A stretch of 64,000 nucleotides of DNA from Candidatus Poribacteria bacterium (GTDB lineage: Bacteria > Poribacteria > WGA-4E > WGA-3G), in contig OZ244048.1 of assembly GCA_965215265.1 (NCBI GenBank), positions 160,001 through 224,000 of the forward strand, given 5' to 3'. Every line of letters begins with the position of its first letter. Within the stretch, counting starts at the first letter, position 1. Shown piece by piece: positions 1 to 64,000 of this stretch. Both the position numbers and the translations under genes were made by a program. Below the pieces are notes generated by a model. That model saw nothing but the letters and a program-made list of their open reading frames with translations. It was not told where the DNA came from and did not search any database.

Positions 1-910
1 CGTCGCTGTCGCAGACGATGCCACCGCTACCTATTGGAATCCTGCCGGACTCACCAGAGTCAAAAAACATAGTTTTGCTGCCATGTACTCTGATACATTT
101 AGCACTGGAGACGGGAATTGGCTGAGCAGAGGTTTGGTTAACTATAATTTCATGAACTACGTCTACCAAATTGAAGACATCGGGAGCCTCGGGCTGAGTT
201 GGATCCGGCTCGGTGTTGACGATATCCCGCGCACCACTTTCATTGACACCAACGGTAATGGCATCTTGGGCGATTTTCAGGATAAAAACGGCAATGACAT
301 TAAAGAGTCCGGCGAACCTTATATTGATCGTCCGGAGGTTGCAGAGTATTTTAGCAATACCGATACTGCGATTTTAATCTCCTATGCACGTCAACTGCAT
401 TCTATGGCAGCTGTGGGGCTAAACTTCAAATTCCTTAATCAGGTGATTTTTGAGAACACCGGCCGCGGCTATGGGGTTGATATCGGTGTGATGGTGGCAC
501 CGTACCGTGGGCTCCGACTCGGTACGCTGTTATTAGATGCGACAGGCACGCAGGTGCAGTGGAATACCCCGGACGAACCGACATTTACACGGGGGCGGCG
601 GCTGAGACTCGGTGCTGCTTATCACTTCACAGCGTCACGTTTCGGCAAAGGCATCCTCGGTGCAGATTTTGAAACAGATCAGGCGGAGCTCGGGGAAGCC
701 ACAAGTCCGGGCGGTATACTGTTTCGCATCGGTGGTGAGTATTGGCTCTTTAACACGCTCGCTGTCCGCGGCGGCTGGAATGGACATGGGCTCTCTGTCG
801 GTACCGGCTTACGTTTGAAAGTGAATACGATGTCATTTTTTGTCGATTACGCTTTTAACACGCATACACTCGGGGGTTCGCAACGAATCTCTGTTACTGG
901 GGAATTTTAG
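1..910 (+). CDS. PorV/PorQ-family (FadL-like) outer-membrane beta-barrel protein, 5'-truncated by window edge
   Basis: The frame is open from position 2 (VAVADDATATYWNPAGL, typical of PorV/PorQ/FadL N-termini). It has amphipathic beta strands and ends in 'DYAFNTHTLGGSQRISVTGEF' with a C-terminal Phe. Confidence 0.75.
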   Translation, partial: VAVADDATATYWNPAGLTRVKKHSFAAMYSDTFSTGDGNWLSRGLVNYNFMNYVYQIEDIGSLGLSWIRLGVDDIPRTTFIDTNGNGILGDFQDKNGNDIKESGEPYIDRPEVAEYFSNTDTAILISYARQLHSMAAVGLNFKFLNQVIFENTGRGYGVDIGVMVAPYRGLRLGTLLLDATGTQVQWNTPDEPTFTRGRRLRLGAAYHFTASRFGKGILGADFETDQAELGEATSPGGILFRIGGEYWLFNTLAVRGGWNGHGLSVGTGLRLKVNTMSFFVDYAFNTHTLGGSQRISVTGEF

Positions 911-998
911 ATTAGTAGTGAATTGGCAAATTGCTCAATCCGTGACTGAGATAAAAGGTAGGTACAATTTAGATTCAAATTACAAGCAATAGAAGACG

Positions 999-2195
999 TT
1001 AAAGAGAAGGCGCGTTCTCAAAAACCGTTTCAGTCCCTACTTGAATCCGGACAGGTGCTAAATAGTCGTGAACTGTATCCATATTTACACGCACCCCGAG
1101 CCCGGGTGCATCTGGAACCTGAACCGTGCCGTCGGATTCAATGCGCAACGGCACCGTTGTCAAACGTTGTGACAACGGCGAACCGGCGGCTGGGTACTCC
1201 AATAGGTTAAAATCCGGATTCGTCGCAAAAACGTGAAGCGAAGCGGCAAGACTGAGGTGGCTTTTGAAGGTATGGTTGACGTACTGGATGCCGTGTTGTT
1301 CTGCAAGTTGACGGACCTGGAACGCTGTCGTCATGCCGCCGATCCGGCCGACATCAATTTGCACGAATTGGACACCACCGTGGATAATTAGGTCCGCCGC
1401 CATCCGATAGGTATTTGAACCTTCACCTGCTGCAATCGGTACGGCTGGATCCATTTGAGAGAGCAAACGGTAGGCAGGAATGGCATCCGGTGCGAGCGGT
1501 TCCTCTAGCCACGTTGGAGAAAATTGTGCAAACGCTTCGGCACGCCGGTAAGCCGTCTCATAATCTTCTTTCCATACGACACCGGCATCGATCATAATTT
1601 GTGCTTCTTCGTGCATACCGTCCCTTGCAGCACGCACAAGCGCGAGGTCATTTGCTTCCCCCAATTTCCCCATCGGCCCCCATCCGAACTTGGCAGCACG
1701 ATATCCTTGTTGACGCAAACCTACTGCAATCTGATAGGTAGCCTTTGGCGTGTCTCCAAAGAGAACAGACGCGTACGGCAGTTTCGGATGTGCTATAGTA
1801 GATGTGCCTGACATCGCTGCCAATAAACGGTAGACAGGTTTCTCTAGATGCTGTCCCATAATATCCCACAAGGCGATATCCGCGCCGCTGTAGGCATGTT
1901 GGATATGCTGAATATCCAAACCGTTCCGCATCGCCTTCTCATGAAGTCGAAGTACATCTTCAACACTGTCAAACGTTTCACCAATCAACGACGTACGAAT
2001 GTTGATGATATTCCCGTGTGACATTGGGCAGCAGTAGGCAGCGATAGATACTAAAGGCGAGGCATCGCATTCACCCCAACCTTCCAGCCCGGTATCAGTC
2101 CGAATTCGGACCAAGAGAGTATCTTGTGTACCATCCGCTGCATCTGTGATGTCAGGCATACGTAAATAGAACGGATCAACAGCGATAATTTCCAT
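999..2195 (-). CDS. Mandelate racemase/muconate lactonizing enzyme (enolase superfamily) protein
   Basis: N-terminal 'IRTDTGLEGWGE' and 'SGADIALWDIMG', metal-ligand motifs 'MIDAG', 'WLEEP', 'AAGE', and C-terminal 'PDAPGLGV'. Confidence 0.9.
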   Translation of the reverse strand: MEIIAVDPFYLRMPDITDAADGTQDTLLVRIRTDTGLEGWGECDASPLVSIAAYCCPMSHGNIINIRTSLIGETFDSVEDVLRLHEKAMRNGLDIQHIQHAYSGADIALWDIMGQHLEKPVYRLLAAMSGTSTIAHPKLPYASVLFGDTPKATYQIAVGLRQQGYRAAKFGWGPMGKLGEANDLALVRAARDGMHEEAQIMIDAGVVWKEDYETAYRRAEAFAQFSPTWLEEPLAPDAIPAYRLLSQMDPAVPIAAGEGSNTYRMAADLIIHGGVQFVQIDVGRIGGMTTAFQVRQLAEQHGIQYVNHTFKSHLSLAASLHVFATNPDFNLLEYPAAGSPLSQRLTTVPLRIESDGTVQVPDAPGLGVRVNMDTVHDYLAPVRIQVGTETVFENAPSL

Positions 2196-2264
2196 GTTTT
2201 TGTTTAGAGATTGCCTGCAAATCGTTCCGACATCCGATTAATTTGTCATCAGAGTCTTTTTGGC

Positions 2265-2822
2265 TTAGTCTTTTTCACTATTGCCGTTTGGCAAACGTTC
2301 CGGGGCTCCGGTCTTCTCCGTTGCCTTAGCGGATACAATCCGGAGCATTGATATGACAAACCACCCGAATAGCCCTGCGGCGGCACCAGCACATACCGCA
2401 AAGGCAGCCCCCTTTGACGTGCCAAGCCGATCCAACGTTTCGCGATCCAGTTCACATGAAAGATTTTTTAGATTTCTAAGCGTGAGACTCTCTCTTTCGC
2501 CGTGTTGTATGTACTCAAGAGTTGGGGGCTGTGAGCCCTCCATTTTCAGTTCGGCGTTCCAAGAGTCGGTTGTCACATTGATATGATTTTCTCCGGTGTC
2601 ACCGACCCAACTGGTTTTCACTCCTTCTACACCGGAAGCGTTACGAATCGGTTCAAGACGCGTACGCGCGAGGATGCTTCCCACAAGGTCGATGGCAATG
2701 TCTTTAGATTTTGCTAAGGCATTTTTTAAATTTGTCGAATTCACAGTTTTCTCCTCTTTTTCTCGCAACAGGTCAAAAAGTCCCTCGCGAGATAGGTTAA
2801 AGCACTTTCTTGCTAAACTCAC
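2265..2822 (-). CDS. Hypothetical protein with a C-terminal hydrophobic (transmembrane) segment
   Basis: 185-aa ORF filling the gap between co-oriented genes, with the hydrophobic stretch 'AAFAVCAGAAAGLFGWFVISML'. The start is uncertain. Confidence 0.55.
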   Translation of the reverse strand: MSLARKCFNLSREGLFDLLREKEEKTVNSTNLKNALAKSKDIAIDLVGSILARTRLEPIRNASGVEGVKTSWVGDTGENHINVTTDSWNAELKMEGSQPPTLEYIQHGERESLTLRNLKNLSCELDRETLDRLGTSKGAAFAVCAGAAAGLFGWFVISMLRIVSAKATEKTGAPERLPNGNSEKD

Positions 2823-3001
2823 CTGAGCACTACTGGATATAAGATAACGTGAGTTGTATAAAAGAGAGTTGCGTTCGGTATAAAGTAACTCCTATAGTAT
2901 AATCGGGGCAGCAACCACTGAACCGGAAGGAGTTGTTTCTGAATATTATATCGCTTTTATGAGAAATTGACACCTTTTTTTCCGTCTAAAAAACAGAACT
3001 C

Positions 3002-3880
3002 CTACTTTGAGTCGTCCATCAGTTCGTGCCAGAAAGAACGGGAGGGGCGGTTCATGTTGTCGTACATCCGATAGGTTCCGTTTTTGCAGAATTCATAGAG
3101 CGCCTGCGTTAAAGGAATTTCAAAACCGGCTGTTTCTGCTTCCTGAAGAAAATAGGGTAATTCTGGAAATTTCACGACGAGGTTATCGCCTGTGCCGTCC
3201 AGGATGCGTGAGGCGATTCTGTCAAATTCGCCACGCCATCCGTTGCCCATGCCGACAGCTTCTCGAATAGCTTGCGGTTCAACCCCTGCGCGAATACCGA
3301 AAGCGATTGCTTCCATAAACGCGGCACTTCCAAGTCCCATCGCCAATTGGTTAACCCCTTTAACGATTTGTCCAGTTCCACTTTCGCCACAGTAAACGAC
3401 GAACTTCGGTTCGCCGAGAATTTCAAGTATCGGGCGGCAGCTTTGGACAACTTCTGGAGCACCTCCGACAAAAATTCGGAGTGTCCCGGTTGATGAGCCG
3501 TGGGGACCGCCGCTGACAGGTGCGTCTATGAGCGTTGCCCCTTGCCGTGTGAATGCTTCGGACAAACGGCGGGTTTCAGAGGCTTTTGTGGTGCCGAGGT
3601 CGATGAAGACTTGCCCGTTGCGGGCGTTTGGAATCAGTTCGCTCTCGGCGACGTTAACGAAAATATCAGATGAGCGAAGGCTGCATAGGATAACATCACT
3701 TTGTGTGACGACATCGGTTGCATTAACCGCTGCGGTTGCACCAGCTTCGGCAAGCACGGTACATTTCTCAGGTTCTATATCAAAGCCGATGAGCGGATAG
3801 CCGGCGTTTAGAAGATTTTTTGCCATGTACCCACCCATATTTCCGAGTCCAATAAAACCGGTCATTTTTTGAGAATTCAT
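3002..3880 (-). CDS. NAD(P)-dependent oxidoreductase, 3-hydroxyisobutyrate dehydrogenase (beta-hydroxyacid DH) family
   Basis: 'GFIGLGNMG' Rossmann motif, 'DAPVSGG' and 'GQIVKGVNQ'. Start placed at the ATG downstream of a GGAG RBS (the ORF track extends to 3910). Confidence 0.9.
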   Translation of the reverse strand: MNSQKMTGFIGLGNMGGYMAKNLLNAGYPLIGFDIEPEKCTVLAEAGATAAVNATDVVTQSDVILCSLRSSDIFVNVAESELIPNARNGQVFIDLGTTKASETRRLSEAFTRQGATLIDAPVSGGPHGSSTGTLRIFVGGAPEVVQSCRPILEILGEPKFVVYCGESGTGQIVKGVNQLAMGLGSAAFMEAIAFGIRAGVEPQAIREAVGMGNGWRGEFDRIASRILDGTGDNLVVKFPELPYFLQEAETAGFEIPLTQALYEFCKNGTYRMYDNMNRPSRSFWHELMDDSK

Positions 3881-4037
3881 CGGGGGCTCCATTTTTCTTG
3901 TATCATTCACTAATGAAAGAAATGATCTGTTGGATTTCAGCCTCGATTTTTTTTATTTTCATGCAACCGTGCCTATAAAGTTGAGGCGGCCGGGCACTAG
4001 CGAGGCTGCCAAGCGCGCCTACAACGATTTGTGTACG

Positions 4038-5051
4038 TTATTCTTGGTGCAGTGTAGCTGACCTGCGTGGGGGGCTGAATTCCTGTTCGGTCAACGGGAT
4101 TGCATCTTTCTGGTAAACCTGTACTCGATAAGAACCGTTGTCTGGCACAAACATAAGTCCTTCTTCGCTGACAGTGACAGATTTTGGTTTGCGGAGATAT
4201 TTCTGCGGTTCAAGGTCGGCCATATCGCGCATCCGATTAGGACTTGCGTTCGTCATCATGTAATCGCGCGCGACTTTTGACAACGTAGCATCTCCAAGGA
4301 ATTTTTGAACGTACCGCCCCTCAGCGTTGAAGAGTTGTACCCGATCATTACCGGTATCCGCCACGTAAATATCACCGTGCAAGTCTACGTCAATGCCAGC
4401 AGGTCGATTGAATTCGCCGTTTCCGTCTCCTGATGTCCCGAATGTGAAGAGAAAATCCCCTTCTGCTGTAAATTTCTGTACCCGGTCGTTTCGCCAATCA
4501 ACAACGTAGACATCACTGAGTTCATCGACAGCGATGCCCCAAGGCATGTTAAATTCGCCTTCTCCAGTGCCGTAACATCCCCATTGTAATAGAAATGTAC
4601 CTGCTTTGGTAAATTTTTGGACTCTATGCGCGAGGCTGTCAACGACGTAGAGGTTTTCGTCCGGATCTAAGGCAATGCCGGCAGGTCCATTAAGTTGCCC
4701 CGGGGCTGTTCCGTGCTCGCCCCAGGTTCGGAGATGTTCGCCTTCTTTGTTAAACGCGACGATCCGGTGCAGAAATTCATCTGACACGTAGAGGTTTTCG
4801 TCGCTATCGGAAGTAATAGTAACTGGCCATGTAAATTGGCCTTCGCCGCGTCCGTAGCGTCCGAGGGTCCCGAGGTCTTCGTCATCAACGTTGTACTTCC
4901 GAATCATCGCTGTGCCGGTGCTGCGACACATGATATATAAACGTCCCTCTTTTCCGAGGGCGATATCAATAGGAAAGTTGGTTGTCCGGCGCATACTGAG
5001 ACATTTGAGGTATGGAAAGCCGGCTCTCAATAGGCCGTAGGGTCTGCCCAT
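4038..5051 (-). CDS. NHL-repeat (6-bladed beta-propeller) protein
   Basis: Repeated 'G.G.GQF..P.GIA.D..G.lYV.D..N.RVQKF' units. GGAGG RBS upstream. Confidence 0.9.
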   Translation of the reverse strand: MGRPYGLLRAGFPYLKCLSMRRTTNFPIDIALGKEGRLYIMCRSTGTAMIRKYNVDDEDLGTLGRYGRGEGQFTWPVTITSDSDENLYVSDEFLHRIVAFNKEGEHLRTWGEHGTAPGQLNGPAGIALDPDENLYVVDSLAHRVQKFTKAGTFLLQWGCYGTGEGEFNMPWGIAVDELSDVYVVDWRNDRVQKFTAEGDFLFTFGTSGDGNGEFNRPAGIDVDLHGDIYVADTGNDRVQLFNAEGRYVQKFLGDATLSKVARDYMMTNASPNRMRDMADLEPQKYLRKPKSVTVSEEGLMFVPDNGSYRVQVYQKDAIPLTEQEFSPPRRSATLHQE

Positions 5052-5083
5052 GATGCACCTCCATTTTTGATGGCTCGGTTCAC

Positions 5084-6223
5084 TTAGGAATAGGAAAACG
5101 GATGAATTTGTTCGAAATTTCCTGTGACAATAGGGTTTGCGTCAACGCCCATCCACTGTTCGAGTATGGTCCCGTATATCCCGCGGAAATCAATAGTATG
5201 TTCCAAATCTTCGCCATGAACCCAACGTGCAGGGTCAAGGGATGGGTACTCAGCATAGAGTCCGCCCTTCACCTTATCGCCGATAATAAACGCACCACCG
5301 CCGGTGCCGTGGTCTGTACCGCTAGCATTGTCTCGGATGCGGCGGCCGAATTCCGTGAATACGAACATGACAACTTCTTCGGATGCGTTCTGTGCACGTA
5401 AATCTGTGAAGAATGCTTGTATCGCTTCCGATAATTCCTTTAACAATCGTGGATGTGTTGGGACTTCGTTAGCATGGTTGTCGTAACCACCGTGCTGAGT
5501 GTAGAAGACGCGGGTGCCTAAGTTAGCGAGATGTACGCGTGCGACATCGCGCAAGCTTTTGGCAATCGAGCTGCTCGGGTACTCAACATCGGAAGTATAC
5601 ATGGCAGGTGCCTTTTTAAGTTCATCAGCCCCTTTGATTACATCGAGTCCTGTCTGGCTGAGGTAATCCATGACAATCCCGCTTCCAACGGTGCCGCTAT
5701 ACATCTGTTTGAATATCTCGAGTGCCTGGGTGCGTTGTGTTTCATCGCCTATGCTGGTCATCAAACCGTAGTTGTCCAAGTCGCCGACCGATGTGACAGG
5801 GATGCCGGCGAGCGTGCATGCCCGGGGGAGTCCCTGCCCGAAGCTAACACAAGTTAGCACGTTTTGACTTTTTGGGTCCAATTCACGGACGAGCCTGCCA
5901 ACCCAACCTTCATTACCAATTTTATCGGGTTCACAAGTATGCCAGATATCCATTGCCCGGAAATGAGACCTGTTGGAATCTGGATAGCCGATTCCCTGTA
6001 TAACAGCAACATCGCCTTGGTCGAACATCTTTTTGAGGGGTGCAGCGTGCGGATTCCACCCGAGTGTATCGTGTAACGGGAGGACATCTCCTGCTTTAAT
6101 ACCTACAACCGGACGGGCATCGTGATAAATCCCGCTGGTGTAAGGGATGAGGGTGTTCATGAAATCGTTGCCGCCCGTTAACTGGACGACGACGAGGACT
6201 GGGGCATTCTTTGTATCAGTCAT
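5084..6223 (-). CDS. DUF1501 family protein
   Basis: 'LVVVQLTGGND', 'NRSHFRAMDIW', 'GGYDNH', 'TEFGRR', 'GTDHG' motifs. Adjacent to DUF1800, the usual pairing. Confidence 0.9.
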   Translation of the reverse strand: MTDTKNAPVLVVVQLTGGNDFMNTLIPYTSGIYHDARPVVGIKAGDVLPLHDTLGWNPHAAPLKKMFDQGDVAVIQGIGYPDSNRSHFRAMDIWHTCEPDKIGNEGWVGRLVRELDPKSQNVLTCVSFGQGLPRACTLAGIPVTSVGDLDNYGLMTSIGDETQRTQALEIFKQMYSGTVGSGIVMDYLSQTGLDVIKGADELKKAPAMYTSDVEYPSSSIAKSLRDVARVHLANLGTRVFYTQHGGYDNHANEVPTHPRLLKELSEAIQAFFTDLRAQNASEEVVMFVFTEFGRRIRDNASGTDHGTGGGAFIIGDKVKGGLYAEYPSLDPARWVHGEDLEHTIDFRGIYGTILEQWMGVDANPIVTGNFEQIHPFSYS

Positions 6224-6323
6224 TTTCGTTATCTCCTTCCCAACTTCGCGGCATGCGTTTTCACACGTTGCTCTTTGGTAGTCATGTTATGTTACGCGTT
6301 CAGAGCCCGTGCGGTATGATAGA

Positions 6324-7751
6324 TTAGCAGAGTTGATATTCTCTTGATGCAACAATTAACTGGAGCAGATTAACGACACGCTCTTGATTTTCCCTAGAAG
6401 CTGCTTCGTCTTCAAAATCCAATTGACCGGTTTCTTCAGCAAATTGGATCAGATATTGACGCGTGGTGCCGGCGACTGTCATTGGGCCGGCAAATTCAAG
6501 GCATTTCTCAACGAATGTTTCTGATGATAAGGAATTCTCAGAACTTTTGTATTCTGCAGAGAGACGTTCGATAATATCTTGGATCCCCGGTTTGGAGGCA
6601 TCGCTGACTTCCTGCACAGCGAAATTAACGCGCGACGTGAGTAAACCGCCATCAATCCATTCCTTACCGGTGTGCCAGCCTTCAACCGTGGGTGGATTTA
6701 GGAGCTGCTGCCCCATCAAACTTGTGGCCCCGGCGTACCGCGAGATGCCCGGTTCTGGCTGTTGAAAGGTACCTACTAACTTAAGGATACCTGTCACCAG
6801 TTCGGTTGGGCTTTTGACTTTCTTAAATCGAGCTGCTTTAAAGAAGTCGGAATTGAAGAGGGTGCTAAGGATTTGTACCATATTCCCATCGGATTCCATG
6901 AACACGTTTGCAAGTACGTCAATCGCCTCCGGATCGCTAGGGGGTGTGACATTCCATGACGGCACCTGCGGCTCATCGGCTACGAAGAAATTATATAGAT
7001 GCCGTGCGATAAACTTGGCACAAGCGGGTTGCTCTACAATAATGTTAATGATATCGTTGCCGTTAAAGTGCCCTGTGTGTCCTAAAAAGTTTTTTTCACC
7101 GTCGTCATGTTCTTCTTCGACAAATATGAATTCGGGTGAATGGTAACCGTGGGGGTACAAAGGAATAGGTTGGGCGAACGTCCAGCCTGTAAAGGCACGT
7201 GCACAGTTCTTAATGTCATCTTCCGTATAGTTTCCTACTCCCAATGAGAAAAGTTCCAGGAGTTCCCTGCCGTAATTTTCATTCGGTTCTCCTTTCCGAT
7301 TTTCATTATTATCAAGCCAGAAGATCATCGCCGGGTCTTTCGAGAGTTCCAGCAGGATGTCCCGCATTTTTCCCATCCCGACGCGCCGAAATGTATCAAT
7401 CTGATCTGTCGATGCAAGGATGTGCTGATTCTTTCCGAGCCCCGTGGCGAACACATGATGCCAGAACAGTGCCATCTTTTCTTGGAGTGGGCATTTATTG
7501 TTCAGCATCCGATATATCCAAATTCCGACGTAGGCACCCTCTCCGCCAAAGTAACGTTCTAAGATATCCTCTTCAATCGGGGTACCACGTTCGGGATGTA
7601 GGAGCTCGTCAACTACGTTCTCGTAGCCTTTTTCAACATAGGTTTCAAGTTCGGCGCGGGTTGCTCCGAACCCCGCGCGGCGCATGAGATGCGCCATCAT
7701 ATCAAGGTTAGCATGTTGTGCATGTCCTGATGCAACGCCGTTTCCTGACAT
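6324..7751 (-). CDS. DUF1800 family protein
   Basis: 'AHLMRRAGFG', 'LQEKMALFWHHVFAT', 'PNENYGRELLELFSLG', 'ARAFTGW' motifs. Confidence 0.92.
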   Translation of the reverse strand: MSGNGVASGHAQHANLDMMAHLMRRAGFGATRAELETYVEKGYENVVDELLHPERGTPIEEDILERYFGGEGAYVGIWIYRMLNNKCPLQEKMALFWHHVFATGLGKNQHILASTDQIDTFRRVGMGKMRDILLELSKDPAMIFWLDNNENRKGEPNENYGRELLELFSLGVGNYTEDDIKNCARAFTGWTFAQPIPLYPHGYHSPEFIFVEEEHDDGEKNFLGHTGHFNGNDIINIIVEQPACAKFIARHLYNFFVADEPQVPSWNVTPPSDPEAIDVLANVFMESDGNMVQILSTLFNSDFFKAARFKKVKSPTELVTGILKLVGTFQQPEPGISRYAGATSLMGQQLLNPPTVEGWHTGKEWIDGGLLTSRVNFAVQEVSDASKPGIQDIIERLSAEYKSSENSLSSETFVEKCLEFAGPMTVAGTTRQYLIQFAEETGQLDFEDEAASRENQERVVNLLQLIVASREYQLC

Positions 7752-7894
7752 GTTATCCTCCGTTCTTGCTGGAGCCAGCTGAGGCTCCGCCTATAGGTTA
7801 CATCTGTCCATAATGTGGAATACCTATAGATTTCACACGACTGGGGTTAATGTGGTGTAAACTACGGTTTTGGCCATCTCAACTGATGCATCAT

Positions 7895-7923
7895 AATTTA
7901 CAATAATTAGTAAAAAAAGTCAA
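7895..7923 (-). promoter_or_regulatory. Putative sigma70 promoter for the DUF1800-DUF1501-NHL operon
   Basis: The minus strand reads TTGACT-N17-TAAATT. Confidence 0.45.
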
Positions 7924-8156
7924 ATTTTTGATCGTGCTCTGAAAATGATGTGGGAGAGCAATCTATAATAGAATAGAATAGGTTAAAACATGACTGAAAT
8001 TTAGTTGGCACAACACCTATTATGGTAGATTTATCGAATGACATTAAAGCCAAATTTTGCTATAATGTCTACTACGGAAAATAGCATGCTGTGCATGCCG
8101 AAAATCGTTATATGGTGTTTTGGAAGCTGCCTAATTATCCATTGAGGAATTCGGAA

Positions 8157-8966
8157 ATGAAAATAAGTTCATGGTTCTTTGCCTGTTTAGTCGTCTTATC
8201 AGGTGTGGGTGCTGCGTTTCTATCTTGGTTTCGCGTTGAAAATGATACGCGAGTTGGACAGAAAGCCGTGCTGCAAAGTATGGAAACTTTTAGTCATACT
8301 CTATTTGACGATGTGCTGCAAACGTTCGTTGATACAGAAGGTAAGATTGATTATGCACGTCTGAAGGCAGAACCCGAAAAATTGGAGGCGTATTTGGATC
8401 TATTGGCGGTTGCGAACCGTGAAGAGATGTCTTATAACGAGGAGCTCGCTTTCTGGATTAACGCCTACAATGCCCTAGTGATTAAAGGCGTTGTTGATAG
8501 GTATCCGACAACGAGTGTCCGAAAGATTAAACCGTTTGGTGGATTTTTCTCCCGCCTTCGATTTCAGGTTGCGGGAAAAAGTTACACGCTCAATCAAATT
8601 GAGCATGATGTTATCCGGGCGGAATTTGTGGATGCACGGGTGCACTTTGTCTTAGTCTGCGCATCACGTGGGTGCCCCAGTTTGGAAAATCGTGCTTTTT
8701 TAAAAGAAACAGTAGAAGAACGACTTGAAGCTGCCACGCTGAAATTTGCCCGGGACCCAGAGAAAGTGAGGCTTGACCGGGAGGAACGGCGGTTGTATCT
8801 TTCAAAAATTTTCAAATGGTACGAAAGCGATTTTACAGAAGGGTATGCTGGTGTGGTCGATTTCCTGATGGATTACCTCTCTCCAGCAGATGTCAATTTC
8901 CTCGAAACCGAAGAGGTAGAATCTCGCTATTTAGAGTATGATTGGACACTGAACGATAAACAGTAA
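8157..8966 (+). CDS. DUF547 domain protein, exported or membrane-anchored
   Basis: 'LAFWINAYNALVI', 'TLNQIEH', 'RVHFVLVCASRGCP', 'SKIFKWY..DF', 'YDWTLN' motifs and an N-terminal hydrophobic segment. Start refined from 8091 using a GAGGA RBS. Confidence 0.88.
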   Translation: MKISSWFFACLVVLSGVGAAFLSWFRVENDTRVGQKAVLQSMETFSHTLFDDVLQTFVDTEGKIDYARLKAEPEKLEAYLDLLAVANREEMSYNEELAFWINAYNALVIKGVVDRYPTTSVRKIKPFGGFFSRLRFQVAGKSYTLNQIEHDVIRAEFVDARVHFVLVCASRGCPSLENRAFLKETVEERLEAATLKFARDPEKVRLDREERRLYLSKIFKWYESDFTEGYAGVVDFLMDYLSPADVNFLETEEVESRYLEYDWTLNDKQ

Positions 8967-8977
8967 GGAGGATTTTT

Positions 8978-10012
8978 ATGATAAATACTGCAGTTATTGG
9001 CTACGGCTATGCCGGTCGTGCTTTTCACTCCTATCTTGTCGGCTTAGCAGACGGTCTGAACCTTTACGCTATTGCCACACGAGACGCGGAGCGGCGTGAA
9101 GCCGCTCGTCAAAAATACGCAAACGCTCGGATATACCAAACGATTGATGAAGTCATTGCAGATAATGCGGTAGCGCTCGTGGTTTTAGCAACACCGCACG
9201 ATACGCATGCTGAACTTGCCATTAGAGCGATGGATGCAGGGAAACATGTGGTTACGGATAAAATTATGGCGATGAATACTGCCGAGGCCGATGCAATGAT
9301 CTCCGCGAGTCAACTTAATAATGTCATGCTCAGCGTTTTTCACAACCGGCGGTGGGATTGGGACTATCTGACGGTGAAAAAAGTTATCGCGGCTGGGCTG
9401 CTTGGAACACCGTATCTTTTCCAAGTTGCTATTATGCGCTACGGGCGGCCGGGTGGTTGGCGGAGCATCAAAGAACACAGCGGCGGTATCCTTTATGATT
9501 GGCCCGCCCACTTTGTCGATCAGGCGTTGCAATTCGTGCAGGCACCGGTTGAAACTGTCTTTTGCGATATCCATTACAATCCCAAATGGGATATTGACAT
9601 CGGCAACTATGCCAATCTCATCATTAAGTTTCAGAACGATGTGCGGTACCAGATTGAGATTGGTAATCTTTCTAAAGCAGATAAGCCGCGGTGGTATGTT
9701 GTAGGAGATTTAGGCGGCTTAATTAAGTACGGCTTGGATCCGCAGGAGGGTCCCATGCGAGACGGTAATATTGATGCCGCCGAGGAAGATCCTGCTAACT
9801 ACGCTAAGGTCTGGACCGAGGCCGATGGAGAATCTCGTGAACTTGTCGTTGAGAGTGTACGCAGTACTTGGAAATCTTACTACCAGAACATCTCGGATGT
9901 CCTGAACAGAGGTGCGGAATTGGCCGTCAAACCTGAAGAGGTGCGTAAAACTATGCAGGTTTATGATGCTGCGATGAAGTCTGCAGAAACAGGAGAGACG
10001 GTGCATTTATAG
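8978..10012 (+). CDS. Gfo/Idh/MocA family oxidoreductase
   Basis: 'VIGYGYAG', 'AGKHVVTDK', 'VFHNRRWD', 'GGILYDWPAHFVDQ' motifs. AGGAGG RBS. Confidence 0.92.
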   Translation: MINTAVIGYGYAGRAFHSYLVGLADGLNLYAIATRDAERREAARQKYANARIYQTIDEVIADNAVALVVLATPHDTHAELAIRAMDAGKHVVTDKIMAMNTAEADAMISASQLNNVMLSVFHNRRWDWDYLTVKKVIAAGLLGTPYLFQVAIMRYGRPGGWRSIKEHSGGILYDWPAHFVDQALQFVQAPVETVFCDIHYNPKWDIDIGNYANLIIKFQNDVRYQIEIGNLSKADKPRWYVVGDLGGLIKYGLDPQEGPMRDGNIDAAEEDPANYAKVWTEADGESRELVVESVRSTWKSYYQNISDVLNRGAELAVKPEEVRKTMQVYDAAMKSAETGETVHL

Positions 10013-10204
10013 CCGGAGTGACGCAATAGGATTGTTCATATAATGGACAATAGTGTTCAATTTATGATAGGATTACCGACGATGGAAATACTGTGAAGCA
10101 AGGCAGCACTGAACTTGCAGCTTTACCCTACATTGGCACTGTACTTGCTTTAACCCTTAAAAAAGGACAACGTGCTGATAAAGCATGCCTATAGGAGAGT
10201 TAAC

Positions 10205-11332
10205 ATGAAAATCAACATCAAAAATAGCATTGGATTCATTGTGGTGGTGCTGCTCGTCAGTGCAGCTGGACATGGCGGGGCAAACCCGATTCAACCGATT
10301 GCTGACGAATCCATGTACCAGGAATTAAATCAACAAGTGCTTGTGAGTATTGACAAAGGATTGGAATGGCTAAAAGGTCAGCAGTCAGAAGATGGGTTCT
10401 TCGCAGAACACCCCGGAATAACTGCACTCGCAATCACGGCTTTTTTGCGGCATCCAGAAAAAAAATATTCGGAAGCATCACATCCATTTATCCAGAAGTC
10501 ACTGAAGCGCTTGATTGCGATGCAGCAACCAAACGGTGGGATCTATGATGTAGAGCGGCAGCCCGCGCTACCGAATTATACCACTGCTATCTCCGTCATG
10601 GCACTTAGCTCAACGGGAAATCCAGAATATGCAGAGGTTATTACGAAAGCGCAAGCCTTCCTCAAGAGTCTGCAAATCACAGACGAGGAGAGCGTCTATT
10701 ATGGCGGTATTGGTTACGGCAGTCGTGAAACCGTGAATGATTTGTCCAACCTAAACCTTGCAATTCAGGCACTCAAAGAGAGCGGTTCTGATGACGAGGA
10801 AGTTTGGAATAAGGCGATTAAATTTCTAGAACGCACTCAGAACCGGAGCGAAAGTAACGATCAGGCCTGGGCAGGCAACGATGGGGGATTTATCTATAGT
10901 CCAGATGGCGAAAGTAAAGCCGGCACAGATGGAGCCGGCAGCCCGCGTAGTTATGCTAGCATGACGTATGCCGGTTTGCTGAGTTTTATCTATGCAAATG
11001 TTGATAAAAACGACGAGCGGGTCCAAGCCGCAGTCAAATGGATTCAGCGGCATTTCACTGTGGAAGAAAATTACGGCATGGGGGCGCAAGGGCTCTATTA
11101 CAACTATCATACCATGGCAAAGGCATTGCAACTCTATGGAAAACCTACGCTCGTAGACGCTAAGGGTGTGACACACGATTGGTACCGAGAATTGGCAGGA
11201 AAACTGATAGAGACGCAGAAACCTGATGGTTTCTGGATAAACAAAGAGAGCCGCTGGATGGAACAAATCCCTGAATTGGTAACCAGTTACGCGGTTCTGG
11301 CTCTTGACACTGCCTATCCACAATCAAAATAG
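10205..11332 (+). CDS. Secreted prenyltransferase/squalene-oxidase-repeat (alpha/alpha-barrel) protein
   Basis: Signal peptide and QW-like repeats ('WLKGQQSEDG', 'LIAMQQPNGG', 'LIETQKPDGFW'), plus 'SYASMTYAGL'. Start at the ATG after AGGAGA. Confidence 0.8.
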   Translation: MKINIKNSIGFIVVVLLVSAAGHGGANPIQPIADESMYQELNQQVLVSIDKGLEWLKGQQSEDGFFAEHPGITALAITAFLRHPEKKYSEASHPFIQKSLKRLIAMQQPNGGIYDVERQPALPNYTTAISVMALSSTGNPEYAEVITKAQAFLKSLQITDEESVYYGGIGYGSRETVNDLSNLNLAIQALKESGSDDEEVWNKAIKFLERTQNRSESNDQAWAGNDGGFIYSPDGESKAGTDGAGSPRSYASMTYAGLLSFIYANVDKNDERVQAAVKWIQRHFTVEENYGMGAQGLYYNYHTMAKALQLYGKPTLVDAKGVTHDWYRELAGKLIETQKPDGFWINKESRWMEQIPELVTSYAVLALDTAYPQSK

Positions 11333-11391
11333 GTGGGTTTAGAGCACCTTTCTAATCTGTATTCTCAAGCTCTATTCTTTTCTGATTTTGG

Positions 11392-11467
11392 GCGAATCTT
11401 TCGTATCCCGCGGAGATAGCATAGCTGTTTTCGAGGGGTACGAAAGATTCGCTTTTTTATTTTTTTC
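11392..11467 (+). terminator. Long hairpin, Rho-independent terminator
   Basis: GCGAATCTTTCGTA...TACGAAAGATTCGC is a perfect 14-bp inverted repeat, extendable inward with G-U pairs, followed by TTTTTTATTTTTTT. Confidence 0.75.
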
Positions 11468-11471
11468 TAAA

Positions 11472-11499
11472 TAAACCTATTTTCCCTAAAGACGTTAAA
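11472..11499 (+). promoter_or_regulatory. Putative ECF-sigma promoter (AAAC-N16-CGTTAAA)
   Basis: TAAACCTATTT...CGTTAAA upstream of permease 1. A near-identical element lies upstream of permease 2. Confidence 0.5.
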
Positions 11500-11581
11500 C
11501 AGACATATATAAAAAATATAAAAGTCTGGCATGAGAATGCTGGCATATTTGGATAAAGAATAAACAAACTAAGGAGAAAAG

Positions 11582-12883
11582 ATGCGTTTCATTGAGGGCA
11601 TATCTGTTGGAATTGCCGCAATTCGCAGTAACAAAATGCGTTCGTTGCTAACGATGTTAGGTATCGTCATCGGTGTGGCTGCAGTCTTGGCTATGATAGC
11701 GATCGGTGATGGTGCCAAGATTATCGTACTGCAAGACGCTGAAAAACTTGGTGGTGCGAACCAGTTCGTTATATACAACTCTCGTTACAAATGGACAGGA
11801 ACCCGGTGGGTACGTAGCCGGAGCAATGAGTACCTGGAGTATGAAGATGTGCTGGCGATTGAAGCCTCATGTCCATCTGTTAAAGCAGTCACCCCTAGAA
11901 TTCCTGATTGGAAGGGCGTTTTAATTCAAGCAGACGGAGGTGCTGAGACCCGTGCCGGCTATAACGGTGTTGATGCTACCTTTACAAAAGCAATGGGATG
12001 GGACATTCAGGAAGGGCGGTTTATTTCAGATGAAGACGTTCAAAATGCAACGAAAGTCTGTGTGCTGGGTGCAGAAACTGCAGTCGCATTATTCCGTGAT
12101 GAATCGCCCTTAGGCAAAGAGGTCAAAATTGCAAGAGGTGGTTCCCGGTATGACCGGTGGGGACGAAGGGACAAAAAGCGAAGCACGGAACGTTTTACTG
12201 TTGTTGGAACGTTAGTCCAACGCGGCCGAAGCCTAAGATTCGGTTGGAGTTTTGACAATCTTATCTTTATGCCTCTGACGACTACCCAAGCTCGTTTTAC
12301 CGGCAACGACCGGGTGCAAGATATTGTCGTGCACGCGCATACAGTAGAGAAGGTCCCGAAAGCGATCGAAGAGGTAGAAGCGGTGCTCCGCAAACAACAT
12401 AGGAATGAAGACGGCTTCTACAAAATCTTTGATATGCGTGCTGGTATTGCGCAGTTGGAGAAAATCAGCAAAGTCATCAAAATTGCGTTAGGCAGCATCG
12501 CCGGTTTCTCACTGCTTGTTGGGGGCATCGGTATCATGAATATGATGTTAGTTGCCGTAACAGAACGGACGCGGGAAATTGGGCTGCGGAAGGCTCTCGG
12601 AGCAAAGAGTTTGGATATTCTGGTGCAGTTTTTAATGGAAGCAGTTGTGATGTGTTGCGTCGGTGGCATCTTAGGTGCAGGAATCGGTATCTTTGCCGGC
12701 GAAGGGATGGCGCACCTTGCGGTTAACATTGTTAAGATCGTTCCGGAGTGGCCTGCAGTTGTTTCCAAAGAGTGGATCCTGGTTTCAGTCTCTTTTTCAG
12801 CAGCAATCGGTATCTCGTTCGGGTTATATCCGGCGCTAAAAGCGATGCAGTTGGCTCCGATTGAAGCCTTACGTGCTGATTAA
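11582..12883 (+). CDS. MacB/FtsX-family ABC transporter permease (paralog 1)
   Basis: 'NKMRSLLTMLGIVIGVAAV', 'LLVGGIGIMNMMLVAVTERTREIGLRKALGA', 'FGLYPA...PIEALR'. No ATPase domain. Confidence 0.93.
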   Translation: MRFIEGISVGIAAIRSNKMRSLLTMLGIVIGVAAVLAMIAIGDGAKIIVLQDAEKLGGANQFVIYNSRYKWTGTRWVRSRSNEYLEYEDVLAIEASCPSVKAVTPRIPDWKGVLIQADGGAETRAGYNGVDATFTKAMGWDIQEGRFISDEDVQNATKVCVLGAETAVALFRDESPLGKEVKIARGGSRYDRWGRRDKKRSTERFTVVGTLVQRGRSLRFGWSFDNLIFMPLTTTQARFTGNDRVQDIVVHAHTVEKVPKAIEEVEAVLRKQHRNEDGFYKIFDMRAGIAQLEKISKVIKIALGSIAGFSLLVGGIGIMNMMLVAVTERTREIGLRKALGAKSLDILVQFLMEAVVMCCVGGILGAGIGIFAGEGMAHLAVNIVKIVPEWPAVVSKEWILVSVSFSAAIGISFGLYPALKAMQLAPIEALRAD

Positions 12884-13115
12884 AACCCGCGATTTTCTGT
12901 CAACATTTCCGGTTTAATGAATTAATTGCCTTGCTGTACGTATTGTACCGTACTGATGCAGCAAGAGAATCACGATTGCAAAGTAGCTCTCCAGGTTCTG
13001 AAAAGAATTTGGGGTTATCGTTATCTGCAACTCTCCGGATGGGTTGCAAGGTCTATACTGAATCGTAACAAGCACTCCTCATAAATCTTGATTCAAACCG
13101 GTGATTTTAAAATTA

Positions 13116-13143
13116 TAAACCTATTTCACCAGTTCACGTCAAA
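13116..13143 (+). promoter_or_regulatory. Putative ECF-sigma promoter (AAAC-N16-CGTCAAA)
   Basis: TAAACCTATTT...CGTCAAA, with the same spacing as the element at 11472. Confidence 0.5.
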
Positions 13144-13349
13144 GAGATAAGTGGATTTCTACAGCGTGTTTTGCTAACCTATCAAAGCAGAAACATTTTG
13201 CAATTTTCGTACGAACTTTTTTTACCCCTTCGTTGTCTTAATTAAATATAGATATATCCTCATGGTTCAAAATAGGATTGCTTTAGAGCAGAGCTTACGA
13301 GTGTATATTGAAAAATATATAAGTAATAGACAGGTAGGGAGGAAACGAT

Positions 13350-14654
13350 ATGCGTATCTTTGAAGGGGTATCTGTTGGAATTACTGCGATTCGCAGTAAC
13401 AAAATGCGTTCTCTATTGACAATGCTTGGGATTATCATCGGGGTTGCCTCGGTGCTTGCGATGATAGCCATCGGGGATGGTGCCAAAGTTATTGTGCTTC
13501 AGGATGCACAAAAGTTGGGTGGTGTGAACCAGTTTACGATGTATCGCAGCAGCCATAAGCGCGTTGGGAACCGCTGGGTCCCGAATCGGAGTAACGAGTA
13601 CTTTGACTATGACGATGTTCTGGCAATAGAGGCTGAATGTCCTTCGGTTAAAGTTGTTGTGCCGCGCATCCCTGAATGGCGAGGTGTGCTTGTTCAAGCC
13701 ATCGGTGGCGCAGAAACGCGAACCGGCTATAACGGTGTGAATGCGACTTTTGCAGAGGCAATGGATTGGGGTATTCAAATGGGCCGGTTTATTTCAGACG
13801 AAGATATTGAAAATCAAGCGAAAGTCTGTGTATTGGGGAGCGAAGTCGTTACGGCTCTCTTCGGTCTGCAGGACCCCCTCGGCAAAGAAGTTAAAATTGG
13901 TAAAGGCAGTGGGGGTCGTTTTGACCGGTACGGCCGGCGAGATCAGAAGCGAATAACTGAGCGCTTTACTGTTGTTGGCACGATGGAAACTCGTGGGCGA
14001 AGTCTACGGTTCGGTTGGAATTTAGATGACATGATATTTATTCCGATCACGACTACACAAGAACGTTTCACGGGTAACGATAGGATTGTAATGCTTTCTG
14101 TGCACGCGAATACTGTGGATGATGTCCCGAAGGCGATTGAAGAGGTGAAAACTGTCCTCAGGAAACGACACAAAAATCAAGACGATTTCTTCAGTATATG
14201 GGATATGCGTGAAGGTATGGCACAGTTGGATAAGATTAGTAAAGTCATCAAAATCGCGTTAGGCAGCATTGCTGGTTTCTCGTTGCTTGTAGGGGGTATC
14301 GGCATCATGAATATGATGTTAGTCGCTGTCAGTGAGCGAACACGCGAGATTGGGTTGCGAAAGGCATTAGGTGCTAAGAAATTAGATATTCTGGTTCAGT
14401 TTCTCATGGAAGCAGTTGTGCTGTGCAGTGTGGGTGGTGTGCTCGGTGTAGCGTTAGGTATTTTTGCTGGGGAAGGGATGGCGCATCTTGCGGTTAACAT
14501 CGTCAAGATTGTGCCAGAATGGCCGTCGGTGATTTCCAAACAGTGGATCCTCATTGCAGTATCGTTTTCTGCAACAATTGGGATCTCTTTTGGGCTGTAT
14601 CCTGCGGTAAAAGCGTCAATGCTCATGCCCATTGAGGCATTGCGAACCGAATAA
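13350..14654 (+). CDS. MacB/FtsX-family ABC transporter permease (paralog 2)
   Basis: Same motifs as paralog 1 and closely similar to it along its whole length. Confidence 0.93.
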   Translation: MRIFEGVSVGITAIRSNKMRSLLTMLGIIIGVASVLAMIAIGDGAKVIVLQDAQKLGGVNQFTMYRSSHKRVGNRWVPNRSNEYFDYDDVLAIEAECPSVKVVVPRIPEWRGVLVQAIGGAETRTGYNGVNATFAEAMDWGIQMGRFISDEDIENQAKVCVLGSEVVTALFGLQDPLGKEVKIGKGSGGRFDRYGRRDQKRITERFTVVGTMETRGRSLRFGWNLDDMIFIPITTTQERFTGNDRIVMLSVHANTVDDVPKAIEEVKTVLRKRHKNQDDFFSIWDMREGMAQLDKISKVIKIALGSIAGFSLLVGGIGIMNMMLVAVSERTREIGLRKALGAKKLDILVQFLMEAVVLCSVGGVLGVALGIFAGEGMAHLAVNIVKIVPEWPSVISKQWILIAVSFSATIGISFGLYPAVKASMLMPIEALRTE

Positions 14655-14753
14655 AAAGCGGATTGAATAAGATGTTTTTGATGAACTTAAAAGTCCGAAC
14701 TTCCAGTTAAAAGTACATATCTGAAGTACAGGTACGAAAAAGGGGACATTTAA

Positions 14754-16070
14754 ATGAACTTGATAGAGTGTATTATATTGGGCATCGCGAGTTTGCGGAG
14801 GAATCCGCTGCGTTCTTCTCTAACTATTTTGGGGATTATTGTCGGCGTTGGTTCTGTCGTGAGTATGGTATCGGTTGGCGATGGGTCAACCGCCATGGTG
14901 CTCCGCGAGATTGAGCGGACAGGCGGTACGAAAATCGTTGAAATTTATCGCGACGATTGGGACAAACAGTCTGGAACTTTGAGTCGTGCAGCTGGGGACG
15001 TGGTAAGGGGGCGTAGCCGCTGGAAAAGGAACCGTGCGGAACATTTAGAGACAGAGGACGCGTTTGCGCTTCTTGAAAGCGTCCGCGGCATTGTTAATGT
15101 TGTAGCTGAAGATGATATGCCAGGGTGGAGTGTTAGCTATGCTGGACGGACTAAGGAGTCACGCATTGTTGCTTCAACTGCAGGATATGACCGGTCGCAC
15201 AATTGGTATCCGGCGGAAGGCCGGTTTTTCACAGAGGAAGAGGTAGAGGCGGCTAGTACCGTTGCCGTAATCGGGTCTAAAATTAAGGAAGAGGTTTTCC
15301 TTGACGAAGATCCTGTTGGCAAAGAAATTAAAGCCTCGCGTCAATCCTATCGGCGCGGAAGAAGTGGCCTTTATGAGGTTCGCTTGACGGTGATTGGCGT
15401 GATGGAAGAGAAAGGTGACGCGATGGACACCTCAGGTTGGGATGATCGCTTCATTATTCCGATAACGACGCTCCAAGAACGTTTTAAAGGACGTGACGAT
15501 ATTGAACGTCTTCGGGTCGAGGCTGTAGACGTTGACACGATTCCGCTCGCGATAGCAGATTCAAAGCGAGTATTAGGGAGGCAGCATAACAACACAGGTG
15601 AGGAATATCAGTATTGGACAGCGACCGAGGAACTTGCGACAGCACGGAAGGTAGGGCTTGTGATGAAAGCCTTGATGGGCGGTATTGCTGGAATTGCCCT
15701 AATCGTTGCTGGCATAGGTGTTATGAACATTATGCTTGTCTCTGTCACCGACAGGACAAGGGAGATTGGGCTCCGAAAGGCATTAGGTGCGACGCGCAAC
15801 GATATTTTAGCGCAGTTTCTAATAGAGGCCTCGGTCCTCACTGTCTCCGGAGGTATCCTTGGTTCAATTTTAGGTATCTTTATGGGACGCGGGACTGCCT
15901 CGTTGATTTCCAAGTTTGTTTGGGAAGGAAGCAACTGGCCCTCGGTAGTTTCTCCCATAACTATGCTAATTGCACTGCTCGTTTCTGTGTCTATTGGTAT
16001 TTTCTTCGGGTTGTACCCAGCTAACAAGGCTGCGAAACTCGCACCGGTAGATGCACTACGTTCAGAGTAA
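14754..16070 (+). CDS. MacB/FtsX-family ABC transporter permease (paralog 3, more divergent)
   Basis: 'NPLRSSLTILGIIVGV', 'IGVMNIMLVSVTDRTREIGLRKALGA', 'FGLYPANKAAKLAPVDALR'. Confidence 0.92.
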   Translation: MNLIECIILGIASLRRNPLRSSLTILGIIVGVGSVVSMVSVGDGSTAMVLREIERTGGTKIVEIYRDDWDKQSGTLSRAAGDVVRGRSRWKRNRAEHLETEDAFALLESVRGIVNVVAEDDMPGWSVSYAGRTKESRIVASTAGYDRSHNWYPAEGRFFTEEEVEAASTVAVIGSKIKEEVFLDEDPVGKEIKASRQSYRRGRSGLYEVRLTVIGVMEEKGDAMDTSGWDDRFIIPITTLQERFKGRDDIERLRVEAVDVDTIPLAIADSKRVLGRQHNNTGEEYQYWTATEELATARKVGLVMKALMGGIAGIALIVAGIGVMNIMLVSVTDRTREIGLRKALGATRNDILAQFLIEASVLTVSGGILGSILGIFMGRGTASLISKFVWEGSNWPSVVSPITMLIALLVSVSIGIFFGLYPANKAAKLAPVDALRSE

Positions 16071-16079
16071 ACACTTAAA

Positions 16080-16108
16080 GGAAGGTGCAACATTAACCGG
16101 CACCTTCC
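16080..16108 (+). other. Intra-operon stem-loop before the adaptor RBS
   Basis: GGAAGGTGC-N11-GCACCTTCC, a perfect 9-bp inverted repeat. Confidence 0.5.
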
Positions 16109-16133
16109 AAAATTTTGTAGGAGGCAATGAGCC

Positions 16134-18014
16134 GTGAAAAAAGTTATTGTTAGCGTTGCTGTTATTTTAGTTTTCGTGGTAGCAATTGGCTGGGTCGTGC
16201 TCGGCAGAGGGAAAAATGGTGAAAATCCTGCACTACAGCAGAAAATTGAAGTAGTAGCACGCGGCAACTTCCAAATGCGCATCAGTGCAACAGGTAATTT
16301 AGAACCGTTAATCGACGTAGAAGTCAAATCCAACGTTGAAGGTGAAGTGGTTAAGCTTTACGTTAACGATGGCGATTACGTTGAAAAAGACCAGGTTTTG
16401 GTAGAACTTGACCCGGAACTCTATGAAGAGGAAAAGAAGCAGGCAGAAGCAGATGTGGCTGCAGCGAAAGCCCAATTGAAACAGGCGGAATTAAATATAG
16501 ACCTAAAAAAAGAACGGCTTGAAAGTGAATTGGCGCAATCGGAAGCAGCCGTGAAAATGGCGCAAGCAAATCTTGAGACAACGAAAGCCACAACCACAAC
16601 GCAAATCAGTCAAGCTGTGACTGACATTCAGACAACTAAAAACGCGCTGACTCAAGATCAGATTGCATTAGAGCAAGCTCGAATTGCACATGAACAAGCA
16701 CAACTGACTCTTAGTGAATTGAAAACTTCGCTTCAGTCAGCGGACGTTTCGTTGAACACGGCAAAGTCCGAGTTGGAACGTAACAAGGCACTTTTTGAAA
16801 AGGGGCTCGTCTCAAAGAAGGCCCTGGAAGACGCAGAGACGCAGCATTCTAACGCACTCACACAATATGAAAATGCCAAAAAACGGGTAGAATCCCAAGA
16901 GAAGAGTGTCGAGTCTCAAAATCGAACTATTACCGTGCGGGAAACCGCTATTGAATCACGCCAAGTCGTCTTGGATCAGCAGCAGATAAACTTGGAAAAC
17001 CTCACAAAAATGCGGGAAAAATCTGAGGAAGAGGTGAAATTACAGTTGGACAATGCAGAAACCCGGCTGCAGGAACTGAAACTAACTATCGACAATGAGA
17101 AATTGTTGACAACGCAATCTAAAGTTAGTGCTAATGCCAATTTGCTTCGCCGCCAAAGTACCTTGAAAAATCAGGATGAACGTTTGACCTGGACGACTAT
17201 TAAGGCACCGATGTCCGGAACCGTGACACTTCTTGAAATAGAAGAAGGCGAAATTGTGACTTCTGGACGTTCTGCTTTCTCACAAAGTCCGCCTATCATG
17301 ACAATTGCCGACCTTTCTAAAATGGTTGTCAAAACCTATATTAACGAGGTGGATATGGAGCGGCTCGAGTTAAACCAGCCGGCGGAAATTAAAGTGGATG
17401 CTTACGCAGACAAAATCTATAGCGGCACGGTCTCTGAAATTTCACCTAGTGGACAAGAGCAAGATAATATTATTTCTTTTGAAGTGATGATACAAGTAGA
17501 TGATTCATCCGGCGCACTACGTCCGGGGATGAGTACCGACGTAGATATCATTACCTATGAAGAAAAGAATGTCTTGTTAGTCCCGATTGATGCACTGATA
17601 AAAGAGGCATCAGCAACGCTCACTGCACAGGTTGATAATACATCGCACTATAAGGTAAAGCAACCGATTGAAGTGCAGACAATTAGTGAGAAAATTTTTA
17701 GAGGAAATGTGACAAACGTCGGTGCCGGCGACATCACTATTAGCCTTGATAGTTCACAACGTGGGATTCGTCCGGGTCCAACGACGATTTCGCTCCTCGT
17801 CAAAGGCGAAAAGAAGGCTGATGGTGTTCGCGCGAATATTGTCCTCTCGAAAGGCAAGTCTGTTATGCTAGAGGGAGGCAGCGGCAAGAGTACAGCCATC
17901 GAAACTGGGATGCAGAACGAGACGCACGTGATTGTCAAAAGTGGGCTCACTGAAGGCGCTCGGGTTGTTCTACAACAGCGGAAATCTCCTCAGCAGGGTG
18001 GCTGGGGGAAATAA
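16134..18014 (+). CDS. MacA-like periplasmic adaptor (membrane fusion protein) with extended coiled coil
   Basis: N-terminal TM, lipoyl-like halves 'VEVKSNVEGEVVKLYVNDGDYV' and 'TIKAPMSGTV', and 'LRPGMS', 'GLTEGARVV'. Very long helical insert. Confidence 0.88.
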   Translation: MKKVIVSVAVILVFVVAIGWVVLGRGKNGENPALQQKIEVVARGNFQMRISATGNLEPLIDVEVKSNVEGEVVKLYVNDGDYVEKDQVLVELDPELYEEEKKQAEADVAAAKAQLKQAELNIDLKKERLESELAQSEAAVKMAQANLETTKATTTTQISQAVTDIQTTKNALTQDQIALEQARIAHEQAQLTLSELKTSLQSADVSLNTAKSELERNKALFEKGLVSKKALEDAETQHSNALTQYENAKKRVESQEKSVESQNRTITVRETAIESRQVVLDQQQINLENLTKMREKSEEEVKLQLDNAETRLQELKLTIDNEKLLTTQSKVSANANLLRRQSTLKNQDERLTWTTIKAPMSGTVTLLEIEEGEIVTSGRSAFSQSPPIMTIADLSKMVVKTYINEVDMERLELNQPAEIKVDAYADKIYSGTVSEISPSGQEQDNIISFEVMIQVDDSSGALRPGMSTDVDIITYEEKNVLLVPIDALIKEASATLTAQVDNTSHYKVKQPIEVQTISEKIFRGNVTNVGAGDITISLDSSQRGIRPGPTTISLLVKGEKKADGVRANIVLSKGKSVMLEGGSGKSTAIETGMQNETHVIVKSGLTEGARVVLQQRKSPQQGGWGK

Positions 18015-18055
18015 GTAACAGTATTTAGGGAAACACTCTCAATAAGTTAACACCG

Positions 18056-18082
18056 TTAGGCGCGCTTCTTCGGCGCGCCTAA
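18056..18082. terminator. GC-rich hairpin between convergent genes
   Basis: TTAGGCGCGC-TTCTTCG-GCGCGCCTAA, a perfect 10-bp stem. Confidence 0.6.
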
Positions 18083-18092
18083 TGAATTTAGA

Positions 18093-18887
18093 TCACAGTT
18101 GAATGATTTGTCCATCGTAAGCGAGGTTAGCACTGTCTGGAAGTTCAATGTCTTGTTCTTCACACTGCTCCCTGAAATACCGATGATCAAGGCGATGCAT
18201 GATATGCGTAAAATAGGTAGATTTTGGCTGTAGTGCCCTGCTGATTTCCAATGCTTGTCCTACTGACAGATGGGTGGGGTGCCGTGGATTGAAACTTAAT
18301 GCATCAATTACGAGAATATCGATTCCGTTTAGCAGTGCCTGTGAGGCTTGTGGCAAGTACTTGACATCTGGTAGATATCCGAAGTCGTCGATGCGGTACC
18401 CGTAAGTTTGCATATTGCCATGTTCTACCGGAATTGGCGTGATGTCAAAACCGAGTAATGTAAATCTTTCCTCAATGACATGTGGGAGGAGATGCCCGAC
18501 ACCACCGCCCTGGAACGTCTCTTTAGTAAACATATAGTCAAAGTTGCGTTGTAAGGTGCGAATTGTCTGGGCTGGTCCATAGATAGGCATGTCCATCTGT
18601 TGTTTTCGGCACGGCATAACGATGTCGTTGGTGCCGCTGACATGGTCTGCGTGGCTATGGGTGAAGATAACCGCATCAATCCACTCAATCTGATTGCGAT
18701 TAATCTGATCCATGAAGTTAGGCCCAAGGTCGAATTGGAGGTGTTTCCCATCCTTCTCAATATGGATGGACGAGCGGGTCCGGTAATTTTTGGAGCTAAA
18801 CTGTGTGGCATCTTGACATGTATCACAGTCGCATTTATACTCTGGGACACCGGTTGAGGTGCCTGAACCCAAAATTGTAATCTTCAT
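18093..18887 (-). CDS. MBL-fold metallo-hydrolase, PhnP/YycJ-like
   Basis: 'LGSGTSTGVP..CDCDTC' and the metallo-beta-lactamase motif 'THSHADH'. Confidence 0.9.
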   Translation of the reverse strand: MKITILGSGTSTGVPEYKCDCDTCQDATQFSSKNYRTRSSIHIEKDGKHLQFDLGPNFMDQINRNQIEWIDAVIFTHSHADHVSGTNDIVMPCRKQQMDMPIYGPAQTIRTLQRNFDYMFTKETFQGGGVGHLLPHVIEERFTLLGFDITPIPVEHGNMQTYGYRIDDFGYLPDVKYLPQASQALLNGIDILVIDALSFNPRHPTHLSVGQALEISRALQPKSTYFTHIMHRLDHRYFREQCEEQDIELPDSANLAYDGQIIQL

Positions 18888-18946
18888 CTATAGAAAATTC
18901 CTTTCATTTTCTAAGGCTATCCTCAGATCCGCCTGAGAAAAAACCT

Positions 18947-19726
18947 ATGGAAAGATTGACTCTGCAAGAGTGCCTTGTGTTAGCTGACCATCTCGGGGAT
19001 ACACCGACGACGGTTATATCTGTGGCCCGACTCCAGCAAGGGTTCTGCCGCGCTTACGCTGCGTACCTCGGTGGTTCCTCTTATGGAAAAGCAGGTGAAA
19101 GTCGCCGGACCGCCGTGCTTGTCTTTGATGAATTTTGTCCGGATGAACCTGCAGGATTCGGCACGGATGCTGAGGCAATATGGCATCTGCTCAAATCTCA
19201 GAAAGGGTGGAGTTGTATCAACGTTAGCACCACGTGTGCAGAACCCCTTGGAATACTTATGGCGGCTGAATCCGGCATGTCCGTACGTTACTACGGTGAT
19301 GTCTATTATACCCTTTTGACACCTATTATCTCTCAGCCCAATGAAGTGGTTAGACTTTTGACAGTGGCGGACGTAGAACGTTTAGCAAAGGCTCCTTCGG
19401 AAGTGCAGGGAAACGGTTACACAACGTTTCATGAGATGGTAACAGCAGGCATTGCTGCTGGAGCTATCGTTGCCGGGGAACTTGTCGCCCTTGCTCATGT
19501 ATATGCCGAAACGCGACTGCATGTTGACATCGGCGTGTCAACTTTAGCAGAATGGCGCGAGAAAGGCTTTGCCACAGCCGCGGCAGCCCTTGTCGCGAAA
19601 CGGGTGCAAGAGCAAGGGAAAGTTCCAGTTTGGAGTTGCGGTGAGGATAACGCAGCATCCCGGCGCGTTGCCGAAAAACTGGGTTTTACGGAAGTTGCCC
19701 GCCGGATGTACGTCATCCCCTCCTAA
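18947..19726 (+). CDS. GNAT family N-acetyltransferase
   Basis: C-terminal GNAT motifs 'IGVSTLAEWREKGFA' and 'NAASRRVAEKLGF'. Confidence 0.85.
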   Translation: MERLTLQECLVLADHLGDTPTTVISVARLQQGFCRAYAAYLGGSSYGKAGESRRTAVLVFDEFCPDEPAGFGTDAEAIWHLLKSQKGWSCINVSTTCAEPLGILMAAESGMSVRYYGDVYYTLLTPIISQPNEVVRLLTVADVERLAKAPSEVQGNGYTTFHEMVTAGIAAGAIVAGELVALAHVYAETRLHVDIGVSTLAEWREKGFATAAAALVAKRVQEQGKVPVWSCGEDNAASRRVAEKLGFTEVARRMYVIPS

Positions 19727-19811
19727 AAACCGGTAACTGCCCCTGAGTGTGATATGTGTTGTTATTGCGTGAGTGGAATCACCTTCTTCTAAATACGCTT
19801 GCAAGCTACGG

Positions 19812-21071
19812 TTAACCTAGGATATCATCAACTTTATTAATCGCCGCTGCCATTAACCGTGCGTGCTCTTCTTGCATATTGACGTTAAAGCCGAACCGCA
19901 GGGCACGCCCCAGGATAGAAAGTGTCTGTGGACACATATCACGCGAGTATGCGACGTTGCCTGTATAACGCGGATCTTTCCACGGATATCCGGACGGATG
20001 CGGCGAGTGCTTAAATAGGATAGAATCCCAATAGGTATAAATATGTCTATCGGGGAAGCCTTCATTATAAGCAGTTCCTGCGTTCAACCCTTCCGCTTTG
20101 AGTGCAGCAGCGTATTTTTTGGCGAGTTCGGTATCTCGTACAATAATGGCACTACTGATTCCACATTCGCCACTTGGGTCATCGACGTGTTGCAGGATAT
20201 AGCCCTTCGGTTTTTCTGCGAGTTCAGCTACAAATGCCTTCTTGAGTCGTCGCGTGTGTGCCAAGATATCTTCCAATTTTGACAGCTGCACGCGGGCAAT
20301 GGCCCCCAAAATCTCACTGGGCCGGTAGCATTGGCGAGAGAAGGGTTTGTTCTGCCACTCGGTATCGCTCATCCACATCGGCAATCCGGGTTCTGCTGCG
20401 AAAGCGGCACGTTCATAAACGTCATAATCGTTCGTGAAGACCAGGCCGCCTTCGCCACAAGAGATTAATTTGTAATAGTTGAGGCTCCATGTGCCTGCGT
20501 CACCCCAAGTGCCGGTATATTTGCCTTTGTATTTCCCACCAACACACTGACAACAATCTTCTACAATTTTGAGATTGTGTTTTCGGGCGAGCTTGACGAG
20601 TGCCTCAAGCCTGCAAGGCACACCTTGCATGTGAACTGGTAAAATCGCTTTTGTATGAGACGTAATTTTTCGTTCAACATCTGCTACGTCCAATCCGAGG
20701 GAATCGTCAATTTCGGCAATGATAGGGATTGCGCCGACACCGACGATGGCGGCAGCAGTTGCGATAAAAGTATAGCCGGGTAAAATCACTTCATCACCGG
20801 GCCCGATGCCAACCCCCGTTAAGGCACAGATAATTGCACTGGTCCCTGAATTGACCATCAACGCATGCTTGGCACTAAGGTGTGCTGCTGCGTCTGCTTC
20901 AAAACTCGCCACATTAGAATTCTCAACAAACCGGAAAAGCTTACCACTCCGTAGAACTTGGGTGACAGCATTCACTTCCTGTTCGTCTATCACACTGGGT
21001 CCGTGCATTCCGCCCGGAATCGGCTGCGTGATAACAGGGGTTCCGCCATCGATTGCTAAACGCATTGGCAT
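19812..21071 (-). CDS. DegT/DnrJ/EryC1/StrS family PLP-dependent aminotransferase
   Basis: 'NSGTSA', 'PGDEVILPGYTFIAT', 'EDCCQ', and the PLP-lysine motif 'SLNYYKLISCGEGG'. Confidence 0.92.
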   Translation of the reverse strand: MPMRLAIDGGTPVITQPIPGGMHGPSVIDEQEVNAVTQVLRSGKLFRFVENSNVASFEADAAAHLSAKHALMVNSGTSAIICALTGVGIGPGDEVILPGYTFIATAAAIVGVGAIPIIAEIDDSLGLDVADVERKITSHTKAILPVHMQGVPCRLEALVKLARKHNLKIVEDCCQCVGGKYKGKYTGTWGDAGTWSLNYYKLISCGEGGLVFTNDYDVYERAAFAAEPGLPMWMSDTEWQNKPFSRQCYRPSEILGAIARVQLSKLEDILAHTRRLKKAFVAELAEKPKGYILQHVDDPSGECGISSAIIVRDTELAKKYAAALKAEGLNAGTAYNEGFPDRHIYTYWDSILFKHSPHPSGYPWKDPRYTGNVAYSRDMCPQTLSILGRALRFGFNVNMQEEHARLMAAAINKVDDILG

Positions 21072-21099
21072 TTTATTCCTCCACCAATTTTGTTAATCC

Positions 21100-21128
21100 A
21101 TGCTACAGTCCAACGCCCTTTTTGTCAA
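21100..21128 (-). promoter_or_regulatory. Putative sigma70 promoter for the aminotransferase gene
   Basis: The minus strand reads TTGACA-N17-TAGCAT. Confidence 0.5.
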
Positions 21129-21152
21129 TAGATATTTCCCATTGAGAAAAAA

Positions 21153-21181
21153 TTGACAGAAGTGTTACATTATGATATAAT
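21153..21181 (+). promoter_or_regulatory. Consensus sigma70 promoter upstream of the membrane protein-purF-purM cluster
   Basis: TTGACA-N17-TATAAT with an extended -10 TG. Confidence 0.75.
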
Positions 21182-21244
21182 AGGTACGGAATTTAAACTG
21201 CATCCTCTCCTCTTATTCGGATGCTATTTTCAAAACGAGGAAAA

Positions 21245-21790
21245 ATGTCAAAAAAAGAGCTTATAAGGTTAACCTTAGGTCAAATAGTTCTAGGGAGTAT
21301 TGCTGCCCTGCTTAGCAGCTGGCTGTGTCTGCTTATCCTTGAGAATGTCATGTGGAAATGGCTGATAGGGCCACGGGTACTGCATGGTTTCTGGGCAGGT
21401 TTACTCTTGCTTATCTCCTTAGGTCTTACGTATGGCCTTATGATAACTGTTGCAAGCGAGAGTGTTCGCTTTATCAGTCGGAAATTCGGTATAGATATCC
21501 CTTTTAAACCTGTTTTTTCTGGTGCCCTTTTGGGGCCTCCTGCGGTTGTCGGTTTACTTGCCCTATTGAATGTTCCATGGGAAATCTTTGGTACGCCGAA
21601 TCTAATTCTGGCATTACTGCTTCCGTTATTGAAGGCTATAGCGTACGTTGTCTCGTTACCGATGCGCGGTTGGGTCAGCCTGGGATTACCTGTGGAAATT
21701 TGGTATATCCTTGCTGTGCCGGTGGGCGCCATATTAGGCTATAGACTCCCAGCAGCAGCGACACCTGAAGTTGAAATGGAACAAGCTTAA
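21245..21790 (+). CDS. Hypothetical integral membrane protein
   Basis: About five hydrophobic helices. GAGGA RBS before the ATG at 21245. Confidence 0.7.
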   Translation: MSKKELIRLTLGQIVLGSIAALLSSWLCLLILENVMWKWLIGPRVLHGFWAGLLLLISLGLTYGLMITVASESVRFISRKFGIDIPFKPVFSGALLGPPAVVGLLALLNVPWEIFGTPNLILALLLPLLKAIAYVVSLPMRGWVSLGLPVEIWYILAVPVGAILGYRLPAAATPEVEMEQA

Positions 21791-21883
21791 ATAAAAAGGT
21801 AGGCGGTTATTGTTCACAGAAGCCATCTTGTTTAGGCATTGGTTGGCATTATCACGTACCTGCTGGAGGTTTTACCCAGACGC

Positions 21884-23296
21884 ATGGAATATAATGACAA
21901 ACCCAAGGATGAATGCGGTGTATTCGGCATTTTTGGACATCCTCAAGCGGTGGAATTAACCTATTTAGGGTTACGCGCGCTTCAACATCGTGGGCAAGAG
22001 AGCAGCGGAATTGTCGCTTCAAATCGGGATACACTTTCATATCACCACGGCATGGGATTGGTTCATTCGGTCTTTAACGCTGACGTGTTAGGGAAACTCA
22101 AAGGTGACATTGCTATTGGGCATAACCGCTACTCAACTGCTGGAGAGAGTAGTCTTGACAACGCGCAGCCTCTTGTGAGGAATTATAAGCAAGGCCCGCT
22201 TGCGCTGGGGCACAACGGGAACCTGGTTAACGCAGCGCAGCTTCGAAATCATCTTGAGGATGCGGGTTCAATTTTCAGCACAACGTTAGATACAGAGGTG
22301 GTTTTTCATCTAATTGCGCGTTCACGTTTTCCGCAATTGGAAGATCGGATATTTGATGCTCTTCGCACCGTTCAGGGGGCATACTCGCTTGTGATGATGA
22401 ATAAAACGGCTTTGATGGGTACCCGGGATCCGTACGGGTTTAGACCTTTGTGGCTCGGGCGGCTCGGAGAGGCGTACGTATTAGCATCTGAAACGTGTGC
22501 TCTCGATGTAATAGAAGCAGAGCCGATTCGTGAGATTGAACCTGGGGAATTGGTAACTTTACGTTCAACGCATCGCGGTATTGAGTCTTCCCGCATTCAA
22601 CCGCAGCAATCAGAATTATCGCAATGCATCTTTGAATATATCTATCTTGCTCGTCCGGATAGCATGATGTTTGGGCAGAGCGTAAATAATACCCGGCGTG
22701 AATTCGGAAGACAGCTTGCGCGTGAACATCCGGTCGAGGCGGATGTTGTCATCCCTGTCCCTGATTCAGCGACAATTGCGGCACTCGGCTATGCCGAGGC
22801 ATCAGGTATCCGCTTTGATTTGGGCTTATCGCGTAACGCTTTTGTGGGACGTTCTTTCATGAATCCTACACAAGATATTAGGGAACTTATGGTGAAGGTT
22901 AAACTCAACCCCATCCGTGGGGTTCTTGAAGGGAAACGCGTTGTTGTGGTAGATGATTCCATCATGCGAGGCACGAATAGTCGAAAATTAGTTAAAATTG
23001 TACGGGAGGGTGGTGCAACGGCTGTGCATCTGCGTATTGCGTCGCCACCGAATAAATTTTCGTGCTTCTACGGGGTAGACACACCGACCCGGGCGGAATT
23101 AATTGCGAGTTCGCATACGATTGAGGAAATCCGTAAATATGTTCGTGCTGACAGCCTCGGCTATTTGGGAATTGAAGGGATGCTCAAGGCAGTGAACTCA
23201 CAGCGGGATTTTTGTACTGCCTGCTTTGATGGAAAATATCCGGTTCATTTTTTTAAGGAGCCGATTTTTGGACAGCTACCGCTGATTCCAGAGTAA
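21884..23296 (+). CDS. purF: Amidophosphoribosyltransferase
   Basis: Propeptide then 'ECGVFG', 'LQHRGQESSG', 'GHNRYST', the PRPP loop 'VVVDDSIMRGT', and Fe-S Cys 'CTACF'. Start after GGAGGT. Confidence 0.97.
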   Translation: MEYNDKPKDECGVFGIFGHPQAVELTYLGLRALQHRGQESSGIVASNRDTLSYHHGMGLVHSVFNADVLGKLKGDIAIGHNRYSTAGESSLDNAQPLVRNYKQGPLALGHNGNLVNAAQLRNHLEDAGSIFSTTLDTEVVFHLIARSRFPQLEDRIFDALRTVQGAYSLVMMNKTALMGTRDPYGFRPLWLGRLGEAYVLASETCALDVIEAEPIREIEPGELVTLRSTHRGIESSRIQPQQSELSQCIFEYIYLARPDSMMFGQSVNNTRREFGRQLAREHPVEADVVIPVPDSATIAALGYAEASGIRFDLGLSRNAFVGRSFMNPTQDIRELMVKVKLNPIRGVLEGKRVVVVDDSIMRGTNSRKLVKIVREGGATAVHLRIASPPNKFSCFYGVDTPTRAELIASSHTIEEIRKYVRADSLGYLGIEGMLKAVNSQRDFCTACFDGKYPVHFFKEPIFGQLPLIPE

Positions 23297-23304
23297 GGAG
23301 AAAA

Positions 23305-23586
23305 ATGATGAAATATCGACCGCGTGGAAATCATAAAAAATCGCGCTCAATAGGCACCCCCCAGGGGCGGCACACGCTCATTTCCCTCCTGATTTGTGCG
23401 ATACTCGGTATGATTTTAAGCCGCCTCCTACCGTCCGCTATGCTTAAACTACGTCCTATGATGTCGGCCGGTGAGGCCCAAGAGGTGGGGATTCTTATTG
23501 CCTTAGTTATCAGCGGACTCACTTTGGTAGTAATGCTTCTCAAACCAACTTTACTTAAAGGACAGAAGAAACCGGATGGAGAATAA
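23305..23586 (+). CDS. Small hypothetical two-TM membrane protein
   Basis: AAGGAG RBS, two hydrophobic segments, and an 11-nt overlap with the purM start. Confidence 0.6.
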   Translation: MMKYRPRGNHKKSRSIGTPQGRHTLISLLICAILGMILSRLLPSAMLKLRPMMSAGEAQEVGILIALVISGLTLVVMLLKPTLLKGQKKPDGE

Positions 23587-24610
23587 AAAAACGCTTAAGT
23601 ATGCGGATGCAGGTGTCTCATTTGAGGCAGAGACACAAGCAATTGGACGCCTGAAAGGTTTCGCGCAAAGTACCTATCGCCCTGAGGTACTCAGCGATGT
23701 CGGTAATTTCGGCGGACTTTTTGAACTCGTTTCGTATCAAAAACCTGTCCTTGTCTCTAGTACAGATAGCGTTGGCAGTAAACTAAAGATTGCATTTGAA
23801 GCAGAGCGTCACGATACAGTAGGGTTTGATATTGTAGCACACTGTGGGAATGATATTGTTGTGCAAGGTGCGGAACCGCTCTTCTTTTTAGATTATATCG
23901 GTATCAACACAGTCGTACCAGAAGTCATCGAACAAATTATCAGCGGCGTGGCGGCGGGGTGTCGGGAAATCGGCTGTGCACTTATCGGCGGAGAAATAGC
24001 GGAGTTACCGGATTTTTACGCCCCTGGTGAGTATGACCTTGTTGGGACCATCGTAGGGGCAGTTGAGAAGGCTGATGTGATTACCGGCAGTGCGATTGAA
24101 CCGGGGGACAAACTCATCGGTTTAGCTTCAGCGGGGTTGCATACCAATGGGTTTTCGTTAGTGCGGCGAATCGTGTTTGAGAAGTGTCACTACGGTGTGG
24201 ATAGCTATATTCCTGAACTCTCTGGGACACTGGGTGATGAATTGCTCAAACCTCATAAAAGCTATGTGAACTCTATTTTGGAACTCTGCAAGGTGTGTGA
24301 CATTAAAGGGTTTGCGCATATTACCGGTGGTGGACTGCCGGCAAATGTGCTGCGCATACTGCCGGCTGGATGTCGAGCCGTGATTCAAAAAGGGACCTGG
24401 ACCATCCCGCCAATTTTCCCGTTTCTCGAGAAAAAAGGCAATGTTGTGGAATCAGAAATGTACCGAGTTTTCAATATGGGAATCGGAATGGTTGTACTGC
24501 TTGCCCCCGATGCCGTTGATTCTGCGCTTTCATCACTTACTGCTTCGGGAGAATCAGTTTATCAGATTGGCGAGATCGCGGCAGGCGAAAAGGGAGTGCA
24601 CTGTGCCTGA
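23576..24610 (+). CDS. purM: Phosphoribosylformylglycinamidine cyclo-ligase (AIR synthetase)
   Basis: 'YADAGV', 'GNFGGLF', 'LVSSTDSVGSK', 'GAEPLFFLDY', 'GLHTNGFSLVR', 'AHITGGG', 'FNMGIGM'. Confidence 0.97.
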   Translation: MENKKTLKYADAGVSFEAETQAIGRLKGFAQSTYRPEVLSDVGNFGGLFELVSYQKPVLVSSTDSVGSKLKIAFEAERHDTVGFDIVAHCGNDIVVQGAEPLFFLDYIGINTVVPEVIEQIISGVAAGCREIGCALIGGEIAELPDFYAPGEYDLVGTIVGAVEKADVITGSAIEPGDKLIGLASAGLHTNGFSLVRRIVFEKCHYGVDSYIPELSGTLGDELLKPHKSYVNSILELCKVCDIKGFAHITGGGLPANVLRILPAGCRAVIQKGTWTIPPIFPFLEKKGNVVESEMYRVFNMGIGMVVLLAPDAVDSALSSLTASGESVYQIGEIAAGEKGVHCA

Positions 24611-25310
24611 TAAAGCGGCTATCCAAGAACTGATGAATCTGCTTGACGAAGTGCATCCGCAAGTCTTGTTGTCAGCGTTCCAAAAGGTTGACGATGGCGA
24701 TGCGGCCGTTTTCTTAATGATGCTTAAAACCTCTTCTGAAGCGCTTGCTGTTCAGGCAGGACAAATTTTCGCACGACTTCCCTTTGAGAGGCAAGTCGGC
24801 ATTGCTGAAAAGGTTGGCACGACAGAGATTGTTAAATCTGAGCACGCAGCGCAGCTCTGGAACGAGCTCGTAACTAAGATTAAGGAAGCCCTCCAACAGA
24901 CAACGTGCTTAGGGGAAGGAGCCGCGAATCTTGCCGAACTGCTGGCACATGTTGACATAGAATCTCAAAATCGACTGTTGGAGGCGTTAGCAGAGAAGCA
25001 GCCAGAATTGGTGAACAGCGTCTCTGAGCAACTGTTCACCTTTGATGAATTGGCTAATTTGGGGGATGAGGCGATATTGACTATCGCGAAAGTGCTGGAC
25101 AGTTCAACCTTAGCCCTTGCACTGCACAAGGCACCCGAGGCAATTGCGAACAGGTTCTTTGAAAATATGTCTGAATCCCAGGCAGAAGCAGTGGCAATAG
25201 AAACCGAACGGTTGACGTTTGAACAAACACAGCTCGTGGAAACAGCACGTCAATCATTAGTGAGCCTGGTCCGCAACTTCGCGGCAAAAGACTTGATGAA
25301 ACTGCCATGA
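24603..25310 (+). CDS. FliG middle/C-terminal domain-like protein (stand-alone)
   Basis: 'EVHPQ' (cf. FliG EHPQ), 'QLFTFDEL' (cf. MFxFED), 'LALALHKA...FFENMSESQA' (cf. FxNMSxRA). The GTG start overlaps the purM end. Confidence 0.75.
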   Translation: MPDKAAIQELMNLLDEVHPQVLLSAFQKVDDGDAAVFLMMLKTSSEALAVQAGQIFARLPFERQVGIAEKVGTTEIVKSEHAAQLWNELVTKIKEALQQTTCLGEGAANLAELLAHVDIESQNRLLEALAEKQPELVNSVSEQLFTFDELANLGDEAILTIAKVLDSSTLALALHKAPEAIANRFFENMSESQAEAVAIETERLTFEQTQLVETARQSLVSLVRNFAAKDLMKLP

Positions 25311-25328
25311 ACTGTGGTTTGCACTAAA

Positions 25329-26291
25329 TTATTCATCTTCTAATGTAAAATCATAAGGGATCTGGACTATCATACTAATCGTTTTTCCATCCTTCATAGC
25401 CGGAACGAAAGTAGATTTCTGCAAAGCTGCGATTGCTGCCTCTTCAAACCCAAATCCAAGTTTTGTTATTGCAACAATGTTTTGCGGGTTTCCGTTTTCA
25501 TCAATAGTTACTTGTAAAAGAACTTGTCCTTCCTTTTGTGCCCGGCTCGCGCTTTTGGGATAATCAGGTTTCCTTTTGTACTTGAACTTGGGGCGAGTCG
25601 GTTTATTCTGACCAATTGCGATATCTCCAAAATCGCCAAGCACACTATTGTCATCCAGTTGAATGTTATCAACTTTATTAAAGCCAGATTCCTGTGTGGA
25701 GGGGAGCTCGAATTCCGGAGGTTCTATTTCGACTCCCTCTGAACCCACTGGCCGGCCTGGCAGCTTATCAGTTCCTATAATTTTCGGTCCATCATCTGCA
25801 GAAATCTCAGGTACGCCAACATCGACTGTCGTGTCATCAGGAATTGTGAACCCCGTATCAGATAACGGCAGTGCAGCGGCGGTTTGTAGCGGTGTCTGAG
25901 GAATATTCTGCTGTGTTTCAAGCTGCTTTGTAGGGAATTTCACCGGATCTCTCCCCCGAGGAGGGCGGACTGTCGGTTTATCTTCCTGAACGAAAACATC
26001 AATACCAATTGTCTCTTTATTTTTTTCAATCTGATTTGCAATAAAGAGGATACTGATAATAAACGCAATAATAACGTGAAACATTATAGAAATTGAGAAC
26101 GCAGCGGAGTTGCGACCGACGTTCTTTTTTAAAACAGGTGGGTCTGCGTGCCGCAATTGTACATTGGAGACTGCATTTTTTTGGGATGTATCAAGCGAAA
26201 TTGTCTTCAAAGGAACAGCACGTTTCGGCTTTTTTCGTTCAATCCGATGCTTCTGCAGGCCAGCAAGAATGCTGGAAGTTCTGCTATTCAT
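25329..26291 (-). CDS. TonB family energy transducer
   Basis: TM with 'SIMFH', Pro-rich linker, and C-terminal 'PDYPKSA...EGQVLLQVTIDENG...FEEAAI...FVPAMKDGK'. Confidence 0.9.
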   Translation of the reverse strand: MNSRTSSILAGLQKHRIERKKPKRAVPLKTISLDTSQKNAVSNVQLRHADPPVLKKNVGRNSAAFSISIMFHVIIAFIISILFIANQIEKNKETIGIDVFVQEDKPTVRPPRGRDPVKFPTKQLETQQNIPQTPLQTAAALPLSDTGFTIPDDTTVDVGVPEISADDGPKIIGTDKLPGRPVGSEGVEIEPPEFELPSTQESGFNKVDNIQLDDNSVLGDFGDIAIGQNKPTRPKFKYKRKPDYPKSASRAQKEGQVLLQVTIDENGNPQNIVAITKLGFGFEEAAIAALQKSTFVPAMKDGKTISMIVQIPYDFTLEDE

Positions 26292-26424
26292 CCTTTTTAC
26301 CTCCTGAAAAATAGGTATTGGGAATCCAAGGTAAACGTTTAAACGTCACGTTTTGCAAAAAAGTTTAATAGAAGTACAGAAAATGTCCCTAAATATCCCA
26401 ATTTAGCATGAACATATAAAAATA

Positions 26425-26453
26425 ATTATAGCGCATTTTTGTAACTTTGTCAA
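26425..26453 (-). promoter_or_regulatory. Consensus sigma70 promoter for the TonB gene
   Basis: The minus strand reads TTGACA-N17-TATAAT. Confidence 0.7.
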
Positions 26454-26466
26454 TTCTTTTTTACTT

Positions 26467-28791
26467 TTATGGATTCCACCAATACGTAAATTTCCCCACT
26501 ACGGTTGAATCTACGAGAGAAGTTTTGGTAGTTCTATCTGTATCATACGTTTGATTGAAAACGAAATAGAAATCGCTGCCGGGGCGATAAATGTAGTTAA
26601 TCAGGAGGTTGGTAGAGAGGACGTTAGTTTCTTGATTCCACTGGGCAAAAAATTTCGCAAATAGACTTGTGGAAAATGAGTAGTTGAATCGACTGTTAAA
26701 GAGATTCGCGTCAAAATTGCCATCTGGGAGGTTAACCTGATTAAATTGATAAGAAGATTCAAGACTCATTCTGCCGGTGGGTTTGAGGGTTACGTGAACG
26801 TAGAACCGGCGAATGCCGCCATTATAAAAATTTCCGAATTCAAATCCGGTTGTGGCGTTGACGGGGCGGCTGTCGCTCGTTGAGATTCGTCCGCCCAATC
26901 CACTAAATTGATAGCCACCACTCGGAATAATCACGCCCTCCCGAATCTCAAAAACTTCGTCAAGGCTTTCAAACTCACGTTTGCCGAAAAACATAATCGA
27001 GTCGCCTGTTGAAAAACCGAACCAGTGTGTGTAAGAAATCTTCCACTCTTTCAATTCATTTTCTTGGTTAAGAATGTAGTCTATCTCAGGACCTGACCAG
27101 ATTTCACGGATACCGTATTTTTGCGGTCTCGGTGTCCAACGGAATTGCCCTTGCATGCGCCGAACCCCTTGTTGCCGGACGTACCCAACAGCAGGATTGA
27201 AATCGTCGTCAATATCGGTATAAGAACCTTCCAGTCGAAAATTGCCATTTCGCCATCGAGATCCGAGGTACCAAGCGTTATTTCTACCGGACATCTCAGG
27301 TTCAAACGTGCGTGACCACATCCCGCGGACATCCAGTCTATCATTTGGTCTATATTCAAAATCGAAGCCGCCTGCGCGATTGTAATCGCTGGTACCGTCT
27401 TTATTAACAGCAATTGCCCCGATGCGTGAGCCGGTGGATACATCCTTTGTTACGCGCATCACAGAGTAGTTAGTACGTGGAATTTCTATCGGGCCGTCGC
27501 TGTTTTCTTCATAGAATTCGTCGGTAAGTACGTTGAGAACTCCGAGCCCGTACGAACCGATTTTGCCGGTGGCTTTTCCGCCGACAATAATCGGGATAGC
27601 GTTTCCTTCAGCGAGTCCGATGCGTCGGCTATAGAAAAGCAACATCGGGGGGGGGCGGCGAAAACTGCTGCGGGGCACCCCAAAATCGAAAAGTCCCGCG
27701 CCCTCTAAAAAGAAAGGTCGTTTTTCAGGGAAAAAGAGACTGAACCGGGTCAGGTTGACCTGCTCTTGATCGGCTTCAACTTGTGCGAAGTCTGTATTAT
27801 AGGTGAAATCTGCAATAAGGTTTGAGGTAATGCCGTACTTGGCATCAAAGCCGACCTTGAATTCTCGCGTTGTTTGTAGCACTGCTGCATCATCGTTTGC
27901 TTGTGTGATGCCGGGCAATATATACGGAAGAATTTCTAAGTTTCGGGCTGGGGCGATACCTTCTAATCCAACAAGGTTCCCGAGATTAGCCGTACGGTAT
28001 TTCGCCAATCCACCATAAGAGGCTGGAACAGGTGCCCAGATCGATTCCTCTTGATTTCGCGGAAGCCCCCGTCCCGTGTTGATACCCCATACCATTAGGT
28101 CGCGTTTATTGAAACGGAGCTGGCTGAACGGAATACTAAACTCCAAGGTCCAACCTTTATCATTGATTTTCGAGTTGCATTGGACAACCGCATCCCAGTC
28201 ACTATTGAAGGTGTCTCCACTATTCGTTACGGCTCTGTCTTGTACCGCACCGAGTGCATTCATGCGGAAGAAAAATCCGCTCCGTTTATCGTTGTAGGTA
28301 TCCAACAACAAGAAAACATTGTCATTCTCATGTATGTCGCGTGCATCCCGGCGCATCTCATTCGCAATTAACTTAGACATATCTGAATCAAAACAGGTAA
28401 AGCCGAAGTAAATATTCTCATCATCATAGAGAATCCGAACTTCCATGGATTCGGAGATCTTTTCTCCTTCATAAGGTTCGGTTTGGACAAATTGGTCAAT
28501 TGGTTCAGCGTTTTGCCAATCGGTCTCACTTAAATCGCCGTCAATTTCAATACTCTGGTACGTTCGATATGCCCGGATTTGATAATCGTTTCCTTCTGCA
28601 AACGCCTGCGTAGCAACACTGACTAAGATGAATGTTACATTTAAGAGGATTCTGAGTGCGGATATGCCGGGGAAACGGTTGCCTAATTGCGAGAAAGATA
28701 TTAGATATTCGTTCAAAAACCTTGCCCCCTTTACGTCAAATTTGATTAATATATTTAAATGACGTAAAAGGAGGTAAATTGGGTTATACAA
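26467..28791 (-). CDS. CBM9-like + DUF5916 outer-membrane protein (true start probably downstream of 28791)
   Basis: 'IEIDGDLSETDW', 'YDDENIYFGF', 'WTLEFSIPFSQLRF', 'NTDFAQVEAD..QVNLTRFSLFFPEKRPFFLEG', 'LFYSRRIG'. Confidence 0.85.
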   Translation of the reverse strand: MYNPIYLLLRHLNILIKFDVKGARFLNEYLISFSQLGNRFPGISALRILLNVTFILVSVATQAFAEGNDYQIRAYRTYQSIEIDGDLSETDWQNAEPIDQFVQTEPYEGEKISESMEVRILYDDENIYFGFTCFDSDMSKLIANEMRRDARDIHENDNVFLLLDTYNDKRSGFFFRMNALGAVQDRAVTNSGDTFNSDWDAVVQCNSKINDKGWTLEFSIPFSQLRFNKRDLMVWGINTGRGLPRNQEESIWAPVPASYGGLAKYRTANLGNLVGLEGIAPARNLEILPYILPGITQANDDAAVLQTTREFKVGFDAKYGITSNLIADFTYNTDFAQVEADQEQVNLTRFSLFFPEKRPFFLEGAGLFDFGVPRSSFRRPPPMLLFYSRRIGLAEGNAIPIIVGGKATGKIGSYGLGVLNVLTDEFYEENSDGPIEIPRTNYSVMRVTKDVSTGSRIGAIAVNKDGTSDYNRAGGFDFEYRPNDRLDVRGMWSRTFEPEMSGRNNAWYLGSRWRNGNFRLEGSYTDIDDDFNPAVGYVRQQGVRRMQGQFRWTPRPQKYGIREIWSGPEIDYILNQENELKEWKISYTHWFGFSTGDSIMFFGKREFESLDEVFEIREGVIIPSGGYQFSGLGGRISTSDSRPVNATTGFEFGNFYNGGIRRFYVHVTLKPTGRMSLESSYQFNQVNLPDGNFDANLFNSRFNYSFSTSLFAKFFAQWNQETNVLSTNLLINYIYRPGSDFYFVFNQTYDTDRTTKTSLVDSTVVGKFTYWWNP

Positions 28792-28930
28792 TTTTTGAAC
28801 AGTCGTCTTTCACACTGTTTTTCCGTGAAATTGAAATCATGTGGAACGTCTCCGGCGAAATTGTAAAAAAAAGAGGAAATCGCGTTAGAGGGCCCACGTT
28901 GCTTTATACGGGGCGGCAATACAGAAAATT

Positions 28931-31237
28931 TTAAAATTCTAACGTGACCCCTATAAAGGGCACGATGGGTAACTGGAAATTAGGTTCCACCTTTGTAAAG
29001 CCGCTATCGTAGCGGACTTGTAGAACATTTTCACGGTTATAGAGATTCCAGACTTCGAGGATAATGCCCAATTTCCATCCGTAGATACGGATTGATTTAC
29101 GGAGACTTAAATCGAGGCGATGGTAGGGGGCTGTCCGTTTCAGTGCCCCGTAAATGGGCTGCCATATTGTCTTTTTGGTCCGGGGATTGGTATACAGTTC
29201 ACGTCCTTCCAGCGGAGCGTAAAGAACGCCGCTCATATATTGCCATTTCGCGCCGATATGCCATGATTCTCCACTATAACGTGCTGCGGCTGTCACCGAG
29301 TGCGGTTTGTTGTAGGAATAATCGCGATAGGTTGCCCCAGGGAAATCCTGACGTTTGGAAGCAGTATAAGCATACGCTAACCAGCCTTCAAATGCTTCCG
29401 AAATTTTGTGCTGTAGCGAAATCTCAACACCTTGTGCATAACCGACCTGGGTATTCTGATACTGCTTTTCAGCTTCGTTGTACCTAATCAGAGCTTGGAA
29501 ATCCTTGTAATAGCCGGCGAGATATATCTTCGTTTGCGTGTTTAAACCTTGTTCCAATTCAACAACGTAATGCGTAGCAAGGCTGGGCGTTAGGGACAGA
29601 TTTCGGTTTCCAAGTACAACCTGATCCAATCTCGGTACTTGCGTATAGCGGCCACAACTTAAATGGAGCGATGCATCCGACCCGAGAACAATACTGAGTT
29701 GTCCGCGGGGTTGAAGTGATAAGCTATCGATCAGATTAAAGTAACTCAGTCTCATTCCGAACGTTCCGGCGAAGTAGGGAGAGAGACGGAGTATTGTCTG
29801 GGCATATCCTTCAAAACGGTGCAAGTTTTCTGTGCTGGCAGCACTGACAATTTTGCCATCACTACGAATCCTAAAATTATAGTGCGGATCGCCTTCTTCA
29901 GGACGACGCGCGCCGTCGCTGATGACTGTTGTCGGGCTACTTGAAAGTAGCAAACCTAAGACTACATCTGTATAAATAGATGCTTCGTAAGTCACGTCGC
30001 TACGAAGCATATAGTTAGACGCTGCGGTCCGGTAGAAGTAGCCCTCACCAAACGCAAGTTCAGTTTCCGAAAAAGAGCGAGTAAGTGACAAAATTGAGTT
30101 CAGTTTAGAAGATAATTGAGAGTAGAGGTGGATGCCTTGTGCATCAAAAGGGTTATCTGAATTCACAGGTCCCTGCAGATCGCTTTCATGTGTCTCTCTG
30201 GATGCTAATTGGAATTTAGAGGAATCATACCCGGCAATAGTATTAATAACGAGTCCGTGGGCACGATTGAGTTTGTAAACCCCTTTCAACTGATAACTCC
30301 AGAAATTTGGAAGTTCTTTTACCAGATCTTCTATGTTTACAAGTCTGGAAGCCAGCTCGAAAAAGGGTTCTAAGTAACTCCGTCTACCGAAGGCGTACCA
30401 ATATCCCTTTCCGGGCAGAAGGAATTCGTTTTTTAAGAATTCTGCGTCAGTAGCTGCTCGAGTTCGCTTACTGTTTTCATCACGTTTGCCTATCTTGCCA
30501 CTCAAGAAAAGTTCAGAATAGATATAATTAGTTTTGATGCCTCCATCTAGATATCCGAGTGAGGTTTTGCTTTGAGGGTAGGAATGAATGTCAATAACGG
30601 CTTGTGAATCCGCGCCAAAGTTCGCAGCAAACCCTCCGGGGTAAACGTCAACGCGTTCAATGACATTGGAACTGACCGTTGAGACAATACCGAGCAGATG
30701 ATAAGGGAATGCTAAAGGTAGCCGGTCTAAGTAGTAAACATTATCCCCGGGCCCGCCGCCTCTAACAGAGAGAACGCTCATGAAATCATTTACTGTTCCA
30801 ATGCTAGGATGGAATGTAAGCGCCCGGAACGGATCATCGGCACTACCTGGGATAGTCCTTATTGTTTCGCCATTCGTTCTGCGTGCCGGATTTTGCAGGC
30901 GTGAGATTTTTGAGTCAACAGTTTCTAGTTGATGTATCTTTTTTAGGTGTACCTTAAGCACATCGGATGCGTCCGTTTGCACCGTAACAGAAGTGCTTTC
31001 GTAACCTTTAACCAATATAGTGAGTGTGTAGGTGCCTCTTAGTACATCGGTAAACCGAAATTCGCCATTTTCATCTGTTACTTGTCGTTGTCCGGTTTCA
31101 ACAAGGCGTACTTCAACGCCGTGCATACTGTCAGCGGTTTTTTCGTCATAAACAGTGCCAACAATATCATCAATTTGCGTATGAGCAGGGATGGGTATCA
31201 ATAATAGGAGAAACGTTAAACAGTGAATATACTTCAT
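28931..31237 (-). CDS. TonB-dependent receptor with N-terminal carboxypeptidase-regulatory-like domain
   Basis: Signal peptide, plug 'VRGGGPGDNVYYLD...YPGGFAANFG', and C-terminal 'NLYNRENV...FIGVTLEF'. Confidence 0.88.
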   Translation of the reverse strand: MKYIHCLTFLLLLIPIPAHTQIDDIVGTVYDEKTADSMHGVEVRLVETGQRQVTDENGEFRFTDVLRGTYTLTILVKGYESTSVTVQTDASDVLKVHLKKIHQLETVDSKISRLQNPARRTNGETIRTIPGSADDPFRALTFHPSIGTVNDFMSVLSVRGGGPGDNVYYLDRLPLAFPYHLLGIVSTVSSNVIERVDVYPGGFAANFGADSQAVIDIHSYPQSKTSLGYLDGGIKTNYIYSELFLSGKIGKRDENSKRTRAATDAEFLKNEFLLPGKGYWYAFGRRSYLEPFFELASRLVNIEDLVKELPNFWSYQLKGVYKLNRAHGLVINTIAGYDSSKFQLASRETHESDLQGPVNSDNPFDAQGIHLYSQLSSKLNSILSLTRSFSETELAFGEGYFYRTAASNYMLRSDVTYEASIYTDVVLGLLLSSSPTTVISDGARRPEEGDPHYNFRIRSDGKIVSAASTENLHRFEGYAQTILRLSPYFAGTFGMRLSYFNLIDSLSLQPRGQLSIVLGSDASLHLSCGRYTQVPRLDQVVLGNRNLSLTPSLATHYVVELEQGLNTQTKIYLAGYYKDFQALIRYNEAEKQYQNTQVGYAQGVEISLQHKISEAFEGWLAYAYTASKRQDFPGATYRDYSYNKPHSVTAAARYSGESWHIGAKWQYMSGVLYAPLEGRELYTNPRTKKTIWQPIYGALKRTAPYHRLDLSLRKSIRIYGWKLGIILEVWNLYNRENVLQVRYDSGFTKVEPNFQLPIVPFIGVTLEF

Positions 31238-31326
31238 AAAATCTTCTGATGTGAAACGTAAAAATAATTTAGTAAGACCGGTTTCCATGCCGGATGCAAC
31301 TGATTTTACAAATTCAGATAAACAGC

Positions 31327-33549
31327 TTAGAAGTCTGCGGAAAGCCCGAGGTACGGAATAATAGGGAACTGGTTCACCGGACTCTTATGCTTATAGTCCG
31401 TGCTGTAGCTGTATTGTAACAAGTTTTGTCGGTTATAGGCGTTGAGGAGTTCAAGGTAGACGTTCATCTGCCAACTATCATAGTTAAAAGTTTTGCTCAC
31501 TCGCAGATCCAGTTTATGGTAGGGCGGGAGCCGATCTGAATTAGTTTCACCATAAATAGGGATCCAGATGAATTTTCCGTTTCTCGGATCAATTCCGAGA
31601 GTTGCATCTACGATAGGAGTGTACGGGTTGCCGGTGCGGTATTGCCATTTCGCCCCAATTTCCCATGTAGGTGCGGGTGTGTAACTCGCGACAAAGGTAG
31701 CAACATGTGTCTGATCGAAAGAATAGAAGCGGTAGGGTTCACTCGGCCGGTCTTTGCGTTTAGAAAGCGTGTAGGCGTAAGAAACCCAACCGAAAAAGCG
31801 GTCGTCGCGCCAGTGCCTTAAGAAAATTTCGGTTCCCTGTGCGTGCCCAACGCCTTGATTGAGGTACCCGGCTTCGTCGTCGACTGTTGCCAAATCTGTC
31901 AAATTTTTGTAATAACCTGCCATTTTGATTTCGGTGTTGGCGGTAAGTGGCCGTTTGAGTTCTAAGATATAGTGTTGTGCTTGACTCACATCCAAGTCAG
32001 GGTTTCCGATGCTAGTGGAGAGGAGCCACGGCTGCGGTGTCTGTTTGTAAACGCCGTATGAAAATTGAATTTCGGACTGGTTTGACAGTTCTACGAGAAA
32101 GCTGCCTCGCGGCTGGATGGCGAGCAGATCTGTCCGGTTAAAATAGTCAGCCCGCAGTCCAAACACGACTGATAGGAACGGTAGCAGTGAGATCCGGCTT
32201 TGTAGGTAGCCTTCTACCCTTTGCCCCCGGATCGACTCATCTAATTTTTGGCGTTCCTCAAACCTAAAGTCGTAATCATCTTCTCCTTCATCGGGTAGGC
32301 GGCTAAACGTGCCTGCAACTCGTCCGGGTTGCAAGGCAAGTACGAGTCCAGATTCGAGTTGATACTTGGGAGTTACGGTGTATGTTAGATCTTCGCGAAG
32401 GACATAGTCTGGTGCTTCAACTTCAAGCGAGATTTCAGGTCCAATGGCTACGTCGAATTGGATGTCCGAGCGTGTTATGGATAAAAGAGAGGTGAGTTGT
32501 TCTGAGAGTGCGGAACGAAGGTGGATGCCAGCCCCGTTAAAACCGGTCTGGAATCGTGAATCGCCTCGGAAATCTTCATCAACGTTTTGACCTGCTTGTC
32601 TAAGCGCAAACCGGTCACCTGCTGCAAAAAGGTTGATGGAAAACTGATGTGTCTCGTTCAGATCATAACCGGCTCTGAATTGGTAATCCCAAAAACGTGG
32701 GAAGGCAGTGATCTGGCTGGTATTGAAGGAGAGAGAATCCACAAATAAATCAATGTAACTCCGCCTTCCGGCGGCATACCAGTATCCTTTTTTACCAATA
32801 CCCCCTTGCAACACAGTTTCTGAGTAAAGCAAATTTAAATTGAATTTTCCATGCAAATGCCCATTGCTACCTTCCTGTGAATGAATATCAATAACCGCCT
32901 GAGAATTAACACCGAATTCAGCACCGTATCCGCCTGCGTAAACATCAATACGATTAATGATTTCGGAACTAAGAGAGGAGACGAAACCACCAAAATGATA
33001 GGGATAGCCAAACGGCACCCTATCAAAGTAGTACAGGTTGTCTTCATCAGAACCGCCACGAATATAGAGCGCTCCGCTAAAATCGCTTGATACGCCGATG
33101 CCAGGAAGGGACGGGAGGGCACGAAGCACGTCACCGCCGGTGCCAGGCAGCCGTGCCATTTCCGAGGCCCGGAGGCTCTTTTTATTCACAGTTTTGGGTG
33201 TACGTTTTTCCTTCACCTCTATTTCCTTGAGACGGTACGGTGCCATTTCAATGTAAATCTCAGGTTTAACGGTTTGACCATCCAAGACAACAATAGAAGT
33301 TCTCGCTGTTACTTCAGAATCTGGGAAAGAGACGAATAGCGTATAAGTACCTTCGGGAATGTTTGTTAAAACAAAATTGCCGTTTTCATCTGTTTTTTGA
33401 TTTACGGTAATCTTAATCAGATATACATTTGCCCCTGCTAATGGGGCACCGGTATCGCTGCGATAGACAGTCCCTTCAATTCCTCCTGTCTGTGAGAAGG
33501 CTACGATTGGCACCGCGAAAACCAACAGCACAGAGAACAAATTTTTCAT
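31327..33549 (-). CDS. TonB-dependent receptor with N-terminal carboxypeptidase-regulatory-like domain
   Basis: Signal peptide, 'IRGGSDEDNLYYFD', 'YAGGYGAEFG', and C-terminal 'NAYNRQN...YLGLSADF'. Tandem paralog of the downstream receptor. Confidence 0.9.
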   Translation of the reverse strand: MKNLFSVLLVFAVPIVAFSQTGGIEGTVYRSDTGAPLAGANVYLIKITVNQKTDENGNFVLTNIPEGTYTLFVSFPDSEVTARTSIVVLDGQTVKPEIYIEMAPYRLKEIEVKEKRTPKTVNKKSLRASEMARLPGTGGDVLRALPSLPGIGVSSDFSGALYIRGGSDEDNLYYFDRVPFGYPYHFGGFVSSLSSEIINRIDVYAGGYGAEFGVNSQAVIDIHSQEGSNGHLHGKFNLNLLYSETVLQGGIGKKGYWYAAGRRSYIDLFVDSLSFNTSQITAFPRFWDYQFRAGYDLNETHQFSINLFAAGDRFALRQAGQNVDEDFRGDSRFQTGFNGAGIHLRSALSEQLTSLLSITRSDIQFDVAIGPEISLEVEAPDYVLREDLTYTVTPKYQLESGLVLALQPGRVAGTFSRLPDEGEDDYDFRFEERQKLDESIRGQRVEGYLQSRISLLPFLSVVFGLRADYFNRTDLLAIQPRGSFLVELSNQSEIQFSYGVYKQTPQPWLLSTSIGNPDLDVSQAQHYILELKRPLTANTEIKMAGYYKNLTDLATVDDEAGYLNQGVGHAQGTEIFLRHWRDDRFFGWVSYAYTLSKRKDRPSEPYRFYSFDQTHVATFVASYTPAPTWEIGAKWQYRTGNPYTPIVDATLGIDPRNGKFIWIPIYGETNSDRLPPYHKLDLRVSKTFNYDSWQMNVYLELLNAYNRQNLLQYSYSTDYKHKSPVNQFPIIPYLGLSADF

Positions 33550-33810
33550 AGAGGTTAGTAAATCCTACTTCTAAAGATTTGGAAAATTAACACGCCAGAT
33601 ACACCTTAAATTATATCATCTCTTTTACCTGAATTACCAATGTTTTAGCTGCACCCCTATAACGTCTCACTTATGGCTTACATTGTAGTTTCAACACGGT
33701 GAGTTCTTCTGTTATTTTATCACACCGTGTTGACTAAATCAAATGAGCGTTGCGTTCACTTCTAAGTTTGTGTTATCATTTATTAAAACATGACTCGATG
33801 AGGATGAAGA

Positions 33811-34725
33811 GTGGAAATCGTTGAATATACACCAGACATGCTGGGTCCGTTGACGCAATGCTATAATCGCTTGATTGCTGATGTTCCGCACTGCTATCCC
33901 GTAAACGAAGATGAATTGGGAGAGGAATTGTCCAATATGCCCGAAATAGGGCATCCTCAAATCCGTTACCATTCGCAAATCACCTTTATTGCTTCTTCAG
34001 AAGTCGGTGGACGACAAGATGATGAGGTGCTCGGGTTTGTACAAATTGGCATTAACGAATTGCGTCAGCACAAGCGTAACAACGGTGTGATTAGATTTTT
34101 GGGTTATCTTCCTGGCGAACGACGCGCAGGACAAGCGTTACTTGAAAAGGCAGAATCCTACTTGCAAATGTACAACGCGACGCAAATTGTGGCTTTTATG
34201 CAAGAGCACCGTTATCACTTCTACCACTTTGCACACGCATATCTATCGGATGCACTCGGACAGAACCAGGCACTCTTGGGATTCAATGGGTATAAACGTA
34301 GTGAGGGTGAGGTATTTTTGGCGTGGAAAAATTACGAGGTTACGCTGCCGCCACTACCACTACCTGTTGAAATTGCTGTTGAATGGAAATCGGGTAGAGG
34401 TAAACGCCCTAACTGTAAGGTACAAGCACGCCGCGATGGAGAAGAAATTGGTGTCTGCGAGTCTCTCTCCTGCGGGGAATTTTCAAGCCATCCGGATACA
34501 CAAGACTGGTTTCATACCGTATGGCTCGGTATTGAAGATGAATTCCAAGGTCAAGGCTTAGGCCGTTACCTGCTTCAATACACACTACATGAAATGCACA
34601 ACGTCGGGTACCGCCACGCTGCAATCAGTACAGATTGGGAAAACCATCGTGCTTTTCTATTTTACAGTAACTTCGGTTACCGGGTTTCAGATTGGACTTA
34701 TGGATTTTCAAAAACTATGTCATAA
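33811..34725 (+). CDS. GNAT family N-acetyltransferase (likely tandem GNAT)
   Basis: 'LGIEDEFQGQGLGRYLL' and 'NHRAFLFYSNFGY'. Confidence 0.85.
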   Translation: MEIVEYTPDMLGPLTQCYNRLIADVPHCYPVNEDELGEELSNMPEIGHPQIRYHSQITFIASSEVGGRQDDEVLGFVQIGINELRQHKRNNGVIRFLGYLPGERRAGQALLEKAESYLQMYNATQIVAFMQEHRYHFYHFAHAYLSDALGQNQALLGFNGYKRSEGEVFLAWKNYEVTLPPLPLPVEIAVEWKSGRGKRPNCKVQARRDGEEIGVCESLSCGEFSSHPDTQDWFHTVWLGIEDEFQGQGLGRYLLQYTLHEMHNVGYRHAAISTDWENHRAFLFYSNFGYRVSDWTYGFSKTMS

Positions 34726-34841
34726 CGGTTCTGAAAATTCATGTTGTTAGAAGTGCAGGACAGATTCACGAATATCTTGCTTGCTGTTATATGATTTGGC
34801 GTACAGCCAGTGAATGCTCGGAATGACCCAATTGCCTTCAT

Positions 34842-35396
34842 TCAGTCAGGCATTTTTGTAACATCAACGAACCATTTTGCTTCCGCCATCCGCTCGATGG
34901 CTTCGGAATTGCCTGGATGATACTTCGCGAATTTCACCTTATCACAATTAGCGAGGAAATGCTGTACCTTTTCAAGGTAAAGCCCCCCGATTTGTTGCTG
35001 TTCCAATTGCACAAGCAGGTGTGTCGTCGGCAATTCAAGCGCAGGAATGTGATAGCGTGCTTCAATATATTCGCGAATTACGTGGGAAATTTGGGTATGA
35101 TAAGCGTTCATATTGTCTTTCGCCAACCATTCTGTTGCTTCAATTGCTTTTAGTTGTTCATAGGCGATTTCGTGCGGTGTGTGGGTTTTCACCTCCGCAA
35201 CCCGAACCGGTGATGCGGGTTGTCGGCGTTTCCGGATGTAAAGCCATCTTGATATTATAATAATAGCAATGAATAGAAATCCGCCCACTAAAAGGAGAGG
35301 GAGTAAACTTTGTGGTACCTCTAAGGGAGGCTTGATATCGCGCAACCTCTGCAGATCCCCGGATCCCTGCGAAAGGATTTGATAGAGAAAAGGCAT
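34842..35396 (-). CDS. Single-pass membrane protein, DUF4381/BatD-associated-like
   Basis: 'LRDIKPP', a TM segment, 'PHEIAYEQL', 'ISHVIREYIE', 'CDKVKFAK'. Confidence 0.7.
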   Translation of the reverse strand: MPFLYQILSQGSGDLQRLRDIKPPLEVPQSLLPLLLVGGFLFIAIIIISRWLYIRKRRQPASPVRVAEVKTHTPHEIAYEQLKAIEATEWLAKDNMNAYHTQISHVIREYIEARYHIPALELPTTHLLVQLEQQQIGGLYLEKVQHFLANCDKVKFAKYHPGNSEAIERMAEAKWFVDVTKMPD

Positions 35397-35400
35397 GGTG

Positions 35401-36039
35401 TTAGGGTAGGACGTGTGAGCCGATATGTTGAAGTGACTGGGGTTCAACAATGATAGATTTTGGATCCGTTGGGCAGACGTACTGACAGACCCCGCAACCT
35501 GTGCATCCAGGTATTATCACCTCAACAAGTCCGGTAGTTGAAAAATGGATTGCCTCCGCCCCAATAGGGCAGTTGTCGACACAGTATGTGCACGAGATAT
35601 CTTTTGTACGGAGACAAGTTTCTGCTGTGAAAACAGCGATACCCATTGCAATATCTTCAGCAAAGACACTTTGCAGTGCACCACTAGGGCAGACGTACAT
35701 ACACGCCAATGCGTCACAAATCACACATGGTTGTACATCTGGATTAATATAAGGCGTTTGTGCGAGTGTCTCATCGTTGCTTTCCATTGGCATTATTGCA
35801 TCGGCTGGACAGTTTTTGACACAGTTCCCGCACCGGAGACATTTTTCCAAGAATTCTGCTTCATGGAGTGCCCCCGGTGGCCGTAGAAAAAATGACGGAC
35901 GGTTCTGCAGACTTTCTTTCTCTAGAGTTGCACCAATAAGCCGTTCTCCTACCTGTTCATCCAAGAGTTCTGCGACGGGTTGGAGGACTTGGTGCAACGC
36001 TTCTTTAAAAAAGCCGCGTCTCCCTTTTTTATTAGACAT
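35401..36039 (-). CDS. NapG/MauM-type 4Fe-4S polyferredoxin
   Basis: 'LRPPGA', 'CLRCGNCVKNCP', 'CVICDALACMYVCP', 'CTYCVDNCP', 'CTGCGVCQYVCP'. Confidence 0.88.
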   Translation of the reverse strand: MSNKKGRRGFFKEALHQVLQPVAELLDEQVGERLIGATLEKESLQNRPSFFLRPPGALHEAEFLEKCLRCGNCVKNCPADAIMPMESNDETLAQTPYINPDVQPCVICDALACMYVCPSGALQSVFAEDIAMGIAVFTAETCLRTKDISCTYCVDNCPIGAEAIHFSTTGLVEVIIPGCTGCGVCQYVCPTDPKSIIVEPQSLQHIGSHVLP

Positions 36040-36040
36040 T

Positions 36041-36727
36041 TTAGACCTTTCGGAGACTTTTCAACGTTCTTTCTGACTTATCTTGTTCATCTTGATTTGA
36101 ACAAGAAGCTTTAGGAATCCGATAACAACATTTGTGACTTCCCGCCATGAGATGCTCTTCGCGGGACACCTTCACTCCTAAAGCCTGCCGAAAGAGTGCC
36201 AATTCAATTTCACAGACGTGCGGATATTCTTCAGCGATTGCAGCAATGGGACAGTTGTGTTCAGTGAGGATGTAATCTGTTCCGCTCTCATCCGCCCGTG
36301 CCATGTATCCTTCTTCGTCACGGATGATGGCGAGTTCTTTAACCCGTTCCGGTAGCGGTTTACTCTGAAGGCGTTGACGGTATATCTCTATTTGGGATTG
36401 CATACGGCTCCGGAACACCTTATTAATAAACCCCGGCCCGTTGAATTTCGCTACTTCGTGCATCAATTCAACTGCAAAATTAGCGTACGTTGTCGGAAAG
36501 AGGCTGTTTGCTTCATCGGTGAGTTTATAAAGATGGTGTGGACGTCCACGTTCCTGCTTCTCTCGATCGTATTCAACCAAGCCTTCATCTTCAAGAATTG
36601 CGAGGTGCTGCCGTATTCCCATGGCACTGATATGCAGCGCGGCTGTAAGTTGATTGACGGTCATGCGAGCACGCATTTTAAGCAGTTGCAGGATTCGCAT
36701 ACGTGTGTCACTCATTTCACAATTCAT
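36041..36727 (-). CDS. SufR-like winged-helix Fe-S transcriptional regulator
   Basis: HTH 'GIRQHLAILEDEGLV...RGRP' and C-terminal 'EHNCPI...C..E...C.Y' cluster ligands. Confidence 0.82.
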   Translation of the reverse strand: MNCEMSDTRMRILQLLKMRARMTVNQLTAALHISAMGIRQHLAILEDEGLVEYDREKQERGRPHHLYKLTDEANSLFPTTYANFAVELMHEVAKFNGPGFINKVFRSRMQSQIEIYRQRLQSKPLPERVKELAIIRDEEGYMARADESGTDYILTEHNCPIAAIAEEYPHVCEIELALFRQALGVKVSREEHLMAGSHKCCYRIPKASCSNQDEQDKSERTLKSLRKV

Positions 36728-36890
36728 TCAGTTTTTCCTCTTTACGTAATTGTCTTATTGAAATTATAACACAATTGTGTCCCTTAATTCAATTATTAAA
36801 AAACTTGCATTATTTTTTTTCAACATGTTACGCTAAAAAAAACGGTGAACAAGCACAATTGCGAAGCAATTCACTAGAAAGCAATATTGA

Positions 36891-37658
36891 ATGAAATCAA
36901 TTATCCTTATATTCTGCAGTATCTTACTCCTAATTGGCTGTGGCTCCGATGAAACTGGCGTACCAACTGAGTCCATAGAGCCGCTACTCCCGAACTATTT
37001 TCCTGACGCAGTTGGGAGCCGGTGGGTATATAGGGGACCCGATGACACTTTGTGGGCCCGGGAAGTCAAGCGCGAACAGATCTTTGACGGAAATCTCTAT
37101 CCGGTTTTCGACTACACACCATTTATTGAAGAAATGGGATTTTCCTACTTGAAACCTACGTCCTATCGCGTTACGCAGGACCAGGTCTTTTTCAGTGTTC
37201 GTGAAAAGATTTACGCTTACGTTGAAACTGAGCTCCCCAAAATACTACAAGATGAATTTGAAGGTTTGGAGCTTAACGTTACCGTAGAGGACATCTCGGA
37301 ACATGAACTCGCTTTTTGTTATATTCCGCTGATGCCTAATTTCCAATGGGATGCACTTCGTATGAAGGTGAGTGGTACGCTCGTGTTACAAAATCTCGTG
37401 TTGCTGCAAATCCCATTTAAAGTGAATTTCCGAGTTGCAGCACAGGTCGTTGGCGAAAACCGTCTTCAAACGCCGGCTGGAATTTTTGAAAAAACATATC
37501 AGATTGTGTATCAAACCGAAATTATAACAACTGTTTTTGAACAAACAGAAATAACAGAGAGCGTTCAGAAGGTATGGATTGCTCCACATATCGGCATTGT
37601 CAAGGTCGAAGACGAATCGGGTGCAACAGAACTGATTGAATACGTCCTCTTACCTTAG
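36891..37658 (+). CDS. Hypothetical lipoprotein
   Basis: Lipobox 'LLIGC', plus 'YFPDAVGSRWVY', 'TPAGIF', 'WIAPHIGIVK' typical of beta-rich DUF3108-like lipoproteins. Confidence 0.7.
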   Translation: MKSIILIFCSILLLIGCGSDETGVPTESIEPLLPNYFPDAVGSRWVYRGPDDTLWAREVKREQIFDGNLYPVFDYTPFIEEMGFSYLKPTSYRVTQDQVFFSVREKIYAYVETELPKILQDEFEGLELNVTVEDISEHELAFCYIPLMPNFQWDALRMKVSGTLVLQNLVLLQIPFKVNFRVAAQVVGENRLQTPAGIFEKTYQIVYQTEIITTVFEQTEITESVQKVWIAPHIGIVKVEDESGATELIEYVLLP

Positions 37659-37703
37659 TGTGAACGTTGCACGGTGCGATGCGCCGGTTTTTCTTATAAT
37701 GAA

Positions 37704-38768
37704 ATGAATGTTATCATCTTAAGCGACGGTAAACCCGGCCACTATAATCAATCCTTAGGCATCATTCAGCGTTTACCAGAATGTGATGCACATTGGGTAG
37801 ATGTCTGTTTCCGAAGCAAATGGCACGATAATCTTCTTCGGTGTATCATGTGTCTACTCGGTGGTGTGCCGTTACCGAAGTTTTTCATCCACGGGCTTCT
37901 CAGTTGGTGTCTCTGCGAAGAAACGGACACAGCGCTCTCTAACATTGACACCGCAGACCTGATTCTGTCAACCGGTTCATCTGTTGCTGCTGTTAACCTA
38001 TTGCTTGCTAAAGCATTGCGCGCAAAAACGGTTACTTGTCGCAGACCTTCGCCATTAGGGATTCTCTATTTTGATTTAGCTATTCTCCCAAGGTTAAAGC
38101 GGCTTAGAACGAAACGGAAAAATGTCTGCGCAACCGTGGGAGTGCCGAATCCCATTTCGCCGGCAATCCTTGATTCGATGAAAATGGAGTTGCAAACAGA
38201 GATGGCATTGCCCAATTGCCCGCGCATTGGTATCCTTATCGGCGGTACCGACCGGCATGAAACTATAACGGAACAACACGTAGAACGTCTACTTGATATC
38301 TTAGCGATGACTGCAGAGGAATTGGGTGTCCATGTTCTCTTAACAACTTCCCGCAGGACACCTGAGGCAGTCACTGCTCGTCTTGCAAATGTTTTGGCGC
38401 CGGCAGCTTGGTGTCCCTTGTTTGTTGAACCGGGGGTGGGTTCTACATTCACGAATCTGTATCAAGCCCTTCTTGCATTGAGTGACGTGATTATCGTCAC
38501 AGCAGATAGTTTCTCGATGGTTTGTGAGGCAGCGAGCAGTGGCCACCCAGTCATCGTCCTGAAACTCTCATGTACCAAGCGACCGAAACGGTATCAGGTC
38601 TATGACTATATGGAGCAACATTCTATTCTGCAACAGTGTGGCCTTCATGACTTAGCAGAACAACTCTCTAAACTGTTGACGGAGCAGATGCGTACTTGCC
38701 CCCTTGATGATACACAGACAGCGGCAAACGCGATTTGTAGTCTTTTCATGGATACGAGCCGGTGGTGA
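37704..38768 (+). CDS. ELM1/GtrOC1 (DUF1022) family putative glycosyltransferase
   Basis: 'LSDGKPGHYNQS', 'LIGG', 'TTSRRTP', 'VTADSFSMVCEAASSG'. Confidence 0.85.
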   Translation: MNVIILSDGKPGHYNQSLGIIQRLPECDAHWVDVCFRSKWHDNLLRCIMCLLGGVPLPKFFIHGLLSWCLCEETDTALSNIDTADLILSTGSSVAAVNLLLAKALRAKTVTCRRPSPLGILYFDLAILPRLKRLRTKRKNVCATVGVPNPISPAILDSMKMELQTEMALPNCPRIGILIGGTDRHETITEQHVERLLDILAMTAEELGVHVLLTTSRRTPEAVTARLANVLAPAAWCPLFVEPGVGSTFTNLYQALLALSDVIIVTADSFSMVCEAASSGHPVIVLKLSCTKRPKRYQVYDYMEQHSILQQCGLHDLAEQLSKLLTEQMRTCPLDDTQTAANAICSLFMDTSRW

Positions 38769-39071
38769 TTGCAAATACAAAAGAATTCCATTTTTACCTG
38801 CAACAGCTCCGCGTTACTACCGTGAGAAGATTGAAGGAAAGGTAGCAGGCGTTTTTTTATCTGACGCACGTGATCCTCTCAATATGATAACTTTCTTCAT
38901 CCTGCTGCTGCTGACGGTTGGCACCATCTATGGAAAGGTTCACTACGCGATTGATGCACTTGCTAGGCGGTTTTGGCAATTTTAGTATTTTTTTGGATGA
39001 GACTATACATTTAGAATTTCTATCCATACAAGCTTATTGGGCATTAAGAGAGTTTGATCTGAAAATAAAAA

Positions 39072-39100
39072 TTGACTTTCACACAAAAATTAGGTAGAAT
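39072..39100 (+). promoter_or_regulatory. Putative sigma70 promoter
   Basis: TTGACT-N17-TAGAAT upstream of the aminotransferase. Confidence 0.55.
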
Positions 39101-39194
39101 AGAATATCTAAGAACGTGCCTTAGAAAATTATCGCACGGTTGAATTTACATAAGTCTGGTCGCTTATACAAGTTAGTTGTCTGAGGGAAATTTC

Positions 39195-40430
39195 ATGTCT
39201 AACCGATTAGCCGTTTCGGGTGGTACCCCTGTCCGAAATATGCAGACTCATCCATGGCCTTCATGGCCGTTGAATACCGAAGAAGAGTGGGAATCTAAGA
39301 TTGAACCGCTGCTCCGTGAAGTCTATCTGAGTGGCAACGAGGGCTCTGGGGGAAAAATGATTTCCGCGTTCAGTGTGCAATACGCTCGGTATTCTGGAAC
39401 AAACCATGCTACCTTCATGCCACATGGTACAGATTCGATCAGCGCAGCGTTAGCAGGTGCACTGGATCTTGATGGATTTAGCGATGGTGGTGAAATCATT
39501 GTACCAAACTACACGTTTGTGGCAACAGCCAGTGCTGTCTTGGAACGTCGTTGTACTGTTGCGTTTGTTGATATTGATGAAGATACGTTTACAATTTCGC
39601 CCGAATGTGTAGAGGAGGCAATTCAGCCGGGGCAAACTCGCGCGATTTTGCCCGTTCATCTCGGTGGCCATCCGGCGGATATGGGAGCGTTACAGGACAT
39701 AGCTGAACGATATGACCTTGCAATTATTGAAGATTGTGCACAAGCACACGGGGCAGAATATCAGAGAAAAAAAGTCGGCTCACTAGGAGATGTCGGTGCG
39801 TTTAGTTTCCAATCCTCTAAAAATCTGACGAGTGGTGAAGGTGGCATGGTTACGACTAACGATCAAGATATCCACGATCGGGTTCATGCATTCATGAATG
39901 TCGGGCGGGCACCCGGTGGTGCCAGGTGGGAATACCCGCGTCTCGGCTGGAATTACCGTCCGTCTGAATACCTCGCTGCCATATTACACGTGCGGTTAGA
40001 ATTGCTTGAAACCCAGACAGTTCTCCGCAACCGAAATGCTTCCTATTTATCAAATGCACTGGAGACAACAGATGGGCTCACCTCTCCGAAACTCGCGCCA
40101 TGGGTTACGAAACACGGGTATCACCTCTATTGCCTTAAGTATAATTCTGACGGATTTGGCGGCAGACCGCGTGGCGAATTTATCAGCGCGCTTGCAGCAG
40201 AAGGGATCCCTTGTTCAATTGGGTATCGTTCGCCCCTCTCGCAAGAACCAGGGATGGCACGTGTCGCTGAAAAATATCCACATCTCATCCGGACTTTGTC
40301 GTCACGGCATGCAGAACAGGTGTGCCAGCAAAGCGTATGGCTATTTCAAAACCTCTTCCTCGGTTCAGAGCAAGATATGGATGACATCGTTACTGCCATC
40401 TCCAAAATTCAACATGCATGGAATTCCTAA
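39195..40430 (+). CDS. DegT/DnrJ/EryC1/StrS family aminotransferase (AHBA-synthase-like)
   Basis: 'PNYTFVAT', 'EDCAQAHG', 'FSFQSSKNLTSGEGG', 'GWNYR'. Confidence 0.92.
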   Translation: MSNRLAVSGGTPVRNMQTHPWPSWPLNTEEEWESKIEPLLREVYLSGNEGSGGKMISAFSVQYARYSGTNHATFMPHGTDSISAALAGALDLDGFSDGGEIIVPNYTFVATASAVLERRCTVAFVDIDEDTFTISPECVEEAIQPGQTRAILPVHLGGHPADMGALQDIAERYDLAIIEDCAQAHGAEYQRKKVGSLGDVGAFSFQSSKNLTSGEGGMVTTNDQDIHDRVHAFMNVGRAPGGARWEYPRLGWNYRPSEYLAAILHVRLELLETQTVLRNRNASYLSNALETTDGLTSPKLAPWVTKHGYHLYCLKYNSDGFGGRPRGEFISALAAEGIPCSIGYRSPLSQEPGMARVAEKYPHLIRTLSSRHAEQVCQQSVWLFQNLFLGSEQDMDDIVTAISKIQHAWNS

Positions 40431-40785
40431 ACCACTCCTTGTTTACGACGGTGCGTGCGATTTTTGCCGATATTGGGTTGCCCGGTGGCGGCACGTCACC
40501 AATGACAGGATTCACTACGCCGCTTACCAAGAAGTTGCAGAGTTGTTTCCGCAGATACCGATATCTCTCTTTGAGACTTCTGTTCTGTTGATTTTGTCGG
40601 ACGGGACCATTTTTAGGGGTGCAGCAGCCGTTTTCCATGCGCTTGGAAATCGTTGGTTATGCTGGAGTTACCGAAATCTCCCCGGTTTCGCCCCCTTAGC
40701 TGAGCTTGTCTACCGTTTTATTGCACGGCACCGTCCTCTCTTTTCTGCTTTGACACGCCGTTTTTGGAAAACCAATAATCCTTGA
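40414..40785 (+). CDS. DUF393/DCC1-like thiol-disulfide oxidoreductase
   Basis: 'LVYDGACDFC' (DxxCxxC) and 'VYRFIARHR'. The start overlaps the upstream gene's end. Confidence 0.85.
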   Translation: MHGIPKPLLVYDGACDFCRYWVARWRHVTNDRIHYAAYQEVAELFPQIPISLFETSVLLILSDGTIFRGAAAVFHALGNRWLCWSYRNLPGFAPLAELVYRFIARHRPLFSALTRRFWKTNNP

Positions 40786-40796
40786 AGGAACCTTAT

Positions 40797-41561
40797 ATGC
40801 CGAGCCAATTTTTAACTGTCGCGCTCGAAGCCGCAAAGAATGCACAAGAGATCGTTACCACTTACTATCACAAACGGACGATAAACGTTGAACTAAAAGA
40901 GGACCAAACGCCTGTCACCAGAGCCGATACCGAAGCTGAAAGAATCATTCGCGAAACTATCAAACAGGCATTTCCTAATCACGGTTTCTTAGGGGAAGAA
41001 TATGGCAAAGAAGTCGGTACCTCACCCCACATGTGGATTATAGACCCGATTGATGGGACTAAGAATTACATCCGGAAAATTCCGCTCTTCGGAACGCAAA
41101 TTGCCCTCATGAAAGACGATCGGCTCATCCTCGGTGTTTCCAATGCTCCGCTCTTGGATGAACTGTTCTATGCCGAAGTCGGCGGTGGCGCTTTCTTGAA
41201 CGGTGAACCGGTAACCGTTTCTGACGTAGCAGACCTATCCGATGCCATGATTTGCCACGGCGGCCTAAAATGGTTTACACCGAAAGGCATTTTGCCTAAC
41301 ATGTGCAACCTGATTAACGATAGCAGCCGTTCCCGAGGGTTTGGTGACTTTTATATGTATCACCTCCTTGCTTCCGCGAGAGCTGATGTCGTAGTTGAAT
41401 CCACTATTAGCATTTGGGATATCGCTGCTTTGAGCATTATTGTGCAAGAAGCAGGTGGTCAGGTAAGTGATATACAGGGTGGTCCTATAACAAAATCAAC
41501 TGTGTCTATGATTGCAACCAATGGACATCTCCATCAGGCAGTGCAAAACTATTTTCCTTAA
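40797..41561 (+). CDS. Inositol monophosphatase family protein (HisN-like)
   Basis: 'TPVTRAD', 'GEE', 'WIIDPIDGTKNY', 'WDIAA..IVQEAGG'. Confidence 0.9.
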   Translation: MPSQFLTVALEAAKNAQEIVTTYYHKRTINVELKEDQTPVTRADTEAERIIRETIKQAFPNHGFLGEEYGKEVGTSPHMWIIDPIDGTKNYIRKIPLFGTQIALMKDDRLILGVSNAPLLDELFYAEVGGGAFLNGEPVTVSDVADLSDAMICHGGLKWFTPKGILPNMCNLINDSSRSRGFGDFYMYHLLASARADVVVESTISIWDIAALSIIVQEAGGQVSDIQGGPITKSTVSMIATNGHLHQAVQNYFP

Positions 41562-41672
41562 AATTCTGGCAACACTGAAATTAACATCTTGTTTGTTGTG
41601 TTAATGTCCAAACTTATGCTATACTAATTAATACAGTCTTAAGGCAAAGAGAGAGGAGGTGAGTAAGACAAA

Positions 41673-42353
41673 ATGAACCTTAATTTTCAAGAGGTTGTTG
41701 ACCTGTCTTATGTCGTAGACGAAAATAGTCCACGCGAATTGCCCATTGACCCGGTTAAAATTTACGACCAGGCGACGTTAGAGAAAGATGGTTATTTCGA
41801 GAGCCGTGTGGACATGTCTGGACACTGCTCGACTCATATTGACGCACCATGCTTGATGTACCCTAATGGATATACTGTCGCTGAAATTCCAAAAGAAAAA
41901 CTAACAGGAAACGCTGTGTTGATGGACTTTTCTGCAATTAAGAAACCTAACGATGCAGTTACTGCCGAAGATGTAAAAGCGTGGATAGATCAAAACGGCG
42001 AGATTCCGGAGGGCAGCATTGTCTTTATGAGAACAGGAATGGATCGCTTCGTCTATCAAGACAAGTTCAACCGGCAATGGATTGGTTTCAGCGAGGATGC
42101 CGCCGAGCTGCTTGTCGAAAAGGGTATAAAGGTTATCGGTACAGATGCATGTAGCATTGACTCAGTGGCTGGACATCCGCCGCTGCACGATGGCTTACCT
42201 CCTGCGCATCTTGTCTTTCTGGGTGCCGGCATCCCGCACGTTGAAGATTTGTGTAATCTGAGCCGACTGCCAACGCATTTCTACGTGGTGATTGCTCCCT
42301 TAAAATTGGTGCGAAGTTCCGGCGCACCGACGCGCGTCTTGGCGTTCGTATAG
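41673..42353 (+). CDS. Cyclase family (kynurenine formamidase-like) protein
   Basis: 'HCSTHIDAP', 'IGTDACSID', 'VEDLCNL', 'GAPTRVLA'. Confidence 0.88.
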   Translation: MNLNFQEVVDLSYVVDENSPRELPIDPVKIYDQATLEKDGYFESRVDMSGHCSTHIDAPCLMYPNGYTVAEIPKEKLTGNAVLMDFSAIKKPNDAVTAEDVKAWIDQNGEIPEGSIVFMRTGMDRFVYQDKFNRQWIGFSEDAAELLVEKGIKVIGTDACSIDSVAGHPPLHDGLPPAHLVFLGAGIPHVEDLCNLSRLPTHFYVVIAPLKLVRSSGAPTRVLAFV

Positions 42354-42435
42354 GGAAAGTATACATCGCGATGAGGAGTCCGTTCCCCTATTCTTGTTTA
42401 GGGTACAAGGGGTAGCTTCCTTTCACCGAGTATGA

Positions 42436-43920
42436 GTGATGAGACTGAAAATTCCTGAACCGCTTTCATCGTGCTTGAGAGAAATTGGAGAAGTAGGCGG
42501 AAAAAGTGTGTACCTCGTTGGCGGATTTGTCCGAGACCTACTTCTGAAACGTCCCAGTTTCGACATTGATATTGTTGTGGAAGGCGATGCAATTCTGATA
42601 GCAGAAGTTATGTGTGAGCGGTGGAATGGAACTTTGCACGTTCATCGGCAATTCGGAACAGCAACCGTTACATCTGAAAATCCAAACTATCCCAAAGTTG
42701 ATTTCGTTACAGCACGCCGTGAAACTTATCAACGCTCAGGAACGTTACCTATAGTGAAACCAGCAACTATCATCGACGACTTGCAGCGTAGGGATTTTTC
42801 AATTAACGCTTTAGGGATACAGTTAGGTGGAGAAGGATTTGGAACTCTCATTGACGAAACGTGTGGCTTAGCTGATCTGAAAAACGGTATCATTCGGGTT
42901 CTCCACGCCCGGAGTTTCTTGGACGATCCAACCCGTATCTTCCGTGCTTTACGATATGCAGGCAGATACGGCTTTAAAATTGCTGATGACGATGAGCTCC
43001 GTATGCAAGAGGCACTTCCGGGGCTGGTAGAGCTTAGCGGCGAACGCATCCGGAATGAAATCAACAGAGTGCTGGAGGAGGAGAATGCTCCCGAAATTAT
43101 CCAACAGTTGGCACAACTTGGCATCTTTGAAACAATTTTCGATGGTTGGAAAATAAGCCCAATGTTTACACGCCGATTTGAGCATACACAGCAGGCATTC
43201 GTGTGGGCATTAGAACATCTCGGAGATGAACTATTTCTCCGTGAGCGCGTTCGGTGGATGGCTCTCTTCGGCAAGGAACTTCCGGTGTATCAGATCGAGG
43301 CGATTAGCTTCAGGTTGGTATTAGAACATCAACTTCGGCGAGTCATCAGCCGTTCCCACGCATCTCAGCACGGTGCCTCCCTTGAAATCACGCAAGCAAT
43401 GAATTGCCAGATTTCACACCGAGAATCCTTATGGAACGCTTTGGAAAAACTCGGCCTTTCGATAGCCCAAGATGCCGCAGTCAAAAATCAAAATGGGCAA
43501 TGGGTAATAGTAGATACCCAAAATAGGAAAACCTACGTCTGTGGAGATGGAAATCTTTATCTAGTCGAAACGCCTCTAACGGCCTATCGGCAGCTGGTAG
43601 ACGCACTTAGGCAATTAACGCCGGCGGCAAAACCCAGTGAAGTTTACCAATTGCTAAAGACTTACCCGGTGGAAGCATTGGTTTTAACGCATCAAAATCG
43701 CAGTGTACCGCATCTGCAACGGAAACAGATAGTAAATTATCTCCTGACGCTGCGGAAAATCCCTTCTCTTGTCACAGGACGAGATCTGATTGATTGGGGG
43801 GAAAAGCCAGGGAATTCTTTTGAACTGCTACTTCAAAGATTATTCGCTGCACAATTAGATGGAAAATTTACAACAAAGTCGGAGGCATATTCCCTTCTCG
43901 AAAAAATGAAAAAAGAGTAA
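42436..43920 (+). CDS. Class II tRNA nucleotidyltransferase, A-adding-like
   Basis: 'VGGFVRDLLL..DIDIVV', flexible loop present ('DFVTARRETYQRSGTLP'), 'DDLQRRDFSINAL', 'SFLDDPTRIFRALRY', 'SGERI'. Confidence 0.85.
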   Translation: MMRLKIPEPLSSCLREIGEVGGKSVYLVGGFVRDLLLKRPSFDIDIVVEGDAILIAEVMCERWNGTLHVHRQFGTATVTSENPNYPKVDFVTARRETYQRSGTLPIVKPATIIDDLQRRDFSINALGIQLGGEGFGTLIDETCGLADLKNGIIRVLHARSFLDDPTRIFRALRYAGRYGFKIADDDELRMQEALPGLVELSGERIRNEINRVLEEENAPEIIQQLAQLGIFETIFDGWKISPMFTRRFEHTQQAFVWALEHLGDELFLRERVRWMALFGKELPVYQIEAISFRLVLEHQLRRVISRSHASQHGASLEITQAMNCQISHRESLWNALEKLGLSIAQDAAVKNQNGQWVIVDTQNRKTYVCGDGNLYLVETPLTAYRQLVDALRQLTPAAKPSEVYQLLKTYPVEALVLTHQNRSVPHLQRKQIVNYLLTLRKIPSLVTGRDLIDWGEKPGNSFELLLQRLFAAQLDGKFTTKSEAYSLLEKMKKE

Positions 43921-44018
43921 TCGCGTTCACAGACTCGTCTCCACAAAACACTCAGGAAATTCAAGTAGCAATTGCAATCTGTGCGATATAATCAAACATT
44001 GTAGAAATAAGATAAACC

Positions 44019-44702
44019 ATGCCTAATTTTAACCCTTTTGAAGCTATTCTTGTTATTACCCAATTCATCATTTTACTAACCTTTCATGAGTGGGGGCATG
44101 CTAAATCTGCCTATATGTTGGGCGATTCGACGGCTCGCGATATGGGACGCATGTCGTTCAATCCAGCCGTGCACATCGACCCGATTGGAACGTTGTTACT
44201 ACCGTTGTTGGGGACACTATTTGGAGGTGCGTTTATTGGCTGGGCGAAACCGGTACCAGTTAACCCTTTTAACCTTAGAAACCCACGAAAAGATTTGATG
44301 CTAATTGCGGCAGCAGGCCCTTTCATGAACATCGTCTTGACTTTCGTGGTTTTGGGAACCCTTAAATTGTTAGAAGTTTCTCTAGATTTTCCGGCCAGAG
44401 GTTCCGAGCTTCAAAGTGAAATTGGTAGACAATTGACTAGGACTGGACGTATTAGTGTATTTTTAGCGGCATTTAACATGCTCCCGCTTTTCCCCTTAGA
44501 TGGATTTAGCGTTTTGAACGGACTACTTCCGGATCGAGCTTCACAGTATTGGGAAAGACTTAGTCCTTACGGTATGCCGATTTTGATGTGTCTTATTTTT
44601 CTACCTTTGCTCATCGGAATCCCGAATCCAGTATTTGGGTTTTTGTCTGATATTAGTGACGGAACGTTTAATCTGATTGCTAAAATCGTGGGGTGGCGTT
44701 AA
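44019..44702 (+). CDS. Site-2 protease family (M50) membrane metalloprotease
   Basis: 'HEWGH', 'GWAKPVPVNP', 'AGPFMN', 'FNMLPLFPLDG'. Confidence 0.93.
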   Translation: MPNFNPFEAILVITQFIILLTFHEWGHAKSAYMLGDSTARDMGRMSFNPAVHIDPIGTLLLPLLGTLFGGAFIGWAKPVPVNPFNLRNPRKDLMLIAAAGPFMNIVLTFVVLGTLKLLEVSLDFPARGSELQSEIGRQLTRTGRISVFLAAFNMLPLFPLDGFSVLNGLLPDRASQYWERLSPYGMPILMCLIFLPLLIGIPNPVFGFLSDISDGTFNLIAKIVGWR

Positions 44703-44741
44703 AAAGCGGACTTCGCAATATGTGAAAACTATACGCTAAAT

Positions 44742-45497
44742 ATGTTAGTAGACGTAACACAAACTCTTGCACAGACAACTCCGATCTATTCTGTCAAATT
44801 GGAAGGATTTGAGGGACCGCTGGACCTGCTTCTCCATCTAATTCAGAAAGAGGAAATGGGTATTCACGACATCCAGCTTGCCCAGATTACCGACCGGTAT
44901 CTGGAATATGTGAATCTCATGGAGCAGTTAGATCTTGATGTAGCCTCCGAATTTTTAGTGATGGCAGCGACGCTCCTCCATCTTAAATCGCAGAGCATCC
45001 TCCCCAAAATCATCGCGGATTCAGATTATCCAATCGGTGACAGAGCACAACTAGTGCAGCAGCTGCTAGAGTACAAGCAGTTTAAAGAGGCCTCGCAAGT
45101 TTTAGAAATCTATAGAGAGCATCGCACTGAGGTATACAGCAGACATCCTGAGCTGCATGCAGAATTGGATGACTGTAAGCAGTTTGAGATTAAAGCGACA
45201 CTGTTTAACCTTCTTACAGCTTTTAAAGATGTAAATAATCGGTTTGCTTTTGCTGAACCGGAAGAGGTTTATGAAACAGTCGAAGAAGAAACAATTACTG
45301 TTGAGGACAAGATTGCTTTTATTGAAGGGCAATTGGCAAGTACAGATCAGCTTCTTTTTGACGAGTTGTTTCCGTTATCTGCTGACACTACGGAGCGTAT
45401 TGTCACATTCCTTGCCGTTTTAGAACTGGTTCGGGTAGGAACGATTGTTACTGTCCAAACTGGCCATTTTGAAAGTATATACATCGTTAAACGGTAG
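44742..45497 (+). CDS. scpA: Segregation and condensation protein A
   Basis: 'FEGPLDLLLHLI', 'SEFLVMAATLL', 'TFLAVLEL'. Confidence 0.95.
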   Translation: MLVDVTQTLAQTTPIYSVKLEGFEGPLDLLLHLIQKEEMGIHDIQLAQITDRYLEYVNLMEQLDLDVASEFLVMAATLLHLKSQSILPKIIADSDYPIGDRAQLVQQLLEYKQFKEASQVLEIYREHRTEVYSRHPELHAELDDCKQFEIKATLFNLLTAFKDVNNRFAFAEPEEVYETVEEETITVEDKIAFIEGQLASTDQLLFDELFPLSADTTERIVTFLAVLELVRVGTIVTVQTGHFESIYIVKR

Positions 45498-45627
45498 AAA
45501 GGATTGCTTCAGTCGGTAGGAACTATTGCATCAAACACGATGCATGTGGAGATGGTGCGCTGCAACAGAGATGTACGTGTTGAAAACAGAATGATTCTAT
45601 ATTTAGTTCTAAATAGGAAATTTGCTT

Positions 45628-46386
45628 ATGGATTCTGAAAACATCACAGGTCAAATGCCAATAGACAACCAACCCAGGGTTTCCCTATCTTCTAAGTCCA
45701 TCTTGGAGGCGATTCTGTTTGCGGCGAGTGAACCGATTTCCGTGAAGCAGTTTCGACATGCCCTTCCGGGACTCTCGACACGTGCTATACGGAAAGGGCT
45801 CGCAGAACTTCGTGAAGACTACCGAGAATTGAACCGCAGTTTCCGTCTCCTTGAAATCGCGAACGGGTACCAAATTTGCACCTGCCCTGAGTACTCGGAG
45901 TGGATCCAGAAGTTTTATACCCGGCAGATTAACGTCACGTTATCGCCATCGGCATTAGAAACGCTGGCAATCGTAGCATATAAACAACCTGTCACGCGTG
46001 CTGAAGTTGCCGAAATCCGTGGCGTTAACAGCGATAGCGTCCTCAATTCGCTTGTTGAGAAAGGACTCACTTACATCGCCGGTAGAAAAGAGGGAGCGGG
46101 CCGGTCTTTACTCTTTTCCACGACAGACGCGTTTCTTGAACAATTCGGACTGAAAGATGTCTCGGAATTACCTTCCTTGGAAGAAATTGAGCAACTGCTT
46201 AAAACCTCAAACGGCACAGAACATGCCCAAACCGGGGCAGAACTTTCAGCAAATACAGAATTGTCGACAGAAGAAACCGCTGCTTCTGAGGAAAAAGCAT
46301 TAGAACAAGAGATTGCATTGAGTGAAGTGGATGCCTCGGAATCTACAGAAGGAACTACCGATGCGGAACAGGAGCGTGGTAAATAA
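45628..46386 (+). CDS. scpB: Segregation and condensation protein B with acidic C-terminal tail
   Basis: 'LEAILFA', '[22 protein letters not shown]', 'FL..FGL....LP'. Confidence 0.95.
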
Positions 46387-47714
46387 TGGACTACAATGCA
46401 TGGTTCCAGTGCAGTGAAGGCTGCAATGAATCCTATCCGCTCACCGAAATTGTCTACCGGTGTAAACGTTGTAATGGGCTGTTAGAAGTCAGACACGATA
46501 TTGACAAGTTAAAGCATCGCCAAGCTAAGGAGTGGAAATCCCTCTTTGAAGAACGTTATATGCGAACGAAATATCCCTACGGCAGCGGTGTGTGGGGGAA
46601 AAAGGAACTCGTCTGTCCAACCATTGATAACGAGAACATTGTTTCTATGTATGAAGGTGGGACGAATCTATTTTGGGCGGAACGTTTTGGCGAACAACTT
46701 GGAGTCACCGATTTGTGGATAAAACAGTGTGGAAACAGCCACACCGGTTCATTCAAAGATCTGGGGATGACGGTGCTTGTTTCAATGGTGAAACAAATTA
46801 TTGCAGAGGGTAAAGATATCCGTGCTGTTATGTGTGCTTCAACAGGGGATACTTCTGCTGCCTTGGCGGCGTATGCTTCCGCTGCGGGCATTCCGGCTAT
46901 CATTCTCTTACCGCAGGCGAAGGTCACGCGTGAACAGTTGATTCAGCCCATTGCAAATGGGGCCTTGACGTTTTCTCTGGAAACCGATTTTGATGGGTGT
47001 ATGGAGATTGTCCAAAAACTCGCGGCCCGGGAAGATTTCTATCTTGCAAATTCGATTAATTCAGTCCGTATTGAAGGGCAGAAAACTATCAGCATTGAGA
47101 TAGTCCAGCAGTTTGATTGGGAAGTTCCGGATTGGATTATTATTCCGGGTGGGAACCTCGGTAATGTGTCAGCACTTGGGCTCGGTTTTTTAATAATGCA
47201 GGAGTTGGGTATCATCAATAAACTTCCGCGGATCGCCTGTGCACAGGCGGAGAGGGCGAATCCGCTTTACCGGAGTTACGAAACTGGGTTTACAGAGTTT
47301 CGCTCGATCAGTGCGCAACCGACCCAAGCAACAGCCATTCAGATTGGGAATCCAGTTTCTATCCATCGTGCTATCCGGACTTTGAAGCGCTTTGACGGCA
47401 TCGTAGACCAGGCAAATGAAGAGGAATTAGCGGATGCTGCTGCCAGAGCTGACCGGACAGGACTCTTCAATTGTCCGCATACTGGTGTCGCTTTAGCTGT
47501 CCTCATCAAAATGGTTAAGCGGAAACAGATCTGCCCTGATGAACGGGTCATCGTTATTTCTACTGCGAATGGACTCAAATTCCCCGATTTCAAGGTAGGG
47601 TATCATCATGTTTCCCCCGGCGAACCCCCGCCGCGTTACCTTAACGTGCCCATTGAGTTGCAAGCGGACTATGATACCGTTATCAGGGAGATTGCCACTC
47701 ACCTTGATGATTAG
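46386..47714 (+). CDS. thrC: Threonine synthase
   Basis: N-terminal Cys ribbon, PLP lysine 'TGSFKDLGM', 'CASTGDTSA', 'EGQKT', 'PGGNLGN'. Confidence 0.93.
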
Positions 47715-47849
47715 GAATTTAAGTGTTTGCAGTAGGTATGTAACATGCTTTTACCATGCCCTGCTGTCCGAAATTAAGATAAAATTACAATAAATATCGA
47801 AAATATGCTATAATAAACCTTGATGATTAGAATCAATAGGAGGAGATGA

Positions 47850-49019
47850 ATGCCAGAATTGTATCAGCCTATGTCTGAACATAGGTTTACCTTTGGATTG
47901 TGGACTGTTGGAAATCCCGGCCGGGATCCTTTCGGGGACGTAGTCAGGCCGCCGCTTAAACCTACCTATACCGTCGAGAACTTAAGCAAATTAGGGGCTT
48001 ATGGTGTCAATTTACACGACAATGACTTAGTTCCTTTTGATGCTTCTCCTGCCGAACGCGATCAGATTGTTAAAGAATTCAAGCAGGCGTTGGATGACTA
48101 CGGCATGAAGGTGCCGATGGCAACAACTAACCTCTTTTATCATCCGATTTTTAAAGATGGAGCGTTTACCGCGAATGATCCGAAGGTGCGTGCATTTGCC
48201 ATCCAAAAAACGCTCAATGCCATTGATCTCGGTGTAGAACTTGGTGCGCAGACTTATGTTTTTTGGGGTGGACGTGAAGGTGCAGAAGTTGATGCTGCCA
48301 AAAATGGTCCTGATACGATTAAGTGGAATCGCGAGGCGATGAACTTTTTCACACACTACGTCAGGGACCAAGGCTATAATCTCCGCTTCGCGTTAGAGGC
48401 AAAGCCTAATGAACCGCGCGGCGATATCTACCTACCTACGACCGGACATATGCTCCACTTTATTGAGACGCTCGACCATCCGGAAATGGTTGGCGTTAAC
48501 CCGGAATTCGCACACGAGACGATGGCCGGGTTAAGCTTCCTCCATGGCGTTGCACAAGCTTATGAAGCTGGAAAACTGTTCCATATAGATTTGAATGATC
48601 AGAAGATGAGCCGGTTTGACCAAGATTTACGTTTCGGGTCGGAAAACATCAAGGGCGCGTTCTTCCTCGTCAAATTCCTTGAAGATGTCGAATGGACTGG
48701 CTGCCGTCACTTTGACGCACACGCCTATCGCACCGAAGACGAAGAAGGCGTCTGGGACTTCGCCGCCGGATGTATGCGTAGCTATCTTATTTTGAAAGAG
48801 AAGGCACGCAGATTCAACGAAGATGCCGAAATTCAGGACATTCTGGCGGAATTACAAGCGCGCGATGAAAAACTAGAATCGTTGATCAGTACCTATAATG
48901 CCGAAAACGTTGGAAAACTGAGGAAAATTGATTTCAAGCCCGATGAACTCGCACAGAAAGGACTCGGTTACGAGAAACTTGATCAGCTCACCTTTGAGAT
49001 TTTGACCGGTGTTAGGTAA
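47850..49019 (+). CDS. xylA: Xylose isomerase (short, class I type)
   Basis: 'FTFGLWTVG', 'WGGREG', '[10 protein letters not shown]', 'NPEFAHE', 'KLFHIDLN', 'FDQDL', 'HFD'. Confidence 0.95.
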
Positions 49020-49067
49020 TATAGCACAGTCTATAAGGCTATCTTAAGAAAACTCGGAGTTTTGCTT

Positions 49068-50972
49068 ATGAACACGCTCATTGTTGCAATTTTGAGTTTT
49101 GTTGGATTCATTGTTGCTTATCATACTTATGGCAAATGGTTAGCAAGAAAGATTTTCGGATTAGATGTACAAGCAAAGGTGCCGAGCGAAGAGTTACGGG
49201 ATGACGTAGATTACGTTCCGACAAAGAAAGAGATCATCTTCGGGCATCACTTTACCAGCATTGCAGGAACAGGTCCTATAGTTGGTCCTGCCATCGCTGT
49301 CTTTTGGGGATGGCTGCCCGCATTGCTGTGGGTTATCCTCGGCTCGATTTTTATTGGTGCTGTACATGATTTCGGTGCACTGGTTGTCTCACTACGCAAC
49401 CGTGGACAGAGCGTCGGTGAAGTCGCGGGCAGAATGATTGCGCCGCGTGCCAAAATCCTCTTCCTTTTTGTGCTTTTTATGGGGTTAACCATTGTTCTTG
49501 CTATTTTCGGACTGGTTATCGCCCTCATTTTCTCCTACTACCCAGAATCAGTACTATCGGTCTGGGTGGAAATTCCGCTTGCTGTACTTATCGGTGTCTG
49601 GATCTATCGGAGAGGTGGGCATATCTTGTTTCCTTCCATCATTGCGCTCGGTATAATGTATATTGCTATGGCGATTGGTGCATACGTTCTCCCGATCGAT
49701 CTCGGGCACTGGTTAGGCATTCCGTTGCTTGGGCAGACTTACATAAGCGTTGTTGTGATTTGGACGTTAGTACTTTTTATATACTGCTTTATTGCATCCG
49801 TGCTGCCGGTATGGACACTTCTTCAACCGCGCGATTTTATCAACAGCCATGAATTGGTGTTAGCACTACTGCTGTTGGTGTTAGGGCTTGGTGTTGCTGG
49901 ATTAACAGGCCAAGCAAATTTAACGGCCTCTGCCCCTGCTATTGCCTCGGATATTCCGCCTGATGCACCGCCGATTTGGCCGTTCCTCTTCATTACAATA
50001 GCCTGTGGTGCTGTGAGTGGTTTTCACTGCATGGTGAGCTCTGGTACTTCCAGTAAACAGATTGCTTCAGAGGGGGATGCACAATACGTTGGTTATGGTG
50101 CGATGTTGCTGGAGGGTGGGCTTGCCGTTGTCGTTATCCTCGCTTGTTGTGCTGGCATTGGCATGGGGGTTTTCAATCGGACCGGCACCGGTGCGACGTA
50201 TACCTTCCAACCTATTGTCCGAGCAGAAAGTTCGCAACCTATAATGCATCAAGATGCATGGCGCACACGCTATGCAACGAGCAAAACAGTGGAAAACCCC
50301 GATGGAACAACTAGTCTCAAAGGGGGTTGGGCGAGTCATAACCTCAAAGCGAAAGTAAGTGCCTTTGTCGATGGCGGCGGGAATTTCCTCAGGAGCCTCG
50401 GCATTCCGCTCAAGATGGGCATTGCAATTATGGCGGTGCTTGTTGCCAGTTTCGCTGCCACCACGTTGGATACAGCGACGCGTCTCCAACGTTACGTAAT
50501 CCACGAGTTAGCACAAACCGCTAATATCAAACCTTTAACCAATCGTTACATTGCTACGGCTTTTGCGCTCGTGCTTGCGGCTGCTGTTGCCTTACTGCAG
50601 GGATCTAGCGGCCCCGGAAGCGGTGGCTTGACACTCTGGCCTCTCTTCGGTGCAACCAATCAACTCTTAGCTGGACTTGCATTCATGGTAATTGTCTTCT
50701 ACCTTCTCCGCCGCAATAAGCCACTCTGGTTCGCACTGCTACCAATGCTAGTTATGTTGGTGATGCCTGCCTGGGCAATGCTCCACCAAATGTTCAACCC
50801 ACAGACAGGTTGGCTCTTTACTGAACAGTACCTGCTCTTTGGATTTGGTGTTGCTGTGGAGGCACTACAGGTCTGGATGATAGTTGAAGGTGTCATCGCG
50901 TGGCGAAATGCACGCGGGAATTATCCAGAACTTCCACCTTTGAAAACCCTTGTTACTGATGCTCCAGGGTAA
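49068..50972 (+). CDS. cstA: Carbon starvation protein A (CstA) family transporter
   Basis: 'GHHFTSIAGTGPIVGP', 'LPVWTLLQPRD', 'LFITIACGAVSGFH', 'TTLDTATRLQRY', 'WPLFGATNQLLA'. Confidence 0.9.
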   Translation: MNTLIVAILSFVGFIVAYHTYGKWLARKIFGLDVQAKVPSEELRDDVDYVPTKKEIIFGHHFTSIAGTGPIVGPAIAVFWGWLPALLWVILGSIFIGAVHDFGALVVSLRNRGQSVGEVAGRMIAPRAKILFLFVLFMGLTIVLAIFGLVIALIFSYYPESVLSVWVEIPLAVLIGVWIYRRGGHILFPSIIALGIMYIAMAIGAYVLPIDLGHWLGIPLLGQTYISVVVIWTLVLFIYCFIASVLPVWTLLQPRDFINSHELVLALLLLVLGLGVAGLTGQANLTASAPAIASDIPPDAPPIWPFLFITIACGAVSGFHCMVSSGTSSKQIASEGDAQYVGYGAMLLEGGLAVVVILACCAGIGMGVFNRTGTGATYTFQPIVRAESSQPIMHQDAWRTRYATSKTVENPDGTTSLKGGWASHNLKAKVSAFVDGGGNFLRSLGIPLKMGIAIMAVLVASFAATTLDTATRLQRYVIHELAQTANIKPLTNRYIATAFALVLAAAVALLQGSSGPGSGGLTLWPLFGATNQLLAGLAFMVIVFYLLRRNKPLWFALLPMLVMLVMPAWAMLHQMFNPQTGWLFTEQYLLFGFGVAVEALQVWMIVEGVIAWRNARGNYPELPPLKTLVTDAPG

Positions 50973-51200
50973 GTGGAATGAATCTCTCTTTTCTATCGGT
51001 GCGGTCCCCTACTCTGTAAAACCCAGGCTGACAGAATGTCCGTCAAAGATGAATCAACGATCTGAAAGGGCGAAGCCTCCAATTCTGCTCTGAAATATGT
51101 CTTGAGAAAGAAGTGGATATAGCTCGGCACTCCTAACGTAAAATTATCGCCGGTTTCCAAGTTCCTTCCATTGTGCGATTTTAAGAGATAGTTATCATTT

Positions 51201-51686
51201 TTAGTCGTTTGGTTCTGATAGTTTACGTGCTGCAGCTAAATATAATTCTTGGCCTTGCTTCTGAAATGGGCATGACTTAACTGGATTGTCAGGGAATTTT
51301 GAGAACAAAGCCGTTTGACTAACCTCATCAAGGTCTAATGGATATCCTAACTGCTTGATTTCTCCCAAGTAAGCGAGGCCCCAGTATTCAAGATCGAACA
51401 TGAAACAGTGGATGTAACACAGAACTTCAATGTTTTTTAGCGTCGCCCCGGTTTCCTCTAGTAGTTCACGGTGAGCAGCTTCCTCGGCCGATTCCCCCGG
51501 TTCAACCCTTCCTCCAGGTAACATCCAGTTTTGATTCTCACGCCATTTGCAGAACAGGATGCAATTTTGCTGATGGGCGAGACAAACCACAAACTGGATT
51601 TGCCCTATGTCTGCTGGTGGCTCTCCCCAATAGAGTAACATATTTCCTGCTTGTCCTTCAATTTTTTGAACCGTTTTTTTTCGCAC
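51201..51686 (-). CDS. NUDIX hydrolase
   Basis: Nudix box 'GGRVEPGESAEEAAHRELLEETG'. Confidence 0.9.
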   Translation of the reverse strand: MRKKTVQKIEGQAGNMLLYWGEPPADIGQIQFVVCLAHQQNCILFCKWRENQNWMLPGGRVEPGESAEEAAHRELLEETGATLKNIEVLCYIHCFMFDLEYWGLAYLGEIKQLGYPLDLDEVSQTALFSKFPDNPVKSCPFQKQGQELYLAAARKLSEPND

Positions 51687-51925
51687 TACCGTCTGAAGTT
51701 CCTTTCATTGTTATTAATCTGTGAGACAGATTCCACAGTTTTCCGTATTTTGGAATAAGCAGCGTATACGCCGGTCCGGAAAGTTCGAAACAGACATCTT
51801 TGACAAAAAGTGCCGGATGTCCTCCTAAAAGGCGACAGGTGGCATGCGTTTTTTTCCTCAAAACTTATACTTTTTATTTATAATAACACATCCGTGAATT
51901 ATTTTCAAGCAGAGATAAATCAGGC

Positions 51926-51985
51926 GGAGAAAAAAGAGAAAGAGGTGTGATGGCATTCGGCACACGGCCTACTCACCATCACACC
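51926..51985 (-). terminator. Hairpin plus pyrimidine/U tract downstream of the cohesin-dockerin-FGE gene
   Basis: The minus strand reads GGTGTGATGG-N22-CCATCACACC followed by TCTTTCTCTTTTTT. Confidence 0.65.
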
Positions 51986-52046
51986 CCGGGTTTTATCTTT
52001 GGCTGTTCATAAGCCTATCTGCATGCGGATCGGAACGGGTAAAGAT

Positions 52047-53567
52047 TTAAGGAGTAACAGCCCTCGCACACCGGAACCCGAAGCTGTCGAACGTGTACGT
52101 CGGTGTACCCCCGTTGCGATCGGCGACACGCAGGGAACGTGAATTAAAGTTCCAACTCCCGCCACGCAACACGCGATATGACTTAACATGTGTGAATTTA
52201 TTTACAATCAAATCCAGATTCGATATGGTGTTCACGTCGCTCAGCGGATTCCGAGACGGCGAACTAAAATAGAAATCCGAATCATACGCATCCAGACACC
52301 ACTCGTAAACGTTGCCGGCCATGTCGAACAGCCCATACCCGTTCGCCACATAATCCCCCACAGCCGTTGTATCGTTTACAGTCCTATGGTAGTTCGCCTT
52401 CGCAGGGGATATCGTATTTCCCCACGGATACTTTAACCCTACCCAACCACCCCGTGCCGCTTTCTCCCATTCCGCCTCCGTTGGAAGCCGCTTACCTACC
52501 CACACGGAATATGCCATCGCCGCATACCACGACACATACGTCACAGGATGGTTCGCCTTACCCGAAGGATAGTTATTACCACTCCAATGGTTTAGGTAAT
52601 TACCATCATGGAGGGCATCCGGAAGACGCGTCTTCTGCCACTGCGGGTTCGCCAGCACAAAACGTTTGTATTCCAGATTCGTCACCTCGTGCGTGTCCAT
52701 GTAGAACGCGTCCACATACACCGTATGCACAGGCTGCTCGTCATTATCGGCATCGGCATCATCACTGCCCATCTGGAATGTGCCGGCGGGGATGAGCACC
52801 ATCCCGGCGGGTGCCGACGGCAGCTCGGTAGTGGGGGTGACCGGCGGCGAGGTAGTGCTACCGCTTGTGGTGCCGAAATTCTGCGCAACCAACACCAGAT
52901 CCGCTATATTCACTACATTATCACCGTTCACATCCGCGCTATTTTGACCCCGCACACCCAAACGCGCCGCTACTAGTGCCAGATCCGCTATATTCACTAC
53001 ATTATCACCGTTCACATCCGCTGGATTCTGCAGAGGATTCTGGGGTGCTGGCACAACTTCCCCATTTACCACACGTGGACTTATCGTCCTACCAGTCGCA
53101 TCCACCACCAGCACATCTGTTAACGTCAATTGCGACGATTTCACAGAGACTATCGCAAACGTCACCGATGCAAGTGTCCCTCCACCGCTGCTACTACCGC
53201 CTAGTGCTGTGGCACCTACCTTCACGCTGCCCCTGCCCACCTCTTCAATCGGCGGCACTACAAACGCACCCGCTGGCAGATAGCTCCCGTTTGCCGAGCG
53301 CACATACCGCAGTGCTGAGCTGTCATACTTCACCGTCGCTTCATACCCGGCAACCTGATTCCCGCTCGCTATCTGAAGTTGAATAGTGAATTCACGCCCT
53401 ACCGACGGCGAATTCACCGTGGCAGGCAAAATGCTCACTGTTTGCGCGTATACATCCCCAACACTACCTAAACTCAGAACCATACACGCCAACATAGACA
53501 ACATCATTGAACCGTTTTTAGCACACATTAAAGGGCTCCAAACCTTTGACACGTTTTTATCATACAT
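52047..53567 (-). CDS. Secreted cohesin + dockerin + FGE-sulfatase (SUMF1/CLec-fold) domain protein; candidate DGR target
   Basis: Signal peptide, cohesin-like beta sandwich ('GYEATVKYDSSAL', 'GTLASVTF'), two 'DVNGDNVVNIADL' repeats, S/T/P linker, and FGE motifs 'MVLIPAGTFQMG', 'RLPTEAEWEKAARGG', 'NGYGLFDMAGNVYEW', 'RVLRGGSW', 'GFRCA'. Confidence 0.9.
   Translation of the reverse strand: MYDKNVSKVWSPLMCAKNGSMMLSMLACMVLSLGSVGDVYAQTVSILPATVNSPSVGREFTIQLQIASGNQVAGYEATVKYDSSALRYVRSANGSYLPAGAFVVPPIEEVGRGSVKVGATALGGSSSGGGTLASVTFAIVSVKSSQLTLTDVLVVDATGRTISPRVVNGEVVPAPQNPLQNPADVNGDNVVNIADLALVAARLGVRGQNSADVNGDNVVNIADLVLVAQNFGTTSGSTTSPPVTPTTELPSAPAGMVLIPAGTFQMGSDDADADNDEQPVHTVYVDAFYMDTHEVTNLEYKRFVLANPQWQKTRLPDALHDGNYLNHWSGNNYPSGKANHPVTYVSWYAAMAYSVWVGKRLPTEAEWEKAARGGWVGLKYPWGNTISPAKANYHRTVNDTTAVGDYVANGYGLFDMAGNVYEWCLDAYDSDFYFSSPSRNPLSDVNTISNLDLIVNKFTHVKSYRVLRGGSWNFNSRSLRVADRNGGTPTYTFDSFGFRCARAVTP
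52895..53021. repeat. Perfect 43-bp direct repeat (52895-52937 and 52979-53021) encoding the two dockerin Ca-binding loops
   Basis: CCAGATCCGCTATATTCACTACATTATCACCGTTCACATCCGC occurs twice with an 84-bp period. Confidence 0.92.
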
Positions 53568-53677
53568 TACATACCTCTAAATGCCGCGAAACGCTCGCCG
53601 CTAAATCGGAGTGCTTGGAGCCGGGACCGCCGCGTCAAACGCAGACGGCACAAACCCCTTTACACATCTGTCTCCCT

Positions 53678-53929
53678 TTACTTCCTTATCAACATCTTCT
53701 GCGTCGCGGAGAAGTCGCCCGCACACAGCGTATAGAAATAGATACCACTTGCAACACGCTCACCATGCTCGTTACGCCCATCCCAATACGCGGCGCGTGC
53801 CTTGCTCTCGTAGCGGCCCGCCGCTTGATGTCCCAATGCTAACGTCCGGACTAACCGCCCGTCCAACGCATAGATAGATATCTCCACATCCGATGGCACT
53901 GCCAGCTGGTATAGCAACCACGTCTCTTC
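53678..53929 (-). pseudogene. Isolated FlgD-Ig/T9SS-type C-terminal sorting domain (gene remnant or stand-alone mini-protein)
   Basis: 'ETWLLYQLAVPSDVEISIY...AAYWDGRNEHGERVASGIYFYTL...KMLIRK'. It lacks the preceding NYPNPFNP and any passenger domain, and an in-frame stop lies just upstream. Confidence 0.7.
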
Positions 53930-54256
53930 GTACGATGACGTACAGTATCTATGCCGTTATGGCAACGGTTGCTTTTATACAAGTTTATCAGAAAACAACA
54001 CTTTTTGGCAAAGTTTACAGTATCGCACAATGAACATTTTATTGTCAACTCTTTTTTTCAAATTTTTTCGCCTCTTTCAGCACGTCACCGACGGTTTTTT
54101 GGTATCTTTCAGCACATAAGACAATGCAAAACAGAGATTGGCCCTGGCGACATTTGTACAACGGTTATCAAAACATCAGACGACATCGATGGACTCAAAT
54201 ACACAAAAATCGGATGTCACATCACATAAACCCGTATAGTACCGAGATAGACAAGT

Positions 54257-54751
54257 TTATCTTGCAGGCCCAATCAGCAGCACCGCGGCTGGCAGCGATG
54301 TCTTTTCCGAGTTTTCAAACGCTCTATTGATACTGCGCATGTCAGCATCAGTTGCCAATATCTCATAAGGCAAACTCCACGCGTGCAACGTCGGCTCCAA
54401 CAATGTCGCGACTGAATCAACCCACTGGCCATTTTCATCTCGATTATGATAGCCACGATACCCGATGAAGACTACAACGGGTATCTGCATATTTATAACT
54501 GTGCCGCGGATAGCATCGCCGGATGCCAGAAAGCCTGTGTTCTGGATGATGATAACAGGTCGTTTGCCGCCGACATACAACCCGGCGGCGATGGCGAATG
54601 CCTCGCCCTCGCGGGTTACCGTGATGACTTCAATGTCTGATTCTACCCGGAGGCAGTCATAAATTTTCGCACTGCCATTATCTGGAACGCCCACAGCATG
54701 TGTGATATTCCATTTTTTCATTTCATCCACTATGTTTTGTGCTGATACCAT
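54257..54751 (-). CDS. Sulfopyruvate/phosphonopyruvate decarboxylase alpha-subunit-like (ThDP Pyr domain) protein
   Basis: 'GVPD', 'VTREGEAFAIAAG', 'QNTGF', 'IGYRG'. Confidence 0.8.
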   Translation of the reverse strand: MVSAQNIVDEMKKWNITHAVGVPDNGSAKIYDCLRVESDIEVITVTREGEAFAIAAGLYVGGKRPVIIIQNTGFLASGDAIRGTVINMQIPVVVFIGYRGYHNRDENGQWVDSVATLLEPTLHAWSLPYEILATDADMRSINRAFENSEKTSLPAAVLLIGPAR

Positions 54752-54919
54752 CTCGGACTCCTATGTGCGTTCTGACAAAATGCATGAGGGACAGATGTAG
54801 ATTTCTGTCCCGATTCAGGCCCCTAATATCTAGCCAAGGATTTCTGTCAAGTTATCAGAAAATCACGGACACAAGATTTTGGCTGGATCGGATAACCTCA
54901 TAACCGCTTGCAGCTCAGC

Positions 54920-56863
54920 TTACCTTCTGCCTTCAACTAAAGCGTCAACGACTGTTGCATCTGCGAGCGTTGAAATGTCGCCGAGGTCAGTGATGTCACC
55001 TTCTGCAATTTTGCGAAGAATACGCCGCATAATCTTACCAGAGCGGGTTTTCGGTAAAGCGGGCGCAAACTGAATCTTATCCGGTGTCGCGATGGGCCCG
55101 ATATGTTGGCGTACCGCTTGTTTAACGCCTGTCTCTACTTCATCGGATGGGGTTTCCCCTGTCATGAGCGTGACATACGCATAGATGCCTTGCCCTTTGA
55201 TATCGTGTGGATATCCGACAACTGCAGCTTCTGCTACTGCCGAATGCTGTCCGATCGCGCCTTCAACTTCGGCGGTGCCTAACCTGTGTCCGGAGACATT
55301 TAGCACGTCATCAACGCGGCCCGTGATCCAATAGTAGCCGTCTTCATCACGGCGTACCCCGTCGCCTGTCATATAGTAGCCGGGGAAACGTCTGAAATAG
55401 GTATCAATAAACCGCTCGTGGTCTCCGTAAACTGTTCGCATCATGCCGGGCCACGCTGTTTTGATGCACAGATAACCTGATGCGGGATTTCCTTCTACCT
55501 CATTGCCGGCTTCGTCCAAAATGACCGGTTGAATGCCGAAGAAGGGGAAGGTTGCGGACCCCGGTTTCAGCGGGGTGGCACCAGGCAGTGGCGTGATTAG
55601 AATCCCGCCGGTTTCAGTTTGCCACCAGGTATCGACAATCGGGCAGCGTTTCTCGCCCACTGTGTTATAGTACCAAAGCCACTCAGGCTCTTTAATCGGC
55701 TCCCCTACCGTTCCAAGCAGTCTGAGTGAGGTTCTCTCATACCTCTGAACCCATTGGTCTCCCTCTTTCATCAAGGCACGTAACGCCGTAGGTGCGGTGT
55801 AAAAGAGATTAATATTATGCTTTTCCACCACCTGCCAAAACCGGCTGAAGTTTGGATAGTTCGGCACGCCTTCAAACATTACGGTAATAGAACGGTTTGC
55901 AAGGGGGCCATAGATAATATAGGAATGCCCAGTAATCCAACCAATATCTGCTGTGCACCAATAGATATCACCCTCATGATAGTCAAAAATTTGTTGATGC
56001 GTATAAGAGGTGTAAACGAGATACCCGCCTGTCGTATGCAGCACACCCTTAGGTTTGCCCGTTGAGCCGGAGGTGTAGAGTATGAAGAGCGGGTCTTCAG
56101 CATCCATGACTTCAGGCTCACACTCGGTGTCTGCCTCCGCCATCGCTTGGTGCCACCATACATCACGCCCTGAGTCAAAATCAACTTCGTCGCTGGTGCG
56201 TTCCACGACAATAACCTTTTCAACGGAAGGGCATTCTGATACAGCAGCATCGGCGTTCGCTTTCATCGGAATATCGCTTCGGGGACCGCGCATTGCGGTG
56301 TCTTGGGTTATGAGTAGTTTGCACGTCGAATCCTGAATCCGGTCACGTAGGGATTCCGCCGAAAAGGCACCGAAGACGATCGAGTGGATAGCTCCAATCC
56401 GGGCACAAGCTAACATGGCAATTGCCAATTCCGGTACCATCTGTAGATAAATACAAACCCGGTCGCCCTTGTGAACGCCTTGTGCTTTTAGGACATTGGC
56501 AAATTTTTTCACTTCTGCTAAGAGTTCGTTGTAGGTGAATGTTTTATCTTCGGAAGGATGGTTTCCTTCCCAAATAAGAGACGTTACGTCGCCGTGTCCA
56601 GCTTCAACGTGCCGGTCCAAGCAGTTATAGCATGCATTTAGAGTGCCTCCTTTAAACCATTCAATGTTCGCGTTGATAAAATCATAATCGCAAACGGTGT
56701 TCCATTTCTGATACCATGTCAGTCGTTCTGCGACATTTGCCCAGAATGCCTCCGAATCTCTAATGGATTCAGCATACTGTTCGTGGTATGCTTCTAAACT
56801 ATTGACATGTGCTTCACCGATAGGATAGTCAGTCTCCATCGGCGGGAAAAGGTTATTAACCAT
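54920..56863 (-). CDS. acs: Acetyl-CoA synthetase (AMP-forming)
   Basis: '[11 protein letters not shown]', '[10 protein letters not shown]', '[18 protein letters not shown]', '[12 protein letters not shown]'. Start after AGGAGA. Confidence 0.97.
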
Positions 56864-56957
56864 TCTGTTTCTCCTGTCTAGGATGGGAGGAGTTACTTCC
56901 GCCCATGTGTTGTTTTCTCTCATCCTAAAATTATACTATAACGAATTCTGGAATCTG

Positions 56958-57680
56958 TCAACTCCAACTGAGCGCCACTATGTCCATCGTCATTGCGACA
57001 AGCCAGTGTATGGCCGCCCCATAGATAAAAGAGCGCGTCTCGAGAGCCAATACACCAAGGAATATACCTGCAACGATTGAGCCAATTGCCTCCGGCAAAG
57101 GCTTAGAATAGTGCATGATTGCAAATGGAACCGTCTGGATGAGGATACTATACTTCCCGAATCGTCGTTCTAATCCGAATAACATGAACCCACGAAAGAA
57201 AAATTCCCATGAAAACATGTAAACTCCGTATGCGAGTTGGTACGGCAGGAATGTCTGCCAACTGTCCGCGACGACTTTGCAAAGGGGGTACTTTTTAACG
57301 AAGGGTGGGTAAACCATCACTGCTGCGATAACTGTTGGAATCATAAGGAACCACGCACCTAATGTCACACTCCAACCGAGTTTCTGGCTCCCCAAACGAA
57401 ACCCGTACTCGTTCAGAGGTGTCTTTGTTCCGAATATAGCAACGAGAGCGGGAATCAGTAACAGCATGAGTGCCGTAGTTAAAAACCAGTAGTAATATGG
57501 ATAACTCTCTGCCAGCGGTCCGTCTCCGAAGGCGGCTGCGAAATGGAGTCGAAAAAAACGCGGACGGCTATAATACCTGTCGAGTGTTAATAGCAGCGAA
57601 GCAGTGAGCAAAATTACTGTCACTTGCCGTTCCCAGCCTTGTACATATTTTTCTTTTAATGTTTGGCGGCGCGAATTCAC
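56958..57680 (-). CDS. CPBP (CAAX protease/Abi) family intramembrane metalloprotease
   Basis: 'WEFFFRG', 'FAIMH..KP..E', 'AIHW' and multiple TM segments. Confidence 0.88.
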   Translation of the reverse strand: MNSRRQTLKEKYVQGWERQVTVILLTASLLLTLDRYYSRPRFFRLHFAAAFGDGPLAESYPYYYWFLTTALMLLLIPALVAIFGTKTPLNEYGFRLGSQKLGWSVTLGAWFLMIPTVIAAVMVYPPFVKKYPLCKVVADSWQTFLPYQLAYGVYMFSWEFFFRGFMLFGLERRFGKYSILIQTVPFAIMHYSKPLPEAIGSIVAGIFLGVLALETRSFIYGAAIHWLVAMTMDIVALSWS

Positions 57681-57821
57681 ATTGAATATCCTATGCGTTT
57701 TATGTTATTATACCATAGCATACACTTTTTCTGGAAGGCAGATATAGATGGTATATTACACACCTTAAAATCCACAGAATATGAACCTGAGAACAAAATC
57801 ATTCTACGGTACAAAAAAAGT

Positions 57822-58889
57822 ATGCGTGAGCTTGAACAAATTAACCGTATTTTAATCATAAGACTGGCTCCACTGGGGGAAACGATTTTAACAACGCCCG
57901 TTATTCGTGCGTTACGCCATCGTTTCCCAGATGCCTATATTGCCTATATGGTGGCACCCCAACGAGAAGAGTTGATTGCAGCAAATCCGCATCTGGATGA
58001 GGTGCTTACATATACATCCTCGGTACCACGCCTTATTTATCAGTTTGTGCGTAGGAGATTTCAGATGGCAGTGGTACTGCAACCGACGTTCCGTTTGGTA
58101 CTACACACATTTCTCGCCAGAATTCCTTTCCGCGTCGGATTTGAAACGAATAAGGAAGGGAGACTGCGCAAAATGCGCTTGCAAGCTGCACGCTATATGC
58201 TAAACCTGGTTGTGCCGAATAATACCGATCAGCATGAAGTGCAACGCTATCTTGATGTTGTCCGTTGGCTAGGTATTGATACAGTAAATGATGAGCCTGA
58301 GGTTTTTGTAGATAGTGCTGCTGCTGCCTGGGCAGACAATTTCTTCGAAAAACTGAACCTTGATGCCGGTCGTCCTTTAATAGGGCTTAACCCAGGGGCA
58401 GCGACAACCTATCGCCGATGGCCGAGGAATAATTTCGCTATTCTTGGTGATAGGCTTCGCAAAGCTTATCACGCACACATCATCATTACGACAGGGCCCC
58501 AGGAAGGCGAGCTCGCAGTTCAGATAGCAGACCAGATGCGGTTTTCTCCTGTTATTGTTAATGATACGACACCAATGCAGCTGGCTGCACTGCTTCAGCG
58601 TTGTCATCTCTACATTAGCAACGATACTGGTCCAATGCACTTAAGTACTGCGGTTAAGACTCCAACTATCGCGCTATTTGGCGCGTCAAACCCGCTGCAA
58701 TGGGGTCCGCCGTGGGGTAGTCATAAAATAGTTACTGCCAAAGACTGTTACTTTATGAGAACGTTATCACCGAAAGAATGGAATGCACATACTGAGATTG
58801 CACGTCAGAATCTGGAGGCGATTACTCCAGACGCAGTCATGGCTACAGTGGAGAAACTTAGATGGAAAAGCGGAATCGCGATACATTGA
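57822..58889 (+). CDS. Glycosyltransferase family 9 (LPS heptosyltransferase-like)
   Basis: 'RILIIRLAPLGE', 'NPGA...RRWP', 'ISNDTGPMHL', 'LFG'. Confidence 0.9.
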   Translation: MRELEQINRILIIRLAPLGETILTTPVIRALRHRFPDAYIAYMVAPQREELIAANPHLDEVLTYTSSVPRLIYQFVRRRFQMAVVLQPTFRLVLHTFLARIPFRVGFETNKEGRLRKMRLQAARYMLNLVVPNNTDQHEVQRYLDVVRWLGIDTVNDEPEVFVDSAAAAWADNFFEKLNLDAGRPLIGLNPGAATTYRRWPRNNFAILGDRLRKAYHAHIIITTGPQEGELAVQIADQMRFSPVIVNDTTPMQLAALLQRCHLYISNDTGPMHLSTAVKTPTIALFGASNPLQWGPPWGSHKIVTAKDCYFMRTLSPKEWNAHTEIARQNLEAITPDAVMATVEKLRWKSGIAIH

Positions 58890-60385
58890 AAATCTCAGAT
58901 GAACTTTGCATCAAAAATCGCCTTGCTGCGATTCGTGGCAGAATGCGCCGGCAAGTCTTCTTGCAAACATTAACAAAGGCTGTCTTTTATGGGCTGTTTT
59001 TGCTTGTTATTCTGTTTATTGCCGGTCGGATAATTTACCTGCCAGTCCGAATTACGTACATCAGTGTTCTAGTCCTTTTAGGTGCAATTGTTATCAGTAT
59101 CAGCCTGAGTTTCAGGCATCTGAAGGATTTACGAACTGTGGCGTGCACCGTAGACCGGAAGATGGAGTTGAAGGAGCGATTCAGCACAGCGTTTGAATTA
59201 ATAGACGCTGAGACAGAGCTCGGAGACGAACGCAGCGAATTCGCGAAATTCCAAATCTCGGATGCCGCGAATGCCGTTGCCATGCTGGATATCGCAAAGA
59301 TCAGTCCGTATCGCCCACCGCGACTCCTAAAGGCATTTCCAATTCCACTTCTGTTAATTGCGCTCTCTTTTACTGTTCCACGTGTTTATGAGGTACCACC
59401 ACCACTCAATGCTGCTCAAAAGAAAGTGGTTAATCGCGCTATTCAAAACCTTGCAGATGAGGAGGTGGAAAATCAGACGCTGCAGAAACGTTTACAAGAA
59501 ACAGTCAAACGTTTGAAAACTGCATCCGATGTTAACACGGTTGAGAAGCAACTCAGTGCTTTGACGCAGGAAGTGCGCAAACAGAAATTAGCACAAATTG
59601 CTATTAATAAAGCAACCGAAGCAGTACCCCGCTTGAGTGGTATGGATCCCAAGCAACTCGCAGCGGAATTGGAAACTATGGCGGAACAACCTGAGTTGTC
59701 TCCTGAACTCCAAGGTGAACTTGCTGCCCTCTTTGCACGAATCGCTAAAACAGTCCATCAGCCTTCGCTAAGTGATGCATTGGAAGAGATTCAAGGAAAG
59801 CCGGTTACTCAGAAAACGCTTCAGGACATTGTTGATACACTGCGGCAGATAGAGCAACTCGATCGGCTTGAACAATTGGAAACTCAACTAATAGAAAGCC
59901 GCAAGGAGCTTGCTTTGGCGAATATTGACATGCAACGACAGGGAAATAGGACTGCTAATACTAGGGGTGTCCCAGGCCAAGAGGCAGGTAGTGAGAAAGT
60001 GCAAGGCACCCTTGAACAAACTACGGATGGGAAAGCAGCCTTAGAGGGTACGTCGATAAATGATGAAGTGAAGAAAAACAAGACAAAAGATGGTGAACTG
60101 GCCCCACTTATGGGTGATGCCGCCTCGGCAGGACAAGTTGTAGGGACACAAATGACTGTGACAACACCATCAACAACGGATTCGCAGCGTTTTTCGAGAG
60201 TTTTTACAGGCGATCGGCCTTTGGATGCAGGTGATGGTGATCAGCCTTATCAACGTTTTAGTGATGTTGTGCTGAGTGCAAGACGGGAATATGCTCAGGC
60301 TATTGAGAATAAACGAATTCCAGTTCGATATCAAAAACAAATTAAAGTCTATTTGGAGGTAATTACGACGTTAGATGAGAAATAG
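58862..60385 (+). CDS. Hypothetical membrane-anchored coiled-coil protein (DUF4175-like)
   Basis: N-terminal TMs, 'DRKMELKERFSTAFE', long coiled coil, and C-terminal 'IPVRYQKQIKVY'. Confidence 0.65.
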   Translation: MEKRNRDTLKISDELCIKNRLAAIRGRMRRQVFLQTLTKAVFYGLFLLVILFIAGRIIYLPVRITYISVLVLLGAIVISISLSFRHLKDLRTVACTVDRKMELKERFSTAFELIDAETELGDERSEFAKFQISDAANAVAMLDIAKISPYRPPRLLKAFPIPLLLIALSFTVPRVYEVPPPLNAAQKKVVNRAIQNLADEEVENQTLQKRLQETVKRLKTASDVNTVEKQLSALTQEVRKQKLAQIAINKATEAVPRLSGMDPKQLAAELETMAEQPELSPELQGELAALFARIAKTVHQPSLSDALEEIQGKPVTQKTLQDIVDTLRQIEQLDRLEQLETQLIESRKELALANIDMQRQGNRTANTRGVPGQEAGSEKVQGTLEQTTDGKAALEGTSINDEVKKNKTKDGELAPLMGDAASAGQVVGTQMTVTTPSTTDSQRFSRVFTGDRPLDAGDGDQPYQRFSDVVLSARREYAQAIENKRIPVRYQKQIKVYLEVITTLDEK

Positions 60386-61046
60386 TATTAAATTCATTAT
60401 TACTGTTTTAATTATTGTTGGTGTCTATTTTCTACTAAGACACTATGGGGCGACTGATGCTATCCGGTTAGAGAACGTTCCGGAAATCAAAACGTGGGTA
60501 GCGAGTTTTGGCGCGATAGCTCCGCTTGTATATATTGGGTTATACATTGCTGCGACGGTTTTCTTCCTGCCGGGGCTTCCAACAACAGTGCTGGCTGGCA
60601 TCGCATTCGGGCCAGTATGGGGTGTTATTTACGCATGGATAGCTTCTATCATCGCGGTTTCGGTTGCTTTCCTCATTGCTCGCTACACTGCACGCAGTCT
60701 TGTTGAAAGTTGGGTTGCCGGCAACGAACAATTCAAAAAAGTAGATGAAGGAGTCAAACAGCAAGGTTGGCGGATTCTGATGTTTACAAGGTTGATGCCA
60801 ATTTTTCCCTACAACTTCCAAAATTATGCCTACGGTATCACGCAAATAAGGTTTTCGACCTATATTATGGTTTCGGCAGTATTTATGTTACCTGGTACCA
60901 TCGCTTGGGTACAAATTGGGGCTTCGTTAGTCAGTGGAGAAGGCGACATCTGGAAGACGATGCTCTATCTCGCGCTCGCGGGAGTTTTTATTTTGTTACT
61001 TTCCTTCATTCCAAAGTTCCTCCGCAAACGTCAACCGGATTTGTAG
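60375..61046 (+). CDS. TVP38/TMEM64 (DedA-like) family membrane protein
   Basis: 'FLPG....LAGIAFG', 'RLMPIFPYNFQNYAYG', 'MLPGT'. Confidence 0.9.
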   Translation: MRNSIKFIITVLIIVGVYFLLRHYGATDAIRLENVPEIKTWVASFGAIAPLVYIGLYIAATVFFLPGLPTTVLAGIAFGPVWGVIYAWIASIIAVSVAFLIARYTARSLVESWVAGNEQFKKVDEGVKQQGWRILMFTRLMPIFPYNFQNYAYGITQIRFSTYIMVSAVFMLPGTIAWVQIGASLVSGEGDIWKTMLYLALAGVFILLLSFIPKFLRKRQPDL

Positions 61047-61081
61047 TGGGTTCAGATGGCTGCTATCTCATAAAACCGAAT

Positions 61082-62359
61082 CTACGGTAACCGAATTAAC
61101 GTTTTAGCAGTAGCAAAGGCTTCTTCACGCGTTCGAATTTCGCCATTAAATTGGCGTTCCTCGATTTGTTTGAGGAGCATTCCAATTTCTTTCCCTTCTT
61201 TCAAGTTGAACGTGCGCATCAAATCTTTGCCTGTGATAAGTCTGCCCTGCTTGAGGATCGGAAGAAAATGTTGGTAATAAATATCCGCAATCCGGCTGAT
61301 CTGTGAGTCTGTTAGCCTATGCAGGGTAGTAGAAAAAAGCAGTACGCCCCACCACTCAGCACCTGTTCGCTGCAAAAATCGAATTATCTCCTGTTGTCCC
61401 AACTGTGCTGCTGTTAGTTGTTGGTGCTCTGAAGCGATGCATTTCATAAAACGCGTCGCTTTGCGGCTTAACCTAAGCCGTTTAGCGACATTTCCAATTT
61501 CACCTTGCAAAAGTAGACAGAGTTTAATGAGAGAACGACGGCTGACTTCTGAACCTAATTTTCCTGAGAGGTAATCCTCAATTTTAGTCTGGTAAACGCA
61601 AACTGCTTTTGGAATTGGGCATGCTTCAAAGATTTCTAAAGCTGCCCATCCTGTAGGCACAAAAATATGTTGCAACAGCTGAACTTCAAACATCTTCTGC
61701 AAATGCGTGTACGCTTGTTGAGTCGCGAGAATTTTCATCAATTCGTCACGAGTCCGTTCTGTGGAGACATCTGGTAATAGATGATGATATTTCTGGATGA
61801 GGTTAGTAGCATTTTGAGATATTTTAAAACCGAGTTGCGCTGCGAATCGGTAAATCCGCATGAGGCGAAGTGGATCGTCTTGGATAACTTGCTCACTCGG
61901 AAATTGGAGTTGACATGCTGCAAGATCGCCCATGCCGCTACAAGGGTCGATTACTGCCTGTTTTCCGGTGAATATGCTTTGCAAAGAGGCATCTTTTTCT
62001 TTTGATGTCAAAATAGCGTTGAGCGAGATTGCCATTGCATTAATCGTCAGGTCGCGCAAACGCAAATCGTCTAATAGAGATGCCGCTCGAAATTGCGCAA
62101 AGTCGAGACTAAGCGTTTTGACAACGACCCGCGCGGTAGGCGGATGCTCTTCCATAGCGATAAAAGTTCCATCGATGTGCTCGGCGAACGCTTTAGCAAA
62201 TTGAATTGCATCCCCAGCCAGTGCGAAATCTATATCTGTGATTGGGCGATTAAGTAGCAAGTCGCGAACACTGCCTCCTACGAGGTATAACTGAACCCCG
62301 CGTGCCTTTGCAAAAGTAGCTAGTGCTTCAATAAAGGGAGCATGTGTAGGTAAGATCAT
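61082..62359 (-). CDS. Class II tRNA nucleotidyltransferase, CC-adding-like
   Basis: 'VGGSVRDLLL..DIDF', loop-less 'LDFAQFRAASLLDDLRLRDLTINAMA', 'DDPLRLMR..RF', 'STERTRDE', tail 'LITGKDLM'. Confidence 0.82.
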   Translation of the reverse strand: MILPTHAPFIEALATFAKARGVQLYLVGGSVRDLLLNRPITDIDFALAGDAIQFAKAFAEHIDGTFIAMEEHPPTARVVVKTLSLDFAQFRAASLLDDLRLRDLTINAMAISLNAILTSKEKDASLQSIFTGKQAVIDPCSGMGDLAACQLQFPSEQVIQDDPLRLMRIYRFAAQLGFKISQNATNLIQKYHHLLPDVSTERTRDELMKILATQQAYTHLQKMFEVQLLQHIFVPTGWAALEIFEACPIPKAVCVYQTKIEDYLSGKLGSEVSRRSLIKLCLLLQGEIGNVAKRLRLSRKATRFMKCIASEHQQLTAAQLGQQEIIRFLQRTGAEWWGVLLFSTTLHRLTDSQISRIADIYYQHFLPILKQGRLITGKDLMRTFNLKEGKEIGMLLKQIEERQFNGEIRTREEAFATAKTLIRLP

Positions 62360-62404
62360 TTGGGCAGCCAGTTTATTCTTTCTTATTTTTCACGATAGAG
62401 GTAC

Positions 62405-63013
62405 TTAATTTCTTTGCCGGGCTTTCCGTCTTTGTACTTTACGCGATTGGAACAAGATGCCATCAAGGTGAAGATGTGTCGCGTACCCGATAAAACTTGC
62501 GACATAAAACGGTAAACCGGTCTGGGCTGCAGCAGGAAGTTCTTCTAATGCAAGATCGAATAGAACTGAAACCGACTTCGAGGTTGTATTCCAGTCTGGA
62601 TACGCCGCGTAAATCGGAACGATCAGAAATAGACACGGTAAGAGCAGCATCGTAACCTTGGAATGTGTCCAACCGCGATGTTTACTGATAATCGGGAGCA
62701 TTGCACAGAGCCCCAGGATTGCTGATTCCAGATACCTCTGAAAAATAATGAGGAGAGCATTCAAAACGAATAGCACACGATAAAAAATTTTCTGACTTTT
62801 GCTCTTAATATCCACATCCGGCCACAGCCCGAATAAGACAGCTACTGCGAAGCATCCGATTATTTTCATAGGATTATTGATGGAAACTGTTGGGTTCCAT
62901 TCCCATGATAAGCCCGTAAGGATTGAAACGGTGATAGTAGCAACGAACGATATTGCGAAAAACGCGCTATAGGTTATTAACGCGCCGATCCAGTGTTCAC
63001 GAAACATACTCAT
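62405..63013 (-). CDS. Membrane-bound metal-dependent hydrolase (YdjM/DUF2227-like)
   Basis: 'H' near the N-terminus, 'PDVD', 'HRGWTHS', 'GYATHLHLD'. Confidence 0.82.
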   Translation of the reverse strand: MSMFREHWIGALITYSAFFAISFVATITVSILTGLSWEWNPTVSINNPMKIIGCFAVAVLFGLWPDVDIKSKSQKIFYRVLFVLNALLIIFQRYLESAILGLCAMLPIISKHRGWTHSKVTMLLLPCLFLIVPIYAAYPDWNTTSKSVSVLFDLALEELPAAAQTGLPFYVASFIGYATHLHLDGILFQSRKVQRRKARQRN

Positions 63014-63020
63014 GAAAAAT

Positions 63021-63049
63021 AGTATAGCATGGTTTTTAACGGAAAGCAA
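63021..63049 (-). promoter_or_regulatory. Putative sigma70 promoter immediately upstream of the hydrolase ATG
   Basis: The minus strand reads TTGCTT-N17-TATACT with an extended TG. The ATG begins 8 nt after the -10 box. Confidence 0.5.
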
Positions 63050-63380
63050 TATAGATTTGTCGTCTCATTTACCCCATTTTTTTTGAAGTTTTGTGGTGAA
63101 AGGTTTTTGTTTGTAAACGTGTGAGAAAAGCCGTGGGTTTATAATAAAATACCTCTTTTCGTATCTTGAGCCCATCAACGGCTGATGTTGTGTCAATCAC
63201 TGTATAAATCTCGTTTTTTCGTCTCTTTCAGCCCAATAACTCTTTATGTTTTGAAAACCTAAGCACAAATTTCGTCAGAGGGTTCTGATGCTATGAATCT
63301 AAACAGAGAAAACCTCCGACGAGATTTACACACGAGGACTCACGACATAAGCGTTGACGGTACGGAGAGATACGAACTGT

Positions 63381-64000
63381 TTATTCGGTTACCACGGTTT
63401 CCTCGCCAAGCATATCAATAATCTTGATGGCAACGCGGGCATCACGGCGCGGCAGCACTACCGTGTATTGGCCCTTGATAAATTCGCTCTGCTTCTCCGG
63501 CAAATCACTCGCAACGATTCTGAAATGCCTGCCGTTGTAGTCCGTATCTATCAGCACGCAATCAATCTGCGCACGGAAATCATCAACTTGTTCGTCAAAG
63601 AGGGTGCGGGCTATCTCCAAACGCCCTAAGAGGCTCGGACTGATATAATCTACGAGGGTAATGGTGACGTGTTGCCTGTCTCTTTTGAAGGCAACTTCTG
63701 CTTCAGCAGGGGCGAAGGTGGTGACACCGTCGCGTTGGATGTCCCGCACGATGAGTTGATTAATCGGGTGCCGCTTGTTTTCTGAGTCAAGTTCGGCTTG
63801 TATTCCCAACTCGCTGCCGTTGCAGAGGACTGTAACAGCGCGTGCCTCATCCGGGCGGTGCTGCAGTTCGTCTTTGATAAGCTGAATATCTAATCGGGTG
63901 AGCGGTTTCGTCAGCTCAACGATTTTGACGAGGGTTCCGTCTACGGTGCCGTCAAAGAAGGGGTCCTTCTTGTCGGTTTCGACACCATACTTTTCGATGA
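63381..64000 (-). CDS. C-terminal part of a site-specific DNA methyltransferase (type III Mod-like), 5'-truncated by window edge
   Basis: The frame is open to the window end. C-terminal 'IDTDYNG..F....D...VAIKIIDMLGEE' is typical of Mod-like methylase tails. Catalytic motifs are not visible in the window. Confidence 0.65.
   Translation of the reverse strand, partial: IEKYGVETDKKDPFFDGTVDGTLVKIVELTKPLTRLDIQLIKDELQHRPDEARAVTVLCNGSELGIQAELDSENKRHPINQLIVRDIQRDGVTTFAPAEAEVAFKRDRQHVTITLVDYISPSLLGRLEIARTLFDEQVDDFRAQIDCVLIDTDYNGRHFRIVASDLPEKQSEFIKGQYTVVLPRRDARVAIKIIDMLGEETVVTE

Follow-up and report, generated by a model that had tools for sequence, protein, structure and literature searches.

The window analyzed here, a stretch of 64,000 nucleotides (G000:C1:160001-224000), belongs to a Candidatus Poribacteria genome assembled as one contig of 4.83 Mb and 95% complete. 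It carries a gene whose 3' end bears the adenine-specific marks of a DGR, and the reading we favor, with a probability of roughly 0.6, is that this gene is a former remote target of the single DGR of the genome, now retired. Past diversification by an older template, followed by freezing, appears to fit the gene better than ongoing hypervariability does. An earlier, sequence-only reading of the window had proposed a hypervariable module diversified in trans; the remote DGR and the adenine signature are there, but ongoing diversification is less favored, given a broken hairpin and the traces of an old template.

The window gene and its variable region

The window gene (positions 52047-53567 of the window, minus strand, as are all features of the gene given below) encodes 506 amino acids arranged as an N-terminal hydrophobic helix, a cohesin, a dockerin, a Pro/Thr linker, and a non-catalytic FGE-type CLec domain. 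The cohesin (amino acids 50-171; 53055-53420; PF00963, E = 1.9e-9), the type I dockerin with its duplicated repeat (amino acids 183-230; 52878-53021; PF00404, E = 3.4e-7), and the FGE-sulfatase/CLec domain (amino acids 254-502; 52062-52808; PF03781, E = 3.9e-60) all exceed the Pfam cut-offs. An AF2 model calculated from 21 close paralogs had a pLDDT of 40, and a model from 50 rows, with a pLDDT of 72.5, was used instead; it has a helix at amino acids 12-34 (53466-53534) that, taken together with the sequence, is probably a signal peptide. The cohesin-dockerin-CLec build proposed in the sequence-only reading is there in the open reading frame and the Pfam domains, and secretion, which that reading also proposed, is suggested by the hydrophobic helix.

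The model matches FGE folds as well as TvpA, a DGR protein of Treponema (2y3c, E = 8.3e-11). It is like SUMF1/formylglycine-generating enzyme (PDB 6s07, 2q17) in fold, at about 30% identity, but in alignments to solved FGEs it lacks the catalytic cysteine pair of the true enzymes (the GGS-x-x-C...C loop), as had been noted from the letters alone, and the corresponding loop is the variable region. All three domains occur together in 43 of 119 other homologs, among the matches listed, one of them named Candidatus Poribacteria, and in the ESM Atlas the sole leads were dockerin-plus-FGE clusters scoring below 0.9. Immediately 5' of the gene, about 360 nt (53568-53930) share 87-91% identity with the leaders of several sister targets that bear a dockerin, and probably represent a promoter and leader in common with them.

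The variable region (VR) comprises 113 nt at the C-terminus of the CLec fold (52064-52176) and aligns without gaps to the template at C1:1421034-1421146, from which it differs at 18 of 35 adenines and at 6 of 78 other positions (Fisher p = 5.8e-7), the aligner having given adenine no preference. All 12 AAY codons of the template keep their third base in the VR and 9 of them are changed at positions 1-2, in agreement with the almost exclusively NNC/NNT variable codons that the sequence-only reading had described. The 3' sequence quoted there was found at the gene end, and the template peptide reconstructed from it comes close to the real translation, the present template having A where V had been proposed and N in place of I. 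At the protein level, 14 of 38 VR columns have an entropy above 2.5 bits across 50 homologs, compared to 5 of 209 columns in the FGE body. The six non-adenine differences are all confined to the 5' half of the VR (52164, 52158, 52155, 52128, 52126, and 52122, spanning 52122-52164); five are synonymous, and all six recur in eight sister regions; for reasons given below we refer to them as old-template markers. Over positions 56-113 of the VR, each of the 35 non-adenine sites agrees with the present template, and the constant, IMH-like 3' end (52064-52079) is common to both sequences, which diverge immediately beyond it.

On the evidence of the sequence, the window VR is a product of DGR writing, neither of chance nor of ordinary loop drift. 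An origin by simple divergence of paralogs in a variable loop, without a DGR, is extremely improbable. Distant non-target FGE genes do show some adenine bias against the template, since the template adenines fall in loop codons, but these genes have about 24-33 non-adenine differences, among the matches listed, compared to 6 in the window VR. Furthermore, the genome contains a complete DGR with a matching template, and the retention of third bases effectively refutes such an origin.

The DGR cassette and its dispersed targets

The cassette lies at C1:1.418-1.421 Mb in the order target-avd-RT-template. Its RT, a 354-amino-acid open frame at C1:1419880-1420941, is the only one in the genome (PF00078 match at C1:1420096-1420737) and carries YVDD and GIPIGNLTSQ, the latter a motif that we take to mark DGR RTs. 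An FGE target and an Avd gene (NF033474, 120.2 bits, cut-off 80) precede the RT, and the adenine-rich template follows it, 1,208,858 bases (about 1.21 Mb) from the window VR. The absence of an RT from the window, and the presence of a DGR elsewhere in the genome, had both been anticipated in the sequence-only reading; it had further proposed a template that would differ at adenines alone and sit beside a DGR-type RT, of which the template and the RT were found, but with six non-adenine differences. Compared to the template, the cassette's own target is changed at 16 of the 35 adenines and at 0 of the 78 remaining sites, and has one 3-nt insertion. A BLAST search with the template region found gene-borne regions and short stubs only, and no second template in the assembly.

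The closest named RT is from an uncultured Poribacteria (83%), and many of the next closest are cyanobacterial (55-60%). Orthologous RTs are present in 8 of the 112 family genomes searched, G000 counted. The same-genus genome G001 has no match to the RT or the FGE DNA and so provides no syntenic orthologue for comparison. In relative G110 there are two RT copies (L214 and L215, 99.2% identical), the second followed by a chimera of template and target whose 13 differences from position 56 onward all fall at adenines. The chimera reflects a rearrangement or an assembly error; its interpretation as a second, mutated-looking template produced by self-mutagenesis was rejected on that account. In G080 (L213, ~2711-2820), a repeat in the template position has normal template flanks and an adenine-poor 5' half, as if overwritten (20 adenines, compared to 31-34 in other templates).

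A tblastn search with the FGE gave 54 hits, and after removal of 1 duplicate and 14 distant hits below the similarity filter there remained 39 template-like regions in 27 genes, with 0 to 21 non-adenine differences. In one of them, C1:1263656, an internal duplication disturbs the alignment, and for that reason 28 frames are listed for 27 genes. Within the regions having at most 12 non-adenine differences, the third base is kept in 303 of 312 changed AAY codons. All six markers are present in 9 of the 39 regions, the window VR being one, and it shows no departure from the consensus of the nine. The four-fold sites of these nine old-type VRs depart at 2 of 72 positions, compared to 51 of 279 in the bodies of the genes. 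Of 24 body windows matched in size, 0 reach this uniformity, which indicates that the VRs were homogenized after the genes had diverged. At the adenine sites, the sister old-type VRs are identical to the window VR at 7-15 of 35.

Eight templates from seven relatives allow two of the markers to be polarized. Marker 51 is T in seven of the eight and C in none, and all eight have C at marker 55; both are the states of the window VR, the present template being derived and the window VR ancestral at these two sites. The remaining four markers are not clearly polarized by the relatives' templates. The sharing of the six markers with eight sister regions and the two ancestral states together suggest that an older template version, differing at six non-adenine bases, wrote the tail of the window gene and at least eight sister regions.

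Relative G004 has a similar layering in 26 regions, where two sites vary among several bases between regions although its template now has no adenine there. The codon 5' of the conserved Arg is strongly varied among the G000 sister regions, with its third base fixed and with no adenine there in the present template, whereas in G004 it is mostly constant. As a candidate for an old-type template, one exact match to a 25-nt motif in the JGI metagenomes (exact matches only) was rejected, being a coding FGE-like end.

Three remote VRs, at C1:1795833, 4150258, and 4795104, have 0 of 78 non-adenine differences from the present template, while the 450 nt 5' of them are only 79-83% identical to the cassette's own target; four-fold departures number 0 of 52 in the regions, compared to 45 of 304 in the bodies. 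Remote (trans) rewriting in this genome is therefore real. Two of the three are out of frame: 5 bases are missing at four places in C1:4150258-4150365 (L169), and there are 2 extra bases in C1:4795104-4795218 (L171), with the non-adenine sites perfect in both. These indels may have arisen as consensus artefacts where the population is mixed, or they may be true indel errors; as candidates for live remote targets, the two VRs rank first. Six of the sister targets have triple CLec domains (L156, L159, L161, L163, L168, and L170), one of them with a caspase-like domain, and others are fusions to a peptidase C39-like domain (L164) or to PA14 (L171).

Downstream hairpins and the present state of the window region

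An intact hairpin of 20 nt, with an 8-bp stem and a 4-nt loop, has four exact copies in the genome, behind the cassette target and the three remote VRs that match the present template at all non-adenine sites, each copy 38 nt beyond its VR. The corresponding element of the window gene (52014-52033, minus strand) is decayed: 6 of the 8 stem pairs and a 4-nt loop are left, it lies 30 nt past the VR, and it folds no better than shuffled sequences (z = 0.19, compared to -3.33 for the cassette target). The hairpin that the sequence-only reading had placed about 60 nt downstream is a different structure (51920-52000). It does fold above shuffles (z = -3.28), but it was rejected as a DGR hairpin because it belongs to a repeat about 300 bp long, present in 16-22 further copies, that forms the leader of an Rpn-like gene family. 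Behind the window gene, this leader and a broken 5' stub of an Rpn-like gene span 51690-52010 (minus strand; stub, 51690-51836).

The close Rpn-like subfamily has 17 hits at 74-100% identity, 8 of them within 6 kb downstream of VRs, the cassette's two counted; it may help to disperse target ends, the frequency near VRs being given without a null. Two orphan stubs in non-coding DNA (C1:~2998780-2998885 and ~4393800-4393913) each consist of the last ~25 nt of a VR, the constant end, and the hairpin, each lies 5' of an Rpn-like gene, and most differences between the two fall at template adenines.

Over 23 gene-terminal regions, in which the paralogs are not independent, stem pairing drops as non-adenine differences climb (rho = -0.67, p = 4.5e-4), a relation equally expected from age alone. 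Measured against the rule of Wu et al. (PMC5758913), by which current targets have only A-to-N changes with minor exceptions, the window VR stands outside with its six non-adenine differences, and it is likewise not among the seven remote regions having at most two.

Population data come from the contigs of 4 of 18 listed runs, X1 and X3 belonging to one study and X5 to another. In each of X1, X3, and X5, a single contig spans the window VR and is identical to the reference, although contigs drop rare variants, the listed flanks are identical too, and the comparison is without a live-target control. The depth of the VR contig is near that of neighboring unique contigs: 529 compared to 510-551 in X1, 282 compared to 327-332 in X3, and 6.15 compared to 8.5-9.4 in X5. 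There was no VR-spanning piece among the matches listed for X6. X1 and X6 each contribute one contig that fits the two VR flanks but has a different middle, and that may come from the window locus or from a paralog. The variation among reads that the sequence-only reading had looked forward to is thus not seen in X1, X3, and X5, at the level of contigs and in near-clonal samples, one run perhaps being the source sample; the data fit a frozen window VR without proving it.

Two other histories have to be weighed against retirement. The region could still be live, rewritten at least in its 3' half or at a low rate, either by the present template or by a sister element that carries the old template and escaped assembly. 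The IMH-like end is intact, and the match to the present template at positions 56-113 is compatible with a recent rewrite of the 3' half alone; the 5' boundary of DGR rewriting is described as shifting with homology (PMC5758913). In the Bordetella phage, stem disruption lowered switching more than 1000-fold, which favors retirement here, but some residual hairpin-independent activity was reported (PMC3240598). The variant-middle contigs of X1 and X6 and the 95% completeness of the assembly leave further room for this explanation. Against it are the broken hairpin, the occurrence of one allele, at close to single-copy depth, in three samples drawn from two studies, the single RT and single template in the assembly, and a metagenome scan for the old-type 5' motif whose one hit is not a template, and on balance we consider continued activity unlikely.

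The other possibility is that the gene, or a 3' cassette of it, derives from an earlier cassette-adjacent target by duplication, conversion, or relocation after mutagenesis, never to be rewritten in place. The FGE body of the window gene is closest to the cassette's own target (84.4%), the cassette-adjacent target of relative G024 is likewise a cohesin-dockerin-FGE protein, and in neither G001 (same genus) nor G004 was the gene found in the interval from cstA to the TPP-enzyme gene, so that it may have been written elsewhere and then moved. The Rpn-like leader and stub 3' of the gene, as behind the cassette, point the same way, and duplication has been proposed to disperse cyanobacterial paralogs (PMC7517822). 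Simple duplication, however, would not give nine old-type VRs far more uniform than the bodies of their genes, and the present template demonstrably overwrites distant, diverged genes; writing followed by relocation is therefore rather unlikely. The adjacent NUDIX gene (51201-51686, minus strand) could likewise not be located in the interval from cstA to the TPP-enzyme gene in G001 and G004, and it may form one insertion with the window gene.

If the window gene is a retired remote target, as we favor, its history would run as follows. Template RNA would be reverse transcribed with adenine errors, as in established DGR biology, and the cDNA would replace the 3' ends of genes having the template's constant bases, the IMH end, and a short downstream hairpin. 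The older template would have written the window gene in this way, along with its sisters; later the template would have changed and the hairpin of the window gene decayed, leaving a single variant fixed. The product would be secreted and non-catalytic and would bind its ligand through a variable face now fixed in one form; its cohesin-dockerin module would probably anchor it at the surface, to judge from the domain names only.

In total, the genome gives 8 matches to cohesin and 33 to dockerin; a dockerin is found in 9 of the 27 VR-bearing genes and a cohesin in the window gene only. Of 41 genomes searched, 40 contain cohesin-dockerin modules, for the most part in long frames that vary in size, and the modules so appear to be a general surface part of the lineage, not one specific to DGRs. 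A prediction of the cohesin-dockerin complex scored 0.07 against a mark of 0.32 and is informative neither way. A broader and quite doubtful conjecture is that one cassette recruits dozens of dispersed surface binders in series and retires them again, each being diversified in trans until its hairpin or template match is lost, then frozen as a kept specificity and displayed through cohesin-dockerin contacts, with the window gene, the sole cohesin bearer, as a possible hub for eight dockerin-only sisters. If this were true, a host-associated bacterium would carry in its genome an antibody-like archive of binders that could be dated.

Relation to known systems

Remote FGE/CLec targets are already known, and the window gene is most likely a relic in a large target family and does not amount to a novel type of system. 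What gives it value is the layering of the family to which it belongs and the novelty of the target build. A single-contig genome here holds live-looking and retired targets together, with successive template markers and matching hairpin decay, which makes a life cycle of diversifying, keeping, and switching off directly testable; remote DGR targets are hard to see in fragmented metagenomes (PMC8144416). The literature searched held no paper on DGRs in Poribacteria or on dockerin targets, though survey supplements and Poribacteria pangenome work may list them. Dockerin is unmentioned in the main texts of PMC5758913 and PMC8144416; FGE, dockerin, cohesin, and reverse transcriptase are unmentioned in PMC8546597, and Poribacteria in the available part of the clade-5 DGR bioRxiv paper (10.1101/2023.09.22.558884). 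Cohesin-dockerin-CLec proteins are thus added to DGR targets and Poribacteria probably to DGR hosts, neither being in the papers searched.

The hairpins can be compared to those of Bordetella phage BPP-1, in which the IMH end is followed by an 8-bp stem and a 4-nt loop (PMC3240598), as at the intact targets here. The loop of the intact targets here is CGTG, however, and not GRNA, and the stem of the window gene is broken.

A close likeness is to the TvpA DGR of Treponema denticola (2y3c; PMC5758913, PMC4891356), which is likewise chromosomal and has a non-catalytic FGE-type CLec with a C-terminal VR and remote paralogous targets, including triple-FGE targets (PMC5758913). The differences are the Poribacteria host, a target with cohesin and dockerin, and the 39 VR-like regions in 27 genes. 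Under a strict rule, the Treponema genomes described in PMC5758913 have at most seven remote targets, equal to the seven regions with at most two non-adenine differences here, outside which the window gene falls, although it behaves as a past member of that group would. A leftover remote target matching another template type has been described in Treponema strain SP32 (PMC4891356).

Cyanobacterial clade-5 DGRs also have dispersed CLec paralogs with remnant TR-VR homology and with transposases nearby, and it has been proposed that diversification there is switched off once a variant is kept (PMC7517822). Their targets, of which 76 are remote in 21 genomes at a loose 50% cut, are described as mostly cytosolic kinase or caspase fusions (PMC7517822), whereas the targets in this genome look secreted, and old versions of the template can be read here from the markers that they have in common.
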